From assembly GCA_013239625.1 (NCBI GenBank), contig MU053185.1, forward strand, positions 1 through 64,000: a stretch of 64,000 nt of DNA. The letters run 5' to 3'. The DNA comes from Lama guanicoe (lineage: Eukaryota). This document shows, piece by piece, positions 1 to 64,000 of this stretch. A model generated the notes under the pieces. The model was not told the DNA's origin, ran no database searches, and saw only the letters and a program-made list of their open reading frames with translations. Every line of letters starts with the position of its first letter. Within the stretch, counting starts at the first letter, position 1. The position numbers were made by a program, and so were the translations under genes.

Positions 1-85
1 GCTTGATCTCCAGAATGTATAAGCAGCTCATATGACTTAATAAGAAAAACATAAACAACCCAGTCCAAAAATGGGCAGAAGACCT
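1..85 (+). mobile_element. L1 ORF2 3' fragment
   Basis: ttgatctccagaatgtataagcagctcat...aaaatgggcagaagacct matches the reverse complement of L1 sequence at 28870-28960 in this window. Confidence 0.7.
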
Positions 86-1074
86 ACTTGAAATGTTAAT
101 GGTTAATTCTGGGTAGCAAGATGGGGACCCCAGAAGCCGGCATGGCAGGGTACTTCTTTGACAAGCTCACCCTGGGTTTCAGTGATGAGGGAAACTGAGC
201 CTTAGGCTGGCTTCCCTATAGATAAGAGTGACTTTCTGTGGTCCCTTATGCAGAATATGCATGTTGTCCTTAGAAAACCTCTGCTTTCCTCTTATACACA
301 GTGTGGTTATGTGGGGGTTGGGGGGTAGTTGAGATGGATAGTTCGGGGCCCTGGTATCTGTGAGTGCATGTGTATGGTAAAAATATAGGGGAAAAAACAT
401 CGTCTATAATTCACCATAGTGGTTGCCTCTGGGGAAGAAGTGAAAAATGAGATTGGGCTAGGATTAAATAAATGGAGTCTTCAACTGTAGCTGAAATATT
501 TTAGTTTATTAAATTATGCAAGTGTCAATATTTATTGTTTCTCAGAACAACCTAAGAGCCCTGGAAACTGGCATAGTGGAGTATACCTGTTTAGCAGGCT
601 CACCCTTGGTGGTGGTCCTGGGGACTGTGCCTTAGGCTGGCCTCTCCATAGACACAGGTATGACTTCACATGGTTACCAGCGCCAGGCGTGCGTGCTATT
701 ATGAAACCTTTGTTTATGGGCTTTTGGGGGGTACAGTTTCTACTAATAATCTGATATGAAAAGAAAACCCTACTCAGTTTAAAAGTTGAAAATTTAACAT
801 ACTTGCTTAGCATCAAATTTTTGATAATGAGAATATAGAGGATTGAATCTCAGAGAAATAATGAGTCATAGAAGGACCCTGTGCAAGAACTAATTGCCAC
901 CAACAGAAATTTCTGAAGGAGAAAATGGGGTTGTGTAAAAGGGGACATAATAATCCAGAAATTATTTTTTAAAATACTAACTGCAGTCCAAATACTGTTA
1001 TAGTTTCTCTTTTAATATATTGATATTAAATTAGATTAATAGATCTTTCTGTATAGAATTAATAAAAGTTATTT

Positions 1075-4000
1075 GGTCAATGTTGATTTGTTTTGGTATA
1101 CTTTTGTGGACTATAACATTGTGTAATATTCATATGTACAGTGTGTTGATTTAATACACATATGTTGTGAAGTGATTATCACCAAAGCCTTAGCTGAAAC
1201 CTCCATCACCTCACATAACTACCATTTCTTTTTGGTGATGAGGAGATATTTAATATTTACAATCTTAGCAACAATCAAGTATATAATACAATATTATTAA
1301 CTGTAATGACCATGCTGTACATTAAAGTCATAAAATTTGTACCTTTTGATCAACATCTCCCCCTTTTCCCCACCTCCCAGCCTCTGGTAACCACCATTCT
1401 ACTGTTTCTATGAGTTTCACTTTTTTAGATTCCACATGTAAATGATAGAATACAGTATTTGCCTGACTTATTTTACTTAGCATTATACCCTCAAAGTTCA
1501 TCCAAGTTGTTACAAGTGGAAGTATTTTCTTCTTTCTCATGGCTGAATAATATTCCATTGTATGTGGAGTGTGTGTGTGTGTGTGTATTTATACACATAC
1601 ACACACCACAGCTTCTTTATCTGTTGATCCATTGATATACACTTAGGTTATTTCCATATGTGGGCTATTATGAATACTGTTGCATTGACCATGGAGATGC
1701 AGATGTATCTCTGAAATCCTGTTTTCATTTCTTTTGAATAAATACCAGAAAGGAGGGATTGCTGGATCATATGGTAGTTCTACTTTTAATTTTTTAAGGA
1801 ATGTCCAGACTGGTTCTTATACTGGCTGTATCAGTTTTCAGTCTCACCAAGAGTACACAAGGGTTCCCTTTTCTCCATATCCTCACCAACACTTGTTATC
1901 TTTTTTCTTTTTCATGATAGCCATTGTAATAGATGTGAGCTACATCTCATTGTGGTTTCAATTTGCATTTCCTGGTTAATTAGTGGTGTTGAGCACTTTT
2001 TTGTATACCTGTTGGTCACTGGTATGTCTTCTTTGGAAAAGTGTCTATTCAGTTTCTGACCGTTCTTAAATTAGATTAATTTTTTTTTTGCTGTTGAGTT
2101 GTGTGAGTTCTTTATATGTTTAGAATATTGACCCCTTATCACATACATGATCTCCCTGTTTTGCTGATTGTTTCCTTTGCTGTACAGAAGTTTTTTAGTT
2201 TGATGTTGTCCCACTTATTTATTTTTGCTTTTGTTGCTTGTGCTTTTGATGTCATATCCACAAAATTGTTGCCAGGACCAATGTCAAAGAGATTTTTCCC
2301 TATGCTACCTTCTAGCAGTTTTGTGGCTTCAGATCTTATATTTAAGCCTTTAATCCTTTTTGAGTTAATTTTTGAGGGGTGTCAGATAGGAGTCCCAGTT
2401 TCATTCTTTTGTATGTGGTTATCCAGTCTTTCCAAAACCGTTTAACAGAGAGACTATCCTTTCTTCATTGAATAGTGTTGGCTCCTTTGTCAAATATTAG
2501 TTGGTCATATATTCATGGGTTTATTTCTGAGCTCTTGATGATGTTCCATTGGACTATGTCTGTTTTCTTCTGCCAGTACCATACTGTTTTGATTACTATA
2601 GCTTTTTATTATAGTTCAAAATCAGGAAGTATGATGCCTCCAGCTTTGTTCTTATTTCTCAGGATTGCTCTGGCTATTTGAAGTCTTTTGTGCCTCCATA
2701 GGAATTTCAGGTTTTTCTATTTTTGTTTAAAGAAATGCCATTGGAATTTTGATAGTAGTTGCACTGAATCTATAGATGGCTTTGGGTAGTGTGGACATCT
2801 TAACCATATCAGTTCTTCTGATCAGTGAACACATTATATCTTTCATTTTATTGGGTCTTCCATTTTTTTCCATCAGTCTTAAAATTTTCAGTATACAGAT
2901 CTTTCACCTCCTTGGTTCAATTTAGTCTTCATTATTTTGTTGCTTTTTGATGTTATTTTGAACAAGATTGTTCTCTTTCCTTTTCAGATGTCCTGCAACT
3001 TTTCTGAATTTCTTGACTAGTTCTAACAGTCTTTTGATGGAGTCTTTAGGACTTTCTATATTATAAAATCATATAACCTGCAAATACAGTTTGACTTCTT
3101 CCTTTCCAATATGGAGACCTTTAATTTCTTGCCTGATTGCTCTGGTTGGGACTTCCAATACTATGTTGAGTAGAAGTGGTGAGAGTGGGATTCTTTTTTT
3201 TTTTTTAACATTTTTATTGATTTATAATCATTTTACAATGTGTCAAATTCCAGTGTTCAGCACAATTTTTCAGTCATTCATGGACATATACACACTCATT
3301 GTCACATTTTTTTCTCTGTGAGCTATCATAACATTTTGTGTGTATTTCCCTGTGCTATACAGTGTAATCTTGTTTATCTATTCTACAATTTTGAAATCCC
3401 AGTCTATCCCTTCCCACCCTCCACCCCCCTGGTAAAGACAAGTCTGTATTCTCTGTTTGTGAGTCTATTTCTGTCCTGTATTTATGCTTTGTTTTTGTTT
3501 GTTGTTTTTGTTTTTGTTTTTTAGATTCCACATATGAGCGATCTCATGGTATTTTTCTTTCTCTTTCTGGCTTACTTCACTTAGAATGACATTCTCCAGG
3601 AGCATCCATGTTGCTGCAAATGGCATTATGTTGTCGGTTTTTATGGCTGAGTAGTATTCCATTGTATAAATATACCACCTCTTCTTTATCCAGTCACCTG
3701 TTGATGGACATTTAGGCTGTTTCCATGTTTTGGCTATTGTAAATAGTGCTGCTATGAACATTGGGGTGCAGGTGTCATCCTGAAGTAGGGTTCCTTCTGG
3801 ATACAAGCCCAGGAGTGGGATTCCTGGGTCATATGGTAAGTCTATTCCTAGTCTTTTGAGCAATCTCCACACTGTTTTCCATAGTGGCTGCACCAAACTG
3901 CATTCCCACCAGCAGTGTAGGAGGGTTCCCCTTTCTCCACAGCCTCCCCAGCATTTGTCATTTGTGGATTTTTGAATGATGGCCATTCTGACTGGTGTGA

Positions 4001-6020
4001 GGTGATACCTCATTGTAGTTTTGATTTGCATTTCTCTGATAATTAGTGATATTGAGCATTTTTTCATGTGCCTTTTGATGAGAGTGGGATTCTTGTCTTG
4101 TTCCTGGTCTCAGAGGAAAACATTTCAGCTTTTCATCCTCGTGAGTGATGTGAGCTGTGGACTTGTTTTGTATAGCCTTTATTATGTGGTAGTGTCTTCA
4201 CTCTACACCCAATTTGTTGAGAATTTTTATCATGCAAAGGATGTTTTATTTTATCAAATCTTTTTTCATTTATTGAGATGATTATATGATTTTTCTCTTC
4301 CATTCTGTAAGTGTAATAGATAAGTTTTTGATTTGCATATGTTAAAGTATCCTTCCATCCCAGTGAAAATCCTACATGATCATAGGCTATGATATTTTTA
4401 ATGTGCTGCTCAACTCAGGTTGCAAGTATCATGTTGAGAATATTTGCATCTATATTGATCAGGAATATTGAACCGTGGTTTGTTTTCTTGTAGTGTGCTT
4501 ATCTGGCTTTGGTAGCAGGGTGCTGTTAGCTTTGTGAGACAATTATGGAGTCTTTCCTTCTCTTCAGGTTTTTGGAGGCATTTGAGAAGGATTGGTGTTA
4601 ATTCTTTTTAAATGTTTGATGGAATTCACCAGGGAAACTATCTATGTGGTCCTTCCTGGCTTTTCTTTTGAGGAGCTTTTCCATTAGTGATTCAATCACC
4701 TTACTGTTTTTATTCTATTCATATTTTGTTTCTTCTTGAGTCAGCCTTGGTAGGTTGCATGTTTCTCGGAATTTATTCATTTCTTTAGGACTCCAGTTTG
4801 TTGGTGTATAGTTGTTCAGAGGCTCTCTTAATGATCCTCTGTATTTCTCTGGTATCAGTTGTAATGTCTCCTCTTTCATTTCTGATTTGATTTGAATCTT
4901 TCCTCTTTTTCCTTAGTTTAGCCAAGGGTTGTCAGTTTTGTTTATCTTTTTAAAAAACCAAGTCTTAGTTTCATTAATGTTTTTTATTGTTTCCTGCTTT
5001 GTATTTTGTTTCTGCAATGACCTTTGTTATTTCCTTCCATCTGCTAACTTTGAGCTTAATGTTTTTCTTTTTCTAGCTCCATGAGGTATAAAGTTAGGTT
5101 GTTTGAGATCTTTTTCCTTTATGTATGCATTTATCACTGTACATTTCCGTCCTAGAACTGTTTTTTGTGCATTCCATTTGTTTTCATATGCTGTGTTTCT
5201 TTTTTTGTTTGTCTCAAAATATTATTCCATATACCTTTTGAATTCTTCTTTGACCTATTGATTGTTCAGGAGTGTCTTTTAATTTCTACATATTTGTGAA
5301 TTTTTTCCAGCTTTCCTCTTATGATTGACCTATAGTTTCATACCATTGTACTCAGCAAAGCTACTTGGTGTGATTTCAGTCTTTTTAAATTTGCTAAGAT
5401 GTGTTCTGTGACCTATCACATGATTGATCCTGGAGAATGTTTTTTGTGTGCTTGAGAAGAAGATATATTCTGCTATTGGATGGAATGTTCTGTTTATATC
5501 TATTCAGCTCTTTTGGTCTAAAGTATAGTTCAAGTCCAACAGTTTCTTGTTGATTTTCTGTCTGGATGATCTATCCATTGTTGAGAGTGGAATATTAAAG
5601 GCCTCAATTATTATTGTAATGCTGTTTATTTATCATTTTAGTTCTGTAAGTATTTGCTTTATATATTTAGGCATTCTGTGTTGGGTGCCTAAATACTTAC
5701 CCAATAATTACCTCCTTGATGGATTGACCCTTTTATAATTATATGACTTTCTTTGTGTCTTTGGACTATATGTAGCCTCAAGTCTATTTTGTGTGATATA
5801 AGTCTGCTTTCTTTGGGTTACCATTTGCTAGAAATAACTTTTTTCATCCTTTCACTCCCTATACATGTACGTCCTTAAAGCTACAGTGATTCTCTTGTAG
5901 GCAGCTTATCATGGGGTCTTTTTTTTTTAATCCATTCAGCCATTCTGTCTTCTGATTGGAGAATGTAATCATTATATTTAAAGCAATTATTGGTAGATAA
6001 GGACTTACTATCACCATTTA
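1075..6020 (-). mobile_element. Old 5'-truncated L1 (ORF2 to 3' UTR), decayed, interrupted by a younger L1
   Basis: Minus-strand ORF2 C-terminal remnant MEYYSAMRKKKILPLVTTWMNFEGIMLS (1328-1558); continuous T-rich antisense L1 texture back towards the endonuclease region near 5900. Confidence 0.85.
3196..4078 (-). mobile_element. Young 5'-truncated L1 with 16-bp TSD
   Basis: TSD tgagagtgggattctt at 3180-3195 and 4079-4094; poly(T) at 3196; open ORF2 C-terminus 3465-4067 ([18 protein letters not shown] cysteine-rich motif). Confidence 0.95.
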
Positions 6021-6024
6021 ATTT

Positions 6025-6214
6025 CCAGGGGCTTGGAGGCAGGGGGAACTGGGGATTTGCTGTTCAGCGTGTATATAGTTTCACTTACGCAAGATGAAAA
6101 AGTTCTAGAGATCTTGCTAAACAATATTGTGATTATAGTTAACAATACTGTATTGTACACTTAAATTTTTATTGAAGTAGGTCTCATGTTAGATTTTTTT
6201 TACAATAAAAAAAA
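6025..6214 (+). mobile_element. Old L1 3' end fragment
   Basis: gatgaaaagttctagagatc...acaataaaaaaaa, typical L1M 3' terminus with AATAAA and A-tail. Confidence 0.65.
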
Positions 6215-6219
6215 TCTGT

Positions 6220-7270
6220 AATAGATCCTTTATACGTATTTGTTGAATAAATGAAAAGTAAAAATAGATACTCTTATTTATTATGCTTAGCAATCTAAAA
6301 TTCAATAAGTAAATAAATACAAGAGTAGTTTAAATTGGGATTAAAACCATAGAGAAATATTCAGTTTACTGTGATGGAGAGTAGGTATTGCTTGAGGAGA
6401 CATTATTATTATTTTGAATAAGGTGATCAGGGATACTTGTGCAGGTTGATGTTTGATTGAAAGCCAAAGAGTAAGTGAGAGTCAGCATATAATAGGCAGT
6501 TGAAAGCATTTTAGATGTTCGAGTAACAAAAAGGAGGAGATGCACGTCACTGGACCATAATGAGTTCAGGTAGAGTTGTATAAGCCAAGATGGAGATGTA
6601 GGGTCTTGTGAGCATTATTAGAGTAGTCCAAATTATGTTCCAAGTGCAGTGGGAAGGCTGTAAGGGGTTTAAGTAGGCAAATGACTCTGACTGTTTTGAA
6701 GAATGTAGGGTTTGGGGAAGAGCTGAAGCGAGAGGACAAGGTAAGAGGCATTGCAGTGGTGCAGGTGAAAGACCATGGTAGTTTAAATGACAGTGGGGGC
6801 TAAGAAAATGAGATGTAGACAGATTTCACAGGGATTTTGGAAAAGTTGACAGGATTTGCTCATTGATCTAGAAGTGAGGAATGAGAAATGTGGAAGATAA
6901 TCTAGATTCAGAGATTTGGACTTGAGCACCTGGGTTGATGGTGATGCTGTTTATTAAACCTTCTTTTGCTGGGGACACATTGGATGTGGAAGGGTAGAGA
7001 AGGCGTCAGAAAAAAAAAATCTGAGATGCCTATTAGACATCCAAGTGAAAATGTCATGCAGGTAGCCAGAAAAATAATCTGGAGCTCAGGAGGAGGTCTG
7101 GTTTTGAAATAAACGTATGATACATATAGGAGGCATCAGCCATAGATGACGTTGAGGTCATGGGACTGGATGAGGTCACTGGAAAGAGAGTAGGGAGAGA
7201 GTATGGCACAGCCAGCCCCACACCCAGGGCAGCTCCCAGTGGAGGGTGGGATGAGGAGTCAGAATACCCA
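6220..7270. mobile_element. Ancient L2-like fragments
   Basis: tgttgaataaatgaa at 6241; purine-rich L2 motifs such as gagatgcctattagacatccaagtg and catgggactggatgaggtcac. Confidence 0.55.
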
Positions 7271-8134
7271 GAGGGCTGCTGGCCCCACCTGGACCATTAC
7301 CTCATTCCACACTGGGACCAGCTGTGTCCACACCCAGTGGCCCCACATCAGCCTGTTCTGACCTAAGTGTGTTTTCTGGTTTCTTCAGGTTGTGAAAGAA
7401 TTAGCATTTTACCTTGTTTTATTGGCTATGTGTAGAAGGAAATTATTTCCCAGTTAAAAGAAGATTCCCTAAGGAAATGATCTGCTTTTCTGTTTTTTTT
7501 TTTCTGTTCACTTTTAAAACCTCTGTCTCTCACTCAATCCAATGTATTTGACCAGCTGAAATCTGTACCCATGTGAACTCTAAGGTTGTCCATGTATGGA
7601 AAAAAAGTTCTCAACATTGTTTCTTCTGAGCTGCCTGTGGGTTACAGAGATAAAAGTTACATTTCTTTGTATGCAGTATTCAAGGTTACGTGGGTTGTGT
7701 GTCTCTTTAAAGCTAGCAGTTTGCTTTGAACATTTAGTAAAATGTGACTAAGTTTAGCTGCATAGTAATTACCGTCCACATTTAATTACCGTCCACATTT
7801 CATCACTGCACTGTAACCGTGTTTTATAAAAATGAAGATTATGGCCCTTTGAGTTCAGTTTCCAGAAAATGCTATTGTCCTTTATTTCTTCTTAGTGAAA
7901 TTGGTCTTCTTACTGTATTTGTTTCTCTGCATGCTTTGAGGACCTCTCCTCTTCCTGACATGCACTCAGATGTTACCTATTTAAATGTCAATTAACTGTT
8001 CTTCTCTAGAGATGAGGAAGCTCAGGGAGATCACCTAGTTTTGTGTATCACTGAAAACTGACTGAGGGTGTTTATGTTCCTGTTCTGGAGAACCAGTTTG
8101 TTTTACTGATTTCTTAACCTCAGATTGCCTGTCT

Positions 8135-8330
8135 TTAAATCCCAGTTTATCCGCTTACCTTGACCAAGTTCACCCAAGGTAAGTTATTTAGCTTCTCTGT
8201 GCCTCAGTTTCCTGACATGTAAAATAGGGATAATAAAAGTCAGTCCCACTGGGTTTTTGCTGTGAACTGAGTTATATGTAAACCATTTTGAACAACGTCT
8301 CGTGTACAGTAAGTACACTGTGTTAGTCAT
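8135..8330 (+). mobile_element. MIR SINE
   Basis: MIR core: aagttatttagcttctctgtgcctcagtttcctgacatgtaaaatagggataata. Confidence 0.75.
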
Positions 8331-8899
8331 CATGTGTCATCGTCATCCACTCGCATCTAAGTACTTTAATGTTGCTTATGCTCTGGGGGGGAGATTTCCT
8401 GTTTCTACTTTGCCACTGGTGGTTCTCTCGCATTCTGACCAACTCTGTCACATTGCATGTTTACAAGGGAAAATTCTCTGTAGCTCTTAGTTGTCAGGTG
8501 CTACCAGGCCTTTGGAGGGGGTAGATTAGATTGGTGTTTTCACTGCCCTAAGCTCGCGCCCAAGACTAGAGGCAGATTTTGCTGTGATGACTGTCCCTGG
8601 TAATCCTTGCCATTTTGGCTTCCCCTTTAAATCACCTCCTCAGACACTCTTTGGTTATTCTTCCCAAGTTCCAAGTTGCCCAAGTCTTTTCTTTCCATCC
8701 TGAAGTACCTCCCACTTCTCAGAGACAGAAAAGAGCAAAAGGATTAAGTACTAATCCTTATCCCCACCATCATCTGGACGTTGGGATCTGAAAAGGAGAG
8801 GAATGGGTGGGTACAAATGGCACGGTGAGTAGACAGACAGGATCACCTTAGAGCGACTAATGAAGTAACAGCTAAAACTGATAAATCACGACACACCTT

Positions 8900-9200
8900 G
8901 CCATGGGGGTTCTCAAGCTTTGTTGCTTGTTACCTCCAGGGTATGTCCCAGACCGATTACATCAGTCCCTGAGGGGAGGAAGGACCTAGGTATCCCAGGC
9001 AGTTAAGCCAGCACAGACGCTTTGCTACGCAGTGTGGTCTGTGGGCCAGTAGCATTGTGAGAAGCTCGGTAGCCGTAAGTGCTGCCCCAGACTTACCGAA
9101 TCAGAACCTACAGTTTAATAACGAAGTGTTTGAAGCACTGTTTTAGCATCCTAGTTCTCAGTGATGGCTATACCTTGGGATAATCTGGGATGCTGCAGAA
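8900..9200. mobile_element. MER5-like hAT DNA transposon fragments
   Basis: ttctcaagcttt, gtgtggtctgtgggccagtagcat, ccccagacttaccgaatcagaa, gtttgaagcactg. Confidence 0.5.
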
Positions 9201-9572
9201 TGATACTGATGCTAGGATTTAAATAACTCATCCAGGTAGATCCTTATGCATATACTGGACCAAACACACTGAAAACTTACCATAACTTTGACAATTATTG
9301 AATTGGCAAATATTAAAGAAGGCTTAGAAACCTCTCATTTCCATTGATGTTGCGTATGTGCCCACGCACATACACACTAACTTTGAAGCATTGTTTTATA
9401 AATGGGTTGGCAACCCATATGTTTTATCACAAACACGGGTTGAAAAGCGTGGCCTACAAGCCAAATCTAGCCTACCATGTACTTTTGTTTAAAAAACAGT
9501 TCATTGGAACAAATGGATGACCGTTTGCTTGCATAATTCCTTGTTGCTGGGTTCGTGTTGTGCTGCCACAAT

Positions 9573-10079
9573 TGTTACTGAACTCAGGTCCCGCTGCTCA
9601 AAAGTCAGTATGAGAGACTGGTATCAGTAGAAAGAGAAAAGTTGCTTTAATCAGACAGTTAGCAATCTCAGGAGAAGGCAGACTTGTGTCTGAAGATGCT
9701 CCTCCACCATGAAAGTTTTTAAAGGTAAAAAAGGGGAAGTAATCTCTGTTAATAATCATTGAGATAGGGTGTCAGATTTGCAACCATCTCCCATCGTGTA
9801 CAGATTTTGATCTTTCTTTCGATGCTATCTTGTTCACACGGTTTGGTTTGTTTTCAAGATTACTGAAGGGGACACGCTAGGGAAGGGATCTGGTCATCTG
9901 TTAAGCACTTATTATTTCTTCTTTGAGCTAAGGATGGAAACAACAGGTTAGGCAAAGCTCTGTGTGATCAAAAGATTTGAAAGGTGTGATTGCACCAGAG
10001 GTAAGTTAAAATACAGCTTTGCTACATTGACAAAAGGGGCCTCCTGCAGAGAACTCTTTCCTGCCAAAAGCTGTTTACA
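9573..10079 (-). mobile_element. Solo ERV LTR inserted in an older MER58-like element
   Basis: TG...CA ends; near-TSD caat/cagt; ATTAAA on minus strand near 9646; flanks resemble two halves of a MER58-like MITE. Confidence 0.5.
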
Positions 10080-10299
10080 CAGTGGATAAGACAAAGACTT
10101 TATGTCCCACAAAGTCTAATAAATACATTATGTTATTCTGAATAGAAAATGTTTGCAAAACCCCGTTTTGTAGTTTCTACCTCCAGCATATGCACATGAC
10201 AGTTGAATCATCAATATCCCTGCCACAGCCACTCTCTGGCAGAAGGGAAAGCACTGTATACATTTACTCTAGGAGGATAACGATGTACTACAGCATGTC

Positions 10300-10810
10300 C
10301 ACGCCAAGTGAGGTATGGCGGTAGGCTGCTTATCCTGCAGCCAATTCACTCCTCCTTCCTTGCTAAGGCAACACCAATTTGGGGGGAACGACAGTGTCCC
10401 CAGGCACTGGTGACAATATGTAATTAGTCTACATCGGTGAATCAGGGCAATTACGTTCTCCTTACTTGCTGTATCTGCCTCTCCTGCTGCGAAGGACGGG
10501 CACGGTACTGACTTTTGGCCTGAGACATAGCTGTCTGCCTGGGAAGTTTGCTTCCCTGATAAGAGGAGACAATTCTGTGAAAAGAAAGCATTTTGCTCCC
10601 ATTTTATTGATCCTTATTGGCATGTTTGTATGAGGATGTGATGCCCGAGACAGCACCACCTTTTACCCATGAGGAAAGGCTGAGAGGACTGCAGGACAGC
10701 GATGTAGACTGTGGCTGAAGTCATCAACCCTAGCATTGTCTATCACCCAGGCTTCTTGATAAGAAAGTACTGTTACAGCCTTTTGTGGGGTTTGTTTCTT
10801 GGGGCTAATC
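10300..10810 (+). mobile_element. Old MaLR (MLT1-like) LTR
   Basis: MLT1-like phrases: tgacttttggcctgagacatag, gatgtgatgcc, acccatgaggaaagg. Confidence 0.45.
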
Positions 10811-11111
10811 TCACAGGTGTAAGATGACTACAGGGACAAGGCATTCTTTAGCCTCCTGCGAAATTACATCTTCCTTCCCCACCCCCCTTTTTTTTAAATT
10901 AGCGGTGTTGTATGTGAGGTTTCACATATAGAACAGGTTCTGGGTGCTGTCCAGAAATCTGTGTAGTGGTTAGCAGCAATCCTGTGAGGTGACAAGGAGG
11001 TAATTAATCCGCTGATGGACCTGGGGGGGTTTCTTTGTGTGGTTCTCTGTTGATTCGCGGGTGGGGAAGGAGAAGGACAGAGGTGCGTTTGGGGAAATTA
11101 AGGTAGGTAGA

Positions 11112-11175
11112 GAGAGGCTATAGGTCAGGGGTAGAGTGTAGGCCTAGCATGCAGGGGGTCCTAGGTTCAATTCAG
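11112..11175 (+). mobile_element. Degraded tRNA-derived (vic-1-like) SINE head
   Basis: Aligns by eye to the SINE at 57371 (tataggtcaggggtagagtgt...agcatgca...ggtcctaggttcaat). Confidence 0.55.
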
Positions 11176-11393
11176 AGAAGGGAGAGGAGGGACTGATTCC
11201 ATCCATCACGCCCAATATGGGAGAGGAGGCTGCTCTCCTGTTTTTAGTCTTCTTAACATACTTGTTGTCCCGAGGTTACCAGGAACCCAGGACCTTCTGC
11301 TTTCTACCACTGACCTATACCCTCCCCACAAGATTCATCTCCATACTTTTCCTTAGTCAAGGCATCTCCAACTTTCCTTAGAAGCCTTAACTT

Positions 11394-12531
11394 TTTTATT
11401 GAGTCATAGTCATTTTACAATGTTGTGTCAAATTCCAGTGTAGAGCACAATTTTTCAGTTATATATGAACATACATATACTCATTGTCACATTTCTTTTT
11501 CACTGTGAGCTACCACAAGATCTTGTATATTACAGTATAATCTTGTTTATCTATTCTGCATATGCCTGTCAGTATCTACAAATTTTGAACTCCCTGTCTG
11601 TCTCCTCCCACCCACAAGTTTGTGTTCTATGTCTATGAGTCTGTGTCTGTTTTGTATTTTTATTTATTTTAGATTCCACATATGAGCGATCTCATATGGT
11701 ATTTTTCTTCCTCTTTTTGGCTGGCTTCACTTAGAATGACATTCTCCAGGAGCATCCATGTTGCTGCAAAAGGCATGTTTTATTCTTTTTATGGCTGAAT
11801 ATTATTCTACTGTATAAATAGACCACCACTTCTTTATCCAGTCACCTGTTGATGGACATTTAGGCTGTTTCGTAAATGTTGCTGCTGTGAACATTGGGGT
11901 GCAAGTGTCTTTTTGAAGTAGGGTTCCTTCTGGATGTGGGATGCCTGGGTCATATGGTAAGTCTATTCCTAGTCTTTTGAGGATTCCCACCAGCAGTGTA
12001 GGAGGGTTCCCTTTGTCATTTGAATGCAGGTCATTGTGACTGATACCTCATTGTAGTTTTCATTTGCCTTTCTCTGATAATTAGTGATAGTGAGCATTTT
12101 TTCTTGTGCCTGTTAGTCATTCATATGTCTTCACTGGAGAATTGCTTGTTTAGGTCTTCTGCCCATTTTTGGATTGGGTTGTTTGTTTTTTTCTTATTAA
12201 GCCGTACGAGCTCCTTACATAGTCTGGAGATCAAGCCTTTGTCAGTTTCATTTGCAGAAATTTTCTCCCATTCTGTAGGTTATGGTTTCCTTTGCTGTGC
12301 AGAAGTGTGTAAGTTTAATTAGGTCTCATTTGTTTTATTCTTGCTTTTATTTCTAGTCCTTGGGTAGACTGCCCTAGGAGAACATTTTTGAGGTGTATGT
12401 GAGAGGATGTTTTGCCTATATCTTCTTCTAGGAGGTTTACTGGATCTTGGCTTATGTTTATGTATGGTGTAAGGGAGTGTTCTAGCTTCACTGATTTACA
12501 TGCTGCTGTCCAGTTTTCCCAACACCATTTG
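11394..12531 (-). mobile_element. 5'-truncated L1 with 15-bp TSD and many internal deletions
   Basis: TSD tagaagccttaactt at 11379-11393 and 12532-12546; same family as 3196-4078. Confidence 0.9.
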
Positions 12532-12546
12532 TAGAAGCCTTAACTT

Positions 12547-13450
12547 CTAGTAAAAACTAAGAAGCAATTTGTGAATACATTTCATAATTTCTAGAAACAC
12601 AAATGCATATAGTGCATTTTTTTTTAACATGGCACATACTTGCTGACAGATACCTCTAGTTTTGCTGCAGTAAGAAACCAAAGCTGTGTAACCCTATGTT
12701 CGGTAATTAATCTTTTGGTATTTTACCCTACTTGGAAGTGGTATAGAAATGCATTGAATTCCCCTCAAATACCAAAAACATTTGAGTAGCTTTTTAAGTA
12801 GACTATTGTTGAAAAGTTCCCTCACTTCTTAGAAGTTTTTATCCCCCTTATGTCTATTTAATTGTTCTTAACAATCATACTCAAGTTACTCAGGAAAACG
12901 TCATGAGAAGTTAAAAAAGCTAGCCATAGTTACAAATTTTGTAAGAGAGCTAACGTGAGCTTATTTGACTAGCAAACTCAGGGAGAATAAAAGTTGCATG
13001 TCTGCATTATATTGAATGCTGATAACTGAGGACATGCCTATCTTAATTAAATCAATAGTTCATTAAATTAAAAAGCTAGTTTAATTTCCTAGATCATGTG
13101 AACTTATAAATCATTTTGGCTCATTTCTGTCTTTTGGAGAGTTTAGAAATATTTAATTTGATAAGCCCATATTCTGTAAGTCACTTAAATAGAGCTTTGA
13201 TAAACAAATTAACCATACATTGGGAGGCAGAAAAAAATGTCACATATACATAGCATGCATCCATAGGCACCCTAAAGCTTCCATTTCAATATTTTAGCCA
13301 TGAATCGGGTACAGTAATACAAAATCCATTAGAGTATAAGTAACAGTTGAATCACAATTGTGTCACTGGCAGATTGACCAAATCACCATTACCTGCTCCA
13401 ACAGCTAAAGCTTTTTACTGATATTTGTATTTATCCTTGACAGGTAATCT
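12547..13450 (-). mobile_element. Decayed ERV1 (MER4-group-like) internal fragments, probably continuing at ~14190-14520
   Basis: AT-rich internal-type sequence; by-eye family resemblance only. Confidence 0.35.
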
Positions 13451-13454
13451 TATG

Positions 13455-14030
13455 GGGTGGAGAAAAGGGACCTCTCCTACACTGTTGGTGGGAATGCAGT
13501 TTAGTGTAGCTGTTATGGAAAACAGTATGGAGATTCCTCAAAACTAAAGAGAGACTTACCATAGAATCCAGCAGTCCTACTCCTGGGCATATATCCAGAG
13601 GGAACCTTAATTCAAAAAAGATACATGCACCCCAATGTTCATAGCAGCACTATTTACAAATGTCCATTGACAGATGACTGGATAAAGCAGCTGTGGTATA
13701 TTTATACAATGGAATATTACTCAGCCATTAAAAGTGTGAAATAATGTCATTTGCAACAACATGGAGGGACCTGGAGCTTGTCATTCTAAGTGAAGTAAGC
13801 CAGAAGAAAAATACCATATGTTCTCACTTATATGTGGAATATAAAGACAGACGAACTTATTTACAAAGCCGAAACAAACGTGGGAAGGGATAAATCGGGA
13901 GTTCAAGATTTGCTGATACTAACTACTATATAGAAAATGGCTAAACAAGAAGTTTCTACTGTCCAGCACAGAGAACTGTATGTGATATCCTGTAGTAACC
14001 TAAAGAATAGGAAAAGGAATATAGGTACGT
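13455..14030 (+). mobile_element. L1 3' fragment (young family)
   Basis: Aligns to the reverse complement of 3500-3940 and to 29124-29760. Confidence 0.85.
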
Positions 14031-15069
14031 ACCTCCTTCTTCATCCCCCAGCCGTGTAACTGTCAACTTGAAGTAAATGGAATTGACACCATAGTGGCCT
14101 TACTTCTTTGTATTGTACTTTACAAGTATTGTTTTGTCAAAACTTAGATCTGCATGAAGGAAATAACACAAAGATGTTAAGTGACTTTTTGTAACTCCAG
14201 TCATTTTCTGTAGAACCTCCATCCCTGATAGAGAATTTTAAAAGTTTTAATCAACCTCTTGCTGTAATGTCCCAACTTGTTCTCAATCAACAAGGCAACT
14301 TTTGGAGTTTGGGTTTCTTCCCTCGTCTCTGGCTGTCTTTCCTGTCATGCTTGTTCAAGGACCAGGAAAAGCCCTGGGAATGGGGGAGGTGGATGCTGCT
14401 GGGCCTTCTCACTGGGAACATCACTAGCCTCCAAAATAGAGTCTGAGCTGATTAATCAGAGACTGAAAACTACTCTTTGAAGAGTCTCTCAATTCTATTG
14501 AGAAACAGAAAAGCAAACCTTTTATGAAGGACCCCCCAAAATTTTTTTGATTGAACAAAATTCAGCATGTGAAAGAGTCTAAAACTTACCTGCTGTGATG
14601 AATACATGTATTATTTGTATAATTTCTACCTGATCTAAAACTATTAGAATTAAAAAGACTTAAAGGGTTTCAGTAAATTGTTTTTCTTCATTAAACAAAT
14701 TTTCATTCCCTCTAAAGAACTGTTTTACCAAGTCTTGAAATCATTTGCTCTGTCTTAATAAATTAAAGATAAAGAAGAATTTAAATAGCTTACCAGAGCA
14801 ATAAACTACATTTATTTGTTTGAATGATACTTCTTATAATATTTTACCTGATGTCAAGTGAATTTTTCCTGATTCTCTCACCTGATTCTCTCACCTCAAG
14901 GACAAAAAATAGGTCAAGTTCCCAAAGAAATCTGTCAGTACCTTTGTATTCAGATCAGTGTCACTTACTTTCAGCTACACCTATGACATGATGGGAAAAT
15001 TAAATTTTCTCCGACAGTGGCCAAGTTCAAAATACCTTCTACATCAGAGCAGATTGCTTTTTGTTTGCT

Positions 15070-15245
15070 CTGATGCTGGGCCTCTTGCCTTCAAATCCCA
15101 ACTCCAACATTTCTGTTTTAAATGACCTTGGTTTTATTATTAGGTAACCTCTCTGAGCCTCCATTTCCTCATCTGAAAGTGAGGATGATAATTAATTATA
15201 CCTTCATTATTGGGTGTGGATTGAGAATTGAGTTACTATACTTAA
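15070..15245 (+). mobile_element. MIR SINE
   Basis: aacctctctgagcctccatttcctcatctgaaagtgaggatgataat core. Confidence 0.6.
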
Positions 15246-16834
15246 AGACAAAAATGGAACTACAATGCCATTTTTACTTTAACTCTTCAAAATGAGAGTC
15301 TGATTTTCTTTCCTAGTTTTTTGCCCTAAAAGAAAAAACATACTAGTCTGTAGATTTCATTTCCCAACATGCCAGAGAAACCAGAGATTGACTTTTCATG
15401 TTTCGCTTATGTAATTCAATTTCATGTGTATGTATTACTGATGCTTGATTATCCCAAAGTGGCCAGACAAGATTAAGAAGCCACTTTTTACTGTTTATCT
15501 AAGGTTAGCATTATACAATTATTTGCAATCACAAGTATTCACTGGTTCTATACTTCCACTTTTAAAAACCTTGTTTTTTAAATGATGTAAACCAAAGATG
15601 TTTGTTAATAATATCTTTGTGATATACTTGCAGATTATAATTGTAGATGGCTGGTTTTCTTTTTTAGATGTGCCTGCATTAGTAAAGTTTTATATTGCAT
15701 TTTCTATAATCAGAAATAAAGTGACGATTATACAAAAAGTTATTGTTAAAAAAGTCTCCTGTATCTGTGTTTTATGAGTTTCCATCCAGTGATTATTAGT
15801 GAAACAATCACTTGATAATTTCAGGTTTGGGGTGTTTTCCTAAAATAAGTGCTGTATCTCCACTCTTTGCTTGCTTTCATACTGTACCTTGCATGTTTTC
15901 ATCTGTTCCGAGCATTCAGTAGAGCAGACCACATTTCTTACAGAGCATGTCCAAATTTTCTCTCAGAATCACTGGATGGTTAGAGTAATACTGTACCTCA
16001 TAGAGGAGCTAGCTCAGGGGTGGGAACATTGATGGCTGTGGGTCATCATTATCCCCACAGAGTACTTTAAAAGCCTGTGTGACTAGTAACATATAGTGCT
16101 ACAAAACAAGTAGCTTTAGTGCCCAGAGTCTTACTTTCGGCCAGATAGTCAAATAATATTAATTAGTGACCTGTAATGCCTGCAAACAAATATGCCTGTG
16201 AGAAAGGCCTTTATTGGCTAAGTTTAAGCACTGAAAACAGAGGCATTGGGATTGGAGGTGGTGTTTGTACCAAAAACTTGATATATAAAAATTCATTATA
16301 ATCACTATAAATTACTGAGTGTTTATATGCTAGGGCCTTAAGTAGATGTATTAGATCTGTGTACTTCAGGGCTAGAGAGAAAGCTGGGGAGGAATTTCTG
16401 GTAGAAAGGGACCCAAAACAGAACCATTTGAAAGCAAGGTGTCCATCTGTGAAGCGGCTGAGCGCTAAAAGCCTCTGCCTGCCTGAAATAGCGCATACTG
16501 ACGACAGGATCCGGGGTGACCACCTCACAGCTGGACGTGGAAAATGATAGTTCACTTAGATTTTTAAAGGAAGATTATTTGGTATAATTGGGAAAGAGGA
16601 AATCCCTCATGCTTTGTTTTTTCCTCCCTGAATACAAATAACGCCAAGTCTTGAAGACTTCTGGGTTCTGACCGTTTTAGGGGAGGATCCAGAGTGAGCA
16701 CCACAGTTTATTTGTACTTTCTTGTCATGAAAAATATTTGAAACAACAGCTCTGGTTTTGGATTTTGTTTTCATCAGGTTACTAGAACCCAGCTATGTGT
16801 TCATATGGTATTTCCTATCTTTGGGTCACACTGA

Positions 16835-17350
<516 letters not shown>

Positions 17351-18744
17351 AACTACAAACCTCTTTTTACTATAATTGTTTTTAAAATACTAATGAAAGA
17401 ACTTTCTAGCACTTTACCACTACATAAATGTCCATTTGACTTATTGGACTCTGACAGCATACCACTTCGCATTCTGATTTGATTTTCATTAGTTTTATTT
17501 CCTACTATAAAATCATTATCTATGCTCATTTTTGCTAATGGAAATATGTGAAGAGGGAAAACAGGCTAGTGGGGGGTCTTCATGTGTACACACACGCGTG
17601 TGTGCGCATCAGCCCAGTATATGCACAACTCACTTAAAACACTATTAACTTCTGTCTAGATCACCCATAAAGGGAACATTACTCACCAAAATTGGGGGGG
17701 GGCGGAAGGCACCAACCATTTGTGTCATAGCCAGCAATATGCTGTTGACTTTTGAAAATAAGATGACCTGAGCATGTCTTCTAATTCTTACAGGTTTTCA
17801 TTAACCTCCTTTTTCTTAAGGTTTTCTGACCTTAAAAGGAAAAAAAAATGAATGTAGTCAATCTCGACTTTAGAAACATCTCAGAAAGATAATGAAGATG
17901 GTACAATAAACACGAATTTGCTTATTAGTGGCATCGGGCTGGCTTTGTAGGAGGGACTTTCTGTTGACTGCCTCCCCCACAAGAATTAAACAGTATTTGC
18001 TTATTATCTTTGAATGTCTCATGCTATTTGTATTAACATCTTGGTAGCGTGGATTTCCTGACAACGGAATACTTTCTAAAATAGACATAGGTATTAATGA
18101 CAGGGAACAGATGCAGATTTCTCCTTTGCTCTCTGGGGACAATATTTTCTTCCTCGTTGTTTCACTGCATTTTAGTCTACTCCCTCTGCTCCCACCACAG
18201 AATCTTCAAACACCTAGGAATTTAGCTAAAATTCTTGATGTTATTTTCTTAATGGTTTTGTATAGACTGAAGCTTTTGTCTCACGATGATTAGGAGGTAA
18301 TTTTCCATTAAATTAAGAAGTGTGATTTTTATATTGTTCTCCAGTAGGTGGCGGAAGAGTGCAAAATCTGTGCTGTGGCAGGTGCACAATAAATCTGTTA
18401 TAGCTGCACACAGATCTCAGTGTTGGTATTTCATTTTGTATTTTCATCAGATTTTACCTGCAGGATTTTTACTTTTCCCTTGGAGCGGGGGGAATTGGCT
18501 GTGAATGAACTGCAACAGCAATTGGCTCAGAAAAGAAAGAAACCAGTTGTCTGGTGTGAAGTTCTATTATGTGTGCACTGATGGAAAATTCATCCCATCA
18601 GTCAGGGACGTGTCTGTGCCACTCCCCAGACTCCTGAGTGTTGGGTAAATTGGTTGACGAGGCAGAGGGAGTGCAGGTTGAGGAAATGTCATACCCTGTT
18701 GCCTCCGTCTCCATCCCCACCAACCCCTGCCCCAAGCCCAAGGA

Positions 18745-18985
18745 AGGAGGACCCTAAATGAGGAGTCAGATGACCTGAATTCTAATCCCACCCTGCCACG
18801 TACTTGCCAGGCTACCCTGGGAAACACCCATTTCAGACCCTCAAATTCCTCACCTCTGAAATGGTGACTGTATTTTTTGTCCTGCCTTTGTCCTGGGGCT
18901 TTAAAAGGATCCAATGAGATGGTGTGCATGAACGTAATCTGTAAGATGTGACGAGTTATCTAGGTGTAAGGTCGTAGCATTGTCC
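18745..18985 (+). mobile_element. MIR in the PRRG1 3' UTR
   Basis: gagtcagatgacctgaattctaatccca...cctcaaattcctcacctctgaaatgg...aatgagatggtgtgcatgaa. Confidence 0.65.
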
Positions 18986-19486
18986 TCACTGCCCTTAAGG
19001 CAGAATCTTTGCCCTGTTTCCCTAAAATTTCTCCGAGTTTTCACACAGTGAGAAATAGACTAGGCTGCCCCATAAATGGCGAACATGTTCCTAATCTGAG
19101 CGTATGGCCTCTTAAACTCCTGCCATTCTCTGGTCTACACCAAAGCTGTGCCAACTTAACGACGACTGCCAGCTCAGCACAAACAGGAATCAACAGATGT
19201 TGGCAAGAGGAACTGCGATGTATGTGGTTAGTTAATAGGTTTTATAGCTTTCATGAATTAAAAATATTGAACCTGGTCTCAGCAGAAATGACAATAATGT
19301 TTTAAATTTGGCTGCAAGTACATGGTGATCTTTGGCTTCTGTTTAAAGCTGAAAGGCTGAGTGTCTGATCCACTGATTTGTATTTGTGTGTGTGTGTGTG
19401 TTTCGGTTTATTTTTAAAAGAAAATTAAGGTTCTTTTTGTGTGGACTTTTTTTTTTCGGTCATTAATATCAGGCCTTAGACTAAAC

Positions 19487-19882
19487 CAGCAGTTTTCAAA
19501 GTATGGCCTACGAAGCCCTGGGAGTCCGTGAGGAACTTTGCAAGGATCTGTGAGATCAAAGCTGCTTTCCTGGTGATACACAAACATTGTCTTTTTACAC
19601 TCTCTCTCTCTCAAAAAAGTAGTTTAAAAAGTAAGTGCCATCTTCCCACAAATTATTTTTCTCTTTTAAATAATATAGCTCCTTTCTTTAAAATGTTATT
19701 TATGTTGGCATGTAATGGACTTCTTAATTTTTAAGTGAATACTGTCTTCAGTTTTATTTTCTAATACAACAAATACCGGTAGATATGAAGTCCAGAAACA
19801 AAAGCTCCTTGGCGTCCAGCTCCCCAGTAAATGTTAAAAGTATAAAGGGATCTGGAGACCAAAAGTGTGACAATTACAGGGT
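19487..19882. mobile_element. hAT-Charlie-type MITE in the 3' UTR
   Basis: Terminal inverted-repeat-like ends cagcagttttcaaagt / aagtgtgacaattacag and Charlie-like internal phrases. Confidence 0.55.
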
Positions 19883-20837
19883 TAGACAAAGGAGCAGAAT
19901 ATATTCTTGCAATTTTATTTTACATTTTAAACTCCCAGTATTGGATTTAATGCTGCCTCTTAGAGATACCTGAATTTAAGTAAAAGAATGAATGTTGATC
20001 CTTAAAGCAAAATCCAAACGCTTACACTGATCAATGACTACAGCTTGTCAGACTGTTGGTCAAAGAAAACACTCTCCTCCAGTCGTAACTGGCCTCAGCC
20101 ACAGGTCTCACAGCAGCGCTCACATGATGCTGACAAGATAAATAAACACTGCCTTTAAGAAACCTTCTCTTAGGCTTGTTCGTTTGATTTTGGTTTGGGT
20201 TTTACATTTCTAAAAACCCCTTTGCTACCCTATCTGGTTTTATAAACCGAGTTTCTTAACATTTATTATAAAGGGGCTTGTCTGGAATACTATATATTTT
20301 TTATGCTTTTGCCTTTCTTACCTGATTGATATTACATTCACCTTTGATCATTTTTAATAAAGGTTTATTTTTACAGATTTAAGTAGTACCTTTCTGAAGC
20401 AGTAACTAAATTGAATCAACCAGTTTGCATCTAAATGAAAGAATGGGTTTCGTGGTCTTTCCTAGTGGAATGGTTTCCGGCCTCCACCTGCAGTGGTTGG
20501 GTCTGGAATCCCCGAAGTGGCACTTTTCTGCCTCCCTGCTTTGAATGTCACAACGAATTGTATCTGCTTAAAGTAAGTGAAAGGATTTCTTTTTTTCCTA
20601 TCTCCTGTACAAATACAGATGCTGTGTTTGATTCATTGTTAATGATGACTTCAAGATGGATGATCTGCTATGATAACTGTAGAGGGAGCTTTTAACTTGG
20701 TTCTCTGTAAATAGCATGTATTTTATTATAATATTTCACATTTTAAAATACTTGGTTTACATTAAATTATGGTATTTAACTTTTTATGTTTATACTAGGT
20801 AAGGTTTTTCTTATGTTTCTGTGTTTTTGGTATGCTA

Positions 20838-20843
20838 AATAAA
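20838..20843 (+). terminator. Polyadenylation signal AATAAA of PRRG1
   Basis: AATAAA preceded by a U-rich tract and followed by GU-rich tatgtgttaattatgttatggtt. Confidence 0.65.
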
Positions 20844-21565
20844 GCTATTTTTAAACCCAAGAGATTTCTTCTGCTATGTGTTAATTATGTTATGGTTAGG
20901 TGATAAGCATGCTGCATAAGCTCTTATTAATTATGATCTTTTTAACGCGATAAAATGATTAATTTCTTTTTGTTCTTGTATATTTAGGGAATACTGCTCA
21001 GTAAAGAAATCATAAATTACCTGGTAAAAAACTCAGGGTGTTCTCTGTGTAAGAAAGAATTTGGTGAAAAACTCAGGGTGCTCTGCATGAGAAAGACGTA
21101 TCTGTACCACTTTTGAATGATGCTGCCACGATACAAAATGGCAAGACTCGCTCCAGTGGGATAGACCGAGCTGCTTGCTATAGTGCAGTTTGTCAATTAG
21201 TGGGAACAGTGTTGTCTGCAGATACAAAGGAGCTGGGTTCTTCCTCCTTAGCAGAAAAGCTTGTGGTTGACATTTAAGGAAATGAGAAAGGAAAGCACAA
21301 GATGGGAATATTTGTGACCACCAGGTATCTTCCTAAGTGCAGTTACTTGAAGTAACTAAAAGCTGACGTGATATACCATTAACCAAGCAAATATAAATGT
21401 GGCTTGATCTTTATGGTATAAAAAATTAAAACTATTTACTTATATCCAAGGAAGAATTTTAAGTATAAATTGTAGGTCTAAATACACCTTTTATAAGCAT
21501 AAGTTTTCAGAGAGTTGTCTAAAATGTCATAAAAAGGTACTTTTAAAAATATATAGCAATTTATA

Positions 21566-21896
21566 CGGGTAGCAGCAAGATGGCGGAGTAGAGAGACTCA
21601 CAACTCGCCCTCTCCCACAAACACACCAAGAATTACATCTACAAACCCTCGGACTCGCACAGAACACCTACTGAACTCTGGCAGAGTGTCTCTCGCTTTG
21701 AAGTACAGGATTCTCACAAAATCCGATAAACAAGTTTATACTGTAAAGCACAGGGAACCATATTCAATAGCTTGTTAACTTATGGTGAAAAAGAATATGA
21801 AAATGAATATGTGTGTTCCTATATGACTGAAGCACTGTGCTGCACACCAGAAATTGACATTGTAAACTGACTATACTTCAATAAAAATATTTTTAT
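21566..21896 (+). mobile_element. ~330-bp bipartite L1 derivative (5' UTR start fused to 3' UTR end)
   Basis: Starts gggtagcagcaagatggcggagtag (L1 5' terminus with YY1 motif); second half matches L1 3' UTR at 29651-29780; AATAAA at the end; 17-bp TSD atatatag(c/a)aatttata at 21549-21565 and 21897-21913. Confidence 0.85.
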
Positions 21897-23087
21897 ATAT
21901 ATAGAAATTTATAAAAATTAATGGAGAGATCAATGCATCCATGAAACCCAACACCTAGATCAAGACATTTCCAGCACCCAGAAGGCTCCCTCTTACCCCA
22001 TCTACTTCTTAAAGATAACACTATTCTCACATCTGTCATAAAAGATCAATTGTTAAAATTTCAAACTTGGCTGTGGCCATATGGACTTGCTTCTTTTCCT
22101 TTTTTAAATTCTTAAGTCTATTTCCAAAAAGTTCCAGCCACAAGTTCCAGATCTGTTCTCCCATCTCTTGACTCTCCTTGAAATCACCTACTCTTGCTAA
22201 GCCTTTTCCACATACCTGAAGCTCTCTGAGAGCACCTACTCCTTAATGCTTGTCTTTCTGCTGTAACTCTTATCATCTGCCATTTCCTTAAATTTTGTAT
22301 GGTGACATTTTGTTCTCAGCAATTTTATTTACTTTATGTACTACATTTTTATAGATCAAAACCTATAATCTGGCCCCACAGGCTTAGCTAACCTTATTTC
22401 TTTGCATTGCTCCTATCTTTACAAAGTGCCTACCTTGCGTTAGACACTAATGGGGTGAGACAGCAATGGTGCCGATAGCCCTTGTCCCTGGGGGTTAGAC
22501 TGGGCTAACGTTCTCACCTTCTAATTTAGTGTAACCCTAATCCCACCCCATCTCACAGAGATTCTTCTTGCTCAAAGTCCCATGGTGTTTATATAAGTTT
22601 TTAGCAATGGAAACTAAGCTTCAAAAATTTTCCCCTAGAACCCTAGACTACTGTGGTTGACTAGTAGTGGGAAGTGGGAAGCTTGGAACCTCACCATCTG
22701 TGACCTTCCTTGTCAATCCCCCTTACTTCAGGTCAGTCCAAGTTCACTCTGCAAACATCAGAATTTGATGAACATAATTGGAAAACCACTATAATACAAC
22801 ATCTACTGATGTCCACTTTCATAGCCCCTCATCTTAACACACACACACACACACACAAGCACTAACAGACTGCTTAGGGTTCAAAATGTTCTTTCTGGAC
22901 CAACAGTTCCCAACTCACAAGTATACTGCACTGGCAAGCAACATACACTATCTATTAAAATTACGGCAGAGAGGCAGACTGTTTACATCATTTTCATCAT
23001 CACCATACTTTTGGCTACATTTTCAATACTCAGTCCTCTTGCATTTGTGGAAATGATAGTTCCATAAACCACATTTAAAAATAAGTA

Positions 23088-26000
23088 GGGAGTAGTGTCA
23101 ATGAAGATAGCATGGAATAGCGAACTCCAAAAGCATGTTCTTCCAGAAAAGTAGCAAACAACCTGCCAAAAACTGTGAGAATCAACTTCATTAGAACACT
23201 GGAAACTACAGTTTATAGCAACCAATCAAGACAAAACCTTTAACTTACTCTGGCCTTATCCCCTGCTTCCCTTCTCAGTGGCATCATGGAAGACAACAGC
23301 TCACTTCCCAGATATAGGTTCCTGGGAGAAAATGGACCTTATTCTCAAAGAATTGTGGTTGCTCGTTTAGCCCTGTATTTTGGCTTCCTGAAGTACCAGC
23401 TCAAAGGGCTTATCTTTATTTCACCTTACTTGGAACTCTCCGAACTTGGAGGCACCTATGGGGACAGGGGTGAGGGAGGCAGTCAAAAATACTTAGTGGT
23501 AAAAGCATTAACTGCTACCAACTGGACAAGGGATAACAGTGGGATAAACAGAGAAACTGAAAATCTTGGGAGGAAAGGCTAGGAAATGAAGACAGTAAGG
23601 GCTTTGAAAAGCTCCCACATTGTCTTAGGAATATAGAAAGCCAAGCACATATCCAGAGCTGGATGCATGCTCTAAAAAATCTGAGAGGCTTTGAACGCTC
23701 ACCTTTGACCTTCAGGTCCTCCATAAGCAAGAAGTAAAGTGATGACACAGTTGTGTATTGTATGGCTGGAAGTTGAAGGCTTCCTCCGACACCAAGAGCC
23801 CATCTGCAAAAACTAGGACACTTCTTTTATGATGGGGCTACAGGGGGCACGCTAGGTGTTTAAGGAACTGTCAGATCACTAGCTGACTGCTACAATAACA
23901 GAAATGAGACTTCAGTGGCCACATATCACAGACAATATAGACTTTACAAAAGAGTTCAAAATGTCACTAAAACAACAAACTACTAGAATAGCAAAAGCAA
24001 ACCCTGAGGAGGGGGGAGAATCTGATTCCCAGAGTTGCTGTTCTCTAATATTAATTCATAGCTCCTCCTACTGCTTACTAAAGTACATGATCCCCGCCGT
24101 CTACGAAGCCCGAGCAGAGAACCCAGGCAACCATGGAGCCCGTCCTACAGCCTCGTGGGGTCAGGGAACTGAGCCAACAGTCCTGTCCAACAGTTCTCAG
24201 CCAATAACACACCCTCAGCCTCGAGCTCAGGCAGTGGCCTCACCGAAAAATAGACCCAGATGGCAAGCCCCATCAGCTCAAGGATTTTACCAGTAGGTAT
24301 GTCCAGGAACCCAAACTGAGCTGACTGGTTAAGAGCTGTCTCTGCCAAAGCAAGTCTGTAAAGTCTGAGAAAGGAAACCACTTAAATATGTGCAGATACC
24401 AATATAAGGAATCAAAGATCATTTTTTAAAAAAACGTAAAAATGAAACCACCAAACGAAACTAATAAAGCTTCAATAACTGACCCTAAAGAAACAGAAAT
24501 GTATGAACCATCAAAGAATTCAGAATAATCTGTTTAAAGAAGTTAAATACAAGAATACACAGACAACTCAATGAAATTAGGAAAACAATACATGAACAAA
24601 AATAAAAGTTCAAAGAGATAAAAACCATCAAAAATAGACAATAAAAACAAATCCTAGAGCTAAAAAGTATAAAAATATAATGAGTAAACTAAAGAATTCA
24701 ATAGAGAGTTTCAAAAGTAGACTCAACCATGCAGAATAAGGAATTAATGCTTGAGAAGACAGGAATATTGAAATTACCCAGAGGAGAAAAAAGAATGAAA
24801 AGAGTAAAGACGCTGATGGGACATACAGGACACAATGGAGAAAAAAAATAATAATACCTGCATTATGGGAATTCCAGAAAGAGAAGAGAAAGACAAAGAG
24901 ACAGAAACTGTATTTAAAACAATAATAGCTGAAAACCTCACAAACCAAGGGAGAGAAATGGACATCCAGACCCATGAGTCTTAAAGGATCCCAAATAGGT
25001 TGAACTCAAATAGGGCTATGCCAAGACACATTACAATTAAATTGTCAGACGTCAAAGACAAAGAATTTTGTAAACAGCAAGAGAAGTTGCAGACAAGGGA
25101 GCCCCCATAACACTAACAATGGAGTTTTCAACAAAACTATTTCAGGTCAGGAGAGAATGGAATGATATATTCAAAATTTTGAATTAAAAAAAAAAACTTA
25201 ACCAAGATTTCTATACCTAACAAAGCTGTCCCTCAGAAATCAAAGTGGGATAAAGACTTTCTCAAACAAACAAAAGCTGAGGGAGTTTGTCACCACTAGA
25301 CCTGCGATATAAAAAATGCTAAAGGGAGTTCCCTGAGTGGAAGTAAAAGGACAATAATAAACGTCATAAAAACATAAAAAGGTAGAGTGAAACTCACTGG
25401 TAATGGTAAATATATAGTCAAAGTTAGATTCTGTAATATGATAATGGTGGTACATAATTCACTTACGACTCTAGTTTAAAAGTTAAAAACAAAGACAGTA
25501 AAAAATACCATAACTACAATAATCTGTTATTAGTTACACAATATGAAAAATATATAAACTGTAATACTAATAACCAAAAACGTGAGGGAAGGAGAAGTAA
25601 AAGTGTAAAGCTTACACATTCAATTGACGTTAAGCTGTTATCAGTGTAAAATAGGGTGTTGCAACTTTAAGCTGTATTATGTGAGTCTCATGATGACCAC
25701 AAGGACAAAATCTTTAGCATTACACAAAAGAACATGATTAAGAATTCAAAGTATACAGATACCAAGACATCAAAATACACACAAAAAAAGACAGCAGGAA
25801 CAATGCATTTACAAAACAGTCAGAAAACAATTAAGGAAATGACAATAGTGAACCCTTACCTATCATTCATTACTCAATGTAAATGAAATAAAATTATCCA
25901 ATCAAAGGACATAGAATGGATGAATGGATTTAAAAAACAGTATCAATGATACACTGCTTACAAGAGACTGACTTCAGCCTTTCAGACACACATACTAAGA

Positions 26001-29000
26001 GTGAAGACACAGAAAAAAATATTTCAAGCAAATGGTATCCAGAAAACACAGGAATAGCTAGCAGACTTCAAACTAAAAACGGTAAAAAGAGACAAAATAC
26101 ATAGCAAATTTAAGTATTTATTCACCCAACATTGGTGTACCCAAATATATAAAGCAAGAACTAAAGGACTTAAAAGAAGAAATAAACAACAATACAATAA
26201 TAGTTGGGACTTTAATTACCCACTCTCAACAATGGAGAGATCATCCAGATAATCAGTAAGGAAACAGTGGATCCGAACAACAACATACACCAAATGAACC
26301 TAACAGACATAAACATAGCATTCGATCTGACATCAGCAGAATACACATTCTTCTCAAGCAGACGTGAAACATTTTCCAGGATAGACCGTATGTTAAGCAA
26401 GTCTTAGCAAATTCAAGAACACTGAAATCATACTAAATATCTTTTCTGACCACAGTGGTATGAAATGAGAAGTTAATAACAGGAGGAAAACTGAAAAATT
26501 CACAAATAGTTGGAAATATAAAAACACTTTCCTGAACAACCAGTGGATCAAAGAAATGACAGAGGAAATAACAAGTAACTTGAGACAAATGAAAATGGAA
26601 ACAGCTGGGATATAGCAAAAGCAATGCTAAGAGGAAGTTCATAGCAATAAACACCTACATTTGGAAACCAGAAAAATTTCAAATACATAACCTAACTCTG
26701 TGCTTTAGGGAACTAGAAAAATAAGAAAACCAAGCCCAAAGTTAGCAGGAGGAAAATAATACAAGAGAATAAATAAATGACATTGTGAATAAGGAAAAAA
26801 TATAAAAATATGTATTATAAAAAATATATATATATAATATATAAAAATTAATCAAACTAAAAGTTGTTTCTTTGAAAAGGTAAACAAAATTGACATACCT
26901 ATAGCTAGACTAACCAAGGAAAAAAGAGAAAGGATCCAAATCAACAAAATTATAAATAAAAAGTTAGACATTAGAACAGATACCACAGAAATACAAACAA
27001 TCATGAGGCTACTGTGATTAACTATATGCCAAAAAACAGGACAACCTGGAAGAAATGGAAAAATTATTGTAAAAATACAATCAGCATGACTGAATCATGA
27101 AGAAAAGAAAATCTGAACAGACCAATTACCAGTAAAGAGACTGAATCAGTAATCACAAATTCCCAAAGAAAAGCCCAGGACCAGATGGCTTCAGAGTTGA
27201 ATTTTACCAAACATTTAAAAAATTAATGCCACTATTTTCCAAACTCTTCCAAAAAAAATCAGAGAGGAGAAACACTCCCAAACTTACCCTGCTACCAAAG
27301 CCAGAAAAGGACATTACCAGAAAAGTACAGACCAATATCCCTGATAAATATAGATACAAAATTCTCAGTAAAATACTAGTGAACTGAACTCAGCAGCACA
27401 TTAAAAAGATCATTATTCACCATAATCAAGTGGGATTTATCTCTGGGATGCAGGGATGGTTCAACACACATGAATTAATCAATGTGATACTTCATATGAA
27501 TAGAATGAAAAGTAAAAACCACATTATCAACTCAGTGGATGTAGAAAATGCATTTAACAAAATTCAACATCAGTTCATGATAAAAAAAAAGTTCTTTACA
27601 AATTAGGTACTGAAGGGATTTACCTTAATATAATAATAATATAAAACATTGTCATACTGTTGACAAGCTAACAGCAAATATACTAAATGATGAAAGGTTG
27701 AAAGCTTTCCTCTAAGATTAGAAATAAGACAAGGGTGCCCACTCTCACCACTTCCATTCAACAATGCACTGCCTAGAAATTCCAGTACTATCAGGCAAGA
27801 AAAAAAAAGATAAAATCCATCAGAATTTGGGGGAAAAAAAATAAAACTGTCTCTATTTCCAGATGACATGATTTTATACCTAGAAAAATCCTAAAGACTT
27901 CACCAAAAAAGGTTCACTCTAATCAACAAATACAGTCAAGTTTCAGGATACAAAATTAACATGCAAAAATAAGTAATGTTTCCATACACTAACAAAGAAT
28001 TATCTCAAAATGAAGTAAATGATCCTATTTACAATACCATCAAAACCAATAAAATACTTAGGAAAAAAATATAGCCAAAGCAGGCAAAACACCTCTACAC
28101 TGAAAACTGTAAGACACTGATGGAAAAATCAAAGAAAACACAAATAAATAGAAAGATATAGCTTGTTCATAGATTGGAAGAATTAATACTGCTAAAATTT
28201 CCATACTACCCAAAGCTATTCATAGGTTTAATGCAATCCATACCTAGAGTCCAATGGCATTTTTTTCAGACATAAAAGCAACAATCCTAAAATTTAGGTA
28301 GACACAAAAAAAAAACCCTGAATAGTCAAAGCAATCCTAGAAAAGAATGAACAAGGCATCACACTTCCAGAATTCAAGCTATATTATAAAGCTATAGTTA
28401 TCAGAACAGTATTGTACTGGCATTAAAACAGAGGCACTGACCAATGAAAAAGAATCAAGAACCTAGAAATAAACCCAAATATATATATATATATATGTAT
28501 GTATGTAATATTTGACAACAGAGGCAAAAATACTCAATTGAGAAAAGACAATCTCTTCAATAAATGGTCCTGGGAAAATTGGATCTTCAAATGTAAAAGA
28601 ATGAAATTAGACCCCTATCTTATACCACTCACAAAAATTAACTGGAAATACCAAACTACACTCCCACCAACAGTGTAGGAGGGTTCCCTTCCCTCCACAC
28701 CCTCTCCAGAATCTATCATTTGTGGACTTTTGAATGATGGCCATTCTGACTAGTGTGAGGTGATACCTCACTGTAGTCTTGATCAGCATTTCTCTGATAA
28801 TTAGTGATACTGAGCATTTTTTCCATGTGCCTATTGGCCATTTGTATGTTTTCTTTGGAGAATTACTTGTTTAGGTCTTCTGCCCAGTTTTGGATTGGGT
28901 TCTTTGTTTTTTTTGTTAAGTTGTATGAGCTGTTTATATATTCTGGAAATTAAGCCCTTGTCAGTTGCATCATTTGCAAATAGTTTCTCCCACTTCATAG

Positions 29001-30758
29001 GCTGTCTTTTTGTTTTGCTTATGGTTTCCTTTGCTGTGCAAAAGCTTGTAAGTTTAATTAGGTTCCATTTATTTATTTTTGGTTTTATTTCTATTGCCTG
29101 GATAGACTGCCCTAGGAGAATACTGTAGTTTGGTGCAGCCATTATGGAAAATAATTTGGAGATTCCTCAAAAAACTAAAAACAGACTTAACTATATGATC
29201 TAGCAATCCCAGTTCTGGGCATATATCCAGAGGGAACTCTAATTTGAAAAGATACATGCATGCCAACGTTCATAGCAGCACTATATACAATAGGCAAGAC
29301 ATGGAAACAACCTAAATGTCCACCAACAGAGGACTGGATAAAGAAGTTGTGGTATATTTATACAACTGAATACTACTCAGCCATAAAAAAGAATAAAATA
29401 TGCCTTTTGCAGCAATATGGATGGATCTGGAGATTATTATTCTAAGTGAAGCCAGCCAGAAAGAGAAAGAAAAATACCGTATGATACCACTTATATGAGG
29501 AATCTTAAAAAAAAAAAAGACACTAATAAACTTATCTACAAAACAGACTCAGACATAGTAAACAAACATGGTTACTTGGGGGAAAGAGGGTGGGAAGGGA
29601 TAAATTGGGAGTTTGAGATTTGCAGATACTATCTACTATAGATAAAATAGGTAAACAGCAAGTTTATACTGCATAGCACAGGGAACTATATTCAATATCT
29701 TTTAGTAACCTATAATGGGAAATATGAAAACAAATATATGTATGTATATGTAAGACTGAAACATTATGCCTTACACCAGAAAAAATCAAAAATAAACTTA
29801 GAAATAGATTAAAGACTTAAGTATAAACTCAAAAACCATAAAACTACTAGAAGCAAACAGGAACCAAGCCCCTTAACATGGGTATCAGCAATGATTTTTT
29901 TGTATATGACTCCTAAAGCAAAAGCAAACAAAACAAAGTAAGTGGGATTATATTGAACTAAAAAGCTTCTGTATAGCAATAAACACAAGCAACAAAATGA
30001 AAAGAATCTATGGAATGGGAAAAAATATTTGCAAACCAACTATCTGATAAGGGGTTAATATCCAAATATGTTAAGAACTCATAAAACTCAATAGCAAAAA
30101 CAGGGGGGGAAAATCCAACTAAAAACATGGGCAAAGGACTAGAGCAGACATTTTTCCCAAGAAGATATACGAATGCCCAACAGGTACATGAAAATACGTT
30201 CAACATCACTAATCATTAGGGAAATGAAAATCAAAACCACAATGAGCTATCACCTTACACCTGTTAGAATGGCTAGGAACAAAAAGAGATAACAAATGCT
30301 GACATGGATATGGAGGAAAGGGAATCCTTGTGGACTGATGGTGCACAAGATTATAAATTGGTACAGCCAGTATGGAAAATAGTATGAAGACTCCTTAAAA
30401 AATTAACTACCATATGATCCAGCAATTCCACTTTGGGAATACATAAGAAATGAAAACACTACGTTGAAGAGATATCTGTCCCCACCCAACCCCTATGTTC
30501 AGAGCAGCATTGTTTACATCAGCCAAGACCTGGAAACAACCAAAGTGTCCATCTACAGATGAATGGTAAACAAAGACATAGTATACATAGATACAATGGA
30601 ATATTATTCAGCCATAAAGAGGGAAGAAATCCTGCCATTTGTGACAACATGGATAGACCCTGAGAGCACTGTACTAAGTGAAATCAGAGAAAGGAGAAAT
30701 ACTGTATGATTTTACTTATATATGGAATCTAAACAAAACAAAACAACTCATAGAAAAA
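23088..30758 (+). mobile_element. Decayed near-full-length old L1 (5' UTR, ORF1 ~24400-25350, ORF2 ~25840-30700)
   Basis: Colinear ORF1-like, endonuclease (aatgtaaatg, ggactttaat) and RT (ctatttccagatgacatg, about LF.DDM) remnants with many stops. Confidence 0.9.
28651..29786 (+). mobile_element. Younger L1 with 5' inversion nested in the old L1
   Basis: 28651-29123 antisense and 29124-29786 sense; degenerate TSD aaaaattaactggaaata / aaaaataaacttagaaata. Confidence 0.85.
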
Positions 30759-31323
30759 TGTTGGGCCCACTGATGTCCTTCAAAGTCCAATGACCCCCAT
30801 TTCTGGGCTCCCAGATGTCTGCCTGTGATCCCTCTGCAGATGAAGTACATTCTTTACTGGGCATGTTTCCCCTCACAAACTAACAGGCCTAGGGAATGTC
30901 TAATCTCACAATAGCTCAGGCTGGTTTGTTTCAGTTCATCTTAATCAGAGTCATAAACTTCACTGCCCTTCATGGACCCTAAACCTCTTACCTCACCTGC
31001 AACCAATCAGAGACTTGTGCACAAACCGATCACGCACCTTGTGACCCTATACCTTATGAAACACCCCAACAACCAGCCCTCGGTGTGCACACAGGCACCT
31101 CTCATCTGTGTGGCCCGCTGTTGCTGACAGCACCCTAACTATTGACCTTTTCCCTTGTCCTTCACTCCAGTGCTCAGACACGTCTCATCTGTGTGGCCCG
31201 CTGTTGTCTGTGACAGAGCACCCTAATAAACTCCTTTTCATTCTTATACTTAAGCTCTGGTAAATTCTTTTACTGAACCCACATCACCATGTCCCTGTAC
31301 GGGCCGCCCCATTGTGGCCCACA
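30759..31323 (+). mobile_element. ERV 5' LTR (element A)
   Basis: tgttgggcccac...gtggcccaca termini; CCAAT; AATAAA near 31225; internal duplication tctcatctgtgtggcccgctgttg; followed by a PBS. Confidence 0.85.
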
Positions 31324-31325
31324 TT

Positions 31326-31343
31326 TGGTGGCCCGTATGTGGC
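31326..31343 (+). promoter_or_regulatory. PBS, tRNA-Ile-like
   Basis: tggtggcccgtatgtggc versus Ile PBS TGGTGGCCCGTACGGGGA. Confidence 0.75.
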
Positions 31344-32069
31344 TAGGACTCTGGGGGAGCCCTTTGGGCTTCTCCTTCTTTCTCCCCCTCCCTACGGGAG
31401 TCTCCCCCTGGCTTAATCAGAAGAAAGCTCTGTACTGCAGGCTAGAATCCTCAGGGCACGCTTCTCTTTTCTGCTTTCTTTTCCTCTCTCATACCTTCCT
31501 GCTGCTCCCTAGCGTTCAGAAATTCCCTGAAGTCTTGTGGAGGACTGAGGAACCCCAGCTGGGTTACGCTCAGTGGGCTCTGAAACTTGGTCTGACAGAT
31601 GGAAATGACCCCTGGGCTGTAGCAGTGAATACACATGGGAAACGTGTATTTTCTTTTCCAAATACTCCTCTCTCCATCTCCCCCTTCTCTATCTCTCCCT
31701 TCCTCTGACTCTGGCCCTGGAGACACTCCTTGGTTCTTGGGCCAAACCACATGGTGCACCTCTGCACCTTCTTTCTGCTTTTGCGGTTGATGCCTTCAGA
31801 GTGGCCCAGCCTCCAGCCTTTCCTCACCGTGCCAGGTAGAAGTCCCCCACTTTTCCTTTGCTTTTCAGCCCTTGTGCTGGCTCTTCAGCTCTTGCACTAG
31901 TTCTGGCCCTTGCACCAGTTGGCTTCTCTTTCTTGGGAGACACCCAAAGTAAGAGAACATCAAAAGTTTAGCCTTTCTCTTTCTTGGGGGATGCCACAAA
32001 ATAGAATCTGCACTGTTAGCCTCTCTCCCTGGGGTACGATACACCCCAGAATAGAGTCTACACTGGTTT

Positions 32070-32340
32070 CCTTCTCTTTGCTTCATCTATTCCCTGGGAC
32101 TCACCTTTGGGTTGCATTTTAAAACACTGGGATAAGTTTGATCCCCAGACATTAAGGAAAAAGCAGCTTATCTTTTTCTGTAATGTCACCTGGCTCCAAT
32201 ACCAACTTTCAGATCAGGAGACTTGGTCCCTTCATGGGACTCTGAGCTATAATACAGTCTTACAGCTTGATTCTTTCTGTTACAAATTGGGCAAATGGTC
32301 TGAGGTCCCCTATGTTCAGGCCTTATGGCCCTCTCCCCAA
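32070..32340 (+). pseudogene. gag: ERV gag matrix remnant (element A)
   Basis: LGCILKHWDKFDPQTLRKKQLIFFCNVTWLQYQL...GKWSEVPYVQA, a class I ERV MA motif homologous to 50167-50430. Confidence 0.85.
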
Positions 32341-32399
32341 ATTTGGATTTTCATAAAACTGCTGCATGTGTCTCTCCAGATTCTCTTCCTGTTTCATTG

Positions 32400-35300
32400 G
32401 ACACCTCCTTTAAGGTTTTCAACATTTGAGAGGAAATACTGAGGGCTAAATAGGAAAAAGGAATAAGAAAAGACAAAAGGCTAGCCAGATATATGGTCAC
32501 CACCATTGCTAATTCTGTGCCAGGACCAGAGAAGTGACTCCAGAAATAATCTAAAGCCCATCAATCCTTTTATCACTCCCCAAACCTCCCCTACTTATTT
32601 TAAGAGATCTGCTATGTAGTCAAAAAAAAAAAAAAATCTGATCCTAAGGGAACAAAGTCATTCTAGGAGGAACTTGCCTTTGAGATGCAAATATTCTGCC
32701 TGGTCTTCTCCCTTATATCGCCATCTGTTTAAAATGCAAATTTTGAGAAAGGGGGCGAGGCACAGCCAACAAAAAGCTGTCTTGCCCTTGGGGATTGTAA
32801 CAAAGTTTAATTATTACAAAACCACTATAGGTTGGTTTCTAAAGCTCAGTAATCTAAATGCATTTCATGATCTAACACAGTTAAATTAATCCAATTGTTA
32901 GGTTTCTGGTCAACTACCTACATCCAGTACTTCTGGGTTACCTTGGTGGATTTCTCCCCAAGGGTCTAATCCGTAGGCACTTGGAAATTTATTCTAGAAA
33001 AAAGAATTTATAGTTTTGTTCTGGCCCCTAGTATTACTAAGTGGGATTCCCTCACCTGGCCAATTAATATCTGCTCTAATCCTGGCCATAAATATGAATT
33101 TTCTATTAAAGCTAGTCAAGCTCCATCAGACTAACAAGTAGCAACTTGAAGCACTTAACCAGATATATAGTTCCATAGGAGATTTGTAATTATACTAGTG
33201 TAATCCTACACATGGGAAGAAGCAACATGAGGTGGTCAAGACTTTTCGCTACTGTTAATAAGGCCTAGTCCAGTAATAGCACACTGAGCGGCCTGTCAGT
33301 GAGATCCTCGCCTGACCTAGGAATGATCCTAGCACTGTGGGACACAATGATCATGAAATGCCTCCCAAGCCACGGTCGAATTTATCATCATGAGGGCACC
33401 TTCCATCTGCCTCTACAAGGATTAAGTCGCAAGCCACTGAAGTCGCTGACCTGCATCACACCCTGTCAGGCTCAGGGTGGAAATCAGGAATGAGGCCCTC
33501 TGTGCTCTGGGAAAACTGCCAAAATAGGTCTTCAGATAATTAGATATTTTCAGGAGATTTTATGAACCCAAATTCTTTCATTTCCTCATATCTAGAACAG
33601 CACTAAGATCATTAATGGTGACATCTACTTTGGCCATTAAAGAAAGCTGTCTTACAAAACCACATGGCTCTTAATATTCCACCTAAGGGTGCCCATTCAC
33701 AGTAATATGTACTGAGTGCTGTACTTTTACCCCCAGTGAGTCAGCTATGTCAATGCTTATAGAAAAGTAGTCACCGAACAGGTCTCTGACATGTTCTCCA
33801 GTGCCTTTTCCTAGATCTCTGAAGGGATAAGGTCTTTCTTTTCAGACATTCTCAAATTTCTTGTTTTTACTGGGTTTAGCTACTTATCTTAGTACCCTCC
33901 TACTTCTTTTTTTTTTCCAGTTTCATTAGGTAGAATTAATACAGTTTGACTGTATATATACATTATATTGTATGTTAATACATATATACAATATGCTGCA
34001 CATATTTTTTAGTTTACATATATGTACTAATCATTGTTTCTAAGAACAGGTTAGAGCTTTAGCTTTTTAAACTTACATAGTTATCAGAGGAATAAAGCCA
34101 ATCACAAAATAAGAATCAACAGAATGGTTATTCACCTACTTTTGTGTTGTGATGTTCTTAGGTTATATTGTATGAGAAAATGTTATTACTATAGATGTTC
34201 TAGAAATTATATAAAGTCCCTAAATACCTGGTATGTCTGAAACGTTACCAGTCATAATTCTGGTTATTGTAACCAGATTTCTTTATCAATTACAGTGTAA
34301 CTGTTAGAGCAAGCAGATAGCTAGATATGAGTAGAGAAAAGGGGACACAGACCAAATGGCAGGAATTGGGCAGAAAGGAGGGGCACAGACCAAATGCAGG
34401 AAACCATACATCATGTAAGCACCAGGGGTCCCTGGGCAGAGAAAGAAAAGCAGGAACCTCTGGGCTGATAAGTGGTCACACCTTTTGGGGTGATGAGTGG
34501 CCTGGAGACCCACAAAGAAAGGTGAGAAAAGGAAGGAGTTTCCAGGGTCCGAATGTAACCTTTTGCTTATTATGCCCTCATTTCAATAAAATTAGCCTTG
34601 CAGATTAGAAGTACCCATCATGCACTGATGCCATGACACTTCTGATCCAGACTAAATAAGGACAAAAATCCCTCCTCCCTTTGGGAAGGTGGAGTTGGGA
34701 TGATAATCAGGGAATATGACCCCAAACCCTTTCCTCCCTGGTCAATATTCCGCCCATTCATTTTCACACCCTATGTAACTCACGTGACAAAGAAACACAG
34801 GGCAGCCGCTCACCTGAGCCTGCATGCTGTCCCCTTGAGAGTGTACTATCCATCCTTTAATAAATTCTCACTTTACTTTTTTAACCACTACGTCTTGTGT
34901 CTGATTCTTTCTGGGACGGGACAAGAACGTGAAACACCGGTTGCATCCACCGGCAACATAACTAGGTGTTTAGCCATGCTTTAAGCCTTTTGTCATTTAT
35001 AGACAGTTACTGTTTTACTCTGATGCCTTTGCAAAATGCTTTCTCTTCAAGGAGATTTACTGGTTTCTCATAAGTTTCAGATTATAGCACTGAACTGGGC
35101 AAGAAATTTGAAGTCTGATGGAGACTCTGATTTCATAAAACTGTTAACAACAACCAAAAAAGGATTAGTTCCATGAGACTGAGTAAACTGATGAATACAG
35201 TTATAATTTTGATTTTGTCTGAAATATTATTGGCTTTTAGTCTGTTTCCCAGATATAAAGAAACCCTTCTCCTTGAGCTAATTATGACTCAGCAATTTGA

Positions 35301-36907
35301 TGAATTATACTTATGTAAGCAGACTTGGAACAGTTATCTTTTCTATCTGATCCATCCAGAGACTGGAAACTCTTAGGTCCCCAGTGGCTCTATCAGATAA
35401 ATAAGGAAAATCACCTCCTAACAGGTATAGGAGTCTCAAGGTATTTTGAGGAACTTCAAAAGAAAAGAATTCACCTAAATATGTAAAGCAAAATCTGTGA
35501 CAAGCCCTTAACAAGGCTTACCTGGCCTTAGGAGACCTTACTAAAAATTCATCTTGAGTTCTGGCACAGACAGTTTAAAAGAGCCTATATGATCAAATAA
35601 TCAGACTTAATTTGCAGATAAATTAATCTTGATTTGACTATATTTGATAAAAATGAGGGTAACGTTAGAGAGAAAAAGATTGTATTTCAGTGGATATTAA
35701 ATTCTAGTTTTGTTAATTGAGGTCTATTTACTAAGACTCACCAGATCATTCCTTGCTGTTATGTTATATTGTTACTGTGTTTAATTGAATTATTAAAAGG
35801 ACACTCTAGGTTTGTTTCTGAAGCTCAGTAATCTATCCTTGGATGAAGATCTGATGCCCCATGACCTGCAAACAGGGGATTATACATACTGTAACAGACA
35901 TGATTTAAAAACTATCTTCAGCCTGAATGGAAGGACCCTTTATCAGGTACTCTTAACTAGACATGCACAGCAAAAGCTGAAGGAAACTGACTTTTGGATT
36001 AATTTCCAGTCAGAAAGAGCCCCTGCACTGGACTGATCTATAGAGCACTGCTCACCTTAAAACAATGCTCAGATGGAGAAGCTACCAGCCCAGGATGAGA
36101 AGATGACATCTGAGGTAGACAGCTGACCCAAGACACTGGACCAGATCTGTATACCAATTACTTTGATTATTGCTCATACCATTGCTTATGAACTAATCCA
36201 ACTGTTAGGTTTATGGTCAATTACCTATATCTAGCACTTCTGTGTTACCTTGGTGGGTTTCCCTACTCCAAGGCTCTAACTAGATAGCCCTGAGAAAATT
36301 TATTCTAAAAAAATTATAGTTCTATTTAGGCCACTATTGACATTACAAGGTGGGAACCCTCACCTGGCCAATTAATAATACCTGCTCTGAGCCTAGCCAT
36401 AAATATGAATTTTCTTATAAGATCACTCAAGCTCAACCAAGGCAACAAGCAAAATTTCAGCCAAAGAATATAACCTCCCTCAATTATGGAAAGGACTTAT
36501 ATGGTTAACACCAGGGTATAGACATTTAGGTTTAAAGGCTCTCTTATGTTGGAAAAAATTAAATTATACTAAAGATAACCAACCTAACAACACTAGGAAA
36601 TTTGGCTGGGAGTCTTACGAACAATGCCTGTATAACGTCTTCCTTAAAGATAAGGACTGATACAAAGCAGACTGTCAGATGACCCAGGGATACACTGAGC
36701 TGCACCTAATGAAAAATTTTGACTAAAATTCTTACTTATGACCTTACTAATACTTCTAACTATATTATTTGTATTTTGCCTGTTTTACAAAATTGTTGTT
36801 TCTTGCATTACCAAATGTATGACTGAGCCTCTGATAAAATAATGATTAGGGAACTTGAAAGAGTAGACAAGATACATACTTCTGTATGAGACCCATGATT
36901 GTAATAG
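32400..36907 (+). mobile_element. Non-autonomous MER4-group-like ERV internal mosaic with IN-tail and env remnants; resumes at 42901-43150
   Basis: W.GP.QVLL-like IN tail near 35930; LQNHMALNI-like env remnant near 33650; paralogous blocks at 32830-33130 and 35810-36430. Confidence 0.6.
34302..34958 (+). mobile_element. Solo LTR, family of provirus C
   Basis: TGTTAG...CAACA; TSD taac at 34298-34301 and 34959-34962; high identity to LTRs at 48225, 55309 and 58033. Confidence 0.95.
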
Positions 36908-37321
36908 TGTGAAGGAAAAGCCGGGCTGGTCTAACAAGATAACTCACAAATCTAAGTATGGGGATACTGATCTGAGTTCTGCTAGACTAACTCATAAATC
37001 TAAGTTAGTGTTGGTTTGCTGTTCATGTTTTTTTGCTAGCCAGCTGGATTTTCAAAGAGACATATCTGGCTTTGGAATGTTGGTTTGCTGCCTCCCTGCC
37101 TCCACTTTTGTGATAATGACTTTGCTAAAGCTGTTCCATGCCTATTGGCCGAATACCCCAAGCTTGTACTTTACCCTATAAAACCTCATGCGCACGTCTT
37201 GGAGGTGCTCAGAGCTTTGGAGCAGAAGCCCCTCTGAGCCCGCCGGCGTAATACATCTGAGTACTCCAACCCTCCGAGTGGTGCTTGTTTCTTGACTGGC
37301 CTGTCGTTTCCGTAACATTTC

Positions 37322-37339
37322 TGGAGGCCCCAGCGAGAT
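37322..37339 (+). promoter_or_regulatory. PBS tRNA-Thr(UGU)
   Basis: tggaggccccagcgagat, complementary to the recalled 3' 18 nt of tRNA-Thr(UGU). Confidence 0.85.
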
Positions 37340-38743
37340 ACAACCAGGCCGGCCCCTTGAGCCGCTGGACTGGTGGCTCCGGCCAACCAGGGGACAGGAT
37401 TCCGGCAGCGAACGGGGTGGCACCGCCCGACAGTATTCCGGGTTCTCCTTCGTGATGGCAACTCGGCCCCCCGGGTGGCTGGGCTACAACCAGAGCCAGA
37501 CTCCACGGAGGGACAGACAGACTCACCAGGTGGCTGTCCGGACAAGGTAGGAACCCCCGGGAGGAATCAGGTCCTGTCCCATTGGACAGAAGAGGAGGCT
37601 GATCCCCTCCTACAGGCTCTCCGTCTGATGGTATTTCAGACGGGGAAATCAGGTCAGGAATCAGGTCCCGTCCCAGTGGACAGAAGAGGAGGCGGATCCC
37701 CTCCTACAGGAAACAGGATATTGGTATTGGTGGGAGGACTGTTGTTAACCTCTGTGTATGTGTGTGTGTGTGTGTGAGTGAATGAGCGGCCTGTGAAGCA
37801 TGCGATCAGGCTCGAGTTTGTAGCTCCACGGCGTTCTGCTACGGAGTTCGAGTGAGTCCCAACCTGCGGTTCCGTGGTGACCTCATACGGCTCAGGGCGG
37901 TATCAGTCCCTCAGGGTCCCGATCGGAGTCAGCGGCTTATACTGACCCGCCAAAGCTAAGAGGCACCTTCGTCCCCGCGAGGGGAGCGGCCAGGCGGACG
38001 CAACGAAAACCCTCCCTTGTCTTGTCTGCGACACCGGCACAGGGTGGCTACACTGGGAGGGAAAAGGACATAGCCAATGAGTCAACGCCCCTGTGCCCTT
38101 GGAGGCTAGGATGCTATTTCTTTGAGAAAGTCTCCTACCTGACTCTGTCACAGAACACCCGAGACTTATTGTTCCCCTACTGAACTGACCCAAGTAGTGC
38201 CCCTTTTGCCTAGCCCCAGACACCCAGGACGTAAGTTTAGAAGACGAATTCCTTCAGGACCGGGCTTGCCCAGCCCTGGAGGTCCCTTTTCTAGTCCATT
38301 TGTTTTGCCATCTGCCGTCAGTCCCAGCAAAAGAGCAGTCTCTCTGGGAACTCCGGTGTTTTGAGGAGTGAAGAAGGAAAAGATATAAAGGCTACCTTCC
38401 CAAACATCTAGAGCAACAGATATGTTATCCTTAAACATCTAAAAAGAATGGGAGGCTCTAAGTCAAAACCCACCACTCTAGACTGCATGATTAAGAATTT
38501 CAAAACGGGGTTCTCAGGACACTATGGAATTCGAATGACCCCTGGCAGGCTCCGCACTTTGTGTGAGCTTGAATGGCCGGCCTTTGGAGTCGGGTGGCCC
38601 TCAGGAGGAACTCTGGACCTAGCAACAGTGCGAGCAGTCTATCAAATAATCACTGGAACCCCAGGCCACCCAGATCAATTCCCTTACATTGACTCCTGGC
38701 TGAATATCGCCCAGACTCTACCCCCATGGATTCGGTTTTGCTC

Positions 38744-39327
38744 NNNNNNNNNNNNNNNNNNNNNNNNNNNNNNNNNNNNNNNNNNNNNNNNNNNNNNNNN
38801 NNNNNNNNNNNNNNNNNNNNNNNNNNNNNNNNNNNNNNNNNNNNNNNNNNNNNNNNNNNNNNNNNNNNNNNNNNNNNNNNNNNNNNNNNNNNNNNNNNNN
38901 NNNNNNNNNNNNNNNNNNNNNNNNNNNNNNNNNNNNNNNNNNNNNNNNNNNNNNNNNNNNNNNNNNNNNNNNNNNNNNNNNNNNNNNNNNNNNNNNNNNN
39001 NNNNNNNNNNNNNNNNNNNNNNNNNNNNNNNNNNNNNNNNNNNNNNNNNNNNNNNNNNNNNNNNNNNNNNNNNNNNNNNNNNNNNNNNNNNNNNNNNNNN
39101 NNNNNNNNNNNNNNNNNNNNNNNNNNNNNNNNNNNNNNNNNNNNNNNNNNNNNNNNNNNNNNNNNNNNNNNNNNNNNNNNNNNNNNNNNNNNNNNNNNNN
39201 NNNNNNNNNNNNNNNNNNNNNNNNNNNNNNNNNNNNNNNNNNNNNNNNNNNNNNNNNNNNNNNNNNNNNNNNNNNNNNNNNNNNNNNNNNNNNNNNNNNN
39301 NNNNNNNNNNNNNNNNNNNNNNNNNNN
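38744..39327. other. Assembly gap (584 N)
   Basis: Run of n. Confidence 1.
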
Positions 39328-39343
39328 TCCTTCCTACTCTGAA

Positions 39344-39810
39344 AAACTGCAGGCATTTCAATCACATTATGGTCTAAACAAAATTAAGAAGAAGAGCTTC
39401 CACAATAATAGCAGATAAAGAGCCACTGGTAAACCTGTCAGGATTTTTGGCCTGCCCTCCAAAGAAAAGGAGTGAAAAGTGTCAGAGTGGGCCATGGAAG
39501 ACGTCAAGGGGAGCCACGCCAAGCAGCGGCGGATGGAACAGCAACCACTGCCACCTGGCAACAGCCGCAGCAGCAGCACCCCCAGCCCCGGCACCGCCTC
39601 CACCTGGGCCATCGCCGCCTCCACCTGGGCCACCGCCACCTCCATGGCAACTGTCGGGGAGCACCGGCCCCTGCCCAGTCCTGAAATGATGCTGGGATAG
39701 TAATAGGGCTCTGTCGCAGAGACATGCGAATATTTGGTCCCTGTCCAGCCCACAATGATTTCCACTTGGTGGTATGTGACGACTGTAATCAGGCTGTCAA
39801 GCCACAGGCT
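39344..39810 (+). pseudogene. ATXN7: Intronless, circularly permuted ATXN7 (ataxin-7) 5' fragment inside gag
   Basis: Encodes KLQAFQSHY, then ~98 nt of non-coding sequence, then SE.A.EDV.GEPR, QQPQQQHP, ASTWA..AMATVGEHRPLPSPEMMLG, GLCRRDMRIFGPCPAHNDFHLVVCDDCNQAVKPQA; these match the recalled ataxin-7 N-terminus. Confidence 0.93.
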
Positions 39811-40689
39811 ATGATTGACCTCTTAGAGTCTATCTTCCATTCTCACCGGCCCACCTGGGAAGATGCCCGCCAGCTGCTTCTGACTCTTTTCAATACAGAG
39901 GAGAGGAGACGCATTCTCACTGAAGCACGAAAATGGCCACAGGGCCTAGCCCCTGGGGACACAATGGATGTTGAGGGGTGGGCCATGACACATGCCCCTG
40001 ACACCAGACCAGATTGGGACTTTAACACCCAAGAAGGAAGAGAAGCACTGTGTGAGTACCGGGAGGCCATCCTACAAGGGCTAAGAGCGGGAGCCAAGAA
40101 GCCAACTAACATGTCTAAAACGACCACGGTGACCCAGAAGCCAGACGAGACCCTCACTGACTTCTATGAGAGACTATGTGAAGCATTCCGAGTCTACACT
40201 CCTTTTGATGCTGAGGCCCAAGAAAACCAGCGGATGGTCAACGCTGCCTTCGTAGCGCAATCATACCCAGATACACGCCGGAAACTCCAAAAACTGGATG
40301 GATTCACAGTGATGAACGCTACACAGCTGCTGGAAGTAGCAAACAAAGTTTTTGTAAACCGAGAACGGGAAGCCCAACGAGAAGCAGACCAGCGAATGAA
40401 GCAGAAAGCCGCATTCCTTGCAGCAGCCCTGGGGAAAACAAGCTTCTGCCAGAATCCTGCACCACCCGGAAGAGGGGACCCCAACCATGGATGCCCCTGG
40501 GCCGAGACCAGTGCGCATACTGCCGGGAGACAGGGCACTGGAAAAACGAGTGCCCAAACAGAAAGGATGGAAAGAGAGCACCCCCAAAAGGCCTACTTAT
40601 CAGCTGGAGCCACCAGCCAGTAATCACATCGGACTGGCTGGGGTCGACTCAGAACAGGAGAGACCACGCTCCCTGCCCCTGGGCCCCGG

Positions 40690-42230
40690 GAAGCCCAAGG
40701 TCAAGATATTTATAGGGGGCCAACCAATGACTTTTATGGTAGACACAGGAGCAAAGTATTCTGTGGTGACCCAACCTGTAGCCCCCCCCCCCCGACCAAG
40801 AAAAAGGCGACTATTATAGGGGCTACTGGGGACTCAACTGCCCGCCATTTCTGCCAGCCACGATCCTGTCGAGTAGGAGGCCATCTAGTGACACATGCCA
40901 TTATTCACTGTAAGGGACACCAAAAAGGAAATGACCCTGTGAGCCAGGGGAACAGGCTGGCTGATCAAAGGCAAGAGGCAGCTGCCTGGGAACACTCAGT
41001 AATTAAAGTTATGGCAGCACCAGAGCTACCCACTGCCCCCAGAATATAGCCACGATGAAAACAAGTGGGCACAGGCCGAACAGGGAAAGAAAGGAAAGGA
41101 TGGATGGTGGATCATGACGGATGGGAGGGTTTTCATCCCAGAACGACTAGCTTATCATCTAGTCCAACAACAACACAAAGCCACACACATGGGAAAAACG
41201 GCTTTGGAGGCCCTCTTAAAGCGATATTTCTTAATTTCTCATCTCCCTACTCTGTGCGCATCAGTCTCCCAACACTGCTTGCTCTGTGCACAAAACAATC
41301 CAAAACAAGGGCTCACTGGGCCAATGGGAATACAACGATGCGGATTGGCTCCCTTCAAAGATTTAGAAGTGGACTTTACTGAACTTGGGCCCAGTAAGGG
41401 ATAAAAGTACCTGCTGGTTTTCGTCTGCACCTTCACAGGGTGGGTAGAAGCCTACCGCACCAGGACAGAGAAAGCAAGAGAGGTAGCAAAGGCTCTCCTC
41501 AGGGATGTTATCCCTCGATTTGGAATGCCTACCTCCGTCAGGTCTGACAATGGACCCACCTTCATGGCAGAAATTGTACAGCAAGTGGCAAAGGCACTGA
41601 GCATCCCCCGGAACCTGCACACAGCATACCAGCCTCAAAGCTCAGGGAAGGTAAAACGAATGAACAGAACTCTAAAACAAATGATAGCTAAAATCAGCCA
41701 AGAAACCCAGCTCCCCTGGGTGGACATTTTACCCCTGGCTCTGTTGTGAATAAGATGCACCCCAAGATTTAATATTGGGTACTCTCCCTTTGAAATCCTC
41801 TATGGGCGACCGCCACCTTTAGTCAAGATGGGAAATCCCACCCCAGAAATAGGAAATTTAGGGCTCCAACAAAAACTGTTGGGACTAGGACAAGTACTAT
41901 GAGAAGTTTGGGGTTGGGTGATAAACCCCCATTTCATTAGGGGTCCAAATGCATCCCCATAAACCAGGTAACCAGGTATGGGTGAAGGACTGGAAAAAGG
42001 AACCTCTGAAACCAACATGGAAGGGACCATATTTAGTGGTATTAACTACCCCTACAGCTGTTAAAGTTGCAGGAATCATCCCTCGGGTCCACCACTCCAG
42101 GGTTAAGAGAGCGACTTCACGTCAGACAGAGGGTCCCTGGAAAATTTAGAGGGTCCCAGGAGACCCGCTCAAGATCAAGATCAAGAGGGACCAGAAAAGG
42201 ATCTACGAGCCCTGCTCTAGCCACACCCGG
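40690..42230 (+). pseudogene. pol: Provirus B pro plus RNase H tail plus integrase; RT deleted near 40897
   Basis: FMVDTGAKYSVV; jump to IIHCKGHQKG; HHCC (HKATHMG...CLLCAQ), EVDFTE, SDNGP, WKGPY motifs. Confidence 0.92.
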
Positions 42231-43150
42231 AAGCTGGCTAGTCAACACACGGCCGAAGCTTGAGGAAAGCTCAACGCAGCTGTTAAATGTATTTCTTTTG
42301 TGCTCCCTTGCCTCTTTCCTTGTTTACTATACTAGTCTGCATATTAGCAGTGGCGCTAGCTAGGGCCACCCCACCTGACTGGAACATAGGCCATAGAATC
42401 CTGATAGCTATTTTTTATCTTGTTATAATTAGTGCCATTGTGAAGGAAAAGCCAGGCTGGTCTAACAAGATAACTCAAGTCTAGGAATGTGAAGGAGAGG
42501 CTGGGCTGGTCTAACAAGATAACTCACAAATCTAAGTATTGGAATACTGATCTGAGTTCTGCTAGACTAACTTGTAAATCTAGGTTAATTAGTGTTGATT
42601 TGCTGCTCATGTTTTTTGCTAGCCAGCTGGGTTTTCAAAGAGACATATCTGGCTTTGGAATGTTGGTTTGCTGCCTCCCCACCTCCACTTTTGTGATGAT
42701 GCTGCTGCTAAAGCTGTTCCATGCCTATTGGCCGAATACCCCAAGCTTGTACTTTACCCTATAAAACCTCACACGCACGTCTTGGAGGTGCTCAGAGCTT
42801 CGGAGCAGAAGCCCCTCTGAGCCCGCCGGCGTAATACATCTGAGTACTCCAACCCTCCAAGTGGTGCTTATTTCTTGGCTGGCCTGTCGTTTCCATTACA
42901 ATAGTGCAAGTCTAGACATGGGAGGAGCAACAAGAGGGAATATTTTCCTGGATCATGATAGATGAGTAAGACAGGAGATCCAGAGAATTTTTGAGTATCA
43001 ATAGGGCCTAATCCCTGTTAACACCTTTGAGTAGCAGGTCAACAAAATCTTCCCGCGATCTAGGAATGAGCCTTCCTAGCACCATGGGACAAAATTGGTC
43101 ATGAAATGTCTCCCAAAATATTGGTTGAATTTAGGACCAAGGGGGAGCAC

Positions 43151-43627
43151 TGTGAACAAAAAACTGCAAGCCAAATCAGTAAACAAAGAATGCTAAAGCC
43201 GTCAAGTCATCAGCGGCTGCCGCCACCCTCCAGTGAAGACAAGCCTGCAGCCCAGCCTCTGCAGCCACTCACAGTGGCGCACTCTGAGGGGACTCAGAAT
43301 AAGAAAGGACAGGATACTGGCCCTAGATAGCCAGGTGCTTGTCAGAGGAATGAATTCAATGAGCCCACATGTTTGCTCCCTCCCATACATAGAAAAGCAC
43401 TAAACTCTTTAACTTGAGATGCCTGATTCTCTTTAGATAACAAGTAATCTTTTACTGTCCCAACTACCTGGTCTTTGTTATAAAGCTCCTGTATATCCTA
43501 GCTCCTCCCCTACCTCTTCGGAGCAGTCCCTCAGAGCCATCTGAGAGGCTGTCATCCTGGCTCAAGTCCTCCCGCCAAATAAAACATAACTGTCAACTTT
43601 TAGGTTGTGCATTTATTTCAGTCGACA
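43151..43627 (+). mobile_element. 3' LTR closing the MER4-like element; different family from the LTR at 30759
   Basis: PPT aagggggagcac then tgtgaac...gtcgaca; TATA-like tataaa; AATAAA near 43578. Confidence 0.85.
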
Positions 43628-43757
43628 ATGAGATGACAGATGTTATCTCACATTGGTAATCATTTCATGATATATGTAAGTCGAATCATTATGCTGCACA
43701 CATTAACCTTATACAGTGCTATATGCCAATTATATTTCAGTAAAACTGGAAGAAAAA
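43628..43757 (+). mobile_element. L1 3' terminus, probably the end of the 23088-30758 L1
   Basis: ggtaatcatttcatgatatatg...ccaattatatttcagtaaaactggaagaaaaa. Confidence 0.7.
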
Positions 43758-43879
43758 TCAAATAGCACACGGGTGCATTTGAAGGACACCTTTGCTCCCT
43801 CAACTGTTTTTGTAACCAATCCTTGCCCTCAAGGATGTAAAATAAGATGGGGGTAATGGGGTATTTTTATGTAAATGTA

Positions 43880-44361
43880 GTATAAGCACTTGCCGGGCTT
43901 TTATTGTAATGCAAATATATGACATTATATTAAGCTTTTGATTGCCTAGGCATCCCCTTCAAAGAAGTCAGTCTTGAATAAACACATTGCCAGCTACAGG
44001 ACCAGATAAAGAGCCCTGCTGCCCCACCCTTGAAGTTTCCTTTGTTTTAGAGGTCTCCTGGCTGACTTAGATAAGTGACCATTTGACCACATATTTTTCC
44101 GTTCCTGAGTTTTAATTCTGGCCCTTATATTTTAAATTCACCGACAAAGAGTGAGCCTGTAAAGTCTTAGGCACCCCATCCCAGACCCCAATAAAGGCAG
44201 AACCCCAGGTCCACCATCTCTCTACTGCATGGCTACAGGTGTACCATGTATCCTCCAGGATTTATGAGTAATAATCTTTGGGGTTTTTCCCAAACTTCTC
44301 TGATGGTTTTTACCTGGGTGCATCTTATAATAAGAACCACAAAGACTGGTCAAGCCACAGC
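43880..44361 (+). mobile_element. Old class III (MER74-like) LTR followed by a Glu-like PBS
   Basis: Homologous to 60422-60912 (cctgaagtttcctttgttt..agaggtctc..gacttagataagtgaccattt); followed by tggttcctatcagggaa. Confidence 0.7.
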
Positions 44362-47300
44362 ATTGGTTCCTATCAGGGAAATGTATGTGGGGGCTCATCT
44401 CAGGCCCAGCTGAGTGACCCCAGGCATTTCTATTCAATTGCATTGCTACTGATAGGCTGAGAACAGCACAAAACAATTGGCCTAGCTGACAGGACTGCAT
44501 GATGGCCTTTGCAATTAATCAAGGGAACACCCTTTAGCTGTAACTGGCTTGCTCGCTGACTAACCCAGATGGGTGACACCATCTGGGAACAGAACACTGC
44601 TTGCTGGAGGGCGGTCATGCTGCTGCGTGCTTTCCCATATTGCCTCTGTCGTGTGCTGCCTGTGGTACCCACCCCAAAATGTCACTGCTGCCATAATAAT
44701 TCAATGATCTCCCCAGAGCAGTGAGATCAAGGCCATATGGTCTAATGAGGCAATTAGATCACTAATTAAAAAGGCTTTAATTGGCTGTTAATGTACATGA
44801 GGGTCCCACACACCTCCTGCTATGCAAAGTTGGCATGATCCAATGGCTCTGTCATTTCTATGACCATAGTGACCCAAATGATCCCCTGAATTGCCAACCC
44901 TGGATTTGCCCCATTTGACCCTAAGTCCAGATCGTATTCTTTTTACTAATTCCAGGGCAGTGCTACTGCATTTTGGAGACATTCCTGAAACTATCAGGCA
45001 CTGGAGGGCACTGACATGGTTGCTAGACATAGACACTGCCGCCCAGATGCCCCAATACTTCAGACTTGTCGCCTTCTGTCCCCACTGCCCCAGAAAGGTC
45101 TCCCACAAACAAATTTTCCTCAATGGAAAGGGTTTCCCACTCCCTCCCTAATAAACCCCTGATGTAATTTTGCCCCTTATGGTACTGGGAGTTACGGAAA
45201 CTTAGGGTTTTTGGCCAATCTCTGGATAGCGAGTCTCTAAACTCCAGGCCCTGAAACTAACATTCTCCCAGCTATAGCATTCTTCTGCTGTCCAGCCTCT
45301 TGCCACACCCCTCTAGCCCCAAGCCAATCCCCACTATTCCCTCTACCCCTTCCCTAACCTCTAGTACTGGCAGCCTACTTAAGCTCCTACCCTAGGAAAT
45401 CAACAGTTCCCTGTGCTGGGCCCACCTCCCAGAGTCAATCAACCCTATACCACTCTGGTGGTCCATTAGTACAATAAAAAGACACAGTCCTTTTTGGCCC
45501 TACTAGACATGGGGACCCAAGCCACTCATTCCAAGCAATCCTTCTAAATCTCAAAAAAAGATGCCCTTCTACCTACAAGGCATTGCCAGTAAAACAATCA
45601 AAGGTGTACAAATCCACCTGGATATCCCTAACAGGACCATTCACTTCAAATGGCTTCCTTTGGTGGTGGCCACCAGCTTGTTCTTTCATATTATAGGTGT
45701 GGATGCACTGACATGATGCCATGCCCATGGAAAAAGCCCAAGTTCTTGGCCTTCTTGGTGGGACTGACCAAATGGATGTCAGTGACTCTTCCCTCCTGGT
45801 CGAGACAGTAAACACTACCCAATATCGATGTAAACACAGCAGGGAGGGCCTACACCCTGTCATGTAAGATACACTTCAGCCCGGAGTCAGGAAGCCACAA
45901 TCTCCCCTTTCAATAGCCCCATTTGGCCGATATCTAGACCAGCCACCAACGAATGGCACCTCACCATTGACTATCAAGACCTCAGTTCTCAGGTTCCCTA
46001 TTAAGGCTTCAATTCCTAATAATACAGAACTGAGTGAGGACATATAATCGGCCCAAGGAGTGTCCTTTGTTGACCCACTAACCTGTTCTATTCTGTTCCC
46101 ATCTCAGAGGAGTCTCAGGCTCAATTTTCTTTCACTTTTGAAAGGAGTGAATATACATTTATGTGGTTCCCAATGGGATATTTAAACAGCCCTGCAATCA
46201 CACATAATCTCTGCCACCAAAATGTTAATACCTTACACTTGGAAAGGTGTCATTTTGGGCATTATATTGACGACACTATGTTCAGGTGTCCTTCTGAGAA
46301 AACAGGACGAGCAGATTTTGCCCCCCTCACACACCACCTACACCAGTGTGGCTGGGCAATCGCCCCTCACAAGATCCAAGGCCCTGCCTCATCTGTCAAA
46401 TTTCTGGGTGTCTAGTCCCCCAAGGACTGAGAAATTTCCCCAACAATAATTACTCACCATTAAATCACCCACGACACTCAGACAAGCACAACACATATTA
46501 GGCCTTTTCATGTGCGGGAGGCAACACATCACATCTCAATGTTTTTTCGTCCTATGTACACAATCACATACAAGTCGGCCACTTTCCATTGGGGTGAAGC
46601 CCAACAGTGTGCTTTGACAGCTTTCCAGCAGAAAGGCCACAAAACTTTACCTTTAGTCCCCAACTGGCTCCATAGTCCATGTCAAGTCATTGGCCACACC
46701 TGACTAACCCTCCTGGAGTCTCAGGAGCAAACAGGAGACTACCTGGCTTCCCATGGGGTTTGGGATCCCTGGCAGCAGACACATATACTCCCCTTAAACA
46801 CCAGCTTTTGGCATCCTTTTTGGGCTCTTTTAGGAACTGAATCCCTAAGCAGGCCCCACCTGGTACTACTCTAAATACAAGTTCCCATGATGCCCTGTGT
46901 TAGAGATGTCTTTCAAGAGAAAAGCTCAGCACAGCCACCAATGCCTCCTTAGTGACATGGAAATGGTACCTTCAGGAGAGAGCTAAACGTGACGTCAAAG
47001 GCCTTCCAAATTATAGGAGGATGTGGCTTCCCCGATGCTCAGCCCCTTGCCGGACAGCCTCAAGGAACAGCAGCACCCCCTCCCATTCTCCTCCTGTGGC
47101 TCCTTGGGGAGCCCGTGGGGAGCAACTGTCTGGACCTGTAGCTGTTCACCTAGCCCTTAAGGAGGCCATAAAAAGGGCCTTTCACAGATCCCTATTTTCA
47201 CAGACTCCTGGACTGTTGCTAACAGCCTTGCAGTTTGGTCTGGCCAATGGCTCAGGGACAGTTTTCTCATACAAGGCAAGTCCACCTGGGGCTCCTAGAT

Positions 47301-48224
47301 ACAGGAGGAACTAGGAGAATCCCAGTCCCTCTCAGCGGTACTCACAGTTCCACTCCCTCTAACCACCCCACACCAGAAGCCATTTTCAACAATACTGCAG
47401 ACCCTCTCACTCAGCCCTCCACTCTCTGCCAGGTAGATGCCTCCGGGCGCTGACCCTTCTCACCAGCTTTTAAAATGGGCTCACAGCACCTTGGGTCATC
47501 GGATACTCGTGCCTTAATAACTTGGGCTCAAGTGAGGGCCCCCACCCCTCAGCAGCAGCCAAGATTGTGATACACGAACGCACTCTCTGCAACCAAACTA
47601 GACATCGGGGGCTACCCGATAGGGACATACTCCCGGGGGGAGACTGACCATACGCCCACTGGCAGATTGATTTCATCAGCCCATGGCCCCCTTCTGCTGG
47701 GCTTTCCAGATACCCCATCGCATTCATGGATACTTACATGGGACTCCTCTTGGCGAACTCTACCTGGAATTCCTCCTCAAAACACATAATCTCTTTCCTC
47801 ACTAAGTTTATTGGTCCCTTTGGATTGCCATTGTTGACTGTGACCAGGACACCCACTTCACCTCTCAGAAGAATCACCAGTGAGCTCTTCCAACAAAGTG
47901 GCTTTCAAAACTTCTAGCAAGGTTATGCCCCCAGGTGGCTGACCTCATTGAGCATCTTAATGACCTCCTTAAAGAGATATGACTTAAATTGTTTTCAAGC
48001 AAGTGGTTCTTGAAATGGATCGAACTCTCGTCCCAGGTCCTCATCTTCCTTAATCTTCACCCCCTGAGCCTTCATACCCACATACCAATTATTATACACC
48101 CTCCCCACAAATTCCATTTTCAGTCATGTCTGGTAATCCTCATGCTTTTACACTAACACGATGTCCTTTTTATTGTGTCCTCTAACTCCGCTTCCCCCTG
48201 CTGCTATAACTTTTTGCATCATAC
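44362..48224 (+). pseudogene. pol: Class III (ERV-L-like) gag-pro-pol remnant; probably continues at 58688-60420
   Basis: LALLD.GTQ protease; FNSPIWP; FPMGYLNSPAITHNLC; HYIDD; GWAIAPHKIQGPASSVKFLGV; WQIDFI. Confidence 0.85.
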
Positions 48225-48893
48225 TGTTAGAGCAGATAGCTAGATATGAGCAGAGAAAGGGGGACACAGACCAAATGGCAGGAATTGGGCAGAAAGGAGG
48301 GGCACGGGCCAAATGCAGGAAACCACACATCATGTAAGCACCAGGGGTCCCTGCGCAGAGAAAGAAAAACAGGAACCTCTGGGCTGATAAGTGGTCACAC
48401 CTTTTGGGGTGATGAGTGCCCTGGAGACCCACAAAGAAAGGTGGGAAAAGGCAGGAATTTCCAGTGTCCGAATGTAACCTTTTGCTCATTATGTCCTCAT
48501 CTCAATAAAATTAGCCTTGCCGATTAGAAGCACTCATCATGCACTGATGCCATGACACTTCTGATCCAGACAAATAAGGACAAAAAATAAGGACAAAAAT
48601 CCCTCCTCCCTTTGGGAAGGTGGAGTTGGGATAAAAATCAGGCAATACAGTCCCAAACTCTTCCCTTCCCAGTGAATATTCTGTCCATTCATTTTTACAC
48701 CGTATGTAACCAACTTGCCAAAAAACTCAGGGCAGCAGCTCAGTTGAGCCTGCCAGCTCTCCCCTTGAGAGTGTACTATCCATCCCTTAATAAATCCTCA
48801 CTTTACTTTCTTAACCTCTGCATCTCATCTCTGAATTCTTTCTGGGACAGAACAAGAACCTGGAACAATGGTTACAACTACTGACAACATCTT

Positions 48894-48911
48894 TGGCACT
48901 GCAGCCAGGAG
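48894..48911 (+). promoter_or_regulatory. PBS, tRNA-Arg-like (degenerate)
   Basis: tggcactgcagccaggag matches 14/18 of TGGCGAGCCAGCCAGGAG. Confidence 0.55.
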
Positions 48912-50166
48912 ATCAAGAGATTTGGTAAGCCAAACCCTCTCGCCTCCCTTGCGCTTGAGAGGCACTAACTGACTCTCTGTCTCTTACTTTCTCATCATCT
49001 GTTACCTCTTTTGGACCTACTGCCACAAAAATGTGGGCAGGAGTCGAGCACATAAAAGCCTCTAGGGTGCTCACCACTGAAAAAGTCTCTCCTGTGAGGG
49101 TGAGTGGGTCGTGGAATGAACTAGAGAGACGACATGTCTGTCCATCCACCACCAAGACAATTTCCACGCCATGCCATGTTCTCTAGACACACAGCTAAAA
49201 GCATAGCACTGCCCTCTCTCCGTGGCTACCCATGTAGGCTTATTATTGGCCCCTCTGTGGTTGGTTATCCTTGTCTCCTCTCCACGCCTCTATCTCGCTG
49301 CACTTACAGGTCTTACTCTGCAAAGAGAGGGGAGGGAATTTACCAAGCACTTCCCAAACCTCGCTGCTAGGTTTTTCATTTCTCATCGTTACATACACAC
49401 AGGGCTTGTTAAGGAAAGTTCCCAGCAACTTTCACAGGCAGCTAAGCACCCAAGTAAGCTATAGGATATTTGCCCTCTGGCTTTAAAAATAAATACAGCT
49501 TTAAATAGGCAGACGATAAGAGAGCTCACACAGTGGCTGAGGCCACCGCTGCCACCACAGTCCCTGTGGGACCTCCCTCCCACAAGTGCTCTATGGACCC
49601 TACCCCTGCTGTTGGTAGGGGGATAGCCCCTCACCACCCAGTGGGGTTGGGGCCCTCATTTGGGACTGCGGTGCCAGAGCCATGCACCCTGCTGACCTGG
49701 CACTTGCCTCCCAGGGGCCACACAGAAAAAAAAAAATCCTCACTGGGGCACCAGGCCCTCTGTTCCCGCTCACTACAAGCATGATGCTTTCACCTGGCAC
49801 CACCATATCCCCTCCCCCCACGTGCAACCCCGCACCCACTGGACTGAGCGCATGTGGGAGTCGGGAAGGAAGGGGAATGGAAGTACTGAGATCTGGTGCA
49901 TCACCCACAAAAGAAAGGACTTATTCCACACATCTAAGCCTTGAGGAAGGTCGCTGTCCCGGCTTCCATGGACCCAGGATGGGACACAGTGAGCTCCTAA
50001 GATGCTGGGACAAGCACGGCAGGTTGCCACGTGGGGGGTCGCTACCCCAACATTGGCCAGGGTTGGCAGGACTAGGTGGACAGGACCTCTTACACAGTCC
50101 CCAAGAGACCTCCTAACGTTAATGCTCCTTTTCTGTTACAGGAGCACTCTCTCCCTGAAGGATGTA

Positions 50167-51640
50167 TGGGAAACACCTCCTCCATCCCCAAGGACTCACC
50201 TCTTGGGTGCATTCTGAATCACTGGGACCAACTTTCTCTAGAGTCTTTAAAATGGAACAAGCTCATTTTCTTTTGTAACACAGCCTGACCTCAATATAAA
50301 CTTGGGGACAATGAGGCCTGGCCAGAAAATGGAAGCCTCATCTATAATACTACCTTACAGTTGGACATTTTTTGCAAAATATGGATGAAAGTCCCTTATG
50401 TTCAGGCCTTTATGGCCTTAAGAGAGAACCCAGAGTTATGCAAGTCCTATGTAAGGGAACCTTGTCAGAACCCATTCAGACTACACAAAAGCCACTTTTA
50501 ATAGCAACTCTGGAGGAACACAAGCCCCAGACAGAAGACCCAAGCCAGGATACCGTTTCACCACCTTCAGCCCCTCCTCCACCCTATAAGCTTCTTTACC
50601 CTTCCACACCAAAAACGCAGCCAGAACTTCTTTGCCCTCTCCAGGAAGTAGCAGATGGGCCTCAGGGAATTACCAGAGTCTACACCCCATTTTCTTTGAC
50701 CTCAACCAGTGTCGCACTCGCTCGGGCCTATTCTCAGAAGACCCCAGTCGGTTCACTGAAGAATTCTAGGCACTAACTCTCTCCTCTGATCTTACATAGA
50801 AGGACCTAAACATTGTCCTTTCCCACTGCTGCACCTCTGAGGGAAAGACCCGTATCTGGGCACAGGCTCAAACATATGCTGATGGATTACACATCACCCA
50901 GCCTCAGCAATACCCTGTGGGCTTGACAGCAGTGCCTCTAATTGAGCCCAACTGGGATTATCAGCCAGGCCAGCCTGGCATCACTAGAAGGGACCACATG
51001 GTCCTTTGCCTTCTGGAGGGGATGAAACAGTACATAATTATAATACCTGTTAATTATGATAAGCCTGAAGAGATCACTCAGAGCCAAGATGAAAATCCAG
51101 CCCAATTTTGGGCCTGACTGGTAGATGCCCTCAGAAAGTATACTAATGTAGACCCAAACACTTTCAAGGGACATATTGTATTTGCAACACACTTTATCAG
51201 CCAATCAGCCCCTGATATCTGTAGAAAGCTTCAAAAGCTTGCCATGGGACACCAAACCCCTCTTAACCATCTTATTGATACGGCCTTCAGTGTGTTTAGT
51301 AACAGAGACCTGTCTGAGGAGCAAAGAAAGGAACGGCGTGACTTAAGAAGGAAACGACGGCAAGCCAAGCTTTCGGCAGCTGTCATGACAAGACCTAACC
51401 CACCTCCTGGTCACCCCAAAAGTACTCCCAGAAGACCCCCACCAAAAAGGGGAGCCTGTTTTGGCTGTGGGAACTCTGGACATTGGAGCAAGGAATGCCC
51501 AGGAAGCCGGTCCCAGCCTCCACCCAAGATGTCATGCCCACTCTGTAAAAGAGATGGGCCCCTGGAAGAGGGAATGCCCTCAACTCCGAAGGGAGCAGGG
51601 AAATTCCCCCACACCAGGCATGGCAGTGGTTGACTGATGG
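50167..51640 (+). pseudogene. gag: Provirus C gag
   Basis: MGNTSSIPKDSPLGCILNHW; PPPY late domain; QSQDENPAQF MHR; two zinc knuckles CFGCGNSGHWSKEC and CPLC. Confidence 0.92.
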
Positions 51641-52848
51641 GACCCGGGACCCCCCAAGGCTCCCGAGAAAATAGTCATCATCACACAGGAGGAAACATGG
51701 GTGACCACTGACGTGGCAGGTAAGCTTGTCCAATTTCTAGTGGACACAGGAGCCACTTATTCTGTCCTGACTTCTCATGCTGGGCCGCTTTCCCCTGAAA
51801 CCTGCTCTATTGTTGGGGTAGAAGGAAGGCCACAGCTAAAATATTTCACCACCCCTCTAACTTGCACCTGGGGAAAGACCCTTATAACTCATAAGTTTCT
51901 TGTCATGCCTGAATGCCCCAGCCCATTGTTGGGAAGAGATTTTCTCTAAGCCTTGGGGGCAACTCTGACTCTCCCTGAAAACCAAAACCAGGGCTTATTT
52001 CTGGCTGGACTATATATTATACAAAATACAAACAGTCCAGCCAAAAGTATTCCCCCAGAAATTGAAAAACTTGTAGATCCACAGGTCTGGCATCAGGCAA
52101 TCCCACGGAAGGCAAAATTTGTCACTTCTATAAAAAATCACTTTAAAGGAAACTAATAACTTCCCCTCCAGGTACCAGTAGTCCATAAAACCAGAGGCTC
52201 AGCAAGGCCTCCTACCTCTAATCTCAAAGTTCATCAAATATGGGCTTTTGGTGCCATGCCAATACCCCTGTAATACTGCAATCCTACCGGTCCTCAAACC
52301 AAATGGGGAATATAGAATGGTCCAAGATCTTCGAATCACAAATGAAGCCATAATTCCTCTCCATCCAACTGTTCCCAACCCATACACAATCCTCACTCAG
52401 ATCCCTGAGGACACAGCCTGGTTTACAGTCCTTGATCTTAAATATGCCTTCTTTTGCATACCCATTCACCCTGATTCCCAAAATCTTTTTGCTTTTGACT
52501 GGACTGATCCAAACACTAATGCAACCCAACTATGTATCTGGACTGTCCTTCCTCAGGGATCCCGGGATAGCACACCCGTTTGGCAATGCCTTAGCAAAGG
52601 AACTAAGGGAACTCAAACTAGAGATGGGGGCATTATTACAATATGTAAATGACCTCCTTATCTGCAGCTCCTTAAAGGAAGCTTCAGATCAAAACACTGT
52701 ACAGACCCTCAATTTCCTAGGTTACAGGGGATATAAAGCCCAAATTTCCTCCCAGAGAGTTACCTACCTGGGACATGTTCTAAGCCCAGGAAAGCGTGCC
52801 TTTATGACCCAGCACAAGGAGGCAATCCTCCACTGACAGCCGCCGCCG

Positions 52849-52884
<36 letters not shown>

Positions 52885-55265
52885 CTTAGAACCTTCTTAG
52901 GAATGGCTGGGTTTTAGGAATACAACTCAGATCCCCGAGTTTGGTCTCATGGCAAAATCATTGCATGAGGCCTTAAAGGGACCAGACATGGAGCCTCTAG
53001 AGTGGAATGGAAATTTACAGAGAGCATTTGACCAGATTAAGACTGCCCTGACTAGTGCCCCAGCCCTGGGGATTCCAGCTCTAAACAAGCCCTTTACTCT
53101 GTTTGCATCAGAAAGACAGGGAGCAGCCCTGGGAGTTCTCACCCAAAAAGTAGGGCCAATTCCTAGGCCGATGGCATACCTCTCCAAGCAATTGGACCCA
53201 GTGGCCTCAGGATGGCCAGGCTGTCTGAGAGCTGTGGCAGCCACAGCCCCGCTAGTTGAAGAGACCACAAAACTTACCATGGGCCAGCCTCTGGCAGTGC
53301 TCACCCCACACAAGTTACAGGGACTATTAGAAATTAAAGGGCATCAATGGCTGGCTGGGGGACGCCTCACAAAATATCAGGCCCTCCTTCTTGACTCTCC
53401 TGAAGTAACTCCTAAAGTATGTCAGATCTTAAATCCAGCCACCCTTATGACAATAGAAAGCTCAGAGAAACTGGCTCATTCTTGTACCGAGACCATTGAG
53501 CAGGTATATCCTAGCAGACCAGACCTTAGAGACCAGCCCCCTGAGGACCCCGATGCTGTCTGCTTTACTGATGGAAGTAGCTACATACATGATGGCGTCC
53601 AAAAAGGAGGGTATTCCATAGTGGACTTACACAAGATCATAGAGGCAGATGCCCTACCATCCCAGACCTCAGCACAGAAAGCGGAGCTTATAGCCCTAGC
53701 TCGAGCTCTCAGACTAGGAAAAGACAAGAGGATAGGTATCTATACAGATTCTAAATATGCATTTTTGGTGCTATATGCACACACTGCCATCTGGAAACAC
53801 AGGGGACTCCTGACTGCACAGGCTCCCCAATCCAGCACTATCAGGACATCTTAGAGCTTCCAGAGGCAGTACAAGACCCTGAGAAGGTGGCAGTGATCCA
53901 CTGCAAGGGACATCAAAAGGGAAACTCAGATATAGCAAGAGGAAATAACCTGGCAGACAGAGCAAGGAAAGCAGCTCTTAAAACCCCTTCAACCCAAGCT
54001 GCCTTGCTCCCCCATATACCAACCCCCAGCCCACTTTCACCACCTCAGTATACAGACAAGGAAATAACATGGGCTAGAAATAGTGGATACCGAACAGGCC
54101 CTGATGGCTGGTGGATTCAGGAATAAACAATAATGCTGCCCAGGGCATTACAATGGAAAATGTTAGTCACTCCATGATTCCTCTTATCTAGGGAGGGATG
54201 CTTTGACTAGCCTGGTAGAACAAGTTTTCTCAGACATGGGCCTTTCTCAGACTATCTTAGAAATCTGGAAGGCATTCAATTATGTTACAAAAACAACCCA
54301 GGGGGGAAACTGAGGCCCCCCTCCCCTTCTCCAGCCAATCCAAAGGAGAGGAACTTATCCAGGAGAGGACTGGCAGATAGACTTTACCCAGATGGCATCC
54401 TCCCAGGAATATAAAAACCCTTGTGGTTTTTATTGACACTTTCACTGGATGGGTGGAAGCCTTTCCAACGAGAACCGAAAAAGCTCAAGAAGTCATAAAA
54501 ATATTATTAAAAGAAATAATTCCTCAGTTTTGATTTCCAGGGTCCTTGAAAAGTGACAATGGCCCCCCTTTTGTGGCTAGGATTATGCAACAAATCTCTA
54601 CTGCCCTAGGCATTCGCTACCACCTCCATGCTGCCTGGAGGCCTCAATCATCAGGAAAAGCAGAAAGCGTGAATCAAACCTTAAAAAAAGTCCTGGCTAA
54701 GCTTTGTCAAGAAACATCAGAACCATGGACAAAGCTCTTACCCATAGCCCTCCTGAGAATCAGGGTGGCACTTAAAGCGGGGCTAAGGCTCAGCCCCTTT
54801 GAAATGACCTATGGTGGACCCTTGTTATCCTCTGATATACTGGTGGACTAAGAAACTAGTGAGCTCACTAAATACCTAATTAATCTGGGACAAGTTCTAA
54901 AGGCAATTGCAGAATATGGAAATCAGGTTTTTACCAAGCCCCAGCCAGGAAACAGGTCCCATTCAGGTTCAACCGGGAGACTTCGTCCTCCTAAAACGTG
55001 GAGAGAAGGATCCCCCTCTGACCAACTATTGCCCAAGTGGAAGGGGCTTTACCAGGTCCTTCTCAGCACTCCCACTGCAGTAAAGTTACAGGGGATCACT
55101 AACTGGGTACATCTTTCTAGAATTAAACCTGCCCCTCTCACTGAGTCTTCACAGGACACAGAGGCCCTTGGACCGCCAGAGGAGCCCAGGTGGACAAATG
55201 AGCCTCTTCAAGACCTGAAACTCTTATTCAACAAGGACAAAGGCACTTCACAGATCCCAGACTGA
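51640..55265 (+). pseudogene. pol: Provirus C pro-pol
   Basis: LVDTGATYS; YRMVQDLR; WTVLPQG; QYVND; FTDGSS; SAQKAEL; WQIDFT; SDNGP; stops and frameshifts present. Confidence 0.95.
52839..52881. repeat. (GCC)n/(CA)n microsatellite inside RT
   Basis: gccgccgccgcc followed by about 16 CA units. Confidence 0.95.
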
Positions 55266-55308
55266 GTACCATTATTTCCCCTTGTGCCTGCTGTTACTCT
55301 TGTCCACC

Positions 55309-55966
55309 TGTTAGAGCAGGCAGATAGCTAGATATAAGCAGAAAAAAGGGGACACAGACCACATGGCAGGAATTGGGCAGAAAGGAGGGGCACAGCCCAA
55401 ATGCAGGAAACCAGACATCATGTAAGCACCAGGGGTCCCTGGGCAGAGAAAGAGAAGCAGGAATCTCTGGGCTGATAAGGGGTCACACCTTTTGGGGGGA
55501 TGAGTGGCCTGGAGAAGAACAAAGAAAGGTGAGAAAAGGCAGGAATCTCCAGTGTCCAAATGTAACTTTTTGCTCATTATGCCCTCATTTCAATAAAATC
55601 AGTCTTTCAGTTTAGAAGTACCCATCATGCATTGATGCCATGACACTTCTGATCCAGACTAAATAAGGACAAAAATCCCTCCTCCCTTTGGGAAGGTGGA
55701 GTTGAGATGATAATCAGGGAATATGACCCCAAACCCTTTCCTCCCTGGTCAATATTCTGCCCATTCATTTTTACACTGTATGTAACCAACTTGACAAAGA
55801 AACACAGGGCAGCCGCTCACCTGAGCCTGCCTGCTCTCCCCTTGAGAGTGTACTATCCATCCTTTAATAAATTCTCACTTTACTTATTTAACCACTACGT
55901 CTTGTCTCTGAATTCTTTCTGGGACGGGACAAGAACCTGGAACACCAGTCGCATCTACCGGCAACA
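55309..55966 (+). mobile_element. Solo LTR of the same family nested inside provirus C
   Basis: TSD cacc at 55305-55308 and 55967-55970; TG...CA ends. Confidence 0.95.
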
Positions 55967-56170
55967 CACCCACACTAACTAACATGCTCTGGTGGATTTG
56001 GATAGTTATTGTCCTCCTCAGCATCCTGCTCACTCTCACAGTCTTATCAAGTGCCGCTTTAACACCTCACCCATACCTGACAGCAAACTTCTCTGCCCCT
56101 ACTGGGTTTAATAAAACCCGCCCAAAATCTAAGACACCCCCACAGCTCTTATTCTTTCTGCTCCCAAAGA

Positions 56171-57930
56171 ATGCTAGGGACCATACTTCCGTCCTTACTT
56201 GTTCTTGTCTTATTTATCCAAACTCTTTGCTCTCAAGAGTTAGCATGGAAAGATAACATAATAGGCAATAACTTGGATGATTGCCAAAGGAGAAAATCTC
56301 TCTGCTGGACTTGCCATCACAACCCACCACCCCAGGAGATATAAGCACCACCCTCAAGGTCCATATAGTCAACAACCACACTGTGTTCTCAGCTTTTAAC
56401 CAATCTTCTTTTAATTACTCTAGACAAGATTTCTCTTTAATTGTTACATGGGAGAGGCCCCCTCCACTCTCTTGCCACATCACACCTCCCTACTCAAAGC
56501 CTATAAATATCACCAACACCTCCCTCATCTGCAAACTCTAGGATGCACGCCTTGTTACAATGATACCCACAAGGGAAACATAGATCCCTTTTCAGTCCTT
56601 GGGGCTCTAACAGAAATCTAAGCCTGCCCCTGGATATCTTTAAACCTATAAATTGGAGTGATATAGTGGGCTGGCCTATTTACACATCATCCTGCACCCC
56701 TAACAACACACATGTATGCTATGACAATTCACAAACTAATGCCAACAGAACTTCTTGTGCTGGGTATTATATCAGATATCCCCTTAGTATGGCCCTCTCT
56801 GACTCTAGACCCCCTCCTGGATACTCCAAACCAAAAACTAAATCCAAAATACAGATGGAACCCCTCTGCAACTGTCTCCCACCTCCGAAAATTTTTCTCC
56901 AGCTGTATAACCAAACCAATCACACACTTTTACCAGCACCAGCTGGATTATTATGGCTATGTGGGGCCCCAGATAACTACCTCACAATGACCAAAGCCAT
57001 TGCTCTCTCACATCTAGACAACACACTTCACTATGGGGACTGCATCTTGGGAACTGTGGCTCCAGCCCAAATAACCGTCCTCAATGTGACCCACATGAGA
57101 CAGAAAAGGGCCTTTAGTCTGGTACTAGCGGGAATTATAGGGACGGTAGCTGCAGCTGCCCCTTGGGGAGGATTTGCCTATCATGAGGTAACCTTGAGGG
57201 CCCTGGCCTCCTCCCTGGATAACACGCTGAAAAAAACTAGAGACACTCTCACACTCTTACAAAAGTCCCTAGGTTCTCTGGCAGGTGTGGTCTTTGACAA
57301 CCATCGGGCCCTAGACTATCTCCTAGCAAGCGAAGGAGGGCGTTTGTGCAGCCATAAACAAAACATGCTGGGCGCGCAGGGTATAGTTCAAGTGGTAGAG
57401 CGTATGCTTAGCAAGCACAAGGTCCTGGGTTCAATCCCTGGTACCTCCTCTAAATAAACAAACCTAATTACCTCCCCCACAAAAACAAAAACGAAAACAA
57501 CACAACATGCTGCACATATATTAATGTATCAGAAGAAGGAGAAGTAAACAAAGAAATTTATGAAGAGGATTCCTGGCTCCACAGGTACAACCAGGAAAAC
57601 AGGAGTGGACTGAGACCCATAAGGGATGGTTTCCAGAATATACCTGGCTTCTTCCATTTCTAGGCCCTGCAGCCACCATATTTCTCATCTTTCTCTTTGG
57701 CCCTTGTATTTTTAACTATCTAGTAAAATTTCTATCCTCTAGAATACAACAACTCCAGCTTCAAATGATGATGCAGCGAGGATTCCGACCCATCCCTCCT
57801 GAAGATGAAGACCATCAACATCCACTGGACAAGGCCTCTGACTTCTACTCCCCATGCTCCATTCCTGCCACTACTAACAACCCCAAGACCTCTATCTCAG
57901 ACAGAAAGCAAGGAGATCTGGACCCATAGG
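56171..57930 (+). pseudogene. env: Provirus C env (envV/PABL-like), frameshifted and SINE-disrupted
   Basis: Signal peptide MLGTILPSLLVLVLF; CWTC at 56303; furin site RQKR; APWGGFAYHE; ISD-like DNHRALDYLLASEGG; CX6CC; TM anchor LFGPCIFN. Confidence 0.9.
57371..57503 (+). mobile_element. tRNA-derived camelid SINE (vic-1 type)
   Basis: A box tagttcaagtgg; B box gggttcaatccc; A-rich tail; TSD aacatgctg at 57362-57370 and 57504-57512. Confidence 0.9.
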
Positions 57931-60421
57931 TAGGGACTATGTCCATGTTCTGCTTGAAGTAGTTACAGAGACTGACCATCATCCCTTTTCCCCTTAAAAG
58001 AGTTTAAGGGTCCAGACTCCTTGAGTGGGAAATGTTAGAGCAGGCAGATAGCTAGATATGAGCAGAGAAAGGGGGACACAGACCAAATGGCAGGAATTGG
58101 GCAGAAAGGAGGGGCACAGGCCAAATGCAGGAAACCATTTGTCATGTTAGCACCAGGGGTCCCTGAACAGAGAAAGAAAAACAGGAACCTCTGGGCTGAT
58201 AAGTGGTCACACCTTTTGAGGTGATGAGTGGCCTGGAGTCCAACAAAGAAAGGTGGGAAAAGGCAGGAATCTCCAGTGTCCAAATGTAACCTTTTGCTCA
58301 TTATGTCCTCATTTCAATAAAATTAGCCTTGCAGATTAGAAGTACCTATCATGCACTGATGCCATGACACTTCTGATCCAGACTAAGTAAGAACAAAAAT
58401 CCCTCCTCCCTTTGCAAAGGTGGAGTTGGGATGAAAGTCAGGGAATATGACCCCAAACCCTTCCCTTCCTAATGAATATTCCACCCATATTTTTACACTG
58501 TATGTAACCAACTTGACAAAGAAATACAGGGTAGTTGTTCACCTAAGGCTGCCTGCTCTCCCCTTGAGAGTGTACTATCTATCCCCTAATAAATCCCCAC
58601 TTTACTTTCTTAACCTCCGCATCTTGTCTCTGAATTCTTTCTGGGATGGGTCAAGAACCTGGACACTGGCTACATCTACCAGTAACAATATCACCATCTG
58701 CTTCAGGCTGGTAACGTGGTTGAGGGCAGATAGTCCAATATGATCCCTTCGTCACTGAATGCCCCACAGGCCACAAGCCCACCAAGTTAGGGTGAGATCA
58801 TTCCTTTAGAAATCCTGACAATAGCAAGGACTCTTCAAAAGAAGACACCACCATGCTGGCCGCTCTCACTGACTATAGTGGCTAAAACGGCTGGCTAACG
58901 AAACTGAATTCCCCAACTGATTTAGAGGAAGCAGAAGTTATCACCCTGAGACCAACCAGTGGCACACTTTGGGTGTCTGAAAGAGGGAAGTAAACTCTGC
59001 TTGGTAGATGCAAGCCATACTGGGAGATGAGAGTATGGGGAGAAAGCTACAGGTCTTGGTTTTACCCCACGCTTCCTTGCTAGACCAGGCTACCCAGTAC
59101 TTTCTCACCAAAGCAACAGCACTCAGCCATTAAGCAATACAGAAATAGCTCCTCCAGAAGGAATCTGATCAGAGCTCATTCAACTGTCAGTGCTCTATCT
59201 GGTTATGACAATTCTTACTGCTCTGTAAAGCCTGGGTGCCAGGGTCACTGGTACATCCCTCAGGCCTAACCCTCACACAGGTGCAATGCTGTAAAAATAC
59301 TTCTCCAGCCCAAGATTGCACCACAGGGTGGAGAAGCAGGGACTGCTGGAGAGCCCTGATGGAAAGGCTCAGGCCAGCGTCCCACTGAGTTTGGGTGGCA
59401 AAGGGATCAAATCCCCTTTGTAGGCAATGGGCTGTCTGGAAGCAACGTCTAAATGATACTTGCCCCCCCACCCCGATTTCAACATCAAATAGTACTACAA
59501 GCTAACTGGCCTTATGACTGCCCGTCTGTAAAACCCATCTGGTCACAGGGACTGTGCTCCCCTGTTTAGTCCATGGATTGCCCTACAGGGTGAGGCCAGA
59601 AAGACCTAAACAGCATCCATAAGCTCTCCCTTAGCCCAGGATGTAAGCGTGCCAGGAATCTTTGTGTGCTTTGGATGAACTCCTCCGGGAAGGAAAGAAT
59701 GGCCACTCATTCCGTTACTAAATATGCCCTTGATGACCCTAGGGAACTCTCAACAATCTGTTCCACCAGCAGCCAGCACCACAGATACAGCTCAGTCCTC
59801 AGGGAAGCTTCTAAGTTTTATCAGGCTAGCCCACCCCCAGCCCATGACCAATACCCCAACTGCTCAGCCACATGGTAGAATCACCTGCTCCTGAGTGACC
59901 GCCAGTCCAGAGGACATCTCCCCTGAGTGCGACAGAATCATCGCTGGAGAGGATACCATCCCAGACGGTACCGCCCCAGCCCAAGAGTTCACACTGGAGA
60001 TGTCTGGAGCCTCCTATACCTGAGATGACAGTTCAGGCCACATCACCACATTGGAGACCTAACTCCTCATCTAGATGGCCCCACTCCCCAGTTTACATTG
60101 TGAGATGCTGTAATGGGGACTAAGACTTTCCAGAAACAATAGCCTAAATGTGCTGCCCTGATGGAACCACAGGATGACCAGCTGTGACATTATTTTGCAG
60201 AATTTGCTGAGTGCTTGCTGGCTGACCTACCCTATACCAAGAGGCCCATCAGACTGAGTTTGTCTCCTGCCAACAGCAGGATAGCATTGTCTCCTATTTC
60301 CCCACCCAGGGAGGACAAAATGTGCACTCCAAACCAGACAGCTCCCCAGCCTACAAAGGATAAATGTTGCTAACGTCCTCACCACTAAGTCTGATGCCTT
60401 AGCATCAGGGAGCGGATTGTA

Positions 60422-60912
60422 CTGTAAGCACCTGAGAGGTGTTTTTTTTTTTTTATTGTAATGCAAGTGCCTGATCTTAAGCTTGGGCAATCCATGTCAA
60501 AGAAAGAAACTCATTGTCAACTAACTACACAACTAGTTAAGGAGCCAGGCTGCCCGACCCCTGAAGTTTCCTTTGTTTTAGAGGTCTCTGGTAGACTTAG
60601 ATAAGTGACCATTTGGCCACTGGTTTTTCCCTTCTGGCATTTTAATTCCTGCTCATGATTTAAACTCACCAATAAAGACTTAACCTGTCAAAGTCCAGGA
60701 ATCCCATTCTGGAACCCCCAAAAAAGCAGAACTCCAGGCCTGTACTTAACTCTCTCTCCACCACGACCTCTGCTGTGTGGCCCCACACATGCCCTGTGTC
60801 CTCCAGGACCTGGGAGTAATGAACCATGTATTTTTCCAAGTTCCTTGATGGCTGTTACTGAGGTACACCTTGCAATCATAGTAAAAACCACAACGGCAGG
60901 TCCAATCATAAT
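60422..60912 (+). mobile_element. Second old class III (MER74-like) LTR
   Basis: Diverged homolog of 43880-44361. Confidence 0.7.
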
Positions 60913-62149
60913 ATTGGCTCCCAAAGGGACAATGTCTGGGCCAGCTTCCCCAAGCAGTATGGCCCGGGTGAGGGCCCCAGGTATTTCTAGCCAAAAGCAT
61001 CACTACTGATGGACTGAGTCCAGCACAGACAGTAGAGCAGCCCTCACCGCCAAGACTGCTGCTGTTTACTTTCCTCCTGCAGTGGTTCTTCCACACTCCT
61101 CCTCGGGTCAAACTGGTCATTTGATAAGCACTAAGTGGTCACAGGACCACCGCTAGACTAGAATCCTCTACAAGAGAACCATAGCCACATGAGACAGAGG
61201 AATCATTTGAACCCCTTCTAGAATGAAAAGTACAACTGAGGTACTGGATTTTTGAATCAAACATGCTCAATCATAAAATAACCATCAGGAAAGCATTAAG
61301 GACCAGTGACAATCCCCATTGCTCTTTGTGTTAGTTTCCACAAGAAATGGATCTGAGTCCATTGCTGGCCACTAAATGCAGACATGGATGGTTTCTGACA
61401 TACCAGCCCCATCCATCCCCCCAGATTCAAAAATCAGGTGTGAAGAACTATAGTCCACATTTGAGAAGTGTTGGTTTCATTAAGCCAAAGAGGTACACAT
61501 AACCCATAAGCAATTATTTGGAATTTATGTGCATCAAACTATTGAGAGATGGAGAGGAAAGATGATCTTCACAAGACCTCATGAAGTGCAGTCTAGTTGA
61601 ACATAAGCATACACAAATATCAATGGTTATTTGGAGAATTGACCAAGGGACAGGAGTTCAGGAGGTGCTAAGTAACTCTCTAGAAACTGATTTTAATCCT
61701 ATGTGGAAAGGCAACCCAAGTCTCTGTTCTACCCCTAGGGTGAAATATTGATTACCCTCATTGAAAGAGGATGACATATCACAAACTTATGAATAAATGT
61801 CACCTATAAATTAGACCAGCAGAATGCAAATCGAGAACAACCCAGCGTGGGGCAGGGCAGGAGGGGGAGGGGGTTGGCCAGCACATGAGAGTGATGCACA
61901 ACTTAACCCCTCCCTCATCCCAGCCAGGGTCAGGGGCCTGACAGCCCTCTGGCGAAAAGGTTTGTTCAGTCTCAAACTATAGCCCTTTGTGATTTTTTAA
62001 AGTTTACTTAAACTCACTTCCTAGTAGCAAGAGGAGACTGCTCTGTGCAGTTGGGTAGGAGAAACTTGGCCTTGCTGAAGGTTAGAACTGTGCCGAGAAA
62101 GGGGGTGGGGTGTTACCGCGCTGCTACAGAATCATAACAGCTATTTCCT

Positions 62150-62420
62150 GCTGCTTCTCCCACTATGTGAAGCTGGGAGAGGCCTCAAGGAATTACATGA
62201 CCCAGTGTCCTGGTTGCACCCCATGTTATTGAACAGGTGGCTGAGGTCACCAGGGGTAGTGCTGAGAGTCAGATCTGACTTGAATCCAGTTTCCACAGCA
62301 TCTTGGGCAAGTAGTTTATATCCTGGACTTCAGTTTCCTCGTGTGGGAGATGATAAGACCAATCCTACCTCACAGCATTGCGAGGATTAGCGAGAATGCA
62401 GGAAATCACCCAGTCTGGGG
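62150..62420. mobile_element. MIR fragments
   Basis: gagtcagatctgacttgaatcc...cttgggcaagt...ttcagtttcctc. Confidence 0.6.
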
Positions 62421-63149
62421 AGGACTCATCACATCTTTCACTTACTGTCTGGTGACAGAGCTGGGACTGGCTCCCTGATCACCTTTATTAACCGCTGCTC
62501 ACTGTGGCCAGGCTCCCGAACCCCGGGCTTCTCGGAAAGCACTGCAGGAACTCTGCCCAAAGGCGTCCCGGGCCTGTATCTGGGGGCTGAAGCCATCTTC
62601 CATCCCCACAGATGTCTCTAACAGGTTGTTCCAGGCCTTTCTGAGCCCACTTTGGTTGCTCCTTTCTCTCTGTGCCCGTTTCCAAAGGTGAAGAATTGCT
62701 CAGGGGAGGAAGTGCTCGGTGCCTGGAGTGCTGGATGGTGTAGGGGACACAAACAGATCTGGGACTCACTCACTTCTATGGGTCTCACAGTCCACAAGGG
62801 CAGACTGAAGGGTACAATCCCTGGACCATCTCCTTAGCTCTGCCACCACTTCTGGAACAGCATCCTCCTCTTCTGGGGAGCTGCCCCACACAAACACATC
62901 CTCGGATTATGTGGTCCCAGGGGGAGCCCCCGTTCCTACAGGACCCACACCTCCCTCACCACAGCTGACCTGACCCGCCCCTGGCGCCTCCTGTTGTTGG
63001 CTTAAAGTCAGGCACCTGAGGACCAGGTGGAGTTTGTTCCCTGGCATTGAGGGAAACAGAGAACCTTATTTCTTGTGCTTCATGTGTTCTTGAGCGATTT
63101 CTCATTCCACTCTCCATGAAGGAAAATGGGAGCAGGACGGAAATATATT

Positions 63150-64000
63150 ACTGATGACTTTAGCACAAGAAATAGAGCATGATGATTCAGCTCTGTCTAG
63201 ACTTTTTAACTTTGGGATCTGCATTTCCACCAAGAGGAAATGCTGTAAGCTTACAGTGGCTTACACCATGGGTATCACCCAGAGTCATCCAGAACTTGAT
63301 TTGACTGGGTAATTAGTCAGGGTGAAACCAAGGAGAACCCTGCAGGGTCCTCCCAGGTACAAAAGCCCCTCTGTGTCCTCTGTCTCTTGTTTGCAGAGAA
63401 ACTGCAGTCTCCCAGGCTTCCCCTGAGTCACAAAAGGCTGACTCAAGACTTGATAATTGAAAGGATGTGAACACGTGGTGATAAGGATGGCAGTCAAGCC
63501 TGGAGGGCTGATGACAGTTTCAACAGGGAATCAGCCATGCAGCAGCCACAGAATCTTTAGTTCCTCCCTCAAGGACAGCGGTAACAGTGTCTGATGCACT
63601 TTCCTGAGTTGTTGTGCAGATACTAAAACAGTGACGAGAGAGAAAAAGCTAACCCCAGACTACAGCCATGACATAAGCTGCTCCATCATGCACAATTCCA
63701 AGAACTGGCCTCAAGGAAATGGAGCAAATCAACCTCGGAGTTAAAGATTCACTTACTTAAAACAATCAAGATGATGCTGATCAGACAACAGCATAACCAG
63801 TTTTATGGTTATAGGAACTAATTGTGCTGTTCTGTACCTACCCCCACACACCTTCAAAAGCTCTTGCCCCTAATCGGCAACGGGGAGTTGGTTCCTTGTG
63901 ACATAACTCCACCTTCTTCCAGGACTTCCCCAATAAAGCTATCTTTCCTTTTACCCAATACTTGTCTCTCAGTATTGGATTCTTGAGCAATGACCAGCCA
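63150..64000 (+). mobile_element. Probable ERV LTR, boundaries uncertain
   Basis: U3-like content; aaaagctcttgcccc; R/U5-like caataaagctatctttcctttt...cttgtctctcagtattgg. Confidence 0.5.

Follow-up and report, generated by a model that had tools for sequence, protein, structure and literature searches.

The 64,000-nucleotide stretch of Lama guanicoe DNA analysed here (contig MU053185.1, hereafter the window) contains an endogenous retrovirus whose gag gene is interrupted by a segment of the host gene ATXN7, with its exons in permuted order. This raises the question of what kind of template could have brought exons of a host gene, out of their genomic order, into a retroviral gag. An initial annotation had answered that the insert is one full lap of a circular RNA captured by the retrovirus and fixed in the germline.

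The provirus and its ATXN7 insert

The two LTRs of the element are 93.2% identical over 409 aligned positions and carry ATAG on both outer edges, which constitutes a 4-bp target-site duplication. Target duplications of this length are typical of gammaretroviruses. Since Gag_MA (p15), Gag_p30, integrase and the 4-bp duplication are all present, the element is a gammaretrovirus-like (class I) endogenous retrovirus, and the ATXN7 copy lies internal to it (Table 1). The gag region downstream of the insert also matches gammaretroviral CA structures (E 6.5e-41), and no Pfam match to a protease or reverse transcriptase was found in the ORFs scanned between gag and integrase. The LTR divergence of approximately 7% suggests that the provirus is roughly ten million years old or older.

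Table 1 Features of the provirus and of its insert (positions in the window)
Feature	Position	Strand	Evidence or remark
5' LTR	36908..37311	+	ATAG just upstream
gag matrix (MA), running into the assembly gap	38412..38743	+	Pfam Gag_MA, E 1.7e-16
Assembly gap, 584 N	38744..39327	.	conceals the remaining MA, p12 and first part of CA
gag CA (PSYSE), immediately 5' of the insert	39328..39343	+	sequence reading
Shared stretch, first copy, 5' switch zone (aaa ctg cag gca, K-L-Q-A)	39344..39355	+	sequence
ATXN7 exon 5, last 16 nt (FQSHY + G; ttt caa tca cat tat g)	39356..39371	+	39371 is the splice donor
98-nt block, stops in all three frames	39372..39469	+	between exon-5 donor and exon-3 acceptor
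ATXN7 exon 3	39470..39697	+	9 nt of 5' UTR, start-codon position, shortened Gln/Pro-rich part, to ..PSPEMMLG
Internal deletion scar, ~94 nt lost	39698..39705	+	frame change; residues 88-116 absent (tblastn)
ATXN7 exon 4, last 16 nt	39706..39721	+	match at 39707-39721
ATXN7 exon 5, first 77 nt (DMRIFG...CNQAV)	39722..39798	+	ataxin-7 matches
Shared stretch, second copy, 3' switch zone (aag cca cag gct, K-P-Q-A)	39799..39810	+	insert-free gag aligns from here
Remaining gag CA and downstream gag	39811..40623	+	Pfam Gag_p30, E 1.4e-47, from profile position 16
Integrase remnants (zinc finger and core)	41003..41749	+	Pfam zf-H2C2, Integrase_H2C2, rve
3' LTR	42488..42898	+	ATAG just downstream

Reading of the window confirmed that gag runs through PSYSEKLQA at 39329-39355 and that KPQA resumes at 39799, as the initial annotation had described. 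The CA region is thereby interrupted by an insert of 455 nt, the distance between the two copies of a stretch shared by gag and ATXN7. Positions 39700-39810 matched PDB ataxin-7 (7ktr_N, residues 125-161) with an E-value of 3.8e-15, and tblastn of the ATXN7 fragment P0001 placed its residues 1-84 at 39479-39697, residues 117-153 at 39700-39810 and residues 150-158 (KPQAFQSHY) at 39344-39370. By sequence, the likeness of the insert to ATXN7 is far beyond chance. Together with the spliced joints examined below, these matches bear out the claim of about 455 nt of intronless, permuted ATXN7, in the order exon-5 last 16 nt, 98-nt non-coding block, exon 3, exon-4 tail and exon-5 start, and they also confirm that FQSHY directly follows KPQA in ataxin-7. 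The segment 39700-39810 ends with ...CNQAVKPQA, after which gag restarts with MIDLLESIFHSH at 39811. The insert holds nothing past exon 5 and nothing upstream of the 98-nt block, and neither an A-run at either of its ends nor a poly(A) tail was found.

The atg at 39494 is not the native start codon of ATXN7; tblastn places that codon at 39479-39481, where the insert reads gtg. The exon-3 part also contains a 21-nt tandem repeat (39594-39644). Further downstream, a deletion of approximately 94 nt spans the exon 3/4 junction, so that exon 3 lacks its last part and exon 4 most of its length. Its scar is heavily substituted in the window copy; other copies of the insert differ in their letters at this point and share the same deletion, which is marked by loose ends of their contigs at 39697 and 39706 and shows a TG(G) overlap at the joint. 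Skipping of exon 4 was rejected as the cause of this loss because exon 4 measures 69 nt and the deletion runs from within exon 3 to within exon 4. Of the proposal of one full lap, therefore, the permuted order stood and the completeness did not: some 94 nt across exons 3 and 4 have been lost and the Gln/Pro-rich part is reduced, so that a full lap would have to be combined with a second event or with a slip. Finally, 455 is not a multiple of three, and the broken gag frame meets a stop 20 codons after the 5' junction, inside the 98-nt block.

Exon boundaries and the 98-nt block

Three boundaries within the insert coincide with canonical splice sites, namely the exon-5 donor (39371), the exon-3 start (39470) and the exon 4/5 joint (39721/39722). 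A scan for ataxin-7 protein retained 2 loci out of 63 pattern matches, the non-mammalian vertebrate genomic contigs L001 and L002, and both show ag followed by a 105-nt exon that ends in CAT/CAC TAT G and then gtaagt. The read-through ORFs P0003 and P0059 match ataxin-7 from DM through HY and diverge from it precisely outside these residues. These data agree with the earlier claim that an exon ends at TAT G, which makes 39371 a splice donor. Exon 5 totals 105 nt in the insert (16+12+77), as in L001. Published back-splice primers give the end of exon 4 as ..TGTCGGGAAG (PMC13313202), and the joint at 39721/39722 is spliced. Exon arithmetic is self-consistent, with exon 3 ending after KDG(1) (P0142, P0144) and exon 4 measuring 405-336 = 69 nt.

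The start of exon 3 was placed with primers as well. Those designed for an exon 4 to exon 3 back-splice read ..GTCGGGAAG and then GAGCGGAAAG (PMC13313202), and their exon-3 part maps to window positions 39470-39479. In the human genome, an SCA7 primer shows that ..CATTGTAG precedes GAGCGGAA (PMC4733707). The window just before exon 3 reads ..caaagaaaag, unlike this primer, which indicates that the joint between block and exon 3 is a splice junction and not retained intron. The start-codon exon thus follows the 98-nt block, as had been proposed, with 39470 as its first base.

From its position after the exon-5 donor and before the exon-3 acceptor, we infer that the block is the 5' UTR exon 2 of ATXN7, which would make 39371/39372 a back-splice junction. 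The block has no other copy in the window, and only chance-level matches were found in L001 and L002. It is also unlike the tail of intron 2 before exon 3, in a comparison with the human sequence. A 22-nt pattern from the block had 0 matches in metagenome, genome and viral contig collections, a second 22-nt pattern had 0 in genome contigs and a 24-nt pattern across 39371/39372 had 0 in viral contigs, but these collections contain very little vertebrate DNA, so that the negative results carry no weight. Searches for homologous proteins returned no candidate for the ORF across block and exon 3 (residues 1-45) and no candidate sharing three words with a 42-aa query. As the first two bases of the block are GT, it may instead, in this species, be intron sequence retained from just downstream of exon 5, against which stands its lack of resemblance to the intron-5 starts of one mammal-like ORF and two non-mammalian contigs.

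The same boundaries bear on an origin from a linear ATXN7 mRNA, in which at least three template switches would have produced the permuted order by chance and the block would represent the beginning of a transcript initiated upstream of exon 3. The block does end in AG right before exon 3, like an intron tail. However, the human genomic sequence at this place differs (4 of 13 letters match, AG included), the purine-rich ..aaagaaaag is a poor acceptor context, and on its left the block starts precisely at the exon-5 donor, a position that switching at random would match only by chance. We regard this origin as extremely improbable.

A back-splice from exon 5 to exon 2 is catalogued in human as circATXN7(2,3,4,5).1, alias hsa-ATXN7_0005 and hsa_circ_0002634, next to circles of exons (2,3) and (2,3,4,5,6) (PMC13313202, supplementary table). 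The 5' exons of ATXN7 thus do form circular RNAs in human, as the initial annotation had stated for the gene. A different candidate, hsa_circ_0066436, was discarded because it comprises exons 9-11. A literature search found no paper on hsa_circ_0002634, and one search for a native back-splice read among the contigs of the runs X1, X6, X13 and X16 found none. In all, the reading of the insert as derived from a back-splice is supported on every testable point.

Gag junctions, other copies and the proposed route

An 11-nt stretch, AA(A/G)CCNCAGGC (K-P-Q-A), is common to gag and ATXN7 exon 5 and is found at both junctions, so that microsimilarity is present at both fusion points. The corresponding letters in exon 5 of L001 are aaa cca cag gca, and the 3' copy agrees with them at 10 of 11 positions, 8 of them contiguous. 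In insert-free gag, ..TCTGAA is joined directly to 39799 onward and no gag is lost. Loose ends before 39799 occur in the contigs of three of the four runs (X1, X6 and X16), and the insert-free joints 39351>39808 and 39354>39812 skip 456 and 457 nt (X13 and X1, respectively). The insert therefore leaves and re-enters gag at the same place, within the shared stretch. The absence of gag loss and the same-site exit and re-entry are as expected from template switching of a reverse transcriptase onto a circle. At 39801, A accounts for 75.1 of 263.5 (X1), 63.8 of 125 (X6) and 208.3 of 309.6 (X13) units of summed contig depth, which is not a measure of copy number. As the third letter of this K codon varies among copies, the exact switch points and the strand of synthesis cannot be read from it, and for the same reason we discarded the third letters of the shared stretch as a sign of donor-type copying in minus-strand synthesis.

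Direct repeats of 11-12 nt on both sides of an insert could also be the target-site duplication of a LINE-1 retrocopy into gag. We rejected this explanation as having a negligible probability, because the residues encoded by the repeat are precisely the KPQA found in ataxin-7 after ..NQAV and before FQSHY.., the 5' copy of the repeat has exon-5 type letters as in L001, and the insert has no A-tail.

Contigs from three organisms (runs X1, X6 and X13) and from the RNA library X16 were then compared with the window. Contigs of all four bridge 39355/56, 39371/72 and 39469/70 and differ from the window by approximately 7-12% (records 1, 3, 9, 10, 17, 25 and 26); near-identical contigs of the window's own locus are also present (records 4, 11 and 28). 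At this locus, the 5' junction is covered by 28 assembled bases next to the 584-N gap, plus the paralogous contigs of the other runs, which extend 34-96 letters further into gag and read ..LLNWRHHT upstream of PSYSE (hand translation). Contig support for the two gag-ATXN7 junctions thus differs: 39355/56 is bridged, whereas among the 32 pieces listed of 327 none bridges 39810/39811 under the 31-letter rule and three cross it, reaching 16-21 letters beyond. In the RNA library, a single contig carries the insert (record 17); DNA can occur in such libraries and we do not claim expression. The closeness of the 5' junction to the gap (28 nt) would be compatible with an assembly artefact at a contig end, but the same junctions, with substitutions of their own, are found in independent contigs of three organisms and of the RNA library. 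This refutes an artefact for the family, and at this particular locus it is very improbable. Moreover, public contigs of the three organisms hold both several diverged insert-bearing copies and insert-free copies, which indicates that the chimera is no assembly artefact and that it multiplied.

Taken together, entry and exit at a shared 11-nt stretch, intact gag, both LTRs with a target duplication and sister copies with an empty site point to a retroviral reverse transcriptase that switched onto a packaged circle. We propose that a host circular RNA of ATXN7 exons 2-3-4-5, with exon 5 back-spliced to exon 2, was co-packaged by the gammaretrovirus-like element. While copying gag CA, the polymerase would have met the stretch common to exon 5 and switched onto the circle. 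Because the template was circular, one circuit would have brought it back to the shared stretch, where a return switch would have led it into gag at the same nucleotide position. The product would be a gag with a clean 455-nt insertion between two copies of the shared stretch, in the order exon-5 end, exon 2, exon 3, exon-4 tail and exon-5 start. Such a chimera is defective, since its gag frame is broken, and it would have integrated with a 4-bp target duplication and multiplied, presumably with the proteins of intact relatives. Circular RNAs are indeed reported to be packaged in HIV-1 particles and, more efficiently, in those of MLV (bioRxiv 10.64898/2026.01.21.700838, available part), and microsimilarity-dependent template switching makes retrocopies inside LTR elements, according to the accessible text of PMC5131818. 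We consider it likely that the element copied a co-packaged exon 2-3-4-5 circle by template switching and that the defective chimera then integrated and multiplied. By this account the switches would have taken place during reverse transcription and the spread would have occurred by complementation. The insert is most likely a passive passenger, although it, or a truncated Gag made from it, may have favoured the spread of the defective lineage or its interference with relatives.

Two alternatives keep the permuted order and change the template or the step. In the first, a linear ATXN7 transcript with repeated exons (..3-4-5-2-3-4-5..), trans-spliced or made from a duplicated gene, would be entered at the KPQA of the second exon 5 and left at that of the first. 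It would yield identical DNA, which sequence by itself cannot tell from the product of a circle, and Dong et al. warn, in the available part of their paper, that non-colinear junctions can have other origins (PMC4897178). Nevertheless we saw no evidence of such a transcript, circles with the same exon set are catalogued in human, and a circle accounts for the same-site re-entry without a rare RNA species; a repeated-exon template is thus very unlikely, and we infer that the template was a circle. In the second, proviral or pre-integration DNA would have taken up a double-stranded circular cDNA of the circular RNA by recombination at the shared stretch, either through one crossover or through microhomology-mediated joining. 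One crossover of a circular with a linear molecule likewise leaves all sequence in place and puts the shared stretch on both sides of the insertion. However, a length of 8-11 bp is very little for recombination, and in LTR elements it is template switching that is documented at such microsimilarities (accessible text of PMC5131818); the source would still be a circular RNA. We find this variant highly improbable.

The locus is probably a nucleotide-resolution fossil of a retrovirus that reverse-transcribed a co-packaged circATXN7(2,3,4,5) for one lap through a single gag microhomology, the chimera having spread to many germline copies. The insert suggests a route by which copies of circular RNAs re-enter genomes. 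If the reading is true, retroviral template switching is a general route to pseudogenes derived from circular RNAs, and the exon 5 to exon 2 back-splice of ATXN7 is at least as old as the provirus. The insert would then testify indirectly that one specific back-splice of a disease gene existed before the organisms that share its copies diverged. It also offers a signature that can be searched for in other genomes, one lap between duplicated microhomology copies inside a retroelement.

Comparison with known systems

Acutely transforming retroviruses are defective, helper-dependent recombinants that carry host exons in gag, and classical oncogene capture proceeds by read-through of a linear host transcript, with exon order kept. 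The ATXN7 chimera resembles them in being defective, in carrying host exons within gag and in needing helper functions. It differs from oncogene transduction in showing no trace of selection for a protein product, as its gag frame ends within the block.

The human circATXN7(2,3,4,5).1 comes from the same gene and, by position, has the same exon set and back-splice (PMC13313202); it is an RNA catalogue entry in human, likened to the insert by exon position and not by exon-2 sequence. The recent report of circular RNA packaging in MLV-type particles, to which our finding ties, would supply the required first step of the capture; in its available part it deals with cell culture and packaging only, not with reverse transcription or integration of a circle (bioRxiv 10.64898/2026.01.21.700838). 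Among the matches listed, literature searches gave no report of a back-spliced circular RNA transduced into an endogenous retrovirus gag, named ATXN7 together with endogenous retrovirus, gag or camel only in a congress abstract book, and showed circRFWD2 to be absent from LTR and template-switch papers.

The closest precedents are the mouse pseudogenes derived from circular RNAs, with their LTR-rich flanks, and LTR-mediated retroposition. Dong et al. (2016, Cell Res, PMC4897178) described pseudogenes of the former type, including 33 mouse copies derived from circRFWD2. As in their account, so far as its available text goes, the ATXN7 insert consists of intronless exons with a non-colinear junction and no poly(A), occurs in many copies per circle and is associated with LTRs; here the upstream side of the non-colinear junction is the exact 3' end of exon 5 (39371) and only spliced exons are found. 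Host order and gene differ. For the mouse copies, the link to LTRs is an enrichment in the flanks and the available text calls the mechanism mysterious, whereas the ATXN7 copy lies inside the gag of a provirus with both LTRs and a target duplication, both of its junctions fall in an 11-nt stretch common to gag and exon 5, and copies without the insert provide the empty site. The whole event can thus be read from one locus and its relatives.

LTR-mediated retroposition as described by Tan et al. (2016, Genome Res, PMC5131818) likewise places a copy of a host RNA in an LTR element, each of the two fusion points being marked by microsimilarity, and the resulting chimeras, like the ATXN7 one, then act as non-autonomous elements. 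In the accessible text of that paper, which contains 0 occurrences of circular RNA, the retrocopies come from linear mRNA, are colinear and replace part of the ORFs of the element. In contrast, the ATXN7 insert has a permuted order and the same position of exit from and re-entry into gag, and no internal sequence was replaced, the gag flanks being intact in comparison with insert-free copies. This absence of gag replacement is what a circular template predicts.

Layout of the ATXN7-derived insert and its provirus

The initial annotation described intronless ATXN7 sequence in permuted order inside the capsid (CA) part of gag, and this observation was confirmed. Positions 39700-39810 matched residues 125-161 of PDB chain 7ktr_N (E 3.8e-15), and P0001, a 244-aa N-terminal ataxin-7 fragment from the representative library, was placed by tblastn in three segments (residues 150-158 at 39344-39370, 1-84 at 39479-39697 and 117-153 at 39700-39810). 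Because residues 150-158 map 5' of the other two segments, the ATXN7 order is permuted. The ataxin-7 identity of the insert can be regarded as secure from sequence. From one K-(L/P)-Q-A copy to the next there are 455 nt. The CA part matched solved gammaretroviral capsids (E 6.5e-41), and ATAG is found beside both LTRs, indicating a target duplication. Pfam gave no protease or reverse-transcriptase match in the ORFs scanned; this region seems to have been deleted from the insert-bearing provirus, which appears to be nested inside an older LTR element. The 18-nt stretch after the 5' LTR presumably resembles a tRNA-Gln type primer-binding site.

Features of the insert, the provirus and the flanking sequence
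Feature	Position	Detail
Second direct-repeat pair	34312-34904 and 48231-48834	three segments (95%, 84%, 85% identity), about 13.9 kb apart, enclosing the whole provirus
LTR pair	36908-37311 and 42488-42898	93.2% identity over 409 aligned positions
Start of internal region	37312-37335	TTT directly after 5' LTR, then 18-nt primer-binding-site-like stretch
Gag_MA (Pfam)	before gap	
Assembly gap	38744-39327	584 N; next contig opens in CA part of gag
Gag_p30 (Pfam)	after gap	
gag PSYSEKLQA	from 39329	
FQSHY plus G	39356-39371	
98-nt block	39372-39469	stops in every frame
ATXN7 sequence	after block, to 39810	ends ...CNQAVKPQA
21-nt tandem repeat	39594-39644	2.4 copies, in proline-rich part of insert
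Deletion scar	39698-39705	substitution cluster, 5 of 8 letters unlike other copies; three consecutive stop codons in exon-3 frame
gag restart	directly after 39810	MIDLLESIFHSH
Interval between gag and integrase	40624-41003	integrase zinc finger comes almost straight after gag
Integrase remnants (Pfam)	41003-41749	
Partial duplicate of LTR start	42439-42477	39 nt, 97% identical to 36908-36946, just 5' of 3' LTR
Separate reverse-transcriptase fragment (Pfam RVT_1)	46074-46415	

Exon boundaries and the 98-nt block

A protein-pattern scan of metagenome contigs gave 63 pattern matches, which led to two vertebrate genomic loci, L001 and L002. In both, ATXN7 exon 5 opens after ag with A(T/C) ATG CC., closes with ..TAT G and is followed by gtaagt. 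In P0003 and P0059, spurious ORFs on genomic contigs, the agreement with ataxin-7 opens exactly at DM and closes exactly at HY; beyond HY both go on G-K, as expected of G/GTAAR. Together these exon ends and points of divergence make 39371 the last base of exon 5, at a splice donor, as had been proposed. The two exon-5 pieces in the insert total 105 nt, and exon 5 in L001 is 105 nt long. The two loci (L001 3002-3106, L002 about 2236-2340) carry exon 5 with its introns and represent host DNA in metagenome assemblies; their exon-5 boundaries are identical, one locus being tetrapod-like and the other fish-like.

The back-splice primers of human circATXN7(3,4) join the end of exon 4, ..GGCTCTGTCGGGAAG, to exon 3, GAGCGGAAAG (PMC13313202, supplement). 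The window reads gagtgaaaag at 39470 and ggctctgtcgcagag at 39707-39721. The 10-mer at 39470 is not significant alone (51 matches vs 36 expected) and sits 9 nt ahead of the residue-1 position; primer match and place together identify 39470 as the first base of exon 3, so that the start-codon exon does begin after the block. The exon-4 match likewise makes 39721/39722 the spliced exon 4/5 joint. The end of exon 3 is marked by KDG, beyond which the ORFs P0142 and P0144 no longer follow ataxin-7. From the published lengths of two circles (336 and 405 nt) exon 4 comes to 69 nt, the distance in P0001 from the KDG point to the primer-defined exon-4 end, and the exon arithmetic closes.

At each edge the block meets an exact canonical site: its 5' edge adjoins the exon-5 donor and its 3' edge the exon-3 acceptor. 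The initial annotation had named ATXN7 intron sequence as one alternative. A retained tail of the intron before exon 3 is ruled out by comparison with human: an SCA7 genotyping primer for blood DNA reads ..TGTTACATTGTAG ahead of GAGCGGAA (PMC4733707, Methods, Table 1), and the window at this place reads ..ctccaaagaaaag, with 4 of 13 letters alike. As to the intron after exon 5, the block opens GTCTAA, unlike those seen there, which open GTAAGT in L001 and L002 and G-K-Y.. in the mammal-like P0003. No second copy of the block was found in the 64,000-nt window. Since both edges lie on canonical sites, its start is unlike intron 5 and the window holds no second copy, the block is probably an exon of its own, joined by splicing to the exon-5 donor and the exon-3 acceptor. 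By position it would be exon 2, which the linear gene splices to exon 3; this assignment is the weakest step of the reasoning. Neither pattern scans with stretches of the block, in collections with very little vertebrate DNA, nor a protein search with an ORF across the block and exon 3 gave a match.

Copies with and without the insert

We placed contigs from the DNA runs X1, X6 and X13, which represent three coded organisms, and from the RNA library X16 on the window at 85% likeness or more; per-contig data cover 32 of 327 pieces, and the summed depth does not measure copy number. The junctions are real in DNA: among the pieces listed (32 of 327), insert-bearing contigs from the three organisms' runs, with substitutions of their own, bridge the gag/exon-5 end, 39371/39372 and 39469/39470. 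Records 1, 9 and 25 carry 12 differences in 135 nt and 49 more gag letters upstream, records 3 and 27 carry 10 differences, record 10 has 18 in 158, and record 26 has 23 in 186 and extends into a CAG run that exceeds the window's in length. Record 17, from the RNA library, shows 18 differences in 251. Records 4, 11 and 28 are near-identical (1-3 differences) and represent the window's own locus, which in X1 has one extra unit of the 21-nt repeat, so that unit number differs between organisms. None of the same 32 pieces bridges 39810/39811 by 31 letters each side; three reach 16-21. The three organisms carry several paralogous copies, diverged in sequence but alike in their junctions, which indicates one capture followed by multiplication.

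Insert-free gag was also found: loose ends before 39799 in X1, X6 and X16 read ..CCTTCCTACTCTGAA and then the window from 39799, and insert-free joints in X13 and X1 leave out 456 and 457 nt. Of the claim that the insert is a full lap of a circRNA, the permuted order stands, but the lap is incomplete. A deletion of about 94 nt is common to other copies, in which the sequence ..GGGACAGCCTT(C/G)GGGCTCTGT is found in loose ends at 39697 and 39706. Elsewhere, 39345 is linked to 39558 through 8 other letters in an RNA-library contig, the sequence before 39781 is unrelated in two contigs, and three further joints, each in single DNA-run contigs, skip 92-157 nt within exon 3. Several members of the insert-bearing family thus seem to be derivatives with deletions.

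Probable capture from a circular template and its precedents

The K-P-Q-A that gag has in common with ATXN7 exon 5 is also shared as nucleotide sequence: the gag-side copy (39799-39809) and L001 exon 5 agree in 10 of 11 letters, including a run of 8. At the 5' junction gag ..GAA passes through this shared stretch into A TTT CAA, of exon-5 type as in L001, and at the 3' junction exon 5 ..GCT GTC passes through it into T ATG ATT of gag. Third-codon letters of the stretch vary among copies at 39801 and 39804, and consequently the switch points cannot be narrowed further. Judged by the insert-free copies, zero gag bases are missing at the insertion site. A circular template fits because exit and re-entry use the same gag position via the same microhomology; after one lap of the circle, the growing cDNA would end again in the sequence that permitted the first switch. 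According to PMC5131818, microsimilarity-guided template switching is well documented for LTR elements, and in their captures of linear mRNA a portion of the element is typically lost to the copy. A 2026 preprint describes the packaging of circRNAs into retroviral particles, those of HIV-1 and, with greater efficiency, those of MLV.

The supplementary circRNA table of PMC13313202 holds nine CAG-bearing ATXN7 circles. Catalogued there are circATXN7(2,3,4,5).1 (hsa-ATXN7_0005, hsa_circ_0002634), (2,3).1 and (2,3,4,5,6).1; the numbering is common with that of (3,4), from whose primers the start of exon 3 was placed. An exon 5 to exon 2 circle is therefore a known RNA, in human as the one species covered. 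The same-site exit and re-entry in gag, the exon boundaries and this human circle support the proposed capture, and we consider it likely that a retroviral reverse transcriptase copied a circRNA template, which would include exon 2. The length of the insert (455 = 3 x 151 + 2) throws gag out of frame and a stop follows 20 codons past the junction, so a Gag-ataxin-7 fusion is not expected. Most simply, the insert would be a passenger in a defective element, which nonetheless integrated, with its ATAG duplication, and multiplied.

No earlier report of circRNA capture placing ATXN7 in gag was found among the papers listed in the literature searched, other papers' supplements and subscription journals being outside its reach. 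Dong et al. 2016 described circRNA-derived pseudogenes, including 33 mouse circRFWD2 copies, which end in few A residues and whose flanks are enriched in LTRs; they termed the mechanism 'mysterious' (PMC4897178). The ATXN7 insert is of the same kind as these pseudogenes, its closest precedent in the sources consulted, and also belongs to LTR-mediated retroposition; to both it adds a case with resolved architecture.

Follow-up and report, generated by a model that had tools for sequence, protein, structure and literature searches.

How a piece of spliced host RNA can come to lie within a retroviral gag gene, entered and left at one and the same short sequence, is the question raised by a locus of the guanaco, Lama guanicoe. 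The window, as we call the whole stretch analysed, comprises 64,000 nucleotides of contig MU053185.1 and contains a 5,993-bp gamma-type provirus at 36908–42900. Its capsid coding region contains, towards the N-terminal end and on the gag strand, 455 nt of ATXN7. We lean, with modest confidence, towards the view that gag carries one full lap (455 nt today) of a spliced circular ATXN7 RNA, captured by template switching of reverse transcriptase (RT). The circle would consist of exons 3, 4, and 5 together with 98 nt of upstream 5′UTR, back-spliced from the exon-5 donor onto a presumed acceptor.

The provirus is delimited by a 5′ LTR at 36908–37317, with TG...CA ends, and a 3′ LTR at 42488–42900, and the 4-bp target duplication ATAG is found on both outer sides (36904–36907 and 42901–42904). 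All features of the element are on the plus strand. The gag matrix (MA) region at 38448–38743 is an open frame matching Pfam Gag_MA (E 1.2e-16), which runs into a stretch of 584 N (38744–39327) that hides gag p12 and the start of the capsid (CA). The N-run stretch measures 586 nt here versus 417 nt in the insert-free relative P0151, and is thus 169 nt longer. The final visible gag codons ahead of the insert, (P)SYSE at 39328–39343, were recognized from the translation and equal ...PSYSE... of P0151. To the right of the insert, gag restarts at MIDLLESIF... and encodes capsid and nucleocapsid (39810–40623; Gag_p30, E 2e-46). This part matched residues 33–64 of the MLV CA, MLV-type capsids being the closest that have been solved, and 1,592 relatives were retrieved in a protein search. 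Remnants of pol at 40694–41749 include the start of the protease (RVP, 2.5e-5) and the zinc finger and core of the integrase (Integrase_H2C2, 5.8e-6; rve, 1.7e-13). Among the six ORFs scanned against Pfam downstream of the insert, no RT or RNase H domain was matched and no env domain was found, the last ORF (42046–42363) matching no Pfam family. Considering the LTRs, the 4-bp duplication, the MLV-type Gag_MA and Gag_p30, the protease, and the integrase, the provirus is a gamma-type (class I) endogenous retrovirus. The alignment of the two LTRs has 385 matching positions, 7 gap places, and 23 mismatches, of which 21 are transitions; the identity is 94.4% and the Kimura distance 0.0595. Rates of 2.2e-9 and 1.2e-9 substitutions per site per year are used for LTR dating, and give an age of ∼13.5 My and ∼25 My, respectively. 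Stop codons are present within the ATXN7 insert, and the element was therefore unable to make its own Gag; the chimeric element presumably reached further loci carried by intact relatives.

The exons of the insert were mapped with human primers across the back-splice junction of circATXN7(3,4).1 (supplementary Table 2 of a 2026 paper), and by comparison with L001, the single vertebrate genomic ATXN7 contig obtained when metagenome contigs were searched with a 22-nt piece of the window. From left to right, the insert region opens with an 11-mer, AAACTGCAGGC (39344–39354), which is translated K-L-Q-A. It is followed by the last 17 nt of exon 5 (FQSHY and a G; 39355–39371), up to the splice donor as judged from L001, and by 98 nt of 5′UTR-like sequence (39372–39469) located directly 5′ of the start of exon 3. 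Exon 3 itself occupies 39470–39697 and contains 9 nt of 5′UTR, a decayed start codon (GTG at 39479), and a short Gln/Pro-rich tract, continuing through ...PSPEMMLG; a 21-nt tandem repeat (2.4 units) is found within it at 39594–39644. The human primer start of exon 3 maps to 39470–39479 with 2 mismatches, both of them CG to TG or G to A. A scar at 39698–39706 marks an internal deletion of ∼99 nt (ataxin-7 residues 92–124) across the exon 3|4 junction, and is followed by 15 nt from the end of exon 4 (39707–39721), which correspond to the exon-4 end of the human junction primer with 3 mismatches. The first part of exon 5 (DMRIFGPCPAH...CNQAV; 39722–39798), recognized from its match to ataxin-7 and the exon alignment with L001, leads into the right 11-mer, AAGCCACAGGC (39799–39809), translated K-P-Q-A. 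At the protein level, residues 31–91 of ataxin-7 are matched by the middle part of the insert (E 5e-4) and residues 125–162 by its right part (E 4.8e-15), where the match ends at K-P-Q-A.

The order of these parts is not that of the gene. After the left 11-mer the insert opens with AFQSHY, which in ataxin-7 stands directly after KPQA (KPQAFQS), while KPQA itself is found at the far end; the insert is therefore a circular permutation of a continuous piece of ATXN7 mRNA. In L001, the exon encoding DMPIFG...KPQAFQSHY is 105 nt long, preceded by ...tttttag and followed by gtaagt. The corresponding exon 5 of the window is made up of 39722–39809 plus 39355–39371, and its final 17 nt are identical in L001. 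Colinearity with ATXN7 is broken at 39371|39372, which is the exact exon-5 donor, and the position of this internal break on a splice donor strengthens the case for a circular origin. The earlier note on this DNA had proposed that RT switched onto a co-packaged circle; this is supported in part, the circle being favoured by this break, and retroviral RT acting within a particle is what we infer beyond it. The end of exon 4 (39721) is joined without an intron to the start of exon 5 (39722), the place at which exon 5 of L001 begins, so the source was a spliced RNA. Exon 4 is absent from the 1.4 kb upstream of exon 5 in L001. No sequence from downstream of ATXN7 exon 5 is present in the insert.

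The 98-nt piece at 39372–39469 is presumed to be exon 2 or sequence from an upstream acceptor of exon 3, and thereby the acceptor side of the back-splice. Its GC content is 0.40, without a single CpG, versus 0.67 for exon 3, and no further copy of it was found in the window. A search of Rfam gave no significant match; HTT-AS1, at 21.6 bits against a gathering score of 100, was a weak chance match. Back-splicing from exon 5 to exon 2, or to a more upstream acceptor of exon 3, has precedent, as the human circles (2,3,4,5).1, (3,4,5).1, and 'L3' are known. In the literature searched, no exon-2 or exon-5 junction sequences of ATXN7 circles were found. The missing residues 92–124 were also considered as a product of exon skipping, and this was rejected since the gap spans the exon 3|4 junction and ignores the exon ends; the place of that junction was derived from the sizes of two circles, of 336 nt (the smallest, with all of exon 3) and 405 nt (with two exons). 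The human primers circ1_F and circ1_F2, which are located in the deleted part, had no match in the window.

Entry into and exit from the insert occur at closely similar sequences. The junctions read gaa AAACTGCAGGC attt at 39341–39358 and gtc AAGCCACAGGC tatg at 39796–39813, just as had been noted earlier. The two 11-mers are 455 nt apart and identical at 8 of 11 places, with CAGGC exact. Among 62,485 position pairs at equal spacing, 199 (0.3%) reach 8 of 11, so the likeness of the 11-mers alone is weak and it is the geometry that exceeds chance. At each 11-mer the reading frames of both parents are kept (PSYSE-KLQA-FQSHY on the left and CNQAV-KPQA-MIDLL on the right). Where the earlier note speaks of K-P-Q-A, the left copy now reads K-L-Q-A, with the codon CTG. 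In other contigs from the public DNA runs described below, a G is read at 39804 (CCG), namely in 14 contigs of X2, 13 of X10, 7 of X7, and 11 of X12. The left CTG can therefore be derived from this codon by a single CpG transition, and so can the right CCA. Two of the 3 differences among the 11 places represent CpG decay, and when the event took place probably 10 or all 11 of the places agreed. The repeat is ATXN7 sequence as well as gag sequence. The remaining difference is AAA on the left versus AAG on the right, and ATXN7 in L001 has AAA; this arrangement would be expected from minus-strand copy-choice if ATXN7 had AAA and gag AAG, a weak indication given by one base. Beyond the 11-mers, no likeness was found between the flanks. 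Poly(A) is absent, with no A-run at either end and ATXN7 coding sequence reaching as far as the right 11-mer, in agreement with the earlier reading. Owing to the 584-N run, only 27 nt of gag are visible on the left, and their frame is that of gag. From the N-run it is 17 nt to the left junction and 44 nt to the back-splice point, both of which are read from this assembly alone.

What gag looks like without the insert can be seen from its relatives. The nearest named one is P0151 (Vicugna pacos, 499 aa), which belongs to the same gag family and has 99% identity over the matrix and 90% over the capsid. At the insertion site P0151 has ...HHTPSYSEKPQAMIDLIESIFHSHRPTWED..., i.e. PSYSEKPQA|MIDL, and the window has PSYSEKLQA, the insert ending in KPQA, and then MIDLLESIFHSHRPTWED. 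Measured against PSYSEKPQAMIDL of the insert-free P0151, the flanking residues abut with none gained, and the earlier statement that no gag codons were lost is upheld. It had likewise been assumed that both parents encode KPQA here, and gag without the insert does so in 4 of 4 named camelid gag proteins (P0151 and 3 of 3 from Camelus). The longer motif SEKPQAM is common to the three Camelus gag proteins and one unnamed protein. Among distant relatives, 86 of 150 representatives reached upstream of the site; KPQA is their commonest tetrapeptide at this place (9 of 86), and xPQA is present in 17. Proteins carrying the insert were also sought, in a protein collection that seemingly holds few camelid ERV ORFs. 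Across the right junction no chimeric ORF was found, either among 5 matches of near length or among 5 shorter ones, and 0 of 35 N-terminal gag ORFs from the same collection ended in the ATXN7 tail. The ATXN7 motif was present in 0 of 189 fetched proteins, every match of the chimera searches being confined to the gag part. A collection of viral contigs yielded no match for a 22-nt exon-5 pattern and no relative of the capsid protein.

Further copies of the chimera were sought in contigs of four DNA runs (X2, X10, X7, and X12, with four organism labels), which were aligned to 39328–43500 at 80% likeness. In X2 and X10 an insert-free joint connects 39351 to 39808 through one intervening letter, its left side being only 24 nt long. 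In records such as 2 and 10, the fit begins at 39805 and ∼160 unplaced letters stand ahead of it. Records 15 (X2), 1 (X10), and 22 (X7) cover 39457/8–39889 with 407–408 nt, showing 51 other letters and 25 gaps, and record 16 (X2, 444 nt) covers 39629–40023 with 53 other letters. Records 1, 15, 16, and 22 extend for more than 31 letters to either side of 39809|39810 and diverge from the window by ∼12%. Records 15 and 16 overlap over 261 nt within one run and can be taken to represent two loci. The earlier note had held that copies of the insert at several loci would reveal propagation of the chimeric genome after capture; at least two diverged contigs, found in X2, X10, and X7, bridge the ATXN7-to-gag junction. 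The internal deletion is common to records 1, 8, 15, and 22, in which the scar is crossed without extra letters. This deletion, shared by diverged chimeric contigs, suggests that the chimera spread after one capture with the deletion already present. The same four records are ∼25 nt shorter than the window, which fits a window-specific 21-nt tandem repeat. At 39495, five to nine contigs per run have a letter other than that of the window. The ∼12% divergence, set against 5.6% between the LTRs, suggests separate integrations rather than later duplication of the locus, as far as can be read from the sequences. The CpG-rich insert, however, decays faster than average, which tempers this comparison. 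No contig crossing the left junction or the back-splice point was found among the 32 matches listed. Summed contig depth was ∼10–35× that of long single contigs over the insert and ∼100× over gag, figures that do not represent a copy number. In the RNA runs X15–X17, 22–27% of the sampled words are contained.

Many host RNAs are found in retroviral particles, and retroviral RT switches templates routinely. During minus-strand DNA synthesis, RT would have copied gag down to the K-P-Q-A codons, where the nascent 3′ end could pair with the same 8–11 nt of a circular ATXN7 RNA present in the particle. One turn of synthesis round the circle would follow. On returning to the stretch that had already been copied and degraded by RNase H, the end would pair again with the viral K-P-Q-A and synthesis would continue into gag. 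The predicted product has gag up to KPQA, then one lap, then KPQA and the rest of gag, all in one sense, without loss or gain of gag sequence and without poly(A). As RNase H removes copied RNA, the enzyme reaches the end of its template once the turn is complete, at a moment when the 3′ end again matches gag; exactly one lap would therefore be expected. An RNase H-proficient RT engaged in copy-choice on a closed template would be expected to leave these features together: one lap, shared homology at entry and exit, viral sense, and no poly(A). The accessible part of a 2026 preprint reports circRNAs in HIV-1 virions.

The same arrangement could have arisen in other ways. One alternative, which we regard as rather unlikely, is that cDNA of a circular ATXN7 RNA was put into an already integrated provirus, which was then transcribed and copied to other loci; L1 ORF2p, using the 11-nt homology for priming, or break repair mediated by microhomology would have been the agent. 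Such an event, which would look the same in the sequence, would account for an 11-mer repeat as long as a target duplication and for a site within an A-run (GAAAAA), and spread to other loci would be equally expected. The consensus nick site of L1 is TTTT/AA, whereas the bottom-strand nick implied here would fall in a T-run followed by pyrimidines. The earlier note considered that L1-mediated insertion fits poorly; neither poly(A), nor an L1-type nick site, nor a separate target duplication is seen. A pure duplication of gag should, moreover, have given like copies, and the left copy has AAA against AAG on the right, where the aligned contigs gave no sign of anything but AAG in the gag family, a weak argument from one base. 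A duplication that equals the host homology at the exact permutation point would in any case need homology-guided joining. Poly(A)-free circRNA pseudogenes do occur outside retroviruses, by a mechanism that has been called mysterious, which speaks for this alternative; the absence of poly(A) speaks against L1, for which a poly(A) tail is cited as a requirement (PMC4897178). L1 activity and repair are rated below RT switching because poly(A) is lacking, the nick site is not of L1 type, and retroviral RT switches templates as a matter of routine.

A linear source appears improbable. It would involve either repeated or scrambled exons, produced by trans-splicing or gene duplication, or RT switching twice in succession on linear ATXN7 transcripts, once at the end of an RNA. 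Non-colinear junctions can come from open-ended, highly structured RNAs (PMC4897178), trans-spliced non-colinear transcripts are documented in the accessible part of a further source (PMC6283421), and the acceptor side at 39372 is presumed only. Against this, a linear spliced mRNA does not end at the exon-5 donor, yet this is the exact position of the break; the insert measures one lap precisely, and a single homology serves for both entry and exit; and several circles formed from these ATXN7 exons are known. The nearness of the scaffold gap also brings to mind an assembly artefact at the junctions, since 17 nt separate the left junction from the 584 N, and the insert-free relative is 169 nt shorter in the stretch that corresponds to the gap. 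We consider this highly improbable: independent, diverged contigs from three runs extend across the right junction, the 27 nt on the left are in frame as gag, and 8–11 shared nt would presumably be too short to mislead a k-mer assembler.

In its anatomy the locus is a circRNA-derived pseudogene, with the acceptor presumed, and in its working it resembles retroviral transduction. The description of circRNA-derived pseudogenes dates from 2016 and included 33 copies of circRFWD2 in the mouse, with LTR sequences enriched in their flanks (Dong et al. 2016, Cell Res 26:747, PMC4897178). The insert shares with them intron-free, non-colinear exons, all of which lie within the circle, as well as the lack of poly(A), the presence of many copies, and the association with LTR elements. 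Unlike these pseudogenes, it lies in the gag frame of a two-LTR provirus and comprises exactly one lap. Both of its junctions can be read at base level and have the same 8–11-nt homology, whereas no junction anatomy is given in PMC4897178. What is new here is this combination of features together with the base-level junctions. An L1 processed pseudogene is likewise an intron-free copy of a host RNA with a short direct repeat at its flanks, but the present insert has no poly(A) and no L1-type nick site, its repeat is a homology between host and virus, and its exon order is permuted.

In classical oncogene capture, a read-through transcript starts from a provirus upstream of the gene, and viral genes are replaced. 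The locus resembles retroviral transduction in that intron-free host RNA sequence lies in viral sense between LTRs, in its crossovers at short homology, and in the spread of a defective genome with helpers. It differs from classical capture in its closed-circle template, in that nothing viral was replaced, and in the use of a single site for both entry and exit. No report of the retroviral capture of a circular RNA was found in the literature searched, and after PMC4897178 only reviews were found on the mechanism of circRNA pseudogenes; most subscription journals were outside the scope of both searches.

The locus suggests how circular RNAs get back into genomes. Very tentatively, and with more doubt than for the locus itself, RT switching onto particle-held circular RNAs may be proposed as a general route by which circRNA pseudogenes originate and multiply. 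If so, the locus would be a fossil of circRNA packaging in virions, predating a provirus that integrated ∼13–25 million years ago, and it would add evolutionary depth to what the accessible part of the recent preprint describes of circRNA packaging in retroviral particles. The same route would explain why mouse circRFWD2 copies lie among LTR sequences, and the limit of one lap would mark the work of an RNase H-proficient RT, which destroys the circle while copying it. The open mechanism of circRNA pseudogenes thereby becomes testable, both in existing camelid assemblies and in a cell-free RT assay.

The human gene offers a direct comparison. Nine circRNAs are on record for human ATXN7, including (3,4), (3,4,5), and (2,3,4,5); circATXN7(3,4).1 is hsa_circ_0007761, of 405 nt, (2,3,4,5).1 is hsa_circ_0002634, and (3,4,5).1 is listed as well. 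The camelid insert derives from this gene and from these exons, with the CAG-bearing exon 3 among them, and the ends of the human primers map onto it. In the camelid circle the exon-5 donor would be joined to a presumed acceptor that lies 98 nt ahead of exon 3 and may be exon 2, as in the human (2,3,4,5) form, and the fossil copy, unlike the human circles, has lost ∼99 nt across the exon 3|4 junction. Another human circle, hsa_circ_0066436, consists of exons 9–11 and was set aside as irrelevant.

The provirus (36908-42900), which carries the spliced, circularly permuted ATXN7 insert within its gag gene, is heavily deleted (at 40820-41000 and 41750-42487). Its protease is truncated after ~35 residues and its integrase is partial, and Pfam analysis of the six ORFs downstream of the insert matched no RT or RNase H domain, nor an env domain in the last of these ORFs. 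Contigs from four public DNA runs, placed on 39328-43500 at 80% likeness, contain joints from other copies, 40911 to 42021 and 40946 to 42056, each of which skips 1,109 nt. Several deletion forms are therefore represented within the provirus family.

Variation among copies extends to the insert itself. Its Pro-rich part contains a tandem repeat with 2.4 copies of a 21-nt unit (39594-39644), which is probably private to this locus, since other chimeric copies are ~25 nt shorter there. In addition, each of the four runs yields one contig that lacks 104 nt of the insert (39463-39566, in the interval 39462-39567). These contigs have several times the single-contig depth, the shorter side of the joint being only 30 nt, and they may represent a sub-group of chimeric copies carrying a second deletion.

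As a reference for exon 5 we used L001, a 20-kb metagenome contig, in which exon 5 of a vertebrate ATXN7 lies among long AT-rich introns at 1417-1522 on the reverse strand; L001 is thus host DNA within the metagenome. The exon encodes LVMCNHCNQ, compared to LVVCNDCNQ in human, and judging by this difference the source is unlikely to be a mammal closely related to human.

In the interval 42408-43500, summed contig depth exceeds that of gag by a factor of 30 to 100 across the LTR and once more at 43108-43500. This depth is not a copy number, but the difference indicates that the LTR, as solo copies, and a neighbouring repeat both greatly outnumber the internal region. The first bases of the LTR recur as a 39-nt copy at 42437-42475, which ends 12 nt before the 3' LTR and whose letters vary among other copies in the contigs of the DNA runs.

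Directly 3' of the 5' LTR, positions 37318-37340 form a putative primer-binding site, resembling that for a threonine tRNA. In the leader that separates the 5' LTR from gag there is a direct repeat of 55 nt (37562-37616 and 37656-37710; 95% alike, 94 nt apart), followed by a (GT)n run at ~37757-37777. Within gag, a run of 584 N occupies 38744-39327, and the distance from the end of MA to PSYSE, the last visible gag residues before the insert, is 586 nt, as against 417 nt in P0151, an insert-free gag protein of the same family from Vicugna pacos. The length of the gap may be an estimated one; if not, the p12 region has ~170 extra bases. Downstream of the provirus, a different, older retroelement accounts for the ORFs at 46074-46415 and 47648-47917, whose motifs are RT-like (YIDD) and integrase-like.

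Follow-up and report, generated by a model that had tools for sequence, protein, structure and literature searches.

ATXN7 exons in circularly permuted order inside the gag gene of a Lama guanicoe endogenous retrovirus: evidence for a probable capture of a circular RNA

A gammaretrovirus-like provirus with ATXN7 exons in gag

The window analysed here is a 64,000-nt stretch of Lama guanicoe DNA (contig MU053185.1, positions 1 to 64,000 of the forward strand; assembly GCA_013239625.1). It contains a plus-strand provirus with paired TG...CA LTRs and a 4-bp target-site duplication, ATAG, that abuts the start of the 5′ LTR (36904..36907) and the end of the 3′ LTR (42901-42904). The 5′ LTR (TGTGAAGG...TAACA; 36908..37317) is identical to the 3′ LTR (42488..42900) at 383 of 414 aligned positions, with 26 mismatches and 5 gap positions, and a 48-nt partial repeat of the LTR start occupies 42440-42487. 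The primer-binding site, TGGAGGCCCCAGCGAGAT (37322..37339), is one that we take to be that of tRNA-Thr. The gag matrix region (38412..38743; Pfam Gag_MA, E 2.7e-15) is interrupted by an assembly gap of 584 N (38744..39327), which covers gag p12 and the beginning of CA; the stretch matching this gap measures ~373 nt in the relative L002. The rest of CA together with NC lies at 39811..40623 (Gag_p30, E 1.4e-47), and the start of protease was placed at 40400..40819 by its RVP match and by mapping against relatives. The same mapping indicates an internal deletion after the protease start that reaches the end of RNase H (~40820-40897). The extra segment found in older copies gave no Pfam match, and a PDB search identified it as the RT connection/RNase H region. 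Integrase is represented by its zinc-binding and core domains (41003..41749; zf-H2C2, Integrase_H2C2, rve). Gag and pol of the family are of the MLV type (Gag_MA (p15), Gag_p30 (CA), one zf-CCHC knuckle, RVP, rve), and the best PDB matches were gammaretroviral-type CA and MLV/XMRV RT-RNase H; judged from its LTRs, target duplication and domains, the element is a gammaretrovirus-like (class I) endogenous retrovirus. No ORF resembling env stood out at 41750-42440.

Comparison of the window with the ATXN7 gene of the same genome showed that an ATXN7-derived insert, made of exons 2-5 in permuted order and without introns, sits inside CA of this gag. It runs in sense orientation, on the same strand as gag, and contains three intronless joins. 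The last gag before the insert is the N-terminal domain of CA (...PSYSE; 39328..39343), whose context ...CCTTCCTACTCTGAA is identical in insert-free copies; window positions 39329-39355 code for PSYSEKLQA (cct tcc tac tct gaa aaa ctg cag gca). An upstream copy of a 12-nt homology, AAACTGCAGGCA (39344..39355; K-L-Q-A in the window copy), ends in GCA like ATXN7 and leads into the final 16 nt of exon 5, ttt caa tca cat tat g (FQSHY plus G; 39356..39371). There follow the 98 nt of exon 2, a 5′UTR exon (39372..39469), then the CAG/GCC-rich start-codon exon 3, truncated on its 3′ side (39470..39701; aligned to L022:440-718), the final 20 nt of exon 4 (39702..39721), and, across an intronless join at 39721|39722, exon 5 as far as the homology (...MRIFGPCPAHNDFHLVVCDDCNQAV; 39722..39798). 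The downstream copy of the homology, AAGCCACAGGCT (39799..39810; KPQA), ends in GCT like gag. The ATXN7 part therefore reads up to ...CNQAVKPQA (end 39810), and gag picks up at 39811 with MIDLLESIFHSH, keeping the reading frame of the exon 5 portion; the window Gag_p30 match begins at profile position 16, with the K of KPQA. The host-derived part lacks a poly(A) tail, its last bases (...GTCAAGCCACAGGCT) running straight into gag, and its content is limited to exons 2, 3, 4 (part) and 5, with gag on both flanks. The gag gene is interrupted ~33 residues into CA, and the insert brings a stop codon into the gag frame.

Within the insert, exons 2 and 3 are joined at the canonical acceptor TTGTAG|GAGCGG, and the ATXN7 ATG is gone from the window copy. 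The 94 nt of spliced ATXN7 mRNA that precede the exon 4 remnant, comprising the end of exon 3 and most of exon 4, are absent; the join lies at 39699-39702 and shows a 3-nt AGT overlap (39699-39701). Cryptic splicing was rejected as the source of this deletion, because no GT-AG intron exists in any of the four AGT-overlap registers. The exon 3 translation, a low-complexity query, had no PDB match at E up to 1. An earlier note on this DNA had described the structure in the window; the 94-nt deletion, the lost ATG and the existence of a multi-copy family (see below) are additional to it.

The back-splice junction and the host ATXN7 gene

The host ATXN7 gene is located on a different contig (G000:C4216). 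Here, exon 5 ends at a splice donor, ...CATTATG|GTAAGT (TTTCAATCGCATTATG|GTAAGT), and the 98-nt exon 2, ~13 kb upstream of the ATG exon, has a polypyrimidine tract, an AG acceptor (TTTTTTTATAG|GTCT; ...TTATAG|GTCT) and a GT donor. Exon 2 of the insert is identical to it at 87 of 98 bases (L021:501-598, flanked by the AG acceptor and the GT donor), and the exon 5 translation corresponds to Ataxin-7 residues 133-166, being identical to PDB 7ktr_N at 33 of 34 residues. At window position 39371|39372 the last base of exon 5 directly precedes the first base of exon 2, both at splice sites, confirming 39371|39372 as an exact back-splice junction. Within ~12 nt of this join the gene and the window copy differ at several bases. 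Since exon 2 carries a polypyrimidine tract and an AG acceptor, it is an internal exon and not the 5′ end of an RNA. The matches to exons 2, 3 and 5 on C4216 are three, colinear and single-copy, and the present-day gene thus does not have the exon 5-to-2 order.

These comparisons bear out the earlier note, which had stated that an ATXN7 exon ends in TAT G| and that a ~99-nt 5′ UTR exon precedes the ATG exon, and had proposed that 39371 would map to a splice donor and 39372 to the first base of an upstream 5′ UTR exon. Both positions matched in the same genome, and the upstream exon measures 98 nt. The block 39372-39469, for which the note had considered an intronic or unrelated origin, is ATXN7 exon 2, and all coordinates given in the note proved correct. 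The note had also suggested looking for the same back-splice among catalogued circular RNAs. A circular RNA with this exon set is catalogued for human: circATXN7(2,3,4,5).1 (hsa_circ_0002634) is listed alongside circATXN7(3,4).1 (hsa_circ_0007761) in supplement file 4 of PMC13313202.

The insert and human circATXN7(2,3,4,5).1 share their exon set (2 to 5) and their back-splice partners, but whereas the human molecule is a living RNA, the insert is a decayed DNA fossil in another mammal that is missing 94 nt. Position and exon counting are the grounds for matching the 98-nt exon to human exon 2, a correspondence to be read as putative. Exons 3 and 4 amount to 393 nt in this host, compared with the 405 nt given for human in PMC10786880. 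At 8 of 187 positions in exons 2 and 5, at least 80% of the copies share a base unlike that of the present host gene, suggesting an earlier host, or another one, as a possible donor.

Border homology, insert-free relatives and the family of copies

At 20 of 30 sampled loci matching the CA region gag is uninterrupted (PSYSEKPQAMIDL), and these insert-free loci read ...TACTCTGAA AAGCC(G/A)CAGGCT ATGATT. A search with the uninterrupted-site pattern returned 26 sites genome-wide, compared with 0 for the reversed control. The insert-free Gag matches Gag_p30 from profile position 2 and aligns without a gap across the site to an MLV-type CA structure (psysekpqamidl over PSFSEDPGKLTAL). The KPQA codons of gag (AAGCCGCAGGCT) and of ATXN7 (AAACCGCAGGCA) share 10 of 12 bases, including an 8-nt identical core, and it is this 12-nt K-P-Q-A homology that bounds the insert on both sides. 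The upstream repeat carries ATXN7 states at both ends, with GCA at its end in all 20 full copies and AAA at its start in 17 of them. GCT closes the downstream repeat in 23 of 24 insert-bearing copies, the exception being L037 with ACT, and the equivalent position in 20/20 insert-free copies also has GCT; of the 20 full copies, 13 have AAA at the start of this repeat. This polarity is the pattern expected if both switches between gag and ATXN7 fell in the homology or at its edge.

The same junction and the same border homology would be produced if the template had been a linear ATXN7 RNA in which the exons recur (2-3-4-5-2-3-4-5), entered and left at two successive KPQA sites. Two pre-mRNAs spliced in trans could yield such an RNA, as could a tandem duplication of exons 2-5 that has since been lost. 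The resulting DNA would be identical, such that sequence alone cannot separate this template from a closed circle. However, the exon 2, 3 and 5 matches in the present gene are single and colinear, human catalogues list a circular RNA of this exon set, and linear transcripts with repeated exons are very uncommon in mammals; we consider this template improbable.

A pattern search found the exact back-splice motif at 22 places, 21 of them in known ERV loci; counting two known one-mismatch copies and one degenerate copy, 24 loci carry the junction. Matches with one mismatch (45/67) are mostly due to chance because the reversed control gave 26 in all, and only the two coinciding with known loci were counted. 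The back-splice junction is intact in all 20 aligned full copies, and both the 94-nt deletion join and the downstream junction are intact in all 24 aligned insert-bearing copies. That these features are common to the aligned copies indicates one capture followed by amplification. The target duplications differ (ATAG/ATAG for the window copy, GCCT/GGCT for the C5185 copy), and the copies are separate integrations.

In a partial form, P, gag runs directly into the middle of exon 3 (L025, L033, L037, L041). This form has the same 94-nt deletion and downstream junction and thus descends from the full form; P as the ancestor was rejected on the same grounds, and because P could give the full form only through a further capture. 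The P form also bears on whether the permutation arose by chance, through at least two captures of linear ATXN7 mRNA or a reverse transcriptase jump that left exon 2 at its 5′ end and landed at the end of exon 5. Such jumps can create false non-colinear junctions (a caveat raised in PMC4897178), and the 94-nt deletion of the insert, with its AGT overlap and no GT-AG, is itself one. Yet both sides of 39371|39372 lie exactly on splice sites, exon 2 is internal, and the P form, linear as it looks, has the deletion and the downstream junction and so derives from the full form, making a chance permutation very improbable.

The captured sequence might alternatively have been taken up as DNA, the provirus acquiring one lap by recombination or read-through from an existing circATXN7 pseudogene, for example a multi-lap rolling-circle copy made by LINE. 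Pseudogenes derived from circular RNAs do exist in mouse and human (PMC4897178). Against a DNA source, the 22 matches spanning essentially the whole 503-nt query all include both gag flanks, and the partial matches are deletion forms or lie at the ends of tiny contigs (the exact-motif site C7236:3140142 was left out of this comparison). Moreover, both borders fall in the 12-nt gag/ATXN7 homology, as RNA copy-choice predicts and DNA insertion does not need. We rate a DNA-level origin as quite improbable, slightly below the repeated-exon RNA.

The position of the insert at the edge of the 584-N gap could point to an assembly artefact, as could the mosaic character of the window copy relative to the C7387 copy: identity is 99.3% over window positions 39825 to 40918, 77% in the insert part and ~92% in the LTRs. 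This unevenness suggests that the window copy may be chimeric or gene-converted. For the family, however, an artefact is refuted, since the same junction occurs at 24 loci on many contigs and is bridged, with at least 31 nt on each side, by contigs from independent runs under three organism labels (X1 record 1, X12 record 9 and, from an RNA library, X16 record 17); what probability an artefact retains is negligible. The X16 contig is 148 nt long and reads the junction with 0 mismatches, DNA carry-over into the RNA library being possible. X1 record 6 bridges the downstream junction. The contigs of X1 and X16 leave ~39488-39627, the GC-rich repeat part, without cover, which carries no weight because contigs were the only such data compared. 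The bridging contigs and the 24 genomic loci speak for the reading of the earlier note.

In a midpoint-rooted FastTree tree, the insert-bearing copies are deep and long-branched and 18 of 20 insert-free copies fall in a shallow clade; the tree (44 rows, 650 flank columns) has a branch order without support values and provides a rough picture. Rows L030, L036, L039, L045 and L050 had been dropped as the same loci as L009, L003, L002, L006 and L005. The insert-free copies, a biased sample drawn from the 30 best CA matches, included none as old as the oldest insert-bearing ones. The two proviruses whose LTR pairs were measured show divergences of 6.4% (window copy) and 10.2% (C5185 copy). With a neutral rate of ~2.2e-9 per site per year, these values correspond roughly to ages of ~14 and ~23 million years or more. 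Of the 24 insert-bearing copies, 5 have an open frame of ~107 codons leading from the codon equivalent to ataxin-7 M133 into CA; of the 20 insert-free copies, 14 have an open CA frame (82 codons). The idea that a fusion of ataxin-7 and CA was domesticated as an Fv1-like gene was rejected because the long frame is open in so few copies: the insert-bearing copies are decayed and give no sign of domestication.

A copy-choice route for circATXN7 and its precedents

The sequences directly demonstrate the exact junctions, the homology, siblings that lack the insert, a derived deletion common to the copies and integration at separate sites. From these, we consider it very probable that reverse transcriptase left gag RNA at the homology for a co-packaged circATXN7, copied one lap and returned to gag. 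According to this proposal, the virus, in its infectious past, would have packaged a host circATXN7 of exons 2-3-4-5. Minus-strand synthesis on gag RNA would have reached the K-P-Q-A codons and switched to those of the circle, after which the enzyme would have worked its way back along exons 5, 4, 3 and 2 in turn, passed over the back-splice junction to re-enter exon 5 at its 3′ end, and met the same 12 nt after exactly one lap. A switch back to gag would then leave a permuted, intronless ATXN7 lap flanked by direct 12-nt repeats; the strand and the order of the switches are those that we infer. The 94-nt deletion would have arisen at capture or soon after. With a stop codon in its gag frame the recombinant would have been unable to make its own Gag, and its spread must therefore have used Gag from insert-free relatives, presumably by trans complementation. 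In this way it would have reached at least 24 germline copies and given rise to further deletion forms. The earlier note had proposed one full lap of a circular RNA; its case is upheld by the permuted order, the splice-exact junction and the homology at both ends; 94 nt of the mRNA are absent from the lap.

Template switching at microsimilarity is a published model for LTR-mediated retroposition (PMC5408686, citing Tan 2016). Compared with the process as outlined there, the ATXN7 case is similar in its sense, intronless host sequence, its short-homology borders and its helper-dependent defective passenger. It differs in the circular permutation of the ATXN7 exons and in the use of one homology for both entry and exit, a combination not obtainable from linear mRNA. 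A literature search for circular RNAs inside retroviral particles found nothing, and a search for a circular RNA lap inside a retroviral gene found no paper describing one.

The closest precedent is that of the mouse circRFWD2 pseudogenes, which have an exon 6-exon 2 junction and 33 high-confidence copies (Dong et al., Cell Res 2016, PMC4897178), and which are adjoined by MMERVK10C-int sequences according to a figure legend of that paper. Dong et al. left the mechanism of circRNA pseudogene formation open, writing that it 'remains mysterious' (PMC4897178). Like circRFWD2, the ATXN7 insert has a non-colinear junction at splice sites, only exons of the circle, many copies, no poly(A) and an association with LTR elements; the two differ in gene, in host order and in ERV class (gamma-like here, ERVK-type by name in mouse). 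For the ATXN7 insert the anatomy was read: it lies inside gag CA, has the 12-nt homology at both borders, comprises one lap, and is accompanied by insert-free siblings and deletion forms. In the ATXN7/gag family the mechanism can be read from one homology for entry and exit, one lap, a parent gag still in the genome and later deletion products.

The family illustrates how circular RNAs can be copied back into DNA and spread. Whether capture of circular RNAs in retroviral particles by short-homology copy-choice is a general route into mammalian germlines in many copies is a suggestion we make tentatively, and one that we think has somewhat less than an even chance of being right. If it is, the mouse circRFWD2/MMERVK10C copies would have the same anatomy, and such inserts would be datable fossils, with circATXN7(2,3,4,5), common to human, already present tens of millions of years ago. 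The questions raised are testable: are circular RNAs found in retroviral particles, and do the mouse copies have the same borders? The ATXN7 insert is itself a dated fossil of one specific circular RNA isoform. Finally, those linear ERV transcripts that carry a true back-splice junction will be miscounted as circATXN7 in RNA-seq of the host.

A back-spliced ATXN7 lap within gag

The window was inspected over 38800-40400, where an assembly gap (584 N, 38744-39327) directly precedes the gag/insert stretch; the matching gag stretch in a relative (L002) is ~373 nt, and the gap size is apparently overestimated. On the forward strand, gag reads ...PSYSE directly after the gap and before 39344, followed by K-L-Q-A (39344-39355) and then by intronless ATXN7 sequence in permuted order: FQSHY plus one G (39356-39371, the end of exon 5), a 98-nt block (39372-39469, exon 2), the start-codon exon (from 39470, exon 3), a short piece of exon 4 that ends at 39721, and the exon ending ...CNQAVKPQA (to 39810, exon 5). 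From 39811 gag resumes as MIDLLESIFHSH... On re-reading, all coordinates of the earlier note were correct.

The window's own genome (2.05 Gb) was searched with window 39328-39830, which returned, besides many retroviral copies, three colinear single matches on contig C4216 that represent the host gene. Exon 2 (5′UTR; L021:501-598, 98 nt) is bounded by the acceptor CCCCTTTTCTTTTTTTATAG|GTCT and the donor AAAAG|GTAACT; ~13 kb downstream lies exon 3 with the start codon (L022:440-763, 324 nt; acceptor TTGTAG|GAGCGG), followed by exon 4 (L022:988-1056, 69 nt) and exon 5 (L023:502-606, 105 nt; acceptor TTGCAG|ACATGCC, donor CATTATG|GTAAGT), 596 nt in sum. Exon 5 translates as Ataxin-7 residues 133-166, with 33/34 identical to PDB chain 7ktr_N. 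Set against the exon 5 donor and exon 2 acceptor of the host gene, 39371|39372 therefore connects the 3′-terminal base of exon 5 with the 5′-terminal base of exon 2, bearing out the earlier claim of a back-splice. The exon 2/3 (39469|39470) and exon 4/5 (39721|39722) joins are exact and intronless. Absent from the insert are 94 nt: exon 3 is without its final 45 nt and exon 4 without its first 49, and what remains of the two overlaps by 3 nt (AGT) where they meet, at 39699-39701. Splicing was rejected as the source of this loss: a GT-AG intron fits in no register of the join, and the 94 nt were therefore removed by deletion. Among human circles, circATXN7(2,3,4,5).1 (hsa_circ_0002634) is one of nine ATXN7 circRNAs that contain the CAG exon in supplement file 4 of PMC13313202; PMC10786880 describes a two-exon circATXN7 of 405 nt, and PMC9161317 a different circle of exons 9-11.

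The window stretch is present in sequencing runs under three organism labels and in RNA libraries. Four runs (X1, X4, X12 and X16) were compared with the window as contigs only. Three records (X1 record 1, X12 record 9 and X16 record 17) cross the back-splice junction and cover 31 nt or more to either side of it; no X4 record had 31 nt on both sides. X16 record 17, a 148-nt contig from an RNA-seq library, matches window 39328-39434 with 0 mismatches and continues for 41 nt into the assembly gap. Transcripts of the ERV (or DNA carry-over) could be miscounted as circATXN7 in Lama guanicoe. The downstream junction was bridged by X1 record 6, and loose ends at 39799 in X1, X4 and X16 show the insert-free sequence ...CTCCTTCCTACTCTGAA.

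Insert-free relatives and a single capture

With the CA region (39811-40560) as query, 86 candidates yielded 41 matches, 30 of which were taken as loci: 20 without ATXN7 sequence, six with the full insert and four with a partial insert. The 20 insert-free loci read ...CCTTCCTACTCTGAA AAGCC(G/A)CAGGCT ATGATTGAC, i.e. PSYSEKPQAMIDL, and this uninterrupted-site pattern had 26 genome matches vs 0 for a reversed control. The insert-free Gag spans the site without gaps in an alignment to 6hwx, a capsid structure of MLV type (psysekpqamidl over PSFSEDPGKLTAL), and matches Gag_p30 from profile position 2; KPQA is therefore native to gag. Gag AAGCCGCAGGCT and ATXN7 AAACCGCAGGCA share 10/12 bases, with an identical core of 8 nt. 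The insert starts directly after this 12-nt homology and ends with it, and so constitutes one lap between direct repeats. At G000:C2832:16193190-16193212, an insert-free gag site of the same genome has AAAAAC at its Lys codon, with the third base seen in ATXN7, either through a simple G-to-A change or because recombination between the 12-nt repeats removed an insert.

We aligned 24 insert-bearing and 20 insert-free copies; L011/L012 and L015/L016 are identical-sequence pairs, so that independent copies are somewhat fewer than counted. The back-splice and upstream gag/ATXN7 junctions are intact in 20/20 full copies, the exon 2/3 join in 19/20 (the remaining copy has an A-run expansion), and the 94-nt deletion join and the downstream junction in 24/24 insert-bearing copies. 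Genome-wide, the junction motif has 22 exact sites, 21 of them inside ERV loci from the ATXN7-insert search; counting two known one-mismatch copies and one degenerate copy, there are 24 junction loci. Among full copies, the upstream repeat ends in GCA (20/20) and starts with AAA (17/20), both ATXN7 states, and the downstream repeat starts with AAA in 13 and AAG in seven. The downstream repeat ends in GCT, the gag state, in 23/24 insert-bearing copies (ACT in L037). These states fit two switches, one from gag to circle inside the 8-nt core and one from circle to gag at the homology's 5′ edge.

Both the observation of the earlier note, permuted ATXN7 within gag, and its interpretation as a circRNA lap hold, and they extend to a family: the window element is a member of a defective gamma-like ERV family with one circATXN7(2-5) lap in gag CA. 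Most likely, the lap was acquired once by copy-choice at the 12-nt homology, after which the family spread with helper Gag, although the template may have been a linear RNA with repeated exons rather than a circle. PMC5408686 sets out template switching as the model by which mRNAs undergo LTR-mediated retroposition. CircRNA-derived pseudogenes were described by Dong et al. 2016 (PMC4897178), including 33 mouse circRFWD2 copies at which LTRs are enriched and beside which MMERVK10C-int sequence lies; their mechanism was called mysterious. No circRNA lap inside a retroviral gene and no ATXN7 sequence in an ERV was reported in the literature searched. The Lama guanicoe family is a second example of the class of Dong et al., mechanistically clearer, and not a new class.

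The window provirus and its relatives

The window provirus (36908-42900) has LTRs of ~410 nt (5′/3′ pair 383/414 identical), a 4-bp target duplication (ATAG) and the primer-binding site TGGAGGCCCCAGCGAGAT, putatively of tRNA-Thr type. It matches Pfam Gag_MA, Gag_p30, RVP, the integrase zinc domain and rve, and is defective: apart from carrying the insert, it has lost the stretch between early protease and the end of RNase H. Directly before the 3′ LTR, 42440-42487 is a 48-nt partial tandem repeat of its start (TGTGAAGGAAAAGCCAGGCTGG...), which the 5′ LTR lacks. Remnants of a second, unrelated retroelement pol lie at 46074-47917 (RVT_1, E 3.9e-13, at 46074-46415; a weak rve match at 47648-47917).

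In four partial copies (L025, L033, L037 and L041), gag GAAAAGCCGC runs straight into mid-exon 3 through a 6-nt overlap. They have lost ~195 nt from the start of the insert, and with them the back-splice junction, yet retain the 94-nt deletion. These copies descend from the full form, and their AAG codon may reflect recombination with an insert-free genome. Window 39825-40918 is 99.3% identical to L025 (G000:C7387:2413545-2417292; 8 differences in ~1090 nt), whereas identity is 77% in the portion of the insert immediately upstream and ~92% in the LTRs. The cause is either conversion between loci or a chimeric assembly beside the gap. Thirteen other insert-bearing loci (L004, L008, L010-L020) run from CA position 213, and where these were mapped onto the window provirus, the alignment picks up again in pol; the intervening stretch in L012 is RT connection/RNase H (best match MLV/XMRV RT residues 429-554). 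The deletion of the window copy differs from that of the 13-locus form, and neither form is derivable from the other by simple deletion.

LTR pairs differ at 26/409 positions in the window copy and show 30 mismatches over 297 aligned positions in a copy on contig C5185, whose target-site flanks are GCCT/GGCT vs ATAG in the window copy. Identity of the copies to host exons 2 and 5 is 84-92%, and most insert-bearing copies have disrupted reading frames. At 6/98 exon 2 and 2/89 exon 5 positions, the same base, other than that of today's gene, occurs in at least 80% of 18 copies. Four insert-bearing copies (L013, L015, L016 and L018) lie within ~41 kb at G000:C1236:2939174-2980236 in alternating orientation, two of them identical over the aligned region, an arrangement suggestive of local segmental duplication in addition to retrotransposition. 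The ATXN7 start-codon context (GAAAGAATGTC; column of window 39480) is kept in 2/20 full copies, L017 and L020; the others have a common 2-nt loss at the start codon, which marks a subfamily split.

Follow-up and report, generated by a model that had tools for sequence, protein, structure and literature searches.

The closest described relatives of the locus analysed here are the circRNA-derived pseudogenes, for which 33 high-confidence mouse copies of circRFWD2 were reported (Dong et al., 2016, Cell Res; PMC4897178), having few As at their ends and flanks rich in LTR sequence. The mechanism of their origin was termed "mysterious" in that paper, and a 2017 review, in its accessible portion, took the work on circRNA pseudogenes as a hint of LTR-mediated retroposition. 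The latter process has been described for linear templates: according to the accessible part of Tan et al. (2016, Genome Res; PMC5131818), LTR elements switch template onto linear mRNAs under the guidance of microsimilarity, with part of the element being replaced, and that part of the text makes no use of the word "circular". Classical retroviral transduction is cited there as a combination of read-through and non-homologous recombination. For the host gene concerned here, ATXN7, several human circRNAs of 336-1106 nt are known, all of them containing exon 3, the CAG exon (PMC13313202, accessible part). Full-text searches of open-access papers and preprints returned no case in which the uptake of a circRNA by a retrovirus or endogenous retrovirus (ERV) had been resolved at its junctions. 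No report of circRNA packaging by a gammaretrovirus was found either; the only related item, a 2026 HIV-1 preprint, states in the portion available that it had been unknown whether circRNAs enter retroviral particles.

The locus lies in the window, i.e., the whole 64,000-nt stretch of Lama guanicoe DNA that was analysed, where 455 nt of host ATXN7 interrupt the gag gene of a provirus near the start of the capsid region. It shares with the mouse circRNA pseudogenes a back-splice junction, non-colinear exons, the absence of poly(A), and many copies per circle, the flanks of the mouse copies being LTR-enriched. Gene and host are different, and while no carrier junction was resolved in mouse, here the gag carrier is known and both junctions fall within one 11-nt match. 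With the cases of Tan et al., so far as the accessible text describes them, the locus has in common host RNA within an LTR element, short shared sequence at both switch points (10-11 of 11 positions identical here), retrocopy borders without poly(A) or target duplication, and a non-autonomous chimera that was recopied by further retroposition. In those cases, however, the templates are linear mRNAs, the two switch points are distinct (median 6 bp), and the interior of the element is partly replaced. Here the chemistry is that of LTR-mediated retroposition, but the template is circular, a single shared 11-mer serves both switches, and no viral base has been replaced, there being no loss of gag at the insert. 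Classical transduction likewise yields spliced host sequence in a retrovirus and a defective, helper-dependent genome; in contrast to it, no upstream integration or read-through is needed here, the host part is a closed lap of 5' exons rather than the 3' part of a gene, and no viral gene has been swapped.

The carrier is a gammaretrovirus-like (class I) ERV of approximately 6 kb at positions 36908-42900 of the window. Its 5' LTR (36908..37317, + strand) and 3' LTR (42488..42900, + strand), both of the TG...CA form, reach 92.5% identity in alignment (414 positions, 26 mismatches, 2 gaps), and a 4-bp target-site duplication, ATAG, abuts the start of the former (36904..36907, +) and the end of the latter (42901-42904). 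Pfam domains on the + strand comprise an MLV-type matrix, a p30 capsid, and pieces of protease and integrase. The gag reading frame (MGGSKSK...) with the matrix domain occupies 38448..38743 (+; Gag_MA, E 1.7e-16) and ends at a run of 584 N at 38744..39327, an assembly gap or withheld stretch that covers gag to the left of the junction; the homologous stretch measures about 373 nt in one copy (L002) and about 414-428 nt in another (L021). The final 16 readable gag bases before the insert (39328..39343, +; ..PSYSE) are identical to the insert-free gag flank CTCCTTCCTACTCTGAA. Since the window has only these 16 gag bases left of the 11-mer, the left gag flank was read in 19 other copies. To the right of the insert, the capsid resumes with MIDLLESIFHSHRPTW... 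without loss of a base (39810..40623, +; Gag_p30, E 1.4e-47; aligned to the MLV capsid 6hwx_A), and is followed by protease and integrase remnants (40694..41749, +; Pfam RVP, zf-H2C2, rve). The reverse-transcriptase region of the window copy is deleted at about 40897, where insert-free loci continue into other sequence, and env is absent from the open reading frames and Pfam domains of this provirus. The LTR divergence of the window copy (26 of about 412 aligned bases), taken together with a generic mammalian substitution rate, suggests an age of roughly 15 million years. The capture predates this copy; for it, the distances are inflated by CpG-rich sequence and errors of reverse transcription.

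The host origin of the insert is apparent from the translation of 39685-39813 (43 residues, ending in K-P-Q-A), which matches residues 125-161 of human Ataxin-7 (E 2.4e-15), the reference being the solved human chain 7ktr_N; a protein search for ATXN7 relatives with the same 43-residue query gave no match. The native gene was sought in the window's own genome (2.05 Gb). A search with the SCA7 domain yielded three loci, of which the one on contig C4216 is ATXN7, encoding 89 residues nearly identical to residues 366-454 of human Ataxin-7 (E 5.9e-46). In short DNA searches the insert parts A, B, and C each match this locus once, and a fourth exon, B', was located by pattern search. Native exon A (C4216:12008400-12008497, 98 nt) reads ag/GTCTGAAC...GAAAAG/gtaact. 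Exon B (C4216 12,021,639, 324 nt), which carries the start codon and the CAG/Pro-rich tract, reads tgtag/GAGCGG...GGACG/gtgagt, its acceptor being tgtag/GAGCGGAAAGAATG. Exon B' (C4216:12022187-12022255, 69 nt) reads ctag/GGACGG...GCGAAG/gtgagt and ends in ...GAAGTCATGGGGCTCTGTCGCGAAG/gtgagt, and exon C (C4216 12,060,301, 105 nt) reads ttgcag/ACATGCC...GTCAAACCGCAGGC, with the donor ...ATTTCAATCGCATTATG/gtaagt, or ...GTCAAACCGCAGGCATTTCAATCGCATTATG/gtaagt (..CATTATG/gt). The native order is A, B, B', C across 52 kb, all four exons have AG/GT borders, and they would be equivalent to human exons 2-5.

The order of the insert, in contrast to the native one, is exon C tail, A, B, B' tail, exon C head, in the same sense as gag. 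After the left 11-mer come the last 17 nt of exon C up to its splice donor (ATTTCAATCACATTATG; 39355..39371, +) and the whole 98-nt 5'-UTR exon A (39372..39469, +), so that the back-splice junction 39371/39372 joins the exon C donor to the acceptor of an exon that natively lies 52 kb upstream of C, both at canonical sites. Exon B (39470..39702, +) is spliced to A and truncated at an AGTC match, the deletion junction being GGGACAGTC/ATGGGG; the last 19 nt of exon B' (39703..39721, +) follow, spliced to the first 88 nt of exon C (39722..39809, +), which were assigned by both the native sequence and the Ataxin-7 match and end in the right 11-mer. The A/B and B'/C joins are ordinary splices. Comparison with native ATXN7 shows neither intron nor any sequence outside the four exons in the insert, and no poly(A). 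With its non-colinear splice-site junction and exon-only content, the insert is a circRNA-derived pseudogene, and its exon order is that of a single lap of a circular RNA composed of four ATXN7 exons, as the first-pass annotation had proposed in naming a circle as the source.

The native lap amounts to 98 + 324 + 69 + 105 = 596 nt, comparable to the human ATXN7 circRNAs, whose accessible description (PMC13313202) gives the size range cited above and the same exon with the start codon and CAG tract; those, however, are RNAs in living human cells, while this is a DNA fossil in another species. Between B and B', 94 nt are absent, bounded by two copies of AGTC, and this gap is a microhomology deletion. 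Alternative splicing was considered as its source and rejected, as no placement of the AGTC junction yields a GT-AG intron. A linear ATXN7 transcript in which exons were repeated or shuffled, produced by genomic tandem duplication, by trans-splicing, or by a jump of the reverse transcriptase between two mRNAs, could in principle have given the same exon order, and non-colinear junctions can indeed have origins other than back-splicing (Dong et al., 2016; PMC4897178). We regard such a source as very improbable: exons A, B, and C each have a single native match, the join of C to A is exact at both donor and acceptor with nothing present from outside the four exons, and human ATXN7 does make circRNAs with the CAG exon, as the accessible part of PMC13313202 reports.

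The circle has been opened at a point where ATXN7 and gag share sequence. The left junction (39341-39359) reads gaa (39341-43), AAACTGCAGGC (39344..39354, +; K-L-Q-A), atttc, and the right junction (39796-39813) reads gtc, AAGCCACAGGC (39799-809), tatg; there is no run of A at either end of the insert in the window. Native exon C has GTC-AAACCGCAGGC-ATTTC at the opening point. The left 11-mer of the window is a CpG-decayed form of AAACCGCAGGC, and the two window 11-mers differ at three positions. These differences are later changes, two of them CpG decay (CCG to CTG and CCG to CCA) and one an A/G difference at position 3. Almost certainly, the two 11-mers were identical at capture and neither can be assigned to one parent; in this respect the first-pass annotation, which had quoted two differing 11-mers, needs correction. 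Among 20 insert-bearing copies (the window and nineteen others), position 3 is A in 17 and G in 3 on the left, and A in 13 and G in 7 on the right. All 20 have the right junction ...CAGGCTGTC-11-mer-TATGATT without an A-tail.

Insert-free relatives of the provirus are present in the same genome. Ten loci matched by the right flank only are uninterrupted gag, ...CTACTCTGAA-AAGCC(G/A)CAGGC-TATGATTGAC, i.e., PSYSE-KPQA-MIDL, one of them (L026) with single-base changes. A search with one insert-free locus showed that at least 34 loci run uninterrupted across the site at 81-100% identity. In a set of 30 insert-free loci, the ten first ones and twenty further from this search, every locus has, between CTCTGAA and TATGATT, the 11-mer (K-P-Q-A) or a version of it altered by decay. 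Positions 1-3 are AAG in 24 of the 30; the remaining 6 are older loci (81-90% to the query) and share AAA with ATXN7. Both parents thus encode K-P-Q-A at the junction site, and the gag/ATXN7 match at capture was probably 11 of 11, and at least 10 of 11 with an exact 8-mer. The comparison of the flanks gives ...CTACTCTGAA-11-mer-TATGATTGAC for insert-free loci and ...CTACTCTGAA-11-mer-lap-11-mer-TATGATTGAC for insert-bearing ones, with 0 gag bases lost or gained. The junction strings, the shared K-P-Q-A, the intact gag codons, and the missing poly(A) tail had all been noted at first pass and are borne out; the presence of K-P-Q-A in insert-free gag was established in the present analysis from individual copies.

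The ancestrally perfect 11-bp direct repeat would resemble a target-site duplication, the case that had been named as fatal to the capture reading. A plain duplication of gag was rejected, since the repeated 11-mer is also native ATXN7 sequence, located between GTC and ATTTC exactly where the lap opens, and the lap would otherwise lack precisely those 11 nt; the exclusion rests only on this argument of the missing 11 nt. L1-made processed pseudogenes are similar in that reverse-transcribed, spliced host RNA stands between short direct repeats. Here, in contrast, there is no 3' A-tail, the exon order is circular, the repeat is parental rather than purely target sequence, and the copies multiply within an LTR element with 4-bp duplications; the first-pass view that L1 insertion fits poorly holds on the first and third of these grounds.

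We consider it probable that the enzyme at work was a retroviral reverse transcriptase, which left its viral template for a packaged circRNA and came back to it with the 11-nt match as its guide. An ancestral gammaretrovirus-like virus would have packaged a host circRNA of four back-spliced ATXN7 exons. During minus-strand synthesis, the enzyme would have just passed gag AAACCGCAGGC, the K-P-Q-A codons near the N-terminus of the capsid, when the nascent DNA paired with the identical 11-mer in exon C of the same-sense circle. It may then have copied one lap, skipping 94 nt at the 4-nt AGTC match, reached the same 11-mer again, and gone back to the gag RNA. The product would be gag with one lap of the circle between two 11-mers and without the loss of any viral base, and the restriction to a single turn would follow from the destruction of the template behind the enzyme by RNase H. 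The chimera would subsequently have been copied by insert-free helper relatives, spread, and exchanged flanks with them. ATXN7 and gag have the same sense, as copy-choice requires, which supports this mechanism, and so do the lack of an A-tail, the homology at both switches, and further microhomology jumps in the family. We infer the retroviral identity of the enzyme, the co-packaging of the circle in the particle, and the direction and order of both switches; the first two rest on the viral context, the same-sense orientation, and the homology at the two switches. Entry and exit at the same match of about 11 nt, one lap apart, had been the core of the initial proposal, and both native ATXN7 and insert-free gag support it.

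For a random viral site and a random circle site, the probability that a junction falls inside a shared exact run is about 1e-4 for a run of at least 8 nt and 4-7e-6 for a run of at least 11 nt. At the same time, the circle has 35-50 exact 8-mers and one or two 11-mers in common with 6 kb of proviral sequence. As short matches between virus and circle are so plentiful, homology accounts for how the switch could occur, but not, by itself, for why this site was used.

A non-retroviral enzyme could have used the same match. In such a scenario, a nicked provirus, integrated and active at the time, would have been the place where L1 ORF2p copied the circRNA; the 11-nt match would have primed synthesis and joined the far end, and helpers would have mobilised the chimera. 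With its A-rich top strand (CTCTGAAAAACC), the site loosely resembles an L1 endonuclease target, and the same final structure would be expected. The mechanism for the mouse pseudogenes is also left open (Dong et al., 2016; PMC4897178). We nevertheless think this course of events unlikely, as there is neither an A-tail nor a target duplication beyond the shared 11-mer, and the target would have to be one of a few active proviruses in a 2-Gb genome, while copy-choice by the viral enzyme requires the viral context; moreover, the family has further microhomology jumps that were themselves propagated. The improbable hit on an active provirus would equally burden an event at the DNA level, in which double-stranded cDNA of the circRNA, either circular or several laps long, joined the provirus at the 11-mer by a single crossover or by microhomology end-joining. 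Geometrically, a single crossover of a circle with a linear molecule does give one lap between two copies of the homology. However, mammalian homologous recombination normally uses far more than 11 bp, and an additional, unexplained step of forming a double-stranded circular cDNA is required; we give this route little credence. Each of the rival explanations needs an extra coincidence or an extra step.

The exon C part of the insert has 29 matches in the genome, namely the window, the native gene, and 27 others, i.e., 28 in ERVs; the first-pass annotation had suggested looking for the same insert in other proviruses. The two junctions, the back-splice, the A/B and B'/C splices, and the AGTC deletion are the same in each of the 20 copies examined, which shows that there was a single capture. 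Other internal deletions differ among copies and are located away from the insert. Five insert-bearing proviruses, including that of the window, have the same start, TGTGAAGG, and unrelated 5' flanks (no match in any of the 10 pairs); these are therefore separate integrations, and the hybrid has retrotransposed. It reached at least 28 places. The four copies that lie within 41 kb on C1236, and the pair on C55231, appear to stem from local duplication.

When the inserts are placed in a tree with the host exons as root, the copies that diverge first have the AAA form in the left and the right 11-mer; three of these (L010, L015, L019) retain AAACCGCAGGC at both places or differ from it by no more than one base. 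The group to which the window belongs, L001-L009 (L005 and L010 being on the stem), forms a derived clade (99/97). The tree of gag flanks was built from 19 insert-bearing and 30 insert-free rows, the window being omitted for the N run in its left flank. Its basal rows are insert-free and already have the 11-mer; twelve insert-bearing rows form one clade (99/98), and seven fall within a young insert-free clade. Insert-bearing rows are thus not one clade: the insert label needs three changes, at least two of them forced by well-supported branches. Two independent captures for the two flank clusters were rejected, since all junctions and the AGTC deletion are common to the copies examined. Given a single origin and the split of insert-bearing rows on the flank tree, the account has to include either an exchange of flanks with insert-free relatives or, with lower probability, precise removal of the insert. 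In 7 of the 20 copies, position 3 of the right 11-mer is G, as in the young helpers, which fits flank exchange.

Retroviruses easily delete between direct repeats, and the young insert-free clade adjoins the insert-bearing group A on the flank tree. Insert-free gag could accordingly be imagined as consisting of revertants that arose by precise deletion between the 11-mers, in which case the gag 11-mer would be derived from ATXN7 and the entry would not have been guided by homology. This we hold to be highly unlikely, because the rows at the base of the flank tree lack the insert and already have the 11-mer, and a gag stop that was present from the start implies that an intact helper lineage existed throughout. 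The insert-free capsid, aligned to the MLV capsid 6hwx_A (E 1.3e-55), has SEKPQAMIDLIES opposite MLV SEDPGKLTALIES, and MLV SEDPGKL aligns with SEKPQAMIDL, having only E, P, and L in common. The alignment marks the junction site as ordinary gag, about 48 residues into the capsid, which speaks against reversion but does not amount to proof.

The stop in question is TAA at 39416-39418, within exon A and 21 codons after K-L-Q-A; native exon A has TGA at this position. As the gag frame was interrupted there from the start, the chimera could make neither capsid nor Pol and needed helpers. In a short-insert subfamily, read at three loci and suggested at two more, the left 11-mer passes into exon B at AGCCGC; this is another microhomology jump that was propagated.

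The locus constitutes a junction-level record of the return of a circRNA to DNA: the native gene, the virus that carried the insert, and the form of the virus without it can all be found in one genome. Earlier, an LTR route had only been suggested, from the enrichment of LTRs in flanks (PMC4897178, and the 2017 review in its accessible portion). A retrovirus would have taken up a host circRNA long before the packaging of circRNAs by retroviruses was reported, judging by the available part of the 2026 preprint. Among the matches listed, a genome defective in gag from birth has attained a copy number similar to that of its helpers. We put forward only tentatively, and with some doubt, that copy-choice on packaged circRNAs may be a general mammalian route to multi-copy families of circRNA pseudogenes, including mouse circRFWD2. 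Its signature would be one lap, one microhomology for both entry and exit, and no viral loss, the single lap being expected since RNase H destroys the circle behind the enzyme and the template ends where it began. This signature can be searched for in other genomes, and both switches are open to trial with purified enzyme.

Contigs from public runs under three organism codes were placed on the stretch, with gaps in cover not taken as absence and an RNA-labelled library not taken as transcription. Run X4 gave a 206-nt contig that lies over the fast-decaying CAG/Pro region and shows no difference from the window; for run X12 there are 3 differences in 223 nt. Where contigs end loosely at 39799, the loose end reads the gag left flank, which is again the insert-free form.

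A shortened form of the 455-nt ATXN7 insert defines a subfamily found at three loci of the same Lama guanicoe genome (G000), namely, L066, L067, and L068 on contigs C7387, C5730, and C8828, respectively; the copies at C55231:31441866 and C6946:2636711 probably belong to it as well. In these copies, exon B is joined directly to the 11-mer shared by gag and ATXN7 at the left insert junction (AAGCCGC), at ..CAGCCGC/CCAGCA. The sequence lost in this way comprises the tail of exon C, the back-splice junction (the exon C donor joined to the exon A acceptor), the whole of exon A, and roughly 100 nt from exon B. Since several loci carry the short-insert form, it must have been propagated.

Other insert-bearing copies are clustered. 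L013, L017, L018, and L020 are located within C1236:2939131-2980303, and L011 and L012 within C55231:6665-92809. The clustered copies are tens of kb apart at most and occur in both orientations, and some of them are identical (L017 and L018) or nearly so (L011 and L012). Such arrangements look like local segmental duplications rather than fresh integrations. On each of three further contigs (C9062, C2573, and C5183), an insert-bearing copy and an insert-free one, i.e., a relative with uninterrupted gag, are situated 8-52 kb apart, which could be due to chance or to local reinsertion.

Among the insert-free copies, L021 (C5404:936989-937409) and L022 (C55230:24605267-24605687), each situated on a contig of its own, show 100% identity along 421 nt. 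In L021, the gag frame is open for at least 250 codons. Recent activity of the insert-free lineage is possible; alternatively, the two copies may stem from a recent duplication. Two other insert-free loci, L026 and L028 (on C5752 and C5185), are themselves short, defective proviruses with a deletion that joins the equivalents of window positions 40918 and 42018.

The gag region of the window provirus contains a run of 584 Ns (38744-39327), which represents either an assembly gap or withheld sequence. The homologous stretch of L002 is about 373 nt long and that of L021 about 414-428 nt, and hence the length of the run is not fitted to the missing sequence. One contig from an RNA-labelled run extends 41 letters into the Ns. 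About 142 nt that lie after the leader and ahead of the gag start in most other copies are absent from the window provirus, at 38326. The leader itself, from the 5' LTR to gag, carries a 55-nt direct repeat (37562-37616 and 37656-37710; 95% alike); a (TG)n run comes after it, near 37757-37777.

Downstream of the provirus, at about 46074-47917 on the plus strand, there are open frames of reverse-transcriptase-like appearance, and the one at 46074-46415 contains the motif ..GHYIDD... These frames suggest the remains of a second, different retroelement.
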